Origin: a virus
Taxonomy: Duplodnaviria > Caudoviricetes
IMG/VR virus record: IMGVR_UViG_3300044262_000068
Location: 1-31,553 of that record
Strand: one strand, 5' to 3'
Length of the DNA stretch: 31,553 bases
Shown: positions 1 to 31,553 of the stretch, piece by piece
Numbering within the stretch: position 1 is the stretch's first letter
How the letters are laid out: every line of letters starts with the position of its first letter
The notes under the pieces: generated by a model
What the model was told of the DNA's origin: nothing
What the model saw: only the letters and a program-made list of their open reading frames with translations
Databases searched by the model: none
Translations under genes and position numbers: made by a program

Positions 1-183
1 GACGGGCACCTTCGTGGCCACGAGCTTGCCGGCCTTCAGGGCCTTGCGGATGTAGACCTCGCTGAGACCGCTAATCGCAACGGCCTGCTTGATGGTCAGG
101 GTGTCGGCGCCTTCAAGGGCCTTCTCGACCAACGAGGTGAAGTCGGTGACTTCAGGGGCGGGGGTGGACTTTGTCTTAGGCAT
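1..183 (-). CDS. MerR/excisionase-like HTH DNA-binding protein (3' end runs off the window); paralog of 2024..2344
   Basis: Not in the ORF track. Manual translation gives MPKTKSTPAPEVTDFTSLVEKALEGADTLTIKQAVAISGLSEVYIRKALKAGKLVATKVPV..., with an AAGGAGA RBS upstream of ATG 183. TIKQAV..SGLSE.YIRKA...G.L is shared with 2024..2344. Confidence 0.8.
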   Translation of the reverse strand, partial: MPKTKSTPAPEVTDFTSLVEKALEGADTLTIKQAVAISGLSEVYIRKALKAGKLVATKVPV

Positions 184-252
184 TTTTGTCTCCTTTTTTG
201 CCTATATTGTAACGCGCGTGGATAAGATTTTGTGTGCGCGTTCGATGATATA

Positions 253-318
253 AGTATACGCTTATTCGCAAACGATTACCAGTGACAAAAATACCAAAAA
301 TTAGGTGATCTTTGTCAC
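253..318 (-). promoter_or_regulatory. Leftward promoter (-10 TATACT, 258-253) with two GTGA-N6-TCAC-like boxes (282-295, 305-318)
   Basis: Same architecture as 2415-2479 (shared tata-c(t)gcttatt spacer; boxes 23 bp apart). A 5'UTR hairpin aacgcgc/gcgcgtt lies at about 211-242. Confidence 0.6.
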
Positions 319-332
319 GTACTAACTAACAC

Positions 333-602
333 TTACTTCGCTGGGGTGAAACCCTCTAACTTAGCGCAGTCCCGGCAGTGATACTCCGGGTCGGCAAAGA
401 ACTTAAAGGTTCCAAGCTTGCCGTATGTCAGGTAGAAGTAATGCCGGCACCGGGGGCACTTGAAGTTAGCGCCGGGCTTACGATGGTCGTACATAGCCAT
501 CTGGCGCGCCGCCGCTCCTGTAAAGCCAGACCTGCTAGCTGGCTGCACGGTTTGAGGCCGGGGGGTGAATGATGTAGAGGAATGCCAGAGTTTTTGTTTC
601 AT
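333..602 (-). CDS. Small Zn-finger protein (CPRC...CRDC)
   Basis: ORF 333..617; start moved to ATG 602 because of a GGAG RBS at 612-615. Two CxxC pairs. Confidence 0.65.
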   Translation of the reverse strand: MKQKLWHSSTSFTPRPQTVQPASRSGFTGAAARQMAMYDHRKPGANFKCPRCRHYFYLTYGKLGTFKFFADPEYHCRDCAKLEGFTPAK

Positions 603-628
603 GATCTTAGTCTCCATGATAACAATTA

Positions 629-675
629 TAATAGAGGTGACGAAATTTCGTACGGGTCGTTCGTCACCTCTATTA
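629..675. repeat. Perfect 16-bp inverted repeat with a 15-nt loop (terminator, processing site or operator)
   Basis: TAATAGAGGTGACGAA (629-644) and TTCGTCACCTCTATTA (660-675), intergenic. It overlaps a minus-strand TATAAT at 630-625. Confidence 0.8.
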
Positions 676-686
676 CGTGTCGTTTG

Positions 687-1043
687 TTACCGTCTCAGTA
701 AGCCTGAGTCAAGCCCCTGTTTGATGCCTCTGATCATCATCCGGCGAATGTAGGCTACAATCAAGTCGCACAGCTCGTAGTACTCACGATCGTCGTCGTT
801 CAGTGGACGGTCTTGGCCAAGGTGCCCACGCGCAACTTTAGCGGCCAGCTGTTGGATGCTCCCACGGAAGGCTAGCTCGTCTTCTATGAACTTGAGCAGC
901 TCGCGCTCCATTTCAGCGGCCACCGGGCGCATTTCGTACGCCGTAACCACCTGGAGAGTATCTTTCGCTTTGGCTTCGTGGAGGTCTCCATCGAAGTACG
1001 GATGGTTGTTATCATCAATCTGCCAGCGGTTAGTCGGTTCCAT
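687..1043 (-). CDS. Hypothetical protein (118 aa)
   Basis: ORF 687..1169; start moved to ATG 1043 (GAGG RBS, overlap with the end of the upstream gene). Confidence 0.65.
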   Translation of the reverse strand: MEPTNRWQIDDNNHPYFDGDLHEAKAKDTLQVVTAYEMRPVAAEMERELLKFIEDELAFRGSIQQLAAKVARGHLGQDRPLNDDDREYYELCDLIVAYIRRMMIRGIKQGLDSGLLRR

Positions 1044-1260
1044 CGTCTGCCTCTTTGCACACATCGTAGTAGTTCTCAACCCACAGGCCGAAGTCCTCAA
1101 GCAACTCGGCGGCGTCCTCAAACTCAAGCCAGTACTCATCGCCCTCTTGAGCCTCAGCTTCGGCCACATAATCCTGGATGGCCTCTTCGGTGTCGTTGGG
1201 GCGGTTGGCCCTCAGAGTCTTTACTGCCCATTCCTTGCGTGCACGTAACACATCGTTCAT
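1030..1260 (-). CDS. Small highly acidic protein (candidate DNA mimic)
   Basis: AAAAGGAG RBS. About 23 of 76 residues are D/E; aromatic-rich. Confidence 0.75.
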   Translation of the reverse strand: MNDVLRARKEWAVKTLRANRPNDTEEAIQDYVAEAEAQEGDEYWLEFEDAAELLEDFGLWVENYYDVCKEADDGTD

Positions 1261-1278
1261 CTTGAGTCTCCTTTTGAT

Positions 1279-1333
1279 TAGCCCGTCGGTTTGTCGTATC
1301 CAGCGGCACCACGTGGAGGTGGGCTATGCCGCC
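1279..1333 (-). ncRNA. Minimal HDV-like self-cleaving ribozyme (candidate)
   Basis: Minus strand reads GGCGGC A UAGCCC ACC UCCACGU GGU GCCGCU GG AUACGACAAA CCGAC GGGCUA. It has P1 with a G1-U wobble, P2, P3, L3 UCCACGU, P1.1 CC/GG and a C-containing J4/2. No P4; P1 is 6 bp. Confidence 0.7.
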
Positions 1334-1352
1334 ATCCCCCTGTGCTATTCAG

Positions 1353-1514
1353 TTAGGCCACCTGGCTCTTGCGGACGATCTGCAACAGGCGCTCGACGGC
1401 CAGTGCGTCATACTTGCCGAAGGTGCTCTGCTTGCGCAATGCCTCACGAATCTTCTGCTCGTGGGCGTCGATGCGCTCTTTGACAGCGCGCTTGCTAAGA
1501 CTTTTTGTTGCCAT
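1353..1514 (-). CDS. Small basic hypothetical protein (53 aa)
   Basis: Below the ORF-track cutoff: MATKSLSKRAVKERIDAHEQKIREALRKQSTFGKYDALAVERLLQIVRKSQVA, with an AAGGAGA RBS. Confidence 0.7.
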   Translation of the reverse strand: MATKSLSKRAVKERIDAHEQKIREALRKQSTFGKYDALAVERLLQIVRKSQVA

Positions 1515-1710
1515 GTTGTATCTCCTTCATCTTGTTCAGGTCGGCCTGAGCGAAATGTACGCAATCGGCACATCCACTCACGAGACCGGGGTAGCCAGTG
1601 ACTATTACGCCTATTGCTCCGCACGATGCCCTGCCTCCCTCCGACTTCATTAGCATCGGAGAGAGGTTCGGGTCGTAGTGCACAGCATGATCATCTGTGC
1701 GTCGGGCCAT
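1495..1710 (-). CDS. Hypothetical protein, possible Zn binder (H...CG...CADC)
   Basis: Starts 1 nt after the upstream stop and overlaps the next gene's RBS. Confidence 0.6.
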   Translation of the reverse strand: MARRTDDHAVHYDPNLSPMLMKSEGGRASCGAIGVIVTGYPGLVSGCADCVHFAQADLNKMKEIQHGNKKS

Positions 1711-1711
1711 C

Positions 1712-1888
1712 TTACATCATCCAGGCCAGGAGGCCGGCGAGGACTGCGAAGACCGACAGGAGCTTGAGCCAGAAGATTGCCACCTGGCCAGCGCCGAACT
1801 TGGGTACGTACGTCTTGCTGTAGTACGGCTCGGCCTCTTGCCACTTATACACCCCGCCGCTATTGATACGAACCTTGCGATTATTCAT
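1712..1888 (-). CDS. Small membrane protein (58 aa, C-terminal TM helix)
   Basis: Below the ORF-track cutoff: MNNRKVRINSGGVYKWQEAEPYYSKTYVPKFGAGQVAIFWLKLLSVFAVLAGLLAWMM, with an AAAGGATAGGTG RBS. Confidence 0.7.
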   Translation of the reverse strand: MNNRKVRINSGGVYKWQEAEPYYSKTYVPKFGAGQVAIFWLKLLSVFAVLAGLLAWMM

Positions 1889-1903
1889 GATACACCTATC
1901 CTT

Positions 1904-2005
1904 TCGAATATACGGCTATTTGGATTAGATCGGCTTAGAACGATCTCTGCCGCATTCCTATGAGAACCTTGCCCCCCGGCTCTCATAGTCTCCTGCGCTA
2001 TTCGA
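1904..2005 (-). ncRNA. Circularly permuted (type-P5-like) twister ribozyme candidate
   Basis: Minus strand reads UCGAAUA G CGCA GG AGA [CUAUGAGAGCC-loop-GGUUCUCAUAG] GAA UGCG GC AG [AGAUCG UUCUAAGC CGAUCU]...UAUUCGA. P1, P2, P4, P5 and both pseudoknots can be drawn, but there are some non-consensus core bases. Confidence 0.55.
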
Positions 2006-2023
2006 TTGTTGCGATCTCTGCGG

Positions 2024-2344
2024 TTACTCGGCGGCTTCTTCTTTCTTGGTGTTAGCGCGCATGATCGGCAGTACGAAGGCGTCGTCTTCCAGAAGGTCTT
2101 GCAGGCGCTGGAGCTCATCGGCGGTTGCGTACAGGACGAACTTATTGCGGCCGTCTTCGCGCTTCGAATGCGCTTTCGCTTCAGCGCGCCAGGCTTCGAA
2201 ATTCACGATAACGTTGCGCGGGATTCGCGTATCGCCGACGGTCTCTTTCTCGACGATGAGATCGCCTTTCGCGATCGCCTTGCGAATATAATTCTCGCTA
2301 AGGCCTGATTGCTGCACTGCTTGCTTTATAGTAATACCGTTCAT
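2024..2344 (-). CDS. MerR/excisionase-like HTH DNA-binding protein
   Basis: N-terminus ITIKQAVQQSGLSENYIRKAIAKGDL (HTH_17/MerR-like pattern); AGGAG RBS. Confidence 0.8.
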   Translation of the reverse strand: MNGITIKQAVQQSGLSENYIRKAIAKGDLIVEKETVGDTRIPRNVIVNFEAWRAEAKAHSKREDGRNKFVLYATADELQRLQDLLEDDAFVLPIMRANTKKEEAAE

Positions 2345-2414
2345 TCTAAGTCTCCTAATAACAGCTGAATTTTCAATATATTTTATTGATATGCTGTTAT
2401 TTATTTATATCTCT

Positions 2415-2549
2415 ATTATACTGCTTATTAGAATTACTACCCGTAACAAAAATCACATTTTCTATGGTATCTTTATCACATCCTAAGGGGGATCTTTGTA
2501 CCCGGTCTTGGGGTGACATTTGTCACTAGTCAAATGTGATCTTTGTCAC
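2415..2549 (-). promoter_or_regulatory. Leftward promoter (-10 TATAAT, 2420-2415) with five phased GTGA-N6-TCAC-like boxes
   Basis: Boxes start at 2443, 2466, 2489, 2513 and 2536. The first is centred near -41.5 if +1 is about 2408. A 5'UTR stem AATAACAGC/GCTGTTATT sits directly before the RBS. Confidence 0.7.
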
Positions 2550-3120
2550 GGAGGTGACTTCCCAAGTTGACCAATGTGGGTAGAGTTGGGGAGGTGACTT
2601 GTCCCCCATTGTTGACCTTATTGGGTGGGCAAATGTGACACATGAGAGGGCACCCATATTGGGAGGGATTTGGGATGTGACTTGGCACATGAGAATAAGG
2701 TAAGTGGTAAGTAAGTGGATATGCCCACAAAGGTAAGTGGTAAATAAGTGGTAGGTGAAAGACATATGAGAATGGGTGGATGTGGACATTAGTGGTAGGT
2801 AAGTGGTAAGTAAGTGATAAGTGAGAATGGGTGGATGTGGGTTTTTAATGTGTCTCTCATCTATTCTCATGTGTCTCTCATGTGACTAAGGTGGGTAGTA
2901 GAGGTTTATGTAGGTTCACTAGGTGGTAAGTGAATAGTCCATGAGTGGAGGTGAGTAGTCCATGAGTGGATGCTAATGTGTCTTTCATGTGGTTCTAATG
3001 TGGTTCTAATGTGGCTCTCATATTGGACTCCCACTTCTCTCATGTGTCTCTCATATGACTCTCATATTGGGTTCACTTGTGACTCATGTGTCTCTCATGT
3101 GGTTCTCATGTGGTTCTCAC
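2550..3120. repeat. Non-coding low-complexity tract of 11-bp and 21-bp repeats (candidate packaging, terminus or origin region)
   Basis: AAGTGGTAAGT-type units at about 2700-2822. GTGARTAGTCCATGAGTGGA occurs twice. CTCATGTGGTT-type units hold an unbroken 11-bp register over 2973-3120. Confidence 0.8.
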
Positions 3121-3222
3121 CTTGCCCAGGCCCGGAGTTGACGTGATTTTTGTCCTATATGAGCTGTCAGTCCATCCAAACTATCGACCCCCCAAAATGC
3201 CCATATGGAGCATTGAATGTTT

Positions 3223-3486
3223 TTATCCCCGTCGTAACTTCCGTACAATTGCGTGGCACCATCTCTTATGACTCCCTTCGGTACCCCCACACTCAGGACA
3301 AGCAGGAGGAGGCTCGGGACAAGTAGGGTTCCCGTCAACCGGTAAGCCCCGAGCCCTCCTGTCTGCATACTCAGCTTCATCATCAAGACCTGCAAGCCAA
3401 CAATGATACGCAACCACAGCCCAATCACCTCCCCACTCCTTGGTTTGCTGGAACAATTGCCACGCAGGAAGCTGATCCATTCTCAT
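3223..3486 (-). CDS. Hypothetical protein with C-terminal Cys/His cluster (CPECGG...H...C)
   Basis: ATGA overlap with the upstream gene; GAGG RBS. Confidence 0.6.
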   Translation of the reverse strand: MRMDQLPAWQLFQQTKEWGGDWAVVAYHCWLAGLDDEAEYADRRARGLPVDGNPTCPEPPPACPECGGTEGSHKRWCHAIVRKLRRG

Positions 3487-3710
3487 CGTTTCCTCCTTGC
3501 AGGACCTTTTATGTGAAGTTGGCACACGTCACAAATGTCGATGCCTTTACCCCACAGCTCACGGTGGTAATTGAGCGTACAGACTTTGAGGTCGAAGAAC
3601 ACGTAATCCCCGCTAACACTAACACTCTCAATCGAAGAGCCTTGGAACCCCTCCCTCTTAGCTACAAGAGAGGCTATCTCAGTCAGACTTACCGTAATGT
3701 GTCTCTTCAT
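3483..3710 (-). CDS. Hypothetical protein (75 aa)
   Basis: An ATGA overlap with 3707..3952 fixes the start at 3710. Confidence 0.6.
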   Translation of the reverse strand: MKRHITVSLTEIASLVAKREGFQGSSIESVSVSGDYVFFDLKVCTLNYHRELWGKGIDICDVCQLHIKGPARRKR

Positions 3711-3952
3711 GGAAGCCTCATCAGCAACGCCACAATGAGCAGCGCAAGAATCAACGCAAGAGGCCAATACGATGGGAGACTCCATCCCTTCTTTCGTTTC
3801 TGTTTCCCCTCCACAGTAGTCAGGAGTCTCTGCAACGTGTCGTAACCTATCTCACCATGGTCGTGTTTGTTGATCGGGTACGCCTTCGTCTTGTACAGAT
3901 CAGCTGTACGCCGCCAATTCGCTTTGGTGGATTTGTCGTGTTTAGTGTTCAT
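3707..3952 (-). CDS. Small membrane-anchored protein
   Basis: C-terminal hydrophobic run WPLALILALLIVALLM; ATGA overlap with 3949..5052. Confidence 0.65.
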   Translation of the reverse strand: MNTKHDKSTKANWRRTADLYKTKAYPINKHDHGEIGYDTLQRLLTTVEGKQKRKKGWSLPSYWPLALILALLIVALLMRLP

Positions 3953-5052
3953 GGCCGTATCTCGATACCTCTCTTCTTCAGGGTTGAATAGAGTAACGTA
4001 CGAGTGACGAGGGTGTCAATCTCGATCGTTTCGACATCAACGTTATGTTGGTACTCGTCAACTGCGTAATCCAGGTTCTTGGGCGTAACGATGGTTGTGA
4101 GTCCCGTCCGTAATTTTCCGCCCCGCTTTTTGAGTGCGTGGATTATTTCGGCGACAGTACATCCAGCCACTCTACGGATTTCGGCTGCCCTAGCTCCTTT
4201 GTCATACATGTCGAGAGCTTTGTCCATATCCCCCTGTGCTATCTCGCGCCGCAAAGGTACATTCCTTGTGGTCAGCTCACGATAAAGTGCTGAGGTGCCT
4301 ATCTTTGTGACATCGTGTATCTGATCTACTGTGTGTCCTTCGAGATACATGTCGACTGCTTTCGCAAGTCTTGTTGGCGTATCTGACAACTCGCGTCGTG
4401 AAAGCTTGCGTGCGCCTACTTCCTTGTACAAACGGGACAACGGTATACCCGTCTCGGCTTGTATTTCAGGTACTGTCATCGAACTACTTTTGTACATGTC
4501 AACCGCACGTTGGACAATCTCGTCGTTTATGTTCATAGTAGAGCGTAGAGGTATGCCTCTCGCTTGTAACTCTATGTACAAGGCTGTTGGAGCCAATCCA
4601 GTTGTTGCGCTGATGTCCTTTACAGGTGCCCCATCAGCATACATCTGAATGGCCTGCTCCACCCCTTGTGACCTTCGAGGCGATTCGACACTCCTGAGAG
4701 GTACCCCTCTCTCATCGAGAATGTTGTATAAGGTGTTCAAAGACAGTGCCCACTTCTTTAGAACGTGTCGAACCTTGAGTTCGGGGTTGAGATAGTCCGC
4801 ACAGATCTTGTCTATCTCTGAGTCTGAACGTACTTTGGCGGTTGATACTTCATACCCTCGTGTGTTCAGGAGAGTTCTAATATACGTAGTAGTGTACCCC
4901 GTTTCGAGACGTATTTCGTTCAGGTCTCTAACTCCTCCTTCCCACATGTCAAAGACTACCTGATGAAATACATCGCTTGCCGGCTCTTTACGGCGCAAGA
5001 CCATAGACTTGTCTTCCTGTTCGTCGTTCTCCCAAGTAGCTAAGTCATCCAT
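3949..5052 (-). CDS. Protein with seven tandem homeodomain/resolvase-type HTH repeats
   Basis: Seven repeats of about 48 aa, consensus AVDMY..G..V.EI...TG.....LY..L..RG..LR. Confidence 0.85.
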   Translation of the reverse strand: MDDLATWENDEQEDKSMVLRRKEPASDVFHQVVFDMWEGGVRDLNEIRLETGYTTTYIRTLLNTRGYEVSTAKVRSDSEIDKICADYLNPELKVRHVLKKWALSLNTLYNILDERGVPLRSVESPRRSQGVEQAIQMYADGAPVKDISATTGLAPTALYIELQARGIPLRSTMNINDEIVQRAVDMYKSSSMTVPEIQAETGIPLSRLYKEVGARKLSRRELSDTPTRLAKAVDMYLEGHTVDQIHDVTKIGTSALYRELTTRNVPLRREIAQGDMDKALDMYDKGARAAEIRRVAGCTVAEIIHALKKRGGKLRTGLTTIVTPKNLDYAVDEYQHNVDVETIEIDTLVTRTLLYSTLKKRGIEIRP

Positions 5053-5078
5053 AGTTTTTCCTTTCCTTTGTTTTTAGT

Positions 5079-5144
5079 ATTATAACTGCTCTTGACGAAT
5101 AAATCAAATTAGAAAATGACCTTAATTTCGGTGATTATTATAAT
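5079..5144. promoter_or_regulatory. Divergent sigma70-type promoters
   Basis: Minus: TTGATT (5107-5102), 17 bp, TATAAT (5084-5079). Plus: ATGACC (5116-5121), 17 bp, TATAAT (5139-5144). Confidence 0.6.
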
Positions 5145-5165
5145 TAGTACAAGGATAATTGCCTT

Positions 5166-5687
5166 ATGGAAGAGAGTATAGTTCGTGAATGGGACAAGCG
5201 TGCTGACGAGCCTGAGGAATGGTATCGCATCTTTCGCGATTACTTCCTCCCTCTAGGCAATCGGCGGACTGTCCGTAACGCATTCGAATTTTTTGTTCGT
5301 GTGGAGCAGCCTGCACATTACGATACAGTCGATCCTGACGACATCAGAATGGCTCCTACACACTGGGCGGACTATGCGAACAAGTATGAATGGGGGAAAC
5401 GAGCTCTTGCTTATGATGAGTCGAACACCCCTGACCTCAGTGATATATACGTAACCACAGTACTTGAGTATCTAAAGTCTAACGCCACAACAGCTGCTAA
5501 GGCTCTTGTCGATGCGTTGAAAAATGAACGTACAAGGGTGCAAGCGGCTAACTCCATTTTGAATAGAGCAGGGGTGCCTGAAACAAGTGAAATACTCTTG
5601 AAGGGTGGAGTATCTGTAAACTCTGATGACATGGCTGCAGCCACCAACAAGGTAGAAGAGTGGAAGACGCGAAACAAGAGTGGCTAG
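5166..5687 (+). CDS. terS: Terminase small subunit (putative)
   Basis: Directly upstream of terL. The WDKRADE...F..Y..LG..R....A...W...Y.W..RA.AYD and RVQAANSILNRAG patterns are typical of phage TerS-like proteins. Confidence 0.7.
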   Translation: MEESIVREWDKRADEPEEWYRIFRDYFLPLGNRRTVRNAFEFFVRVEQPAHYDTVDPDDIRMAPTHWADYANKYEWGKRALAYDESNTPDLSDIYVTTVLEYLKSNATTAAKALVDALKNERTRVQAANSILNRAGVPETSEILLKGGVSVNSDDMAAATNKVEEWKTRNKSG

Positions 5688-7132
5688 CATGTCAAATGTC
5701 CTTTCCGTATTTCGTAGACAACTATGTAAAAATCTACGACGCAGTTGCGGGAGGATGGATAGGTTTTAAACTTTGGAACGACCAGATCATGGTCGCCGAA
5801 GAGCTCGTTAACAATCGACTAAACGTTATCTTGAAAGCGCGCCAGTTAGGCCTTACTTGGCTCGTACTTGCGTATATTCTGTGGCTGATGCTTTTCCACC
5901 CCTCTGTAACCGTGCTGCTCTTCTCAAGACGCGAAGTAGAAGCAATCTATTTGCTGGACAATCGTCTAAAAGGCATGTACAAACGGTTACCGGAATGGGT
6001 AATGGTGAAGACAATAGTTTCGGACAGTGCGCATATATGGGAGCTAAGTAATGGCTCAGTAGCTTACGCGTTTCCGACGTCTGCAGGCGACTCATACACA
6101 GCAACTTTAGCTTTCGTTGATGAGGCGGATTTGGTCCCTGACCTTGAAACACTGATGTTGTCGGTCAAACCAACAATCGACGCGGGGGGAAGAATGATTT
6201 TGCTGAGTCGCTCAAACAAGGACACGCCAAACAGCGCTTTCAAGACTTTGTTTACAGCAGCGTGGCAGGGCAAGATCGAATGGAAAGGCTTGTTCTTACC
6301 TTGGTACTCACGGCCTACAAGAACTCAAGAGTGGTATCAAGCACAAAAAGACGACTTTCAAGCACGTACCGGAAGCCTTGACGGCCTTTACGAACAGTAC
6401 CCTGCAACCCCTGAGGAAGCGTTAGCACCTAAATCACTAAACAAACGCTTACCGTTCGAATGGGTGAACCGCTGTTACAAGCCTATGGAAGGAGAGTATG
6501 TAAGTGAAGTAGCAGGATTGAAGGTCTACAGAAGGCCAACAGTAGGCAGAACGTATGTAATCTCCTCCGATCCTGCTGAAGGAAATCCCACATCGGACGA
6601 CTCCGCAGCTCACGTGTTTGACGAGCTCACTCTCGAGGAAGTTGCAATACTGGTAGGTAAGTACGAACCCATGAATTTGGCAGAACGTTTACTCGAGATA
6701 TCGGACTTTTACATGAACGCACCTATGATGATTGAGCGTAATAATCATGGCCATGCTGTCATAGCTACCATCAGAGGCAAGGAGAATCGCGAACAGCTTT
6801 TGATGAGAGGTTTAGACGGCAAGTATGGTTGGATGACAATAGCTAAAAGCAAAGCGCACATGTATTCAGAGGGTGCGAAGCTCTTCAAGGAAGGACTACC
6901 GACAATACACAGTCACTCAACCTTCCTTCAGTTAGTTGACGTGGAAGGGAGTACACTCAAAGCTCCCGAGGGTAGTTTCGACGATGAAGCAGTAAGCGCG
7001 ATGTTAGGGATTGTGGCGGGCGCGATGCCTCCAAGACAAACATTTGGAATCCAGTATGCCAGCACAAGTAGACACGGTAACTCAATTAACGCCCGTAGAC
7101 GTCGCTATTCTCGAGTCACGTTCGGAAGCTGA
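5660..7132 (+). CDS. terL: Terminase large subunit
   Basis: Walker A ILKARQLGLT, Walker B AFVDEAD, RNase H-like nuclease ISSDPAEG...IERNNHG...DDEAVS. Confidence 0.95.
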   Translation: MEDAKQEWLACQMSFPYFVDNYVKIYDAVAGGWIGFKLWNDQIMVAEELVNNRLNVILKARQLGLTWLVLAYILWLMLFHPSVTVLLFSRREVEAIYLLDNRLKGMYKRLPEWVMVKTIVSDSAHIWELSNGSVAYAFPTSAGDSYTATLAFVDEADLVPDLETLMLSVKPTIDAGGRMILLSRSNKDTPNSAFKTLFTAAWQGKIEWKGLFLPWYSRPTRTQEWYQAQKDDFQARTGSLDGLYEQYPATPEEALAPKSLNKRLPFEWVNRCYKPMEGEYVSEVAGLKVYRRPTVGRTYVISSDPAEGNPTSDDSAAHVFDELTLEEVAILVGKYEPMNLAERLLEISDFYMNAPMMIERNNHGHAVIATIRGKENREQLLMRGLDGKYGWMTIAKSKAHMYSEGAKLFKEGLPTIHSHSTFLQLVDVEGSTLKAPEGSFDDEAVSAMLGIVAGAMPPRQTFGIQYASTSRHGNSINARRRRYSRVTFGS

Positions 7133-8498
7133 AGATAATTATCAGCGCTCAATACTTCTAGCCCGGAAGTATCACAAGGGGGAGCAGATGGCTCAGATAA
7201 CGGATCGTCTCAGACAGTTCCTTCCCAGTGTATCCGAAGGTGGGGAGGATTTTCGTCTCAATATATGCCGTGTGATCGTGTCCGCAATGACCGACAGAAT
7301 GAGGGTCATCGGTTTCGATTCTGTGGATACCAAAAAAATAGAGTGGGCTACAGAAGTGTGGGACGACAATAAGGGCCCAGTAGTCGAACTCGACTTGTAC
7401 GAAACGTTGCTTCGCGATGGCGAGGCTTTTGTAATCATTGACGTCGACCAAGAGACTAAAGAAATCTTTTGGCACGTCAATCCTCGATACACATCTCTTG
7501 ATGTTGGGGGCGACGGATCAGGCTGCAAAGCATTCTATGAGAATGATGACCCCAACCAACGACTCCAAGCGGTCACTAAAGAGTGGATTACCTACGACGA
7601 TCGAGGGAGAGTTAATCGTTGGAGAAACATTTACTACCCCGACCGAATAGCCAAACAAAAGCACAGCGGCGAGAAGTGGGTTACATACGACGAACCTTCT
7701 TGGAGAGATGCACAGGGGCAGCCTTTAGGTGTAGCTGCAGTACACTTCTACAACAAAGGATTCAAGAGAGAAGCGGAGGATGCGTTTACGCCTCAAGATG
7801 CTGTCAACAAAACGTTCTTAGATTTGTTGGCGTCTTCAGATCTAACCGCATTCCGCATTTTTGTGGCTCTCGGATGGATACCTACAATTGACGGTAAGGC
7901 ACCAGAAGAAGATCAGAGCAACTGGATGCCTATCGAACCCGGAAGGCTCATTGGTACTGACAAACCAAAGACCGAAGTATCTCTTGATACTATCGAACCG
8001 GGCGATCTGACCCACGTCATGAACACTGTCCAACAGATCATTATGTGGGCCAGTATGGTTACAAACACTCCTGTAAGTAGGTTCATCGCGACCAAGCTTA
8101 TCGCTAGTGATGAAACTCTCAAGCAGCAAGAGGAGCCCCTAGTAGCGAAAATTGAAGGGGCCAAGACACTCATATCATACTCGTGGCGTAAGGTGTTCCA
8201 ACTCACTGAAAAGATATGGAACGTGTTGTGGAGCCCTGAAGTGTCGGATCAGAAAGTCAAACCTATTTGGTGCCACTCAGCATCCGAAGAATCGCTGATG
8301 GCCAAGCTCAAAACCAAAAAAGAACTGGGTATACCAACCAAACAGATCTGGCGCGAGATGGGCTACACCGAGACGAAGATTCAAGCTATGTTGAATGAGC
8401 AGACTGAGGAACGTGAAACCGCAGCTGCTTTGATAAATCAAAACAGAGAGGAAGAAGGAGGCGAAGATGCCGACCAAGATCAAGAAGATCAAACGTGA
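7056..8498 (+). CDS. Portal protein (SPP1 gp6-like)
   Basis: Follows terL. Contains YHKGEQ, NICRVIVSAMTDRM.V.GF and LLRDGEAFVII, plus an acidic tail. Probable start at ATG 7056. Confidence 0.85.
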   Translation: MPAQVDTVTQLTPVDVAILESRSEAEDNYQRSILLARKYHKGEQMAQITDRLRQFLPSVSEGGEDFRLNICRVIVSAMTDRMRVIGFDSVDTKKIEWATEVWDDNKGPVVELDLYETLLRDGEAFVIIDVDQETKEIFWHVNPRYTSLDVGGDGSGCKAFYENDDPNQRLQAVTKEWITYDDRGRVNRWRNIYYPDRIAKQKHSGEKWVTYDEPSWRDAQGQPLGVAAVHFYNKGFKREAEDAFTPQDAVNKTFLDLLASSDLTAFRIFVALGWIPTIDGKAPEEDQSNWMPIEPGRLIGTDKPKTEVSLDTIEPGDLTHVMNTVQQIIMWASMVTNTPVSRFIATKLIASDETLKQQEEPLVAKIEGAKTLISYSWRKVFQLTEKIWNVLWSPEVSDQKVKPIWCHSASEESLMAKLKTKKELGIPTKQIWREMGYTETKIQAMLNEQTEERETAAALINQNREEEGGEDADQDQEDQT

Positions 8499-9114
8499 TT
8501 CAATCACCGAACTCGGAGACGAGTTTGAAGTGCTGTCTGATTCAGAGGCTGCCGAGACTGGTATAGAGCTGGCAAACGACGAAGTACTTGTAATCGCACG
8601 GCCAGCCCCTGTGCAATCTTCGCAGTCAGACGCAGGTAGTGAAGAGTTGCAAACCCTGCGTTCAAGACTGCATACCGTCAATCAGGAGTCTGCTCAACGG
8701 CGCATAACGATCAAAGAGTTGACAGACAAGCTGAATGCTGCTAGTTCCAGAATTACGCAACTTGAGCAAGTGGAAACGACGCGAGCGCAAGAGGCTCGTA
8801 AAGCCTCAGCGCAGGACCTTTTCAAAGAGTACGTGAAAGAGAAAGGTCTCGCATTTGTTGATGAGACGGCTGAAGGCGACATCCGCGACGCTGCTTTGTC
8901 GACCATAGATTGGACAAAGGACGTGACCAAAGAGGCTTTGGTACCCCTTATCGACCAGATCGTGGAAAAGAAAAAGTACGCCCTGAAGTCCGCAGAGCTT
9001 CCTCGCACTGGAGGCGGGAAGCAAGGTAATGTGGGTCAGGGTACGGTCGAGATTGACCTGCATGAAGTCGCACAGGCCTTCAACTTACCATACGAAGAAC
9101 CGAAGGAGCAATAA
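8467..9114 (+). CDS. Capsid scaffolding protein
   Basis: Coiled coil LRSRLHTVNQESAQRRITIKEL; lies between portal and capsid genes. Confidence 0.75.
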   Translation: MPTKIKKIKRDSITELGDEFEVLSDSEAAETGIELANDEVLVIARPAPVQSSQSDAGSEELQTLRSRLHTVNQESAQRRITIKELTDKLNAASSRITQLEQVETTRAQEARKASAQDLFKEYVKEKGLAFVDETAEGDIRDAALSTIDWTKDVTKEALVPLIDQIVEKKKYALKSAELPRTGGGKQGNVGQGTVEIDLHEVAQAFNLPYEEPKEQ

Positions 9115-9488
9115 TGGCTGCAATAACTTATGTGTCGCGGAAAGTGCGTTTGGCTAACACCCACAACGTACTTACGCGCACACGGCCACTTGCAGGGACA
9201 GCGAACGTTGGTGAAGTCGCGAAGCTTGACGCCAACGGTAACTGGGTAAAGTCTGATGGTACAGGTCCGGGATTGGGCGTGATCATCGGCATCTCTGATG
9301 GCCGTGTTGAGGGGCTTGTAGGTGACGATGCTGAAGTGTTGATGTGGGGCATCGTTGCCGGTTACGAAGTTGATCCGGGAGAGATTGTCTACGACGGAGA
9401 AGATGGTTCCGTTGCAGATTCCGGAACAGTGGTGCTGGGTGTCGGCTTGAACGACAACCTGCTCTACATTCGCCCATCTCTAGCATAG
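9114..9488 (+). CDS. Head decoration/cement protein (putative)
   Basis: Gly/Val-rich, beta-like 124-aa protein immediately before the major capsid gene. Confidence 0.65.
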   Translation: MAAITYVSRKVRLANTHNVLTRTRPLAGTANVGEVAKLDANGNWVKSDGTGPGLGVIIGISDGRVEGLVGDDAEVLMWGIVAGYEVDPGEIVYDGEDGSVADSGTVVLGVGLNDNLLYIRPSLA

Positions 9489-9498
9489 GAAGTGTATC

Positions 9499-10590
9499 AT
9501 GCCTTTCGGAATTAACGACCTCAAAAATGTGATACGCATTCCTGTGAACTGGGATCTTGCGTACATGCGGCAATGGCAAACGGCTGACGGTGTCACGTGG
9601 GACCGTATCGTCGCCCGTATGGGTGCCGCACTATCGTTGTTCAATCGTTCCCTTACGTCAGGTGTATGGGGCTCCTTTATCCGAACCACAACAGATCTGG
9701 GAGTCGAGTACGCCATTTCGGGTGAGAACGATGAACTGCCTCCAATGCCCGAGCACAACCGCCCCGACCTGTTTGCAGGAGAGGCTGGCGGGCACATGAT
9801 CCCGATGCGTGACTACGGCGGAGGCCTTGGTTGGACTTCGTTGGCTCTTCGTCGCGCAACGGCGAACAAAATGGATCTGTCGATCCAAGCGATCATCGAT
9901 CGTGGCCGTGTCACTTGGGAGCGACGCATTCTCGAGCGCATGTTTAAGTCGAATGTGGTTCGTGTAGGCGCTGGCGGAGTCTCCCTTCCGTTTGCGGATG
10001 GCGGCGTAGGCGACTCGGAGTACATTCCCGTTCCGTCGGGAGGTTATGAGTTCGACGCAACCCACAACCACTACTTCCGAGAAACGGACGATGCCTCGGG
10101 CAGGTCTGCAGCGCTTATAGCGATGGCGACAGCTCTCCGTGAACACGGACACACTCCTCCGTATACTCTCGTCATTCCAGAAGCGGACGTCGCTGTCTGG
10201 GCAGCTCAAGATGAGTACACTCCCCCGGCCAATGCAATCCTTCAGACAGTAGGTCTCGAGCGGCGTGCAGTGAATGTGGATACGTCCCTTTACACTGGCG
10301 TGTTTGAGGTTGACCGTGCCTGGGGCTTCATTATGCCAACGTCGAGAGTACCAGCCAATTACGCGGGCATGTTCAAGCCTTACGGCTTCGGTAGCGCATC
10401 CAATCCGATCGCGATCCGCTACGAGCCTGGTTATCCTCTGGGCCTCACGATTGAGGGTCAGGTCGTCATCTACCCGCTGCAGGAAGCAGTAGCAATGTTC
10501 ACGTTCGGTGCAGGCGTTAACGACCGAACGAACGGCGCACTGACCTACTTCGCAGCGAACGGCGACTACGTGGATCCTGACATCGCGTAA
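9499..10590 (+). CDS. Major capsid protein
   Basis: 363 aa; position after scaffold and decoration genes; followed by a stem-loop and head-completion genes. Confidence 0.8.
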   Translation: MPFGINDLKNVIRIPVNWDLAYMRQWQTADGVTWDRIVARMGAALSLFNRSLTSGVWGSFIRTTTDLGVEYAISGENDELPPMPEHNRPDLFAGEAGGHMIPMRDYGGGLGWTSLALRRATANKMDLSIQAIIDRGRVTWERRILERMFKSNVVRVGAGGVSLPFADGGVGDSEYIPVPSGGYEFDATHNHYFRETDDASGRSAALIAMATALREHGHTPPYTLVIPEADVAVWAAQDEYTPPANAILQTVGLERRAVNVDTSLYTGVFEVDRAWGFIMPTSRVPANYAGMFKPYGFGSASNPIAIRYEPGYPLGLTIEGQVVIYPLQEAVAMFTFGAGVNDRTNGALTYFAANGDYVDPDIA

Positions 10591-10641
10591 CTCCTTTCCG
10601 GTATAAGCTACGGAGACTCGGGGGACTCCGTAGCAAAGGAG
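10591..10641 (+). promoter_or_regulatory. RBS-sequestering stem-loop after the capsid gene
   Basis: Outer CTCCTTT (10591-97) pairs with AAAGGAG (10635-41), the next gene's RBS. Inner stem GCTACGGAG/CTCCGTAGC. Confidence 0.65.
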
Positions 10642-10646
10642 AGACC

Positions 10647-11021
10647 ATGACTTTCTCATACGATCCGACTCTTGCAACAGACCTCGACTGGATAAGGTTG
10701 CAGATTGCTGACACTGTCGTAAACAACGGCCCTCGAATCGACAATCTCAACTACTCTAATGAGGAGCTGTCTGCGTTGTTGACAAGGGCTGACGACGTGA
10801 AAGAAGTTGTAGTCTCCCAAGTGTTTGCAATCCTTGCCAGTGAGTGGACGAAACTGGCTGTGTCGTATACAATAGGTCCTCGAAAGGAAGAGCTCCACAG
10901 AATCGCAGCCGCTTACGAGAAGAAGGCCGAAGAGTGGTCGATCATTGCAGGCACCAAACACACAGTGTTCTCTTCCGGACTATACAGAGCAGGTTCACGT
11001 GAAAACTCCGAGCTTAATTAG
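10647..11021 (+). CDS. Head-tail adaptor/connector
   Basis: MTFSYDP...DLDWIRLQIADT...YSNEELSALL pattern; first gene after the capsid gene. Confidence 0.7.
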   Translation: MTFSYDPTLATDLDWIRLQIADTVVNNGPRIDNLNYSNEELSALLTRADDVKEVVVSQVFAILASEWTKLAVSYTIGPRKEELHRIAAAYEKKAEEWSIIAGTKHTVFSSGLYRAGSRENSELN

Positions 11022-11301
11022 GGCATTGAGAGTACCGGCAACGATCTCAAGTCGTTCGGGTTCTTTCGACACCTTAATTGCGCCCATCGACGCAATGGAT
11101 CCTTTTCTTCTGGAGAGGTTTCAACTGGAGTCACCTTTACATTACCGGCAGACCTACGCATACACTCCTGAAGTAATAGAAACTGGTATGTTCTTACGTT
11201 CAAACGATTCGGAGTACCCCATAAAGGGAGTAGCTCCATATCCTGATGATGATGGTAACACATTCTACTTTTTGGTTCTCGAGAATCTGAAATCACTATG
11301 A
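10999..11301 (+). CDS. Head closure/stopper protein (putative)
   Basis: Synteny; G..L...D.EY.I.GV pattern. Probable GTG start at 10999. Confidence 0.55.
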   Translation: MKTPSLIRALRVPATISSRSGSFDTLIAPIDAMDPFLLERFQLESPLHYRQTYAYTPEVIETGMFLRSNDSEYPIKGVAPYPDDDGNTFYFLVLENLKSL

Positions 11302-11948
11302 CCGTCAACCGTGCTGACATCCGTAAACAGTTTGCAACCTTCCTCAGGACTTACCTGGTTGGGGTGGATAAGCCTGCTGATGCCTTATACGAGTATCAAG
11401 TAGGTGATTTTAGAGGACGCAAGATCGTTACTATAGTGACAGGTGCAGGTACTGACCGAAGGAACCCTTCGAGTGACGACAACAACAGTACCTTCTATCT
11501 CGAAGTACACAACTTTGTGCTGTATGCTATAAAGCCCGAACCCGTTCTCGAAGATCTCGAAGCTGGCGATGATGTTGTTTTGTCTCTTCGAAACACCGCA
11601 CTCTTTTCGATCGGAGACACAGTTACGGTTGAAGACGGAACCTACACCAACGTTGCTATAGTGACTGACCTTGAAACAAACACATCCATCACTTTGGACA
11701 CTCTAGCGAACGACTTTACGGGTCCTACAGTTTCAATCTGGACTGAATTGCAGTCTGAAGACATGATAGACCTTATGGAGCAGCTCACCTACGATGCCGT
11801 GGTGGATGCTAACGATGAAGATAAATGGTTATGGGTAAGTACTGATGGACGAAGTGAGCCTGACCTTGTCGACATTGGAGGCAACCCCTACAGACACGAA
11901 ATTATTCCTGTCATGATTGGCATACCGGAGCTTTTATGGCAGTTGTAG
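11298..11948 (+). CDS. Tail terminator/completion-like protein with an inserted beta-domain (putative)
   Basis: Synteny; N-terminal RADIRKQFATFL. Central segment LSLRNTALFSIGDTVTVEDG...SITLDT. Confidence 0.5.
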   Translation: MTVNRADIRKQFATFLRTYLVGVDKPADALYEYQVGDFRGRKIVTIVTGAGTDRRNPSSDDNNSTFYLEVHNFVLYAIKPEPVLEDLEAGDDVVLSLRNTALFSIGDTVTVEDGTYTNVAIVTDLETNTSITLDTLANDFTGPTVSIWTELQSEDMIDLMEQLTYDAVVDANDEDKWLWVSTDGRSEPDLVDIGGNPYRHEIIPVMIGIPELLWQL

Positions 11949-12418
11949 GAATCAAACTCGTTGTCGATGGCAAGTTAGTACGTTCAAGTCTGCAGGATCT
12001 GTCTGCGGAGATACCTAAGATAGGCACTGCACAAATCTACCGTGCGATGGTTCGTGCCCGCTCCAAATTACGAAAGAAAGCTTCGCGTCCTACCTACCCA
12101 ATACCTTGGGATAACATCAAACAAAAGATCAAGGTAATCATTCTGCTCAAGCAAACCAACAACCTGCCCTACAGACGTAAGGGCGATTACAACAAAGGGT
12201 TCGTTGTCGTTAAGACAGAGAACGGTTATGAACTAGTCAATAACACTGAAAAGGCTTCGTTTATCGGAGGTGATGCTGAAGGCAAAGGGCAGTCACGTAT
12301 CTTCCGAGAAAGATATCCTTTGATACGTTCAGTCGTAGATACGGAGTTTGAGAAGGTTCCTAGTGCTGTAGTTGAGCACATACAACTTGTAGCGAAAGAG
12401 AAAGGATTTGGTCCGTGA
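11936..12418 (+). CDS. Neck/tail-completion protein (HK97 gp10-like, putative)
   Basis: Basic protein with YRRKGDY...VNNTEKASFI pattern; synteny. Confidence 0.5.
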   Translation: MAVVGIKLVVDGKLVRSSLQDLSAEIPKIGTAQIYRAMVRARSKLRKKASRPTYPIPWDNIKQKIKVIILLKQTNNLPYRRKGDYNKGFVVVKTENGYELVNNTEKASFIGGDAEGKGQSRIFRERYPLIRSVVDTEFEKVPSAVVEHIQLVAKEKGFGP

Positions 12419-13125
12419 CGGATAAAAGGTTAGCAATACTAGACGTACGTCCTATAAGCTCCTGGAGTTTCCCTAGGATCCTCTTAGGCATCCCCCTCGA
12501 GCGCGCCATCAGCCATGCTGACAAGGTGTTCCATCAGTTTCTTAGAATAGCAATGAACGGTCCTGACATCGCTCGTGTTCCCTACGGTCGGGTAGACATA
12601 GTGAGAAACAGACTTGCAACACAAATACTCACAACGATGCAGTACTCGCACTTGCTAATGCTAGACATTGATCACATCCATCCCCACGACATTATTCAAA
12701 TGTTCGCGGCCGATATTCTGCTCAGTCCCGAAATTAAGGTGCTGAGTGGTTGGAACTTCCGTCGAGGCAAGCCCTTCGATCCTGTAGCAGGAATGCTCGA
12801 TGATAAAGGTCGAAGAATGATGTTCGAGGATTGGCCCAAAGGAGTCATTGAAGTCGATGAAGTCGGTGGTGGTTCGTTGATGGTGCACAGGAGCGTATTC
12901 GAAACAATCCCTCCTCCGTGGTTCTTCAACGTATACGACAAAGTATGGGAGAATGAGTACCCCGGAGAAGATGTTGGATTCAGCCAGAAGTGTCGGGAGT
13001 ATGGCATACCGATGTACGCCGATACTCGCATAAGCTCTCCTCATTGCATTGATAGTACTGTCACGGAGAAGACGTTCAGGCAGTACTGGGAGTTGCACAA
13101 AGATGACGAGGTGCTCAGTGTTTGA
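12415..13125 (+). CDS. GT-A fold glycosyltransferase (GT2-like)
   Basis: RN.L, HLLMLDID (DxD), EVDEVGGGSLMVHRSVFE.I..PWF, GEDVGFS, DTRI...H. Confidence 0.85.
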   Translation: MTDKRLAILDVRPISSWSFPRILLGIPLERAISHADKVFHQFLRIAMNGPDIARVPYGRVDIVRNRLATQILTTMQYSHLLMLDIDHIHPHDIIQMFAADILLSPEIKVLSGWNFRRGKPFDPVAGMLDDKGRRMMFEDWPKGVIEVDEVGGGSLMVHRSVFETIPPPWFFNVYDKVWENEYPGEDVGFSQKCREYGIPMYADTRISSPHCIDSTVTEKTFRQYWELHKDDEVLSV

Positions 13126-13744
13126 TTTCCTTTATGACATACACAAAGGTGAGACTTGTTTCGTTATAGGCAACGGACCTAGCCTCAAGGACGTCCCTAA
13201 CGAATTCCTGAACCGGCATCCCTCTTTCGGCAGTAATCGTATATACCTAAAGTATTTACCCACCTATTACGTCGTAATAAACGAGCTTTTGATCAAGCAA
13301 TACAAAGAAGAGATAGACGCTCTCGAGACGACAAAGTTTGCCAGAGAGGACACGAACGTGAGGAACGCCTTCCCTCTGCACCTTGTCGAAGCACCGATGT
13401 TCTCGTTCGCTCCCACAGAGTGGGTGTTTGACGGACACAACACAACGTTTGTTCTTTTGCAGTTAGCTTTTTGGATGGGCTTTACTACAGTGAAGCTTGT
13501 CGGTGTTGATCACAGATACGAGTTTGAAGGGTTGCCCAACCAAACATTACGTATGGAGGGTGACGACCCTAATCATTTCGATCCCGAATACTTCAAGGGA
13601 GCACAATGGCAGGCGCCTGATCTTGAAGTGTCGGAACTGGCGTACGTTATGGCAAAGGAGGCATATGAAGCGAATGGTAGACAAATAGTAAACATAACAA
13701 GGGGAAGCGCCCTCACTGTATTCCCGATTGAAGGTGAGCCATGA
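13118..13744 (+). CDS. DUF115/Maf (MptE-like, CstII-like fold) putative glycosyltransferase
   Basis: CFVIGNGPSL, FGSNRIY, LQLAFWMGF..V.LVGVDH, DPNHFDPEYF. Probable GTG start at 13118. Confidence 0.8.
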   Translation: MFDFLYDIHKGETCFVIGNGPSLKDVPNEFLNRHPSFGSNRIYLKYLPTYYVVINELLIKQYKEEIDALETTKFAREDTNVRNAFPLHLVEAPMFSFAPTEWVFDGHNTTFVLLQLAFWMGFTTVKLVGVDHRYEFEGLPNQTLRMEGDDPNHFDPEYFKGAQWQAPDLEVSELAYVMAKEAYEANGRQIVNITRGSALTVFPIEGEP

Positions 13745-14412
13745 CAAAAGTGAGTGCCATAGTATCAGCGTATTTCGCTGAGGAGTTCATCGACTGTCGA
13801 CTGCAGAACTTGCTGGCTCAGAATCCTCAACCCGAAATCATTGTGATTGCTAAGAGCGGTTCAGTCGAAGCACGGAGTGCAAGAGAGCACAGAGTTTGTC
13901 TGGTGGAGACTGTGGACGTCCCTACTCTGTATGATGCTTGGAATGTAGGCATCGAAGTCGCAACAGGGGAGTACCTGACAAACGCAAACTCAGATGACAT
14001 TCTCTACCCCAGAGCTCTTCAAGTGATGGCAGAGACATTAGATGAACGCCCCGACATCGCCCTGTGCTATGCCGACAGTGATGTGGTACATCAGTACATG
14101 GGGGATCCTGTCAACCGTATTGTATGGATTCAAGGAGGTGTCGAGGAAATCAAACACGCATGTTTTATAGGCTCAATGCCGATGTGGCGGAAGAGTCTAC
14201 ACACCAAATACGGACTCTTCGATTACGAAATGAAGAGTGCAGGCGACTACGAATTCTGGCTACGCATCATGTTGGCAGGCGAGAAGGTATTGCATATACC
14301 CCGAGCGTTGGGTGCTTACCTTGTGCGTGAAGACAGCATTTGGCATAGCAAGCCTCTCCTCTCAATTTGGGAAGTGGCCAGGGCGCGCAGTCGATACATT
14401 AAGGAGTTGTAA
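13741..14412 (+). CDS. Glycosyltransferase family 2
   Basis: KVSAIVSAY, YDAWNVGIEVATGEYLTNANSDD, PMWRKSLH..YG.FD, AGDYEFWLR. Confidence 0.9.
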   Translation: MTKVSAIVSAYFAEEFIDCRLQNLLAQNPQPEIIVIAKSGSVEARSAREHRVCLVETVDVPTLYDAWNVGIEVATGEYLTNANSDDILYPRALQVMAETLDERPDIALCYADSDVVHQYMGDPVNRIVWIQGGVEEIKHACFIGSMPMWRKSLHTKYGLFDYEMKSAGDYEFWLRIMLAGEKVLHIPRALGAYLVREDSIWHSKPLLSIWEVARARSRYIKEL

Positions 14413-15218
14413 TGTCAACACCGTCAGGAAAGCAATTGTCCGTAGGTCTCCGTAGGGCAGTCATCTTCGCTCTTGACGCGGAGGGCTTCCCACTAGCTTC
14501 CGGTACCCAAGCCTATGAAGGCATTGAGGTTATCGGCCCTAAAGCTTTCACTCTTTCAGTCCCCGATGCTCGAAGGATCACACACACAGGCAACGATCGC
14601 GTTCTTGCCATCGATTACTTGCCTCCGACGGAAGGTGTCACGGGTGAGCTTCGTGTGGCGGCAACCGACATACCTGCGAAGGCGGTTCTTACAGGAGTCA
14701 ATGTCTTCACTGCGGGTGAAGCAAGCATGCTACCCTGGGGTACCGACCAACAAGGTTTCGAGACCGATGTTGCCTTGCTTCTCTTCCAGCAGTCTCTCGA
14801 CGCCATCTCCAAGTCACGTCGTTGGAAGTTCTATCTGATCCCGAAAGCACGCACCATTCCGTCACCTGCATCCATGGACGAGAATCCTGCAGAGGATCGT
14901 TACCAAGTCGCTCCGAATCCTACTGCGTACCATTTGTGGGGCACTGCTCTTGCAGACAACACAGAAGGTGCAACGGAAATGGCGCTCGCTGAAGGCATGG
15001 CTACCAACCGTCCTAATGTGGTTGCCTTCCTCGCAGACGGCGCAGAGACTGATTTCCTCCTGCCTGTCAACAAGCCTGCAGTGTCGATCGACAAGATTGC
15101 GGTGTGGGTTGATGGTGTTTTGCAGACTACAGAACTCGGCACCCTAACAACCACCACGATCCCGTTCGACGTGGCCCCTGAACTCGGAGCGATCATCGTA
15201 GTGTACTACGAATACTAA
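14412..15218 (+). CDS. Major tail (tube) protein with a C-terminal accessory domain
   Basis: Directly precedes the chaperone pair and tape measure. C-terminal domain DGAETDF.LP...V.VDGVLQ...FDVAP..GA.IVVYY. Confidence 0.7.
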   Translation: MSTPSGKQLSVGLRRAVIFALDAEGFPLASGTQAYEGIEVIGPKAFTLSVPDARRITHTGNDRVLAIDYLPPTEGVTGELRVAATDIPAKAVLTGVNVFTAGEASMLPWGTDQQGFETDVALLLFQQSLDAISKSRRWKFYLIPKARTIPSPASMDENPAEDRYQVAPNPTAYHLWGTALADNTEGATEMALAEGMATNRPNVVAFLADGAETDFLLPVNKPAVSIDKIAVWVDGVLQTTELGTLTTTTIPFDVAPELGAIIVVYYEY

Positions 15219-15234
15219 ACGAAAGAGAGGCGAG

Positions 15235-15576
15235 ATGCCTTATACCTTGAAAACTCAAGAAGTGGTAGTTTGTGGCGAGACGCTCGTTGTTTCTCAAGCG
15301 TCTAACATGATGGACATCAATCGTGCACTGCTCATCAGGGACGCTGAGAAGACCCGCGGTGAGGGTACAGAGGACTCTACGTACTTGCAGTACATCAAGA
15401 CTCTTCTGTATCCCTCACTAAAGGCATGTACAACGGGTGCTGTTCCTACTCTGGAGCAGTTCCTCAATGATGTACCAGTAGAGGAGTCCGATCTTTGGGT
15501 AGAAGCAGCTACTCAGCTAAATCCTCGTTGGTTTAGCTTTCTGAAGCAAGAGGATTCAGACGAAAAAAAAGACTAA
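15235..15576 (+). CDS. Tail assembly chaperone (gpG-like)
   Basis: Between tail tube and tape measure; ends in GAA AAA AAA GAC TAA. Confidence 0.8.
   Translation: MPYTLKTQEVVVCGETLVVSQASNMMDINRALLIRDAEKTRGEGTEDSTYLQYIKTLLYPSLKACTTGAVPTLEQFLNDVPVEESDLWVEAATQLNPRWFSFLKQEDSDEKKD
15563..15571 (+). other. Programmed -1 ribosomal frameshift site (A AAA AAA)
   Basis: A8 run at 15563-15570. The -1 frame reads KKRLTADELYTRLAA... and stays open to 15842. Confidence 0.8.
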
Positions 15577-15842
15577 CCGCGGATGAGTTGTACACTCGTC
15601 TCGCGGCGATTGTAAGGAACGAAGAGAAGAACGTTGACTTGCCGGAGTTCGTCAACGTCTCTCAAGAAGAACTTGATAGATATTATTTGATTTGGGCATG
15701 GTGGAACGCAACCGGAAAAACCCACCTTGTCTCCGATATTATGCAGGAACCTTATGAAGCGATGGCAGTCGTCCTGGAGATCGACAGGATTTATGAGAAG
15801 ATAGTAGAGCAATTATCTGACGACGGCCACAACGAGGAGTAA
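15570..15842 (+). CDS. Tail assembly chaperone extension (gpT-like), expressed as a G-T fusion
   Basis: In the -1 frame relative to 15235..15576, with only a weak TTG start of its own; abuts the tape measure gene. Confidence 0.75.
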   Translation, partial: RLTADELYTRLAAIVRNEEKNVDLPEFVNVSQEELDRYYLIWAWWNATGKTHLVSDIMQEPYEAMAVVLEIDRIYEKIVEQLSDDGHNEE

Positions 15843-18358
15843 TGGCAGACGATAAAGGCAAAATCAGAATACGTGTTGTAATCGACGAGAACGATGCTGA
15901 GGTTACAAAAACATGGATATCTGAAATCGCTAAACAGGTTGAAATTGCTGAGAAGAAGACTGCTCAGGTAGTTCAGGAGCAGATCAAGCAGCAGAACAAC
16001 CTCTCTGCCTCAATCAAGGGGTCTATCGAACAGTATGAGTTTGAGGACGAGAAACTTAACGAGCTTTTAAGAACTGCTCGACAACTAGGTAAAGATGAGC
16101 AGGTATATGCCATCTTAATGAAGAAGGGGTACGTAGAAGGCATCGCTGAGATCGAGAGAATGATCGGTCTCCGCAAGCAAGAGGGGGTACTTACCAAAGA
16201 GCAGATAGCTGCCGTTAACCGTAGAGCCACTGAGTTGAGGCACGAGAGTATTGCAATACGTCGTGTCTCTGCAGACATTCAATTGTTTTCACAGGGGGCG
16301 TTCATATCAGGTACGGCAATTACTGGTACCGCTCTTGCGATGGCCAAGAAGTATGCTGATCAAGTAAAGAACGTAACCGATACGGGTCAGCAGTTCAACA
16401 AAGCTCAACAGTCGTTCAACTACGCGACCCTACGCATGGGTGAGTCGTTCGCCAAGGCTACTGTACCTGTCATTAAAGATGCCACAAGGCTTCTTGACAG
16501 AGCCGCCAAGTTCATGAGCGAACACCCCGAAGCCGTGTCTGCAGCTCTCAAAGTAGGTGAAGTACTTATTGGTGTGGGCATACTTGGCAAAGGCATTTCT
16601 GTTGTAACAAGACTTACTGCAGACGTGTTGGCGATTCAGTCCTCGATCATGCGTCTTATTGCGACACGAGCTACAGAAGCACTTGTCGCTAAAGAACAAG
16701 TGGTCGCTGCTAATACAATGCTGACGGCTGCCGAAAAACAACTTTTAGCTGCCGCTGAAATGCAGGGCGCCAGTACTACAGGAGTTGCTGGCGGAGCAGC
16801 TGCCACAGCTACTGGAGCAAAAGTGGCGGGCGGGATAACACTTGCAGGGGCTGGACTTATTGCTGCAGCTACTTTGACGCTTGCGGGCATGAACTTCGCT
16901 ATCGCCAAACAACTTGATAAGCTTGAGGAGATGGCTCCTGCGAAGTTCAAGGGCACCGTTAGTGTAATACTCCGGTGGCTTGAGCAGGCGATGGCTGCTG
17001 TCCCCGGTCTGCAAATGGTTGCAATGATTCGTAACATGCGTAGGACCGTTGAGAGGGACTTCCCCGTAATTCTTGACATCATCGATCGCATCAGAGGCGT
17101 CAAGTCGTCTAGGCGGTCAAGTGGAGCTACTGCAGGCGTTTCGGCTGATGTGACAGATACGTTTCAAGGTCTTGCATTTAACGAACATTTAGATGAGTTG
17201 CTCGACGCCTACGAAGACTATAAACGAAACGACCTCGAAGCAGTGGAGGACCATCACAATAGACGGTTAGAAATTACTGCAGACGGTCTCGCACGCGAAC
17301 GTGCAGAGATCGATCGTAATCTCAAGAATATGGAGAATATTCGAGAGCAGGAATCCAAAGCTCTCCGTGATCTCCAAAAGAACTTTGACCGTCAGGAAGC
17401 GGATGATCTTCGTCAATATCAAAGACGTCGTTCTGACATCCTTGGTGAGTCAGCTGAAGAACAGATACAGGCTGCTAAAGACCTTGCAAACAAACTCGAG
17501 AAGTTGTGGTTTGATCATGCAGAGAATGTTGGCACCCTTCTTGACGAACGCGATGCGGCAGGTCTTGTAAGAGAGAACCAAAGGTTCCAACGTGCACTGC
17601 TCGAAGCTCAGAAAGAAGCGGCTGAAGAGAAAGCACAGCGCCGGGACAACATTGCCGACAAGCTTGCTGATCTCGATCGTGAGTACGCAGAGGAGCGAGC
17701 TCGTAGGCTTGAGGACTTCCAAATACGAGCAGCTGAGATTCGTGAAGACGCTACAGAGAAGCGTGAGGAAGAACGTAAACGGCATCTTGAGGAGCTTGCT
17801 GAAATACGTAAGCAAACACAGGTCAAGCTTCAAGAAGAGGACCGTAGGTTCAACGAAGAGCGCCGTCGTGCTCAGCTTAACTTCATCCAACGCATTAGAG
17901 ATATTGACGCTGCACTCCTGGGCGAAAGAAATCTGCAAGTACAACGTCGTCGAGAGATGATGATGGACTTGGACAGGTTCCTTGTAGACTATCGTATGAA
18001 GTGGAGTGCGTTGCAACAAATTTTATTGAAGAGTGGAGTGCTGACGGGCGCTACAGGTTCTGTAGGTACGAAGGCCTTTGGTGGATACGCCTCATTCGGT
18101 CTTTACAAACTGGGAGATAATCCTACAGGAGGAAGAGGGCCTGAAGAGTTTGTAATGTCCGGAGACACAACACGAACGGCTGAATCCATCATCGGCGGAC
18201 GACTGAATCAGCAAGCAATTCTCAAAGCGATGCTCAGAGGCAACCGAACCTCTGTTACTCTCAACGACCACAGAAGATTTGACAGCAGACTAAGCGTCGC
18301 TGATCGAAGGGCTATTGCTAACGATACTATGCAGTTGTTAGGATCATTGGTGAACTAA
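15842..18358 (+). CDS. Tape measure protein
   Basis: 838 aa; Ala/Gly-rich hydrophobic middle, long charged coiled coil, C-terminal AFGGY...G...GPEEFV. Confidence 0.85.
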   Translation: MADDKGKIRIRVVIDENDAEVTKTWISEIAKQVEIAEKKTAQVVQEQIKQQNNLSASIKGSIEQYEFEDEKLNELLRTARQLGKDEQVYAILMKKGYVEGIAEIERMIGLRKQEGVLTKEQIAAVNRRATELRHESIAIRRVSADIQLFSQGAFISGTAITGTALAMAKKYADQVKNVTDTGQQFNKAQQSFNYATLRMGESFAKATVPVIKDATRLLDRAAKFMSEHPEAVSAALKVGEVLIGVGILGKGISVVTRLTADVLAIQSSIMRLIATRATEALVAKEQVVAANTMLTAAEKQLLAAAEMQGASTTGVAGGAAATATGAKVAGGITLAGAGLIAAATLTLAGMNFAIAKQLDKLEEMAPAKFKGTVSVILRWLEQAMAAVPGLQMVAMIRNMRRTVERDFPVILDIIDRIRGVKSSRRSSGATAGVSADVTDTFQGLAFNEHLDELLDAYEDYKRNDLEAVEDHHNRRLEITADGLARERAEIDRNLKNMENIREQESKALRDLQKNFDRQEADDLRQYQRRRSDILGESAEEQIQAAKDLANKLEKLWFDHAENVGTLLDERDAAGLVRENQRFQRALLEAQKEAAEEKAQRRDNIADKLADLDREYAEERARRLEDFQIRAAEIREDATEKREEERKRHLEELAEIRKQTQVKLQEEDRRFNEERRRAQLNFIQRIRDIDAALLGERNLQVQRRREMMMDLDRFLVDYRMKWSALQQILLKSGVLTGATGSVGTKAFGGYASFGLYKLGDNPTGGRGPEEFVMSGDTTRTAESIIGGRLNQQAILKAMLRGNRTSVTLNDHRRFDSRLSVADRRAIANDTMQLLGSLVN

Positions 18359-18732
18359 TGGCATCGTATGAATATAAAGTAGGCACATCAGCCGACAGTA
18401 TGGTACTGTTGTCCACTCTTGGCGTCCCTGCGCCTCACCACAACTTCGTGCCCTACTCCACTGAGAGAGTGTTAGGAGACGGATCTACCAAAGGATTGGG
18501 ATGGCCCGAAGATGAGTGGTATTGGGGCTTTCTCAAACAAGCTCAAAGGGATGCATTGCGAGCTTACGTACCCGATCGCGGTGCTCACATCTTTGTACGT
18601 ACGCTCGTAGACGACGGACTCACGTGGACCGACTTTGAATGTGAGGCTGAGTGGATGAAACAAGAAGACCGTGTTGCAGGGAGACGTATGGGGTTCAGTC
18701 TTAAACTACGTGCTATGGTGGAAGTTGAATGA
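18358..18732 (+). CDS. Distal tail protein (Dit-like, putative)
   Basis: 124 aa, directly after the tape measure gene. Confidence 0.55.
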   Translation: MASYEYKVGTSADSMVLLSTLGVPAPHHNFVPYSTERVLGDGSTKGLGWPEDEWYWGFLKQAQRDALRAYVPDRGAHIFVRTLVDDGLTWTDFECEAEWMKQEDRVAGRRMGFSLKLRAMVEVE

Positions 18733-21605
18733 GTTATGCAACAGTAGCCGCTGCTTCAGCGCCCCAACTGGCGTACTTAAGATCTCCTGGTCACTGGAGT
18801 AAACTATATCTTGCTGCTTTCAATCCCTCAGTCATATACACTGCACGTCTAAATGGGGTGCCTGGAAGTAAAGACCGAGTAGTGCAAGTAAATTTTACAT
18901 CAGGGTCAGGGAATCTAGCAGACATCATTCCCGGAATGACAATGTACGTTGGCACAGTTGCCGGCTCGTACAATCTCGGCATGGTCCGTATTCGTAAAGC
19001 ACCCATTGCAGGAACGTTCTACATAGGTGAGGAGAGCGAGATTGATTGGCAAGCCTCTTGCTACCTAACTGTGGTAAACGATTTCGACATCTGGGCGCGG
19101 CACATTAATACTGTGTCGGACACTGTGTTCTACATGGACCAGGACATAACCTATACAGACCAGAATAGTGTCTTCAATCCCATACCAATTATGGGAGGGC
19201 ACAGGGCGGTAAGGAAAACAGGCTCCTACGTTGACACTATCTGGAACTGGAGTAATAGTTACGTCATCGACTCATCCATCTCAGGTTACTCGGTTGCTGC
19301 TCCTACAGCACAGTCGATAACCAATGGAACCACTTCGACACCAACTATCCGATTCAATACAATGGGGTGGCATGCAGTATACTTGACAGTGACTGCTGCT
19401 AACGGTAAGACTAGTCTTGGGGTGAGGTACGTTTACGTGTATGGAACGGGAGCCATGCCTGCAGCAGTGTTCCAGCTCGGAGAATGCTCTGAAGACTATG
19501 ATGCTGGGGGATGGTCTGCTGAAGTAACAGCCTACGCAGGGGTCTCTCTCTCGAGTGTACCCGATAGGGCCCTGTGCATATTGTTTGCGGAGGACTACTA
19601 CGGCGGCGCTCAAGTAAGCGTCGGACAACTTGCGGGATGTGAAAATGTCTTGATGACGGGCAGAATAGCTGAGGAGTCGTACAGTATAAACCCTGAACTG
19701 ACTGAAGCTACCTTCCGCATTCAAGACTTGCATTATTGGATGCAAAAGGTGAACGCCTTCCCTGTAGGCGCTGTACTGACTACAGCGACACCGACGAACT
19801 GGGCGGAGATGCAGAGTCCTACGGTTCAGAAAGTGGGGTTCATGCTTGTGTATTGGGCAAGCACGATCTCCACTATTGCAGACGTTTATTTACCTACAGA
19901 CTCCCGTATCGCAAAAAGACTAAGTTCACCCGCTGCTAATCTATGGGCGCAGCTGCAGGAGATCGCCTTTGCAACGATTCAAGCGCGCCCAGGAGTTGAC
20001 AGGTTCGGAAGGCTCTTTGTTGAGATCGAACCACAGCTAGTTCCTGAAGCCTCTCGTACCTGGCCCTCTGTCATGACGATAACCAACCAGGATTGGGCAG
20101 GCACGATAAACTTGACTCGGGTTGTTGTGTCTCCTCTGGGTGCTGTACAGACTAGTGGCGTTGTTATCGATAGCACAGGGAGTGGAGGTGCTCTCTTCGG
20201 ATTGTCTCCAGGACACGTGTTCAAACGTTTCGGTGGAGTGGAGGTTGTAGACAGACTTCTGCTCTCAACACAACTTCTGACTAATCAACTCGCATCGTTA
20301 TACCTTAGCTGGAAGAACACACCGTACTCTGCCGAGATGACTCTGGCAGGCAACTATCGCATGATGGATTGCTTTCCTCGTCAAGCAGTTACTTGGACGA
20401 TTCCATCTGCTGCCACTCCTCGAGGATTCTCGATCACCAGCGACTTCGTTATCCGTAGAGTTGCCTTGACTTGGGACTCTGATAGCGGACTGCTTGAGAC
20501 GCACATCAGCATAGAGATGGAGAGTACGGAGCAACTTTACACTGACGGAGATATTCCAGGGGCGCAAGGGGATCTAGCTGATCCTCCCCCTGTGCCTGCC
20601 TTTCCTAAGCTTCCTGCGTTTCCGATCATTCTTCCTACAGACATCGAACCTGTAGGTGCACACTCGGTACTGTTGTGTGAGAATAACATAGGACTTGTCT
20701 ATACTGAGGATTTCGATTCTGCGTCGCCGACCTGGGAGACCATTAACGTAGGCATTTCTATGGGAGTGGCTCAGTGGGCTGACTTTGTCGGGGTGTGCCC
20801 TAATGGGGCAATTTACGTTGCAGACATTACAGGGGGGTGGCCTGATCCTGGAGAGTTGTGGCGCGCACCATACGCTGGCGGTACCTTTGTAAAATTCTCA
20901 GACTACGCAAACTCTCTTACAGCGGTTGCTATAAACAAGACCGTTGGCGAACAAGTCGGATTCACAACGAACCAACACCATGGGGGAGCAGCATTGTTTT
21001 ATATCGGTGCAGGAAGCTCTTTCTCTTCGGCTGCTCCGGGTATTCTACAATACGGTGTGTCGGGCTCGCGACTCTCCTACGGATTCGGTAAGTGGCTGTA
21101 TAATGATTATGGAGGGTTCTGGCAAATCAATGCAGGAGGCACCAGTGCTTCGTTCAAAGGGGACCCCGGAGGACAGCAATATCATGTTCGAGCGGGAACG
21201 TCAGGCTTCTGTTATTGTGTTCGTGAGGGAGGAGGAGTGCTTCGTATTGAGGACAATGGTAACAACATTGTTCTTGCGTCAAATCAAGACATCACTTTTG
21301 TAGGTTCTAATCCAGTAGCTTTTGCTGCTGCAGCCAGTCCTGACGGTTCTCATCTGATGGCAAGAGGACTAGACAGCGGGAGCAGATCAAGAAGTTCGGA
21401 TTTTGGAGGGACGTGGACTGGCATTCCCAATCTCCCATTAGCGAATTGGACGTTCGAAAATTGCGGAGATAACGACCGTTGGATTGCAGGAGCGGGAGGA
21501 GTTCAGTATACCGAAAACTTTGGGACGACGTGGGCGAACAAAACAGGCAATCTCGCAACCTTAACTCCGTACCCTGCAATAAGATGGGTCAGGTGGATAG
21601 GATAG
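18729..21605 (+). CDS. Tail tip/hub protein with a C-terminal Asp-box beta-propeller-like domain
   Basis: 958 aa with a Pro-rich linker DPPPVPAFPKLPAFP. Asp-box-like motifs SRSSDFGGTW, YTENFGTTW and YTEDFDSASPTW. Confidence 0.65.
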   Translation: MSYATVAAASAPQLAYLRSPGHWSKLYLAAFNPSVIYTARLNGVPGSKDRVVQVNFTSGSGNLADIIPGMTMYVGTVAGSYNLGMVRIRKAPIAGTFYIGEESEIDWQASCYLTVVNDFDIWARHINTVSDTVFYMDQDITYTDQNSVFNPIPIMGGHRAVRKTGSYVDTIWNWSNSYVIDSSISGYSVAAPTAQSITNGTTSTPTIRFNTMGWHAVYLTVTAANGKTSLGVRYVYVYGTGAMPAAVFQLGECSEDYDAGGWSAEVTAYAGVSLSSVPDRALCILFAEDYYGGAQVSVGQLAGCENVLMTGRIAEESYSINPELTEATFRIQDLHYWMQKVNAFPVGAVLTTATPTNWAEMQSPTVQKVGFMLVYWASTISTIADVYLPTDSRIAKRLSSPAANLWAQLQEIAFATIQARPGVDRFGRLFVEIEPQLVPEASRTWPSVMTITNQDWAGTINLTRVVVSPLGAVQTSGVVIDSTGSGGALFGLSPGHVFKRFGGVEVVDRLLLSTQLLTNQLASLYLSWKNTPYSAEMTLAGNYRMMDCFPRQAVTWTIPSAATPRGFSITSDFVIRRVALTWDSDSGLLETHISIEMESTEQLYTDGDIPGAQGDLADPPPVPAFPKLPAFPIILPTDIEPVGAHSVLLCENNIGLVYTEDFDSASPTWETINVGISMGVAQWADFVGVCPNGAIYVADITGGWPDPGELWRAPYAGGTFVKFSDYANSLTAVAINKTVGEQVGFTTNQHHGGAALFYIGAGSSFSSAAPGILQYGVSGSRLSYGFGKWLYNDYGGFWQINAGGTSASFKGDPGGQQYHVRAGTSGFCYCVREGGGVLRIEDNGNNIVLASNQDITFVGSNPVAFAAAASPDGSHLMARGLDSGSRSRSSDFGGTWTGIPNLPLANWTFENCGDNDRWIAGAGGVQYTENFGTTWANKTGNLATLTPYPAIRWVRWIG

Positions 21606-21606
21606 A

Positions 21607-22839
21607 ATGAGTATTCAAAGCATTCGAAAGAACCTTCAATTACGTTTAGACAAAGCAGGCGAGTATTGGATTGACCGTCAGCCTGCTGACTTGGGTAACT
21701 GGGCTGGAGTTGTAGAGGTTCCTAACACACAAAGCATGGTTTATGTTCGTGTGGCTAACGGTCAAGTCATTGAGGTATTTAACGACAAAGCGCCCAACAT
21801 AGCAGATTGGAAAGTATACATTGGAAGAGATAAAGCGCAGCCGTGGCTTCTAAAGATAATTGATGTGCGGTGGGTTCACAACATCTCCCAACAAGTTGCA
21901 TACATACTCTTTCATCATGGACAGCATGAGTATCCAGCCCCTGACACTGTGTGGGTACGAAGAGATCAGTTTCTTCCTTTGCTAGTTCTTCCTGCAGGAG
22001 GATTTAACGTACGACTGTTCGGAGACATGATCTATCAGACTTCAATGACTGCACCTATACGTGTCGAGGACCAGGACATCGACTTGTCGTCTCATGCTAT
22101 TGGAGCAGGAGCGAAGTACGTTTTGATGGAAGTCCTTACTGACGGTACGTTGAGCTACGTAACAGGAACGGTTTACGAATCAAGAGGGATACTACACTAC
22201 CAGGACTTCCCGTCACCTTCAGAAGGTGCATTCCCTATTGCCGTGTTTGAGTTTTACGAAGGGCAAACAGAGTTACGGCGAGACAGTGAAGAGCGTAGCA
22301 TTATTGACCTCAGAATGTTTACAGGAGACAGTGCGGCAAGCGTTGGAACGCAAATCAACGACGCAGGTACTGAGACAGTTGTTGACAACGCCGACTATGT
22401 AGGGTTCTGGGACGTTAGCGTCAGTCTGTTGAAGAAGATAACATGGAGCAACATCAAGGCAGTGTTGAAAACGTACTTCGACACTTTGTATGCTACGTTG
22501 GCACATAACCATGATGCAGCCTACTCGCCAATCGCAGAACCTATCGCTGCAGCACACATCTCAGACACCGGTGACGCGCATGACGCAAGTGCAATCAGTA
22601 TCACAGATACAGGAGACTACTTTACAGGCACGGATGTCGAAGCAGCCCTACAAGAACTAGGAGCCGGAGGTGGGGGAGGAGGAGTGACTCATCTGGATGA
22701 TTTGTTAGATGTTGACGCTTCATCTCCTACAGACGGACAAGCGTTGGTATGGGATGATGGTACTTCTCAATGGATTCCTGGCTCTGCTCCTGGAGGAGGA
22801 GGCGGCGCAGATATTCTTGAAGTGCAGGTATTTAGCTAG
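21607..22839 (+). CDS. Tail fibre/minor tail protein
   Basis: KKITWSNIKA.L, HDASAIS...TDVEAALQEL, LDDLLDV...PTDGQALVWD...WIPG and poly-Gly hinges, as in fibre proteins. Confidence 0.7.
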   Translation: MSIQSIRKNLQLRLDKAGEYWIDRQPADLGNWAGVVEVPNTQSMVYVRVANGQVIEVFNDKAPNIADWKVYIGRDKAQPWLLKIIDVRWVHNISQQVAYILFHHGQHEYPAPDTVWVRRDQFLPLLVLPAGGFNVRLFGDMIYQTSMTAPIRVEDQDIDLSSHAIGAGAKYVLMEVLTDGTLSYVTGTVYESRGILHYQDFPSPSEGAFPIAVFEFYEGQTELRRDSEERSIIDLRMFTGDSAASVGTQINDAGTETVVDNADYVGFWDVSVSLLKKITWSNIKAVLKTYFDTLYATLAHNHDAAYSPIAEPIAAAHISDTGDAHDASAISITDTGDYFTGTDVEAALQELGAGGGGGGVTHLDDLLDVDASSPTDGQALVWDDGTSQWIPGSAPGGGGGADILEVQVFS

Positions 22840-22847
22840 GAGACCTT

Positions 22848-23201
22848 ATGGCGACGTTCACGAAAGAAAAGTTATCCGGTTCTACTAATGGCAAGCAGAT
22901 CAAAGTTGTTGCTACAGCAACACCCGGGACTCTTATTCATACAGCCGTAGCTGGTACAACGGATTGGGATGAAGTGTGGATATATTGTGTGAACTCTTCT
23001 GCGGCATTAGTCAAATTGACCATTGAGTGGGGAGAAGCAACGGCTCCAGACGGAAACATAGAAGTCGGTATTGCTGCTGAGTCTGGACTGTTTCTTGTCA
23101 TTCCAGGCCTGATCCTTCAAAACGGGTTGGAGATACGTGCGTTTGCCGGAAGCGCCAACGTCCTTCTTATGTCTGGCTTTGTGAACAGGATAGCAGCGTG
23201 A
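22848..23201 (+). CDS. Tail-associated structural protein (putative)
   Basis: AGGAG RBS; beta-rich 117-aa protein in the tail-fibre module. Confidence 0.55.
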   Translation: MATFTKEKLSGSTNGKQIKVVATATPGTLIHTAVAGTTDWDEVWIYCVNSSAALVKLTIEWGEATAPDGNIEVGIAAESGLFLVIPGLILQNGLEIRAFAGSANVLLMSGFVNRIAA

Positions 23202-23875
23202 GCGTCAACAGCAGACAACATACACGAGGTCGTATACCTGGTCTTGTCGATCCTCGAGCTGTTTCGATGGGTGTCATTTCTATTGCTAATCTTGTGTCCT
23301 GGGTGAAGATAAGTGACAACCCGAAGAATGATAATGAGACCGTACCAACACCCGTTGTTCGGGTGGGATTTCCGTGGACCGCTGTAGATGGAAACCCTAT
23401 CTACAAAGCGAATATCATCAACGGGAAACCGACAGTACGGTTTTCACAGGGCTACATGTCTTACAACTTTAGCTCTACCAGCTTTCGAACACTCTTTTTT
23501 GTCGGAAATAGTAGCGTAACGGGAGATTGGAATTTCTTCATGGGCAACAGCAACAACTGGCATGGAGGAACAACGAACTGGGCGACATCTTCCTACGCGA
23601 GTTCTAGCTGGTACGGCGCTGCTACCTATAGAAACGGTGTGAGCATGGGTAGTGCAGGTAGTGTAGCGCGTACATCTACAAATTACATTTGGACATTCCA
23701 ACTCGGAGGCAATCTGAGTGCTACCTACTTCTGTAGAGGAAACCAGTCGGGTCGTAATCTAGTAGGGGATATGGCTGAGTTCATTGGATTTTCTAGTGTT
23801 CTTTCAGATGCAGACTGGAACGCCGTCTTATCGTATCTTGGTCAGGAATACGGATATTCAGTAACTTTGAAATAG
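23198..23875 (+). CDS. ConA/LamG-like lectin-fold tail protein (putative receptor binding)
   Basis: P.Y..NIINGKPTVRF, YRNGV, L.GDMAEFI.FS.VLSD...AV.SYL..EY. Confidence 0.6.
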   Translation: MSVNSRQHTRGRIPGLVDPRAVSMGVISIANLVSWVKISDNPKNDNETVPTPVVRVGFPWTAVDGNPIYKANIINGKPTVRFSQGYMSYNFSSTSFRTLFFVGNSSVTGDWNFFMGNSNNWHGGTTNWATSSYASSSWYGAATYRNGVSMGSAGSVARTSTNYIWTFQLGGNLSATYFCRGNQSGRNLVGDMAEFIGFSSVLSDADWNAVLSYLGQEYGYSVTLK

Positions 23876-23883
23876 GAACAGTT

Positions 23884-24471
23884 ATGTCTCATACGCGTCT
23901 CACACTTCTTCCCCTCCTAAGTCATATTATAGGTATGCACGATCCTTACGGAGTATCACACGGGGAGAGGGTTGCAGAATTAACATTAAAGCTTGCTGAG
24001 CGTTCGGGCAAGTTTGATAAGCAAGAGATGCATGATCTCGAGTTAGCTGGGTACCTTCATGACATAGGTAAGATAGGTCTTCCTGAAAGCATTCGGAGAA
24101 ATCCAGGAAGGCTGAACGATGCAGAGAGGGCTATGGTCGAACTCCATCCTGTACTCGGCGATCGGATACTTGCAATGGTTATGAACGGTACCATAAACAA
24201 GTTCGTGAGAGATGTAGTCAAGCATCATCATGAGAATTGGGATGGGTCAGGTTACCCTGACGGCCTCAAGGGCGAAGATATTCCTTTGGGCTCACGAATG
24301 ATACGGGTGTGCGACTTCTATGACGCACTGACTCACGTACGTGGTTACGCACCTGCCAAGACCCCTGAGGAATCTATCGAGTATATGGTGCGCGAACAGA
24401 CTATCGCTAAATGGGCTGATCCCATAGTCCTTGGGCAGTTCGTTGCTATGATGAAGGACACCCATAAGTAA
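23884..24471 (+). CDS. Stand-alone HD-GYP cyclic-dinucleotide phosphodiesterase
   Basis: DPY..HGERVA, LHDIGK, HP..G, HHHENWDGSGYPDGL.GE.IP, R...VCDFYDALT..R.Y. Confidence 0.93.
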   Translation: MSHTRLTLLPLLSHIIGMHDPYGVSHGERVAELTLKLAERSGKFDKQEMHDLELAGYLHDIGKIGLPESIRRNPGRLNDAERAMVELHPVLGDRILAMVMNGTINKFVRDVVKHHHENWDGSGYPDGLKGEDIPLGSRMIRVCDFYDALTHVRGYAPAKTPEESIEYMVREQTIAKWADPIVLGQFVAMMKDTHK

Positions 24472-24479
24472 AGGATTTA

Positions 24480-24923
24480 GTGGCAACTGATCCTCCTCTG
24501 ACTCCTGAAGAACAGATACTCCTAGAGTTGCGGGAGATGCGTAAAGCATTGGCCGACATCACTCTACGTGACTTGAAAGGCAACTCGGAGGTGCTTAGTG
24601 CTATCGAGGCGTTGGGTGCTTCTCTCACGAACGAAAGACTTCAACGACGTAGGATAGAATACGAAGAAGCAATGTCCCGAGCAAGGATCAAACAGAAACT
24701 TGTTTCGGAGGCTGAAGGGGACACAACACAAAGGATAAGAGCTTTAGTCAGAAAGGAGATGACAAAAGACAAAATAAACTGGCCTGAAATGTTCAGGAAG
24801 ACTATTCTACCAAACATAGTAACTGTTGTACTTACCGTAGTCACCTTATCGCTGCTTGCGGCTCTCGTACCTGGATTCGCTCAAGCGTTGATAAGAGCCT
24901 TTAGTCAAGGAGTTACACCATGA
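24480..24923 (+). CDS. Coiled-coil protein with a C-terminal TM helix (lysis-module-like)
   Basis: C-terminal hydrophobic run IVTVVLTVVTLSLLAALV; position at the end of the late operon. Confidence 0.6.
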   Translation: MATDPPLTPEEQILLELREMRKALADITLRDLKGNSEVLSAIEALGASLTNERLQRRRIEYEEAMSRARIKQKLVSEAEGDTTQRIRALVRKEMTKDKINWPEMFRKTILPNIVTVVLTVVTLSLLAALVPGFAQALIRAFSQGVTP

Positions 24924-25309
24924 AGAAAACCCCTCTCATCGTCTGGATCATCGTAGCTGCTGCCATCGCCATTTTTCTGCTCCTGCTTGTTGCTAACCCT
25001 GGATCGACTTTCATAGCAACGAGCGCCGCTGTGCAGATCCCGATGGCACTACAACTTGCTCTGACCGCATTCCTGTTCGGGCTGCTTACGATAGGTTTCA
25101 AATTCATCATGGGAGCGATCGGTCTCGACCTCACAAGCTACGCAACCCCTCTATCCGGAACCCTGTCCGCGTTCCTTATAGGAATCGCTCAGCAATGGAT
25201 CAACCTTCAACCTGTATCGAGTGACCCCCTCATCTTGATGATACTCAATGTCGCTGTTGTCATTGTGGGAGGTATTGGCTCATACGCCATACTGACGCGC
25301 AGGGGCTAA
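24920..25309 (+). CDS. Multi-pass membrane protein, holin candidate
   Basis: Three to four hydrophobic segments in 129 aa; last gene before the terminator. Confidence 0.55.
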   Translation: MKKTPLIVWIIVAAAIAIFLLLLVANPGSTFIATSAAVQIPMALQLALTAFLFGLLTIGFKFIMGAIGLDLTSYATPLSGTLSAFLIGIAQQWINLQPVSSDPLILMILNVAVVIVGGIGSYAILTRRG

Positions 25310-25311
25310 CC

Positions 25312-25346
25312 AAAAGAAGAGAGGCTCACGCCTCTCTTTTTATTTT
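25312..25346 (+). terminator. Rho-independent terminator, probably bidirectional
   Basis: AAGAGAGGC-TCAC-GCCTCTCTT followed by a T-rich tail, with an A-tract on the 5' side; lies between convergent operons. Confidence 0.85.
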
Positions 25347-25437
25347 AGATACACCGTAAAAAACAACCACAAAATCAATGCTATTATAGTACAAGAAACC
25401 GATCCTATAAACACCATTATGACAAGTCTGGCTTTAG

Positions 25438-25761
25438 TCATTTGTTATACACCCGAAGGTGCCTCCTCTTCATTCGTTTCATAAACCTGTGCAAGGAGGG
25501 GTTAGTTAGCTCGTGCTCTATGGGTTCGATGAGTTTGCACAGGGCGAGTAAGTTTTTACGATTCGAAAGTATCCATACCCAGCCTCCGTACTGCCTGTAC
25601 ACATGACCGCCGAAGACAAGAAGCTTGTCGCACTGGGGCTTGTACTTCGAGAAGAACCATAAGCGGTCGTGTACTTTACGCCTTCCATGAACATAGTGTC
25701 GGGAGAACTGGACGATCAGCTCTAAAGGACTCTCATTTCCACTTCGGGGGGATCTGCCCAT
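25438..25761 (-). CDS. Small basic protein resembling a degenerate LAGLIDADG domain
   Basis: LLVFGGHVYRQYGGWVWILSNRKNLLALCKLIEPI resembles the LAGLIDADG C-terminal half; no signature helix. ATG 25761 has a GAGG RBS. Confidence 0.45.
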   Translation of the reverse strand: MGRSPRSGNESPLELIVQFSRHYVHGRRKVHDRLWFFSKYKPQCDKLLVFGGHVYRQYGGWVWILSNRKNLLALCKLIEPIEHELTNPSLHRFMKRMKRRHLRVYNK

Positions 25762-28094
25762 CGTTGCCTCACTTTGGTGTCTGCTTTCCATTTGACTTGG
25801 GGTAGATGATATTGACCTTTCTCCTCCATAACCCTCTTCACATAAGGCCACACCTCCTCTGCTTCATCCTCATCTACTTCAACAAGAATGCTGTCATGTA
25901 CTAGAAGAAGAACATCGAACCCTTCTTCCTCCAGCTGGCATCCCGACAGGAGAGTGAGGTCGCTTGCGGTGCCCGCAACAGGTGCATGTACTGCTGCCTT
26001 GCGAGCATCGTCTTCGTTCGCCTTCGTAATGATCTCTATATGACGCCTGCGACCGAAAGGTGACTCGACGTATCCGTGTTCGTCCAGAAACGCGAATTGG
26101 TCTTTCCTGAACTGAGCTAAGCGGGGCATCACCTTGTTGTAGTTATGAACGAAGTCCTTCGCGATCTTCAACGGGAGTCCCGCGTCCATGGCGAAGCTGA
26201 ACTCACTTCCTCCGTACAGGTAACTGAAGTTGAACATCTTCGTCCGCATACGTTGTTCTTTCGTCCACCCAGGCCCATACATTGCAACTGCAACTTCTGT
26301 ATGCAGATCGCGATCGTGCTCATACACGTCCAACAAGAAAGGCTCCATCGCAAGTACTGCAGCCACCCGTAGCTCTGCTTGTGAGTAGTCAGCGTCTACA
26401 ATCACTTTCCCAGGGCGGGCAACGAAGCACGCTTTGATCATGGCACCCCAAAAGCCTTTGTTATCTTTCTCGCTCTCGGCTCTTGGGATGGTCTGCAGTG
26501 CAGGATTGCGCGCGGAGAGTCTTCCAACCTCGTTACGATGCTGCAAGAAGGTTGTGTGTACACATCCGTCCTGATCAAGGCTCTCGTAGATGTTGTCTGC
26601 ATACGACTGCTTCATTTTGGCTACGCGACGGTATTCCAATAACTTGTCGATGAATGGATGCTTTCCCTGCATCGCCTCGATTGCTGCATGATTGGTTGAT
26701 CTGGGTTTGAGTCTCCTGCTCTTCTGTTCAGGAAACCCCAACTCATCGTAAACTACAACAGCCACTTGTTGGGGAGATTGAAGATTCAGCTGTCCGGGTT
26801 CTCGTCCGATAATCTGACACGCTTCTGATGCAAGTCGATCCATCTCCGATTGCATGTAGTCTCTCACCTTCATCAGGTAATCTACATCGATCTTGATACC
26901 ACGAAGCTCCATACGGACGAAAGCGTTCGAGGCTCTCATGACAATGTTCTGGAACGGCCAGTCGTATCGCCCCTGTGCTTCCAACTTGGCGCCGAGGATT
27001 TTACGGAACTCCAGAGTCATGTAAACGTCTATGACACCGTACTTCGCAAACGGCTCAAACGGGATCTTGGAGTACCGATCATTCCGAGTTGCAAGGTATT
27101 GCTTGATGAGCCTATCCTCATAGTCAGGTATTCCGAAGTACTCTGTAGTCAGCTCCTTCAAGCCATGCTCTCCGTTCTCGTCCAGAAGATAGTGAGCAAG
27201 CATAGTATCGAAGTCCAAATGAATGTCGAGCCCCAAATGACTCTTCAAGAAGACTTGGTCGAACTTACCGTTGTGACCTACAGTACGTACCCTATTGAAG
27301 AACTTCTGCAACACCGGTATCGCTTCTGGAGTGTCGTAGAGCATAACGTCATCCACGACTACGTTTGTAAGACCCCAGATCGGGTCGTCCCACGCAATCT
27401 GCAACATGAGAATCGGATCACCAGGCTTCCCGAAGTAATCAACATACCAGCGAGTCTGATCCGTTTCGATGTCGAACGCGACCCATGAGTCGTCAGGACA
27501 TGCTTTGAGGAACGCGGCCAGTACACCCACATCCTGTATATGGTTGACTGTGGGCTCGAGCCATTCAGGATTGATCACAGGGGGACCGAATACAATTCTT
27601 TCGATATCAGCAAACAAGTACTTGCTGTCGCCAGGACTCCGAAGTAGGTACGCTGGGTGGTACGTATGTGATGCTTTCCTGTCGCCCCAATCAAACACCA
27701 CACCACGATCATAGTTCTGCATGCCAAGCGCGTCAGTGGCTACTTTGCCGAGGGCAAGCACAGGGCCTTGTACGTCTTCCAACTCTTCTTCGAGTCTCGG
27801 CATACAAGCAAGAACCTCTGTGTAATGAGGTTCCCGATTACCTGGAGGGCGACACATTACAACGTTCGTCTTGTACACATCTTCACGATCTACGTTTACC
27901 TTCTGTAAGGCGTAGTCAAGAAGCGCTCCGCTGGGTCCTACAAAAGGTTCTCCTCGATCTACCTCAACCTGTCCAGGACCTTCACCTACTACAACAAGAC
28001 GAGCATCTTTGGGGCCCGAAGGGGGAACGACAGGACAATCGATTAACGAACATTCCCAACAACGAGCCCCACTAAGTTTAGATGTAGAGTTCAT
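25722..28094 (-). CDS. polA: Family A DNA polymerase with N-terminal family-4 uracil-DNA glycosylase and 3'-5' exonuclease domains (SPO1-type)
   Basis: UDG: CWEC, GEGPG, PFVGPSG, CRPPGNR, HPAY. Exonuclease: FDIET, HNGKFD, YGVID. Polymerase: DYSQAELR, R...KMFNFSYLYG, VHDS. AGGAG spacing favours ATG 28094. Confidence 0.95.
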   Translation of the reverse strand: MNSTSKLSGARCWECSLIDCPVVPPSGPKDARLVVVGEGPGQVEVDRGEPFVGPSGALLDYALQKVNVDREDVYKTNVVMCRPPGNREPHYTEVLACMPRLEEELEDVQGPVLALGKVATDALGMQNYDRGVVFDWGDRKASHTYHPAYLLRSPGDSKYLFADIERIVFGPPVINPEWLEPTVNHIQDVGVLAAFLKACPDDSWVAFDIETDQTRWYVDYFGKPGDPILMLQIAWDDPIWGLTNVVVDDVMLYDTPEAIPVLQKFFNRVRTVGHNGKFDQVFLKSHLGLDIHLDFDTMLAHYLLDENGEHGLKELTTEYFGIPDYEDRLIKQYLATRNDRYSKIPFEPFAKYGVIDVYMTLEFRKILGAKLEAQGRYDWPFQNIVMRASNAFVRMELRGIKIDVDYLMKVRDYMQSEMDRLASEACQIIGREPGQLNLQSPQQVAVVVYDELGFPEQKSRRLKPRSTNHAAIEAMQGKHPFIDKLLEYRRVAKMKQSYADNIYESLDQDGCVHTTFLQHRNEVGRLSARNPALQTIPRAESEKDNKGFWGAMIKACFVARPGKVIVDADYSQAELRVAAVLAMEPFLLDVYEHDRDLHTEVAVAMYGPGWTKEQRMRTKMFNFSYLYGGSEFSFAMDAGLPLKIAKDFVHNYNKVMPRLAQFRKDQFAFLDEHGYVESPFGRRRHIEIITKANEDDARKAAVHAPVAGTASDLTLLSGCQLEEEGFDVLLLVHDSILVEVDEDEAEEVWPYVKRVMEEKGQYHLPQVKWKADTKVRQRWADPPEVEMRVL

Positions 28095-28311
28095 ATAACA
28101 CATACTCCTGAGCCTCGACTAGTGAGCCAAAGAATCTCTCTGACCCTTTTGGAGCTATGATCCAAATCTGGTCGGCTTTGAGTGAACGGATAACAGCAAC
28201 CGCATCGGGCAGTTGCGCTGCGTCATTGGCGACTAAAACACACAGCTTGTTCTCTCTGTCATATACTATGTGAGCGTACGACTCACTAGTGCCAAAACTA
28301 ATTACTGGCAT
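28078..28311 (-). CDS. Hypothetical protein (77 aa)
   Basis: Fills the gap between the TGT-like gene and polA with short overlaps; start MPVISFG. Confidence 0.55.
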   Translation of the reverse strand: MPVISFGTSESYAHIVYDRENKLCVLVANDAAQLPDAVAVIRSLKADQIWIIAPKGSERFFGSLVEAQEYVLYELYI

Positions 28312-29047
28312 TGGGGTAGTTCCAGACAAGCGACCAAAGAGTGTTGACGTTGTTGTAAGCCAGTGCTGTGTCAAACTTACGGCCCCAAGTATGTGACACA
28401 TGATCGATACGTTCAGATGACAGTGTAATGCCGTGTTGGGCAAGAGCGAACGGAAGAGCTGTGTCGATGCCTCTTACCCAACTCCTGAACTCTCTCAAGG
28501 ACGCTATCTCGGACCATGGATCATCCCAGATACCCAACAAGTGGATATGGTACGTGGTGTGCCAATTGAGTTTGTGCACTAGTTTGAGAATGCCTGCACG
28601 TCCTCCCGGAAACCTCTCAGCATGTTTAGGGATGCATAGAGTTGCGAACTCCATGTTGCCCGCCAAGAGGTTTGCGCAAGCCCACCACTCATGAACTGTG
28701 TTGCCTTGTGGAACCACTGCACGCATCTTAGGCGGGACAGCATCAAGCACTTCAGGGTTAGTTGACGCTCTGAATGTTGCAGCGCTGTCTCCCATAACAT
28801 CAGGAAGCACAATCTCGTCAGCGTTGATTGCTTCTGCCGCTTTCATCAAGTCGCTTAGAGACAGGGTTCCTTTCTCCGCTGCTCCATTGTCCATAAGTAT
28901 GAACTGACCTCTTTCGGAGGCTTCGCGGTAGAAATCTCTGTATGCTTTACTTTGTAGCACCTCCGCTGCCAGCACGAGATGATACCCCATTTTGAACATC
29001 TCGACAACCTTGAACCCTTTCGGGTCAGTAATGAGGGCCAGTTTCAT
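28298..29047 (-). CDS. TGT-fold protein, putative DpdA-type 7-deazaguanine DNA transglycosylase
   Basis: ILMDNGA, LPDVMGD, VVPQG, HIHLLG and RGIDT follow the TGT motif order; adjacent to folE and queE. ATG 29047 has a GGAGG RBS. Confidence 0.7.
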   Translation of the reverse strand: MKLALITDPKGFKVVEMFKMGYHLVLAAEVLQSKAYRDFYREASERGQFILMDNGAAEKGTLSLSDLMKAAEAINADEIVLPDVMGDSAATFRASTNPEVLDAVPPKMRAVVPQGNTVHEWWACANLLAGNMEFATLCIPKHAERFPGGRAGILKLVHKLNWHTTYHIHLLGIWDDPWSEIASLREFRSWVRGIDTALPFALAQHGITLSSERIDHVSHTWGRKFDTALAYNNVNTLWSLVWNYPNASN

Positions 29048-29049
29048 TC

Positions 29050-29616
29050 TTACCTCCCAATTAGATTGAGGAATTCTCTGCGAGCCTCTCCTGCAGTTAG
29101 AAAGACCCCACGCATTTCGGATGTCCTCATGACTCCATTGTGCTCGCGAATGCCTCTGGAACTCATGCATGTATGTGTCGCCTCGATGACTACAGCTACA
29201 CCCATGGCCTCGAGTTCGTGTTTGATGAACGAGGCAATCTCTGCAGTCAGCAATTCTTGAGTCTGAGGGCGGCATGCGAAGTGGTGGACTATACGAGGTA
29301 TCTTGCTAAGTCCTACCATGAGTTTGTTGGGTACGTAGCCAACATGAACCTTCCCAACAAACGGAAACAGATGATGCCTGCAGATTGATGCGAACTCAAT
29401 GTTGCTGACAGTGATGAGTTGATTGACGTTGGCAGGGAAGGTCGTGACTTTGAAGTCCATCTCCTTTTTAGGAGAGAACTCTCTCATCGCCCTGATCCAT
29501 CTCTCAGCCGTTCTAGCTGCTCCGTCATCCCAGGCATCGTGCCCGAAGATTTCTACTAAGAAATCTCCTAACCTGTCGAGCATTGGTACCTCTTTGTGTT
29601 TGCGTCCTTTCGCCAT
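29050..29616 (-). CDS. folE: GTP cyclohydrolase I
   Basis: TAER, FASICRHHLFPF.G.VHVGY.P, GLSKIPR, RPQTQE, EATHTCMSSRG. Confidence 0.95.
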   Translation of the reverse strand: MAKGRKHKEVPMLDRLGDFLVEIFGHDAWDDGAARTAERWIRAMREFSPKKEMDFKVTTFPANVNQLITVSNIEFASICRHHLFPFVGKVHVGYVPNKLMVGLSKIPRIVHHFACRPQTQELLTAEIASFIKHELEAMGVAVVIEATHTCMSSRGIREHNGVMRTSEMRGVFLTAGEARREFLNLIGR

Positions 29617-29619
29617 GAT

Positions 29620-30276
29620 TCACCTCACCTTTAGTGTGTATTGCAGCCGCCAACCAAATCGGGTTGGCAGGTTGTGGAAATCGATTTCGCCGTCGGCACC
29701 CTTCAGGTACTGCATCGTCTTATGGATTGATGGTGTTTCTGGAGGACACCCTTCAGGCATGAGTACGATGTGAATGCGCGGATCGCGTCGCTCGTAGAAC
29801 ATGTAGTCGATGCCTTTTTGAATGTCCTCAGGTTGAATGACATCATCGATGACGTACTTGACTTCGTCGACAATGTTCTTGATCGCCATAGGGGCCTCGA
29901 ACCCTAGATTCTGTTTAGGTGACCACGTCACCCATCGAGGTCTGATTTTACCTTTGAGAGCGTTCTGACCTGAGGTCTCGAGTTGCGTGTTCAGGTTCAA
30001 CTCGTGCAGAGCTGCCAAAAGAGGGTCGAGGTTCCAGTAGGTAGGCTCGCCGCCTGTGATGACAACATGTTGGTTCCCAAACGATTCAACAACCTTTACG
30101 ATATCTTCCAAGGTGTAAAGCTCCCCTCCCTGTGCCCATGTGTACTTAGTGTCGCACCAAGGGCAACCCACAGTACACACCTGTAAGCGGATGAAGGTGC
30201 TTGGTACTCCAACCAAGACACCCTCACCTTGAACGCTACTAAACATCTCGTTGACACGGTATTTTATTGTTGTCAT
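29620..30276 (-). CDS. queE: 7-carboxy-7-deazaguanine synthase (radical SAM)
   Basis: EMFSSVQGEG...G.PSTFIRL, CTVGCPWCDT, VVITGGEP, LETSG, TWSPK. Confidence 0.93.
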   Translation of the reverse strand: MTTIKYRVNEMFSSVQGEGVLVGVPSTFIRLQVCTVGCPWCDTKYTWAQGGELYTLEDIVKVVESFGNQHVVITGGEPTYWNLDPLLAALHELNLNTQLETSGQNALKGKIRPRWVTWSPKQNLGFEAPMAIKNIVDEVKYVIDDVIQPEDIQKGIDYMFYERRDPRIHIVLMPEGCPPETPSIHKTMQYLKGADGEIDFHNLPTRFGWRLQYTLKVR

Positions 30277-30878
30277 GATGCACCCTTGAACAGTTCTCTC
30301 ATGATTGGGAAGATGATTACGGACAGTGCTGCAAGGGGTTCGCCAACAGCAGATAGCGCTCCCACCATAACGCGGAACAGTTTGTGGGGTAGTATCTCAG
30401 CCATAGGCAATACGATTCCTGGAGGCATGGCGCTTAGATCAACGAACTGTCCAAAGCGAATGATGTCCACAGACATCCCATCGAAGTAGATATCGATGCA
30501 TACGGGGATAGCAGCCATAGCAATGAATAGAAGGATTATTGCAATGTGCCATCGCTCTCGGATCGAGTACATAACCATGCCAACCAGTGCCAGCACAACA
30601 CCAGTGGTGCCCAAGGACATGAACCAACCCATTCCTTCATTGTTGTTCATCATGTGGGTCGATGAGAACTTGCCTGTAACTGCATCCATGCCTACAAGAG
30701 CTATGAGTGCGGTGAGAGACAAGGCGAACGATGTCAACGCAATGATATGCGGACCCAATCCGAAGATCGTATCCATTGCAGTGCTCGCATTACGTCGGTA
30801 TCTGTCCTGGTATTGCCGTTGCTGGTTCTGTTGTTGCTGTGCGTTGTTATTGTACGGACGGTATGTTTGTTCAGCCAT
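30273..30878 (-). CDS. Membrane protein (about 4 TM) with a Q/N-rich N-terminus
   Basis: Four hydrophobic segments; NNNAQQQQNQQRQYQ leader; AGGAG RBS. Confidence 0.7.
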   Translation of the reverse strand: MAEQTYRPYNNNAQQQQNQQRQYQDRYRRNASTAMDTIFGLGPHIIALTSFALSLTALIALVGMDAVTGKFSSTHMMNNNEGMGWFMSLGTTGVVLALVGMVMYSIRERWHIAIILLFIAMAAIPVCIDIYFDGMSVDIIRFGQFVDLSAMPPGIVLPMAEILPHKLFRVMVGALSAVGEPLAALSVIIFPIMRELFKGAS

Positions 30879-31143
30879 CGTTTTCTCCTTCTCCAGCTAT
30901 GATCCTCTTACATAGCATGGCGTATCCGATAAGATCATCCCAACTATCGATCTTATACGGGTCGTGCAGTATCCGAATAAGTTTAGAAAGTACCTGGATC
31001 CAGTCATGGGAAAGTTCTGGAGCGTTTGCCAGCATCTCGCCCAACGGTTTCTTCAGGACTCCAAGGACAAGACCGGTAAGGTAGTGAGCATTACCGTAGC
31101 TCTTGCCCCTTTCATCTAACAATTGTTGCGTTTCTTTTGGCAT
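30871..31143 (-). CDS. DUF6378-like small helical protein (nucleotide-modification associated)
   Basis: ERGKSYG...KL.RI.......DSWDDLIGYA pattern. Confidence 0.65.
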   Translation of the reverse strand: MPKETQQLLDERGKSYGNAHYLTGLVLGVLKKPLGEMLANAPELSHDWIQVLSKLIRILHDPYKIDSWDDLIGYAMLCKRIIAGEGENDG

Positions 31144-31552
31144 CGTGATTCTCCAAATATCTTATGGCGCTTGAGAGCACTACAACGCTATCTCGGAACC
31201 TTCCCAATCCATGGTTGCAAGCATTGCACAACAAACCCCGAGGCTCCCCCGTCGCATGGTCATGATCGACTACTAACGGAACGTCTTTAGTGACACAGAT
31301 ACCACAAGCTCCCCCCTGCTCTTCGAACATACGATTGAAGTCCTCAATAGTGATGTTGTACAGGAGTTTGTAGTTGGACTTGCGATGCACTTCCTTCCTG
31401 CGTTTATCTTTCTTGCGTCGCATGTAGTACTCTTTGTGGTCTCTGCGTTCGCAGTCCTTGCACTTACTAGCAAAACCGTCTCGTGATCTGCTTCTCACAG
31501 ACCAGTATTCAGTCGTTAGAGGCAGCTCTCTCGGGGGAGAGCAATGCTTGCA
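31112..31552 (-). CDS. Endonuclease VII-like HNH nuclease (5' end off the window)
   Basis: Y.ITIEDF..M...QGGACGIC...VDHDH.TG..RGLLC..CN.GLG.F.D. The frame stays open to the window end (CKHC...). Confidence 0.85.
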   Translation of the reverse strand, partial: CKHCSPPRELPLTTEYWSVRSRSRDGFASKCKDCERRDHKEYYMRRKKDKRRKEVHRKSNYKLLYNITIEDFNRMFEEQGGACGICVTKDVPLVVDHDHATGEPRGLLCNACNHGLGRFRDSVVVLSSAIRYLENHDAKRNATIVR

Positions 31553-31553
31553 A

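Follow-up and report, generated by a model that had tools for sequence, protein, structure and literature searches.

Two predicted self-cleaving ribozymes, each with a run of G residues before its predicted cut, in the gaps of a leftward phage operon

Self-cleaving RNAs of the twister and HDV classes leave 5'-OH and 2',3'-cyclic phosphate ends. In phage T7 the early polycistronic RNA is cut between genes by the host RNase III, which leaves 5'-phosphate ends. Ribozymes as processors of phage RNA are known from tandem hammerheads that flank prophage genes and cleave native transcripts of about 2 kb; cleavage was shown for three such clusters, processing to operon- or gene-length mRNAs was proposed, and, in an early halovirus transcript, a hammerhead lies 13 nt ahead of a start codon (Perreault et al. 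2011, PMC3088659). A 2019 review put forward the same idea for hammerhead and twister ribozymes, the exact motif being seemingly unimportant (PMC6765202), and the biological role that self-cleaving ribozymes play in bacteria and phages is treated as an open question in that review and in PMC5408937.

This study is centred on 31,553 nt of a virus of the Caudoviricetes (the whole stretch analysed, here the window; IMG/VR record IMGVR_UViG_3300044262_000068), in which an earlier note had read two ribozyme-like folds in the gaps of an early leftward operon. The classes and cut sites that it named hold, and the locus is best explained by a polycistronic RNA that is processed without any protein, a reading partly supported by the results below. 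The processed operon had also been put forward as a candidate for an undescribed system; this is not the case, because the cutting of polycistronic RNA by ribozymes that flank genes of prophages was demonstrated in 2011 (PMC3088659) and the scheme has already been proposed for other phages. As in the hammerhead clusters, self-cleaving RNAs lie in polycistronic gaps around genes or blocks of varying identity, both of them in sense between co-oriented genes, which is the layout of the punctuated operons of 2011. On the other hand, two unrelated folds with a common G-run are combined here, that of a type-P5 twister and that of a minimal HDV-like ribozyme, and their cleavage is predicted from the folds.

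The genes concerned are all on the minus strand. Gene 1 (2024..2344) encodes an excisionase-like helix-turn-helix (HTH) protein of 106 aa, with weak matches to HTH_17 and AbiEi_4 of Pfam, below the cut-off, and 11 homologs of 50-67% identity. It is followed by gene 2 (1712..1888; 58 aa, with a C-terminal hydrophobic segment), whose Shine-Dalgarno (SD) candidates at 1893..1904 place the SD start at 1904 or 1897; by gene 3 (1495..1710; a Cys-containing protein of 71 aa), which abuts gene 2, overlaps gene 4 and has no SD of its own; and by gene 4 (1353..1514; a basic protein of 53 aa), which has a strong one. Gene 5 (1030..1260) encodes an acidic protein of 76 aa, assigned to no family by family searches, behind the SD AAGGAG at 1268..1273, and is overlapped by gene 6 (687..1043; 118 aa). 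Between 2344 and 687 the ORF list confirms 1889-2023 and 1261-1352 as the sole sizeable intergenic gaps: the stretch 1711-1515 is coding, its 71-aa ORF (1710-1495) having a homolog in the related locus L011.

The first gap, where the earlier note had seen a twister-like fold, contains a complete twister fold (2000 to 1926, minus strand), with stems, both pseudoknots and catalytic residues. The stems are P5 (2000-1998/1928-1926, 3 bp), P2 (1997-1994/1954-1951, 4 bp), P1 (1988-1978/1968-1958, 11 bp) and P4 (1944-1941/1932-1929, 4 bp); pseudoknot T1 joins 1991-1989 with 1939-1937 in L4 (AGA/UCU) and T2 joins 1950-1949 with 1934-1933 (GC/GC). The catalytic residues are all there, namely A+1 (A1956, the general acid), A+2 (A1955) and the general-base G (G1993), and the predicted cut between G1957 and A1956 agrees with the 5' end first proposed at 1956. 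A pistol ribozyme was ruled out for this gap, where the twister fits fully and the relatives score as RF02684. P1, P2, P4, T1, T2, the P5 termini and the catalytic A and G are shared with the type-P5 twister (RF02684; PMC5408937), from whose usual form the window copy differs in its G at the A46 and N-1 positions, its 11-bp P1 and its G6 loop, a feature of 0/35 control twisters.

The first of these differences bears on activity. The conserved trans A.A pair A28-A46 (rice numbering) is not kept, with a G at the A46-equivalent 1992 where the four relatives have A, and among the five clade twisters a G at this position and at N-1 is found in the window copy alone. For this reason we class the window twister as a variant homolog and reserve full membership of the class for the copies of L011 and L019. 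In the rice twister, A46G gave a cleaved fraction of 0.07 by sequencing and 0.16 by gel, against 0.82 and 0.95 for the wild type (PMC5113685 supplement), and A46 belongs to a set of four positions at which all substitutions had a relative activity below 0.2 (PMC5113685). Natural twisters with A-to-G at the trans A.A pair showed less cleavage, whereas G at N-1 was tolerated and about 94% of the candidates were active in tests (PMC11662667). Since the window copy carries a change that took the cleaved fraction from 0.82 to 0.07 in a published assay, it probably cuts slowly. A covariance model built without this copy, with two relatives in its training set, scores it at 22.4 bits (E 0.007). It is below the gathering threshold of RF02684 (37.6 bits), above which the syntenic copies of L011 (52.5 bits) and L019 (47.7 bits) are placed.

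The second gap had been assigned to the HDV class, and a complete nested double pseudoknot is indeed found there, that of a minimal HDV-like ribozyme with no P4 helix (1333 to 1279, minus strand). The predicted cut 1334|1333 coincides with the 5' end proposed at the outset, and the catalytic C is at 1289. P1 (1333-1328/1307-1302, 6 bp) includes a G1.U wobble, P2 has 6 bp (1326-1321/1284-1279), P3 pairs 1320-1318 with 1310-1308, and P1.1 is the GG at 1301-1300. L3 reads UCCACGU (1317-1311), the same letters aligning to RF02682, and its 7 nt fit the consensus UYCNCGY. J4/2 is CCGAC (1289-1285; CCAA in L012), with the catalytic C first and an extra nucleotide of the kind permitted in minimal HDV-like ribozymes (PMC10879173). 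The 6-nt spacing of P1 is also present in 35/53 phage HDV copies, themselves selected by pattern. A covariance model without the window copy, whose training set was fetched with a pattern derived from the window's core, gives 32.5 bits (E 1.3e-9); the best Rfam match is HDV-F-prausnitzii, with 19.3 bits (E 2). The P4-less fold of about 55 nt, the composition of J4/2 and the intergenic position in sense with phage genes are common to the phage minimal HDV-like ribozymes, theta ribozymes included, as described by Kienbeck et al. (2024, PMC10879173). Unlike these, the window copy belongs to a sediment and not a gut phage and has no tRNA at its cut, and its leader is complementary to L3 where theirs is a tRNA or a hairpin. 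The cut of theta ribozymes lies at most 5 nt from the 3' end of a tRNA; the window contains no tRNA, which rules out such a role. Each fold had been said to end within a few nt of the next SD, and this applies to the HDV-like ribozyme, with 5 nt between its end (1279) and the SD (1273-1268), but not to the twister, whose end at 1926 is 21-28 nt from the SD start.

Both gap elements are real. Fold descriptors match just these two sites in the window and 0/150 dinucleotide shuffles per class, a result that is generous because the descriptors were written after the sequence had been seen. The Rfam search that had been recommended gave, at gathering thresholds, no match in the window for either element. 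Single-sequence searches of IMG/VR, in which the HTH protein and the terminase served as queries, returned no relatives, for which alignments were needed. A twister pattern tailored to the window had 10 matches, none with the fold and most in coding-looking sequence, and a tight HDV pattern had none. Among sequencing runs, one of DNA, possibly the window's own source, and none of RNA was listed as containing it; the contig of the DNA run (depth 13) is identical over 600-2600, G1992 included, but is not independent. Look-ups by atlas, homolog and cluster gave no usable host taxon.

Covarying ribozymes at the same gaps of related phages had been suggested as a check, and they were found, the twister at four loci and the HDV-like ribozyme at two. 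Among 12 loci with an HTH homolog, a twister comes directly after the HTH stop codon in L011, L012, L017 and L019 (L015, identical in sequence to L012, is counted once with it), and the next gap has an HDV-like ribozyme in L012 (6600-6651) and L019 (993-1046). Across the five twisters T1 is AGA/UCU, CGA/UCG, UGG/CCA and, in two copies, CGG/CCG; T2 is GC/GC in three and GU/AC in two; P2 has three forms and P1 consists of five unrelated stems of 6-11 bp. The three HDV-like copies have P3 as ACC/GGU (two) or GCC/GGC (one) and P2 in three forms. The GU/AC twisters of two relatives are also missed by Rfam, so that T2-swapped and A46G twisters are both variants which escape it.

The neighbouring genes are kept to different degrees. 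In an all-against-all phmmer comparison of 12 small proteins, homologs of gene 2 and gene 3 were found after the twisters of L019 (E 2.4e-5) and L011 (E 1.5e-5), respectively, and none was found for gene 4. Gene 5 has homologs downstream in L011, L012 and L019 (E 1e-11, 1e-12 and 4e-5), and gene 6 a weak one in G002, at another place. Where the ribozyme after the HTH gene is missing, a terminator-like hairpin mostly stands in that place (L013, L016, L020, L021, L022 and L024), consistent with an RNA boundary being needed after this gene; in several of these loci the HTH gene may be the second paralog and the position not the same. The wider group can do without the pair, since the HDV-like ribozyme is absent throughout the 47.9-kb record G001 (that of L011) and both ribozymes are missing from G003. 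Among the best 80 of 316 terminase-related loci (894 kb), many of which stop short of the small-gene region, the twister is present only in the two closest relatives and the HDV-like fold in one of these two and in the distant L208. The locus offers a small natural series on the same genes, with two ribozymes, the twister only, or none. In the control set of unrelated phages, 33/35 twisters are likewise placed between a stop codon and a ribosome-binding site, and five loci have 3-5 twisters within 3 kb.

What is new at this locus is that five or six G residues stand in a row just before each predicted cut, which this run may control or mark: it is 5' of the cut in 8/8 clade ribozyme copies (five twisters and three HDVs). 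The twister's G6 run (1972..1977, minus strand) forms the P1 loop and would stay in the 3'-terminal hairpin of the upstream product; such loops have G5-6 in 5/5 clade twisters and G4 or longer in 0/35 controls. The G5 run of the HDV-like ribozyme (1336..1340, minus strand) is 12 nt past the stop codon of gene 4, and in all three clade copies it keeps the same distance of 2 nt to the cut and stands 8-12 nt past the stop; 52/52 control HDV leaders are without a G5-6 run. This run is complementary to the CCUCC of the ribozyme itself (1319-1315), with predicted pairing of 0.65, 0.98 and 0.94 in the three copies. Leader:L3 pairing with a 30-nt leader is 0.98, 0.89 and 0.86 and exceeds 0.3 in 0/57 control HDVs, but for L019 it is only 0.12 with a 15-nt leader; P1 itself has a probability below 0.5 in 31/57 controls. 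Masking of the G-run restored P1 in two of the three copies (0.96 and 0.65) and not in L012 (0.08). The folding model is nested and ignores pseudoknots and Mg2+, for which reason the predicted self-inhibition may be overstated. With this reservation, the G-run is predicted to hold the HDV-like ribozyme back by self-pairing, which a ribosome could relieve. A comparable case is the Alt-P1 of CPEB3 (as cited in PMC8233481), where an HDV-type ribozyme is slowed by pairing with the sequence immediately 5' of its cut site; it is located in a mammalian intron and competes for P1, whereas the predicted pairing here involves P3/L3 and an SD-like leader beside a stop codon.

Hairpins with a G5 loop also occur past stop codons without any ribozyme, in L016 (two), in L021 and after the window's capsid gene. 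Genome-wide there are 16 G5-loop hairpins against a shuffle mean of 7.0 (maximum 11) and 13 with C5 loops, a mild enrichment that leads us to give weight only to long post-stop stems. Three other roles of the run were rejected: a conserved mini-ORF behind it (an AUG follows in 2/3 HDV copies, with zero spacing, and none is conserved in twisters), a CsrA-type GGA loop (missing in 3/5 twister loops, that of the window included) and pairing of the G-loop with the HDV-like ribozyme across the gene block (L011 has the loop and no HDV). Neither a G-run before phage ribozymes nor ribosome-gated natural ribozymes were found described in listings of the open-access literature.

Taking these results together, we infer a single leftward transcript, and it seems rather probable that the two conserved ribozymes cut it in the cell, protein-free, into three messages: gene 1, genes 2-4 and genes 5-6. 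The first would end in the 11-bp P1 hairpin of the twister with its G6 loop, the second would have a 5'-OH and the P4 hairpin at its front and the G5 run at its end, and the third would open with the whole HDV knot, placed 5 nt ahead of its ribosome-binding site. Such cutting would likely serve to make the lifetime and translation of each unit independent of the others. It is likely to be partial, given that slow cleavage is predicted for the twister copy and a restraint by its G-run for the HDV copy. Separate stabilisation of the units is putative and would depend on the host, where a 5'-OH end may destabilise instead of protecting. The T7 processing proposed as a parallel is an analogy of outcome only, as it requires a host protein and the present scheme none.

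A possible but clearly less probable reading is that the HDV-like ribozyme alone cuts at a useful rate, the twister decaying while its P1 hairpin and G-loop are still selected. Decay is suggested by A46G, found in none of the other clade copies, and by the equally private G at N-1, by the loss of activity with every A46 substitution (PMC5113685) and with A-to-G at the trans A.A pair of natural twisters (PMC11662667), and by the G5-loop hairpins that exist without a ribozyme. Nevertheless, all the Watson-Crick elements of the window copy are intact, including a T1 (AGA/UCU) which no other copy has, and this argues for recent selection on the twister fold; besides, A46G left 7-16% cleavage in 2 h (PMC5113685 supplement) and its effect may differ in a type-P5 scaffold.

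Cleavage could instead be a means of down-regulation, in which 5'-OH ends admit a 5' exonuclease and produce polarity or a short downstream pulse. This is unlikely in our opinion: cleavage followed by degradation is the course taken by glmS, the one well-understood bacterial case according to PMC6765202, but here each 3' product would start with a structure (P4 hairpin or HDV knot) and keep its SD, the order ribozyme-SD-start recurs in the 33/35 control twisters mentioned above, and ribozyme-cut 5' ends are reported to increase stability in E. coli circuits (PMC7536230).

About equally doubtful is the proposal that the G-run is an anti-SD-binding site and the HDV-like ribozyme stays blocked until a terminating ribosome or a 30S subunit covers it, whereby the RNA would be cut only if the upstream gene is translated. 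The fixed placement of the run in 3/3 copies, the dominance of the alternative helix in nested folding and the rescue of P1 by masking in 2/3 are consistent with it. Its duplex with the anti-SD 9-mer has an energy of -9.4 kcal/mol, and those of four real SDs range from -7.3 to -9.2. CPEB3, moreover, is slowed about 250-fold by leader misfolding (as cited in PMC8233481). However, the proposal explains neither the twister G-loops, for which no conserved cis partner was seen, nor the loops of ribozyme-less hairpins, the related copies number three, and masking fails in L012. The match to CCUCC may also be incidental, because GGGGG pairs with this motif as it does with 16S rRNA. A wider version, which we regard as speculative to the same degree, would make the G5-6 tag a common control element at mRNA boundaries, acting before the HDV-like ribozyme as an SD-mimic off-switch, paired with the anti-SD-like CCUCC and freed by a ribosome from the upstream gene, and in twister and hairpin loops as a 3'-end mark for the same ligand; if true, it would be a natural ribosome-gated self-cleaving switch that couples mRNA processing to translation. 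Were the G-run to gate the HDV-like ribozyme and ribosomes to release it, the locus would contain a phage ribozyme under regulation and provide a compact part with which mRNA cutting could be coupled to translation; with no gating, it is one more example of a layout known since 2011. Very improbable, finally, is the release of genes 2-4 for circularisation by a host RtcB-type ligase: 5'-OH and cyclic phosphate ends are RtcB substrates (PMC8782182) and just past the twister of L019 there is a C-rich stretch complementary to the 3'-terminal G-run, but this complementarity is not kept in the window or L012, L011 has one ribozyme only, and circles of tandem hammerheads were looked for and, by the account in PMC3088659, not found.

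Some minor elements surround the operon. The transcript, presumably an early one, would start near 2408 from a TATAAT -10 box at 2415..2420 (minus strand). Of the promoter first placed there the -10 box is perfect, but there is no -35 hexamer and the promoter scan did not call the box; TATAAT-type boxes are also upstream of the HTH homologs in L011, L012, L013, L017 and L024. Downstream, what had been described as a 16-bp hairpin is an inverted repeat with GTGAC/GTCAC arms (628..676; z -5.1), whose stem is present, with 17 bp, but lacks a U tail and is directly followed by TATAAT. As similar repeats of the relatives lie upstream of -10 boxes, it possibly acts at the DNA level, in an operator or promoter, rather than as an RNA terminator, and it is a candidate for the end of the leftward unit or for the operator of the next one. 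The motif AAYYGAATA precedes the twister (1999..2007, minus strand), and its single further copy in the window (1354-1346) comes before the HDV-like ribozyme; it is absent before both L012 ribozymes and stands ahead of the twisters of L011, L017 and L019. Upstream of the promoter, a TGTGA-N6-TCACA-like palindrome (2442..2457), centred about 41.5 nt before the presumed start, resembles a CRP/FNR-family box and could alternatively be an operator for the phage HTH protein. By pattern search, a second copy is found at 2535-2550, and the HTH genes of G001 and G002 have similar palindromes upstream.

Two RNAs of self-cleaving classes, a type-P5 twister (2000-1926) and a minimal HDV-like ribozyme (1333-1279), are real elements of the leftward small-gene operon. 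No match at Rfam gathering thresholds was found anywhere in the window, the best sub-threshold sign being HDV (19.3 bits, E 2). Structural descriptors, written with the window sequence in view, matched exactly two sites, one type-P5 twister and one HDV-like fold, and nothing in 150 shuffles. Covariance models built without the window copies gave 32.5 bits for the HDV-like RNA (trained on sequences selected with a pattern taken from the window core) and 22.4 bits, E 0.007, for the twister (two relatives among the training sequences). The new 5' ends predicted in the earlier note, 1956 for the twister and 1333 for the HDV-like RNA, agree with the mapped folds; its statement that each ribozyme ends a few nucleotides before a Shine-Dalgarno (SD) sequence holds for the HDV-like RNA (5 nt) and fails for the twister (21-28 nt).

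The covarying ribozymes that the note hoped for at matching gaps in related phages do exist. An alignment of 12 HTH proteins led to 14 phage loci, 12 of which were examined after removal of the duplicates L014 and L018. In L011 and L019 a twister-P5 follows the HTH stop codon directly and exceeds the Rfam threshold (52.5 and 47.7 bits), and L012 (identical in sequence to L015) and L017 carry twister variants, missed by Rfam, in which T2 is swapped to GU/AC. The five twister copies show four different Watson-Crick versions of T1 and mutually unrelated P1 stems, thus the fold is conserved and the sequence is not. The HDV-like RNA of the next gap is also present in L012 and L019, with a compensatory P3 change; a search with the HDV model shows it to be absent from the whole record of L011, and L017, which ends before this position, is uninformative. 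The small genes around the ribozymes vary in number and share partial homology. In L013, L016, L020, L021, L022 and L024 the HTH gene is followed by a terminator-like hairpin and no ribozyme; several of these loci may represent a second HTH paralog, and the weak match L023 is probably unrelated. Besides, long, strongly folded 5' leaders precede the HTH genes of L011 (5775-5992) and L012 (7105-7273), with raw energies of -77.6 and -54.4 kcal/mol and no Rfam match at threshold.

The layout, a ribozyme before an SD, is not special. A twister consensus pattern retrieved 22 loci, and Rfam, run on 18 of these and on two HDV loci, gave 35 distinct control twisters; 33 of them are followed within 60 nt by an SD and a start codon, at a median distance of 17 nt, and one of the other two is cut off by the locus end. 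Five 3-kb loci hold 3-5 copies each, these arrays lying in unrelated phage contigs (L109 and L122, 5; L116 and L124, 4; L125, 3). A pattern for the HDV core retrieved 79 loci, which yielded 53 distinct folds with P1; 12 of these come after a tRNA-like end, and 17 of the remaining 41 precede an SD and start. The proposal of an undescribed system has to be withdrawn, since this layout is common among control twisters and, in the consulted parts of Perreault et al. 2011 (PMC3088659), tandem hammerheads flank prophage genes, three native transcripts of ~2 kb are cleaved and a processing role is already proposed. Passages of a 2019 review (PMC6765202) extend the idea to twister, the ribozyme class being seemingly unimportant. 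Other combinations were observed: in L074, two HDV-like ribozymes separated by 734 nt occur together with a RAGATH-16 RNA, and within 6 kb of one contig (L078/L079) there are two HDV-like cores and a match to the twister-P1 descriptor that Rfam does not confirm. The unrelated 95-kb phage L119, which carries one twister-P5, contains four similar intergenic elements (~1140-1240, 1785-1895, 2095-2200, 2490-2600), each a long hairpin, a short conserved hairpin and an SD; Rfam gives nothing for them beyond hairpin-type noise, three gaps have the AAYYGAATA motif found near the window ribozymes, and they are a candidate uncatalogued processing RNA.

We lean, with some reserve, towards both RNAs cutting a single transcript, without any protein and probably incompletely, into three RNAs with structured ends, the first carrying gene 1, the second genes 2-4 and the third genes 5-6. 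Partial cutting is expected of the window twister from its sequence. The A46-equivalent is G here and the conserved A in all four relatives; the sequencing run's contig also has G (depth 13; not independent of the window). Any substitution at A46, or at three other positions of the rice twister, brings relative activity to <0.2 (PMC5113685), A46G cleaving 0.07 and 0.16 vs 0.82 and 0.95 (supplementary excerpt), so cutting here would be slow or partial. Sections of a natural-twister survey (PMC11662667) agree on A-to-G at this pair and report G at N-1 as tolerated. That the window copy is decaying, a reading that overlaps with the cut-point one, is possible and somewhat doubtful.

What distinguishes the locus is a run of 5-6 G located 5' of the cut in all eight clade copies, which are related and do not count as eight independent events. 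It occupies the P1 loop in 5/5 twisters and in 3/3 HDV-like copies precedes the cut by exactly 2 nt; none of 35 control twister loops has at least 4 G, and G5 occurs in 1/53 HDV control leaders, namely L012's own record. The G-loop persists despite complete turnover of the surrounding stem, and the G-run is found again in another, unrelated class of ribozyme. Long G5-loop hairpins also follow stop codons lacking a ribozyme in L016 (twice), L021 and after the window capsid gene, where a 9-bp hairpin with a G5 loop as in twister P1 lies before the next SD (10607-10634, plus strand). This G-run seems to be new: listings from searches of the open-access literature showed neither such an element nor a natural ribozyme gated by the ribosome.

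The G-run of the HDV copies can pair with CCUCC in the ribozyme itself, and nested folding, without pseudoknots or Mg2+, puts the resulting helix at 0.65, 0.98 and 0.94, with P1 at <=0.31. With the G-run masked, P1 recovers in the window (0.96) and in L019 (0.65) and not in L012 (0.08). Pairing between leader and L3 is predicted at 0.86-0.98 in the three copies when the leader is 30 nt long, a length at which 0/57 controls exceed 0.3; a 15-nt leader gives a weaker contrast (L019 0.12; 2/57 controls >0.3). Since CCUCC is also the core of the 16S anti-SD and a stop codon precedes the G-run of these copies by 8-12 nt, the ribosome is the simplest candidate ligand. The E. coli 16S tail is quoted in a portion of PMC7536230, and CPEB3, an HDV-type ribozyme, offers a precedent for leader misfolding (extracts of PMC8233481). 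Cutting gated by the ribosome, which overlaps with the cut-point reading, is rather unlikely; we give as little weight to the overlapping alternative that cutting destabilises the RNA in an RNase J-type host, and cuts serving circularisation, likewise overlapping, are very improbable. The elements are real and their layout already known; the shared G-run sets this locus apart as a variant and offers one sharp test.

The operon has a perfect -10 box (2420-2415) without a -35. TGTGA-N6-TCACA-like palindromes, which we take to resemble the CRP consensus, match by pattern at 2442-2457 and 2535-2550 and by eye at ~281-320; clusters also precede -10 boxes without -35 in the related records G001 (39179-39311) and G002 (7314-7666). 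The nearest palindrome, centred ~41.5 nt before the inferred transcription start, occupies the position expected of a class II activator site. Such sites point to a host activator of the CRP/FNR family or to phage HTH proteins that regulate their own genes; 'early' timing is a reasonable guess. The hairpin noted downstream of the operon (676-628) is a genuine fold; it lacks a U tail, abuts a TATAAT box and resembles GTGAC/GTCAC repeats preceding promoters in relatives.

The window is an entire virus record of 31,553 bases with tailed-phage genes (terminase, capsid, DNA polymerase; PHROGs), and shares its gene set with three IMG/VR records of 48-50 kb: G001 and G002, both with 71-72% terminase identity, and G003, with 49%. 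The sole sequencing run holding it, possibly its source, is a sediment metagenome. The ribozyme operon forms a leftward small-gene block adjoining a repeat-rich non-coding stretch (~2600-3140, between the HTH promoter and upstream genes) with short imperfect repeats and strong strand asymmetry, a possible origin or genome-end region. A 367-aa tandem-HTH-repeat protein (3949-5052, minus strand), conserved in relatives, is divergent from the terminase small subunit, and an HD-GYP-like phosphodiesterase gene (23884-24471, plus strand), also in G001 and G002, lies at the structural arm end. At 28298-30276 and 25722-28103 (minus strand), folE- and queE-like genes of the 7-deazaguanine pathway, below NCBIfam cut-offs, adjoin a family A DNA polymerase that carries a fused uracil-DNA glycosylase-like domain, as in G001-G003. 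A second HTH gene, a paralog with its own -10 box, is cut by the contig end (183-1); two HTH paralogs also occur in G002 and in G003.
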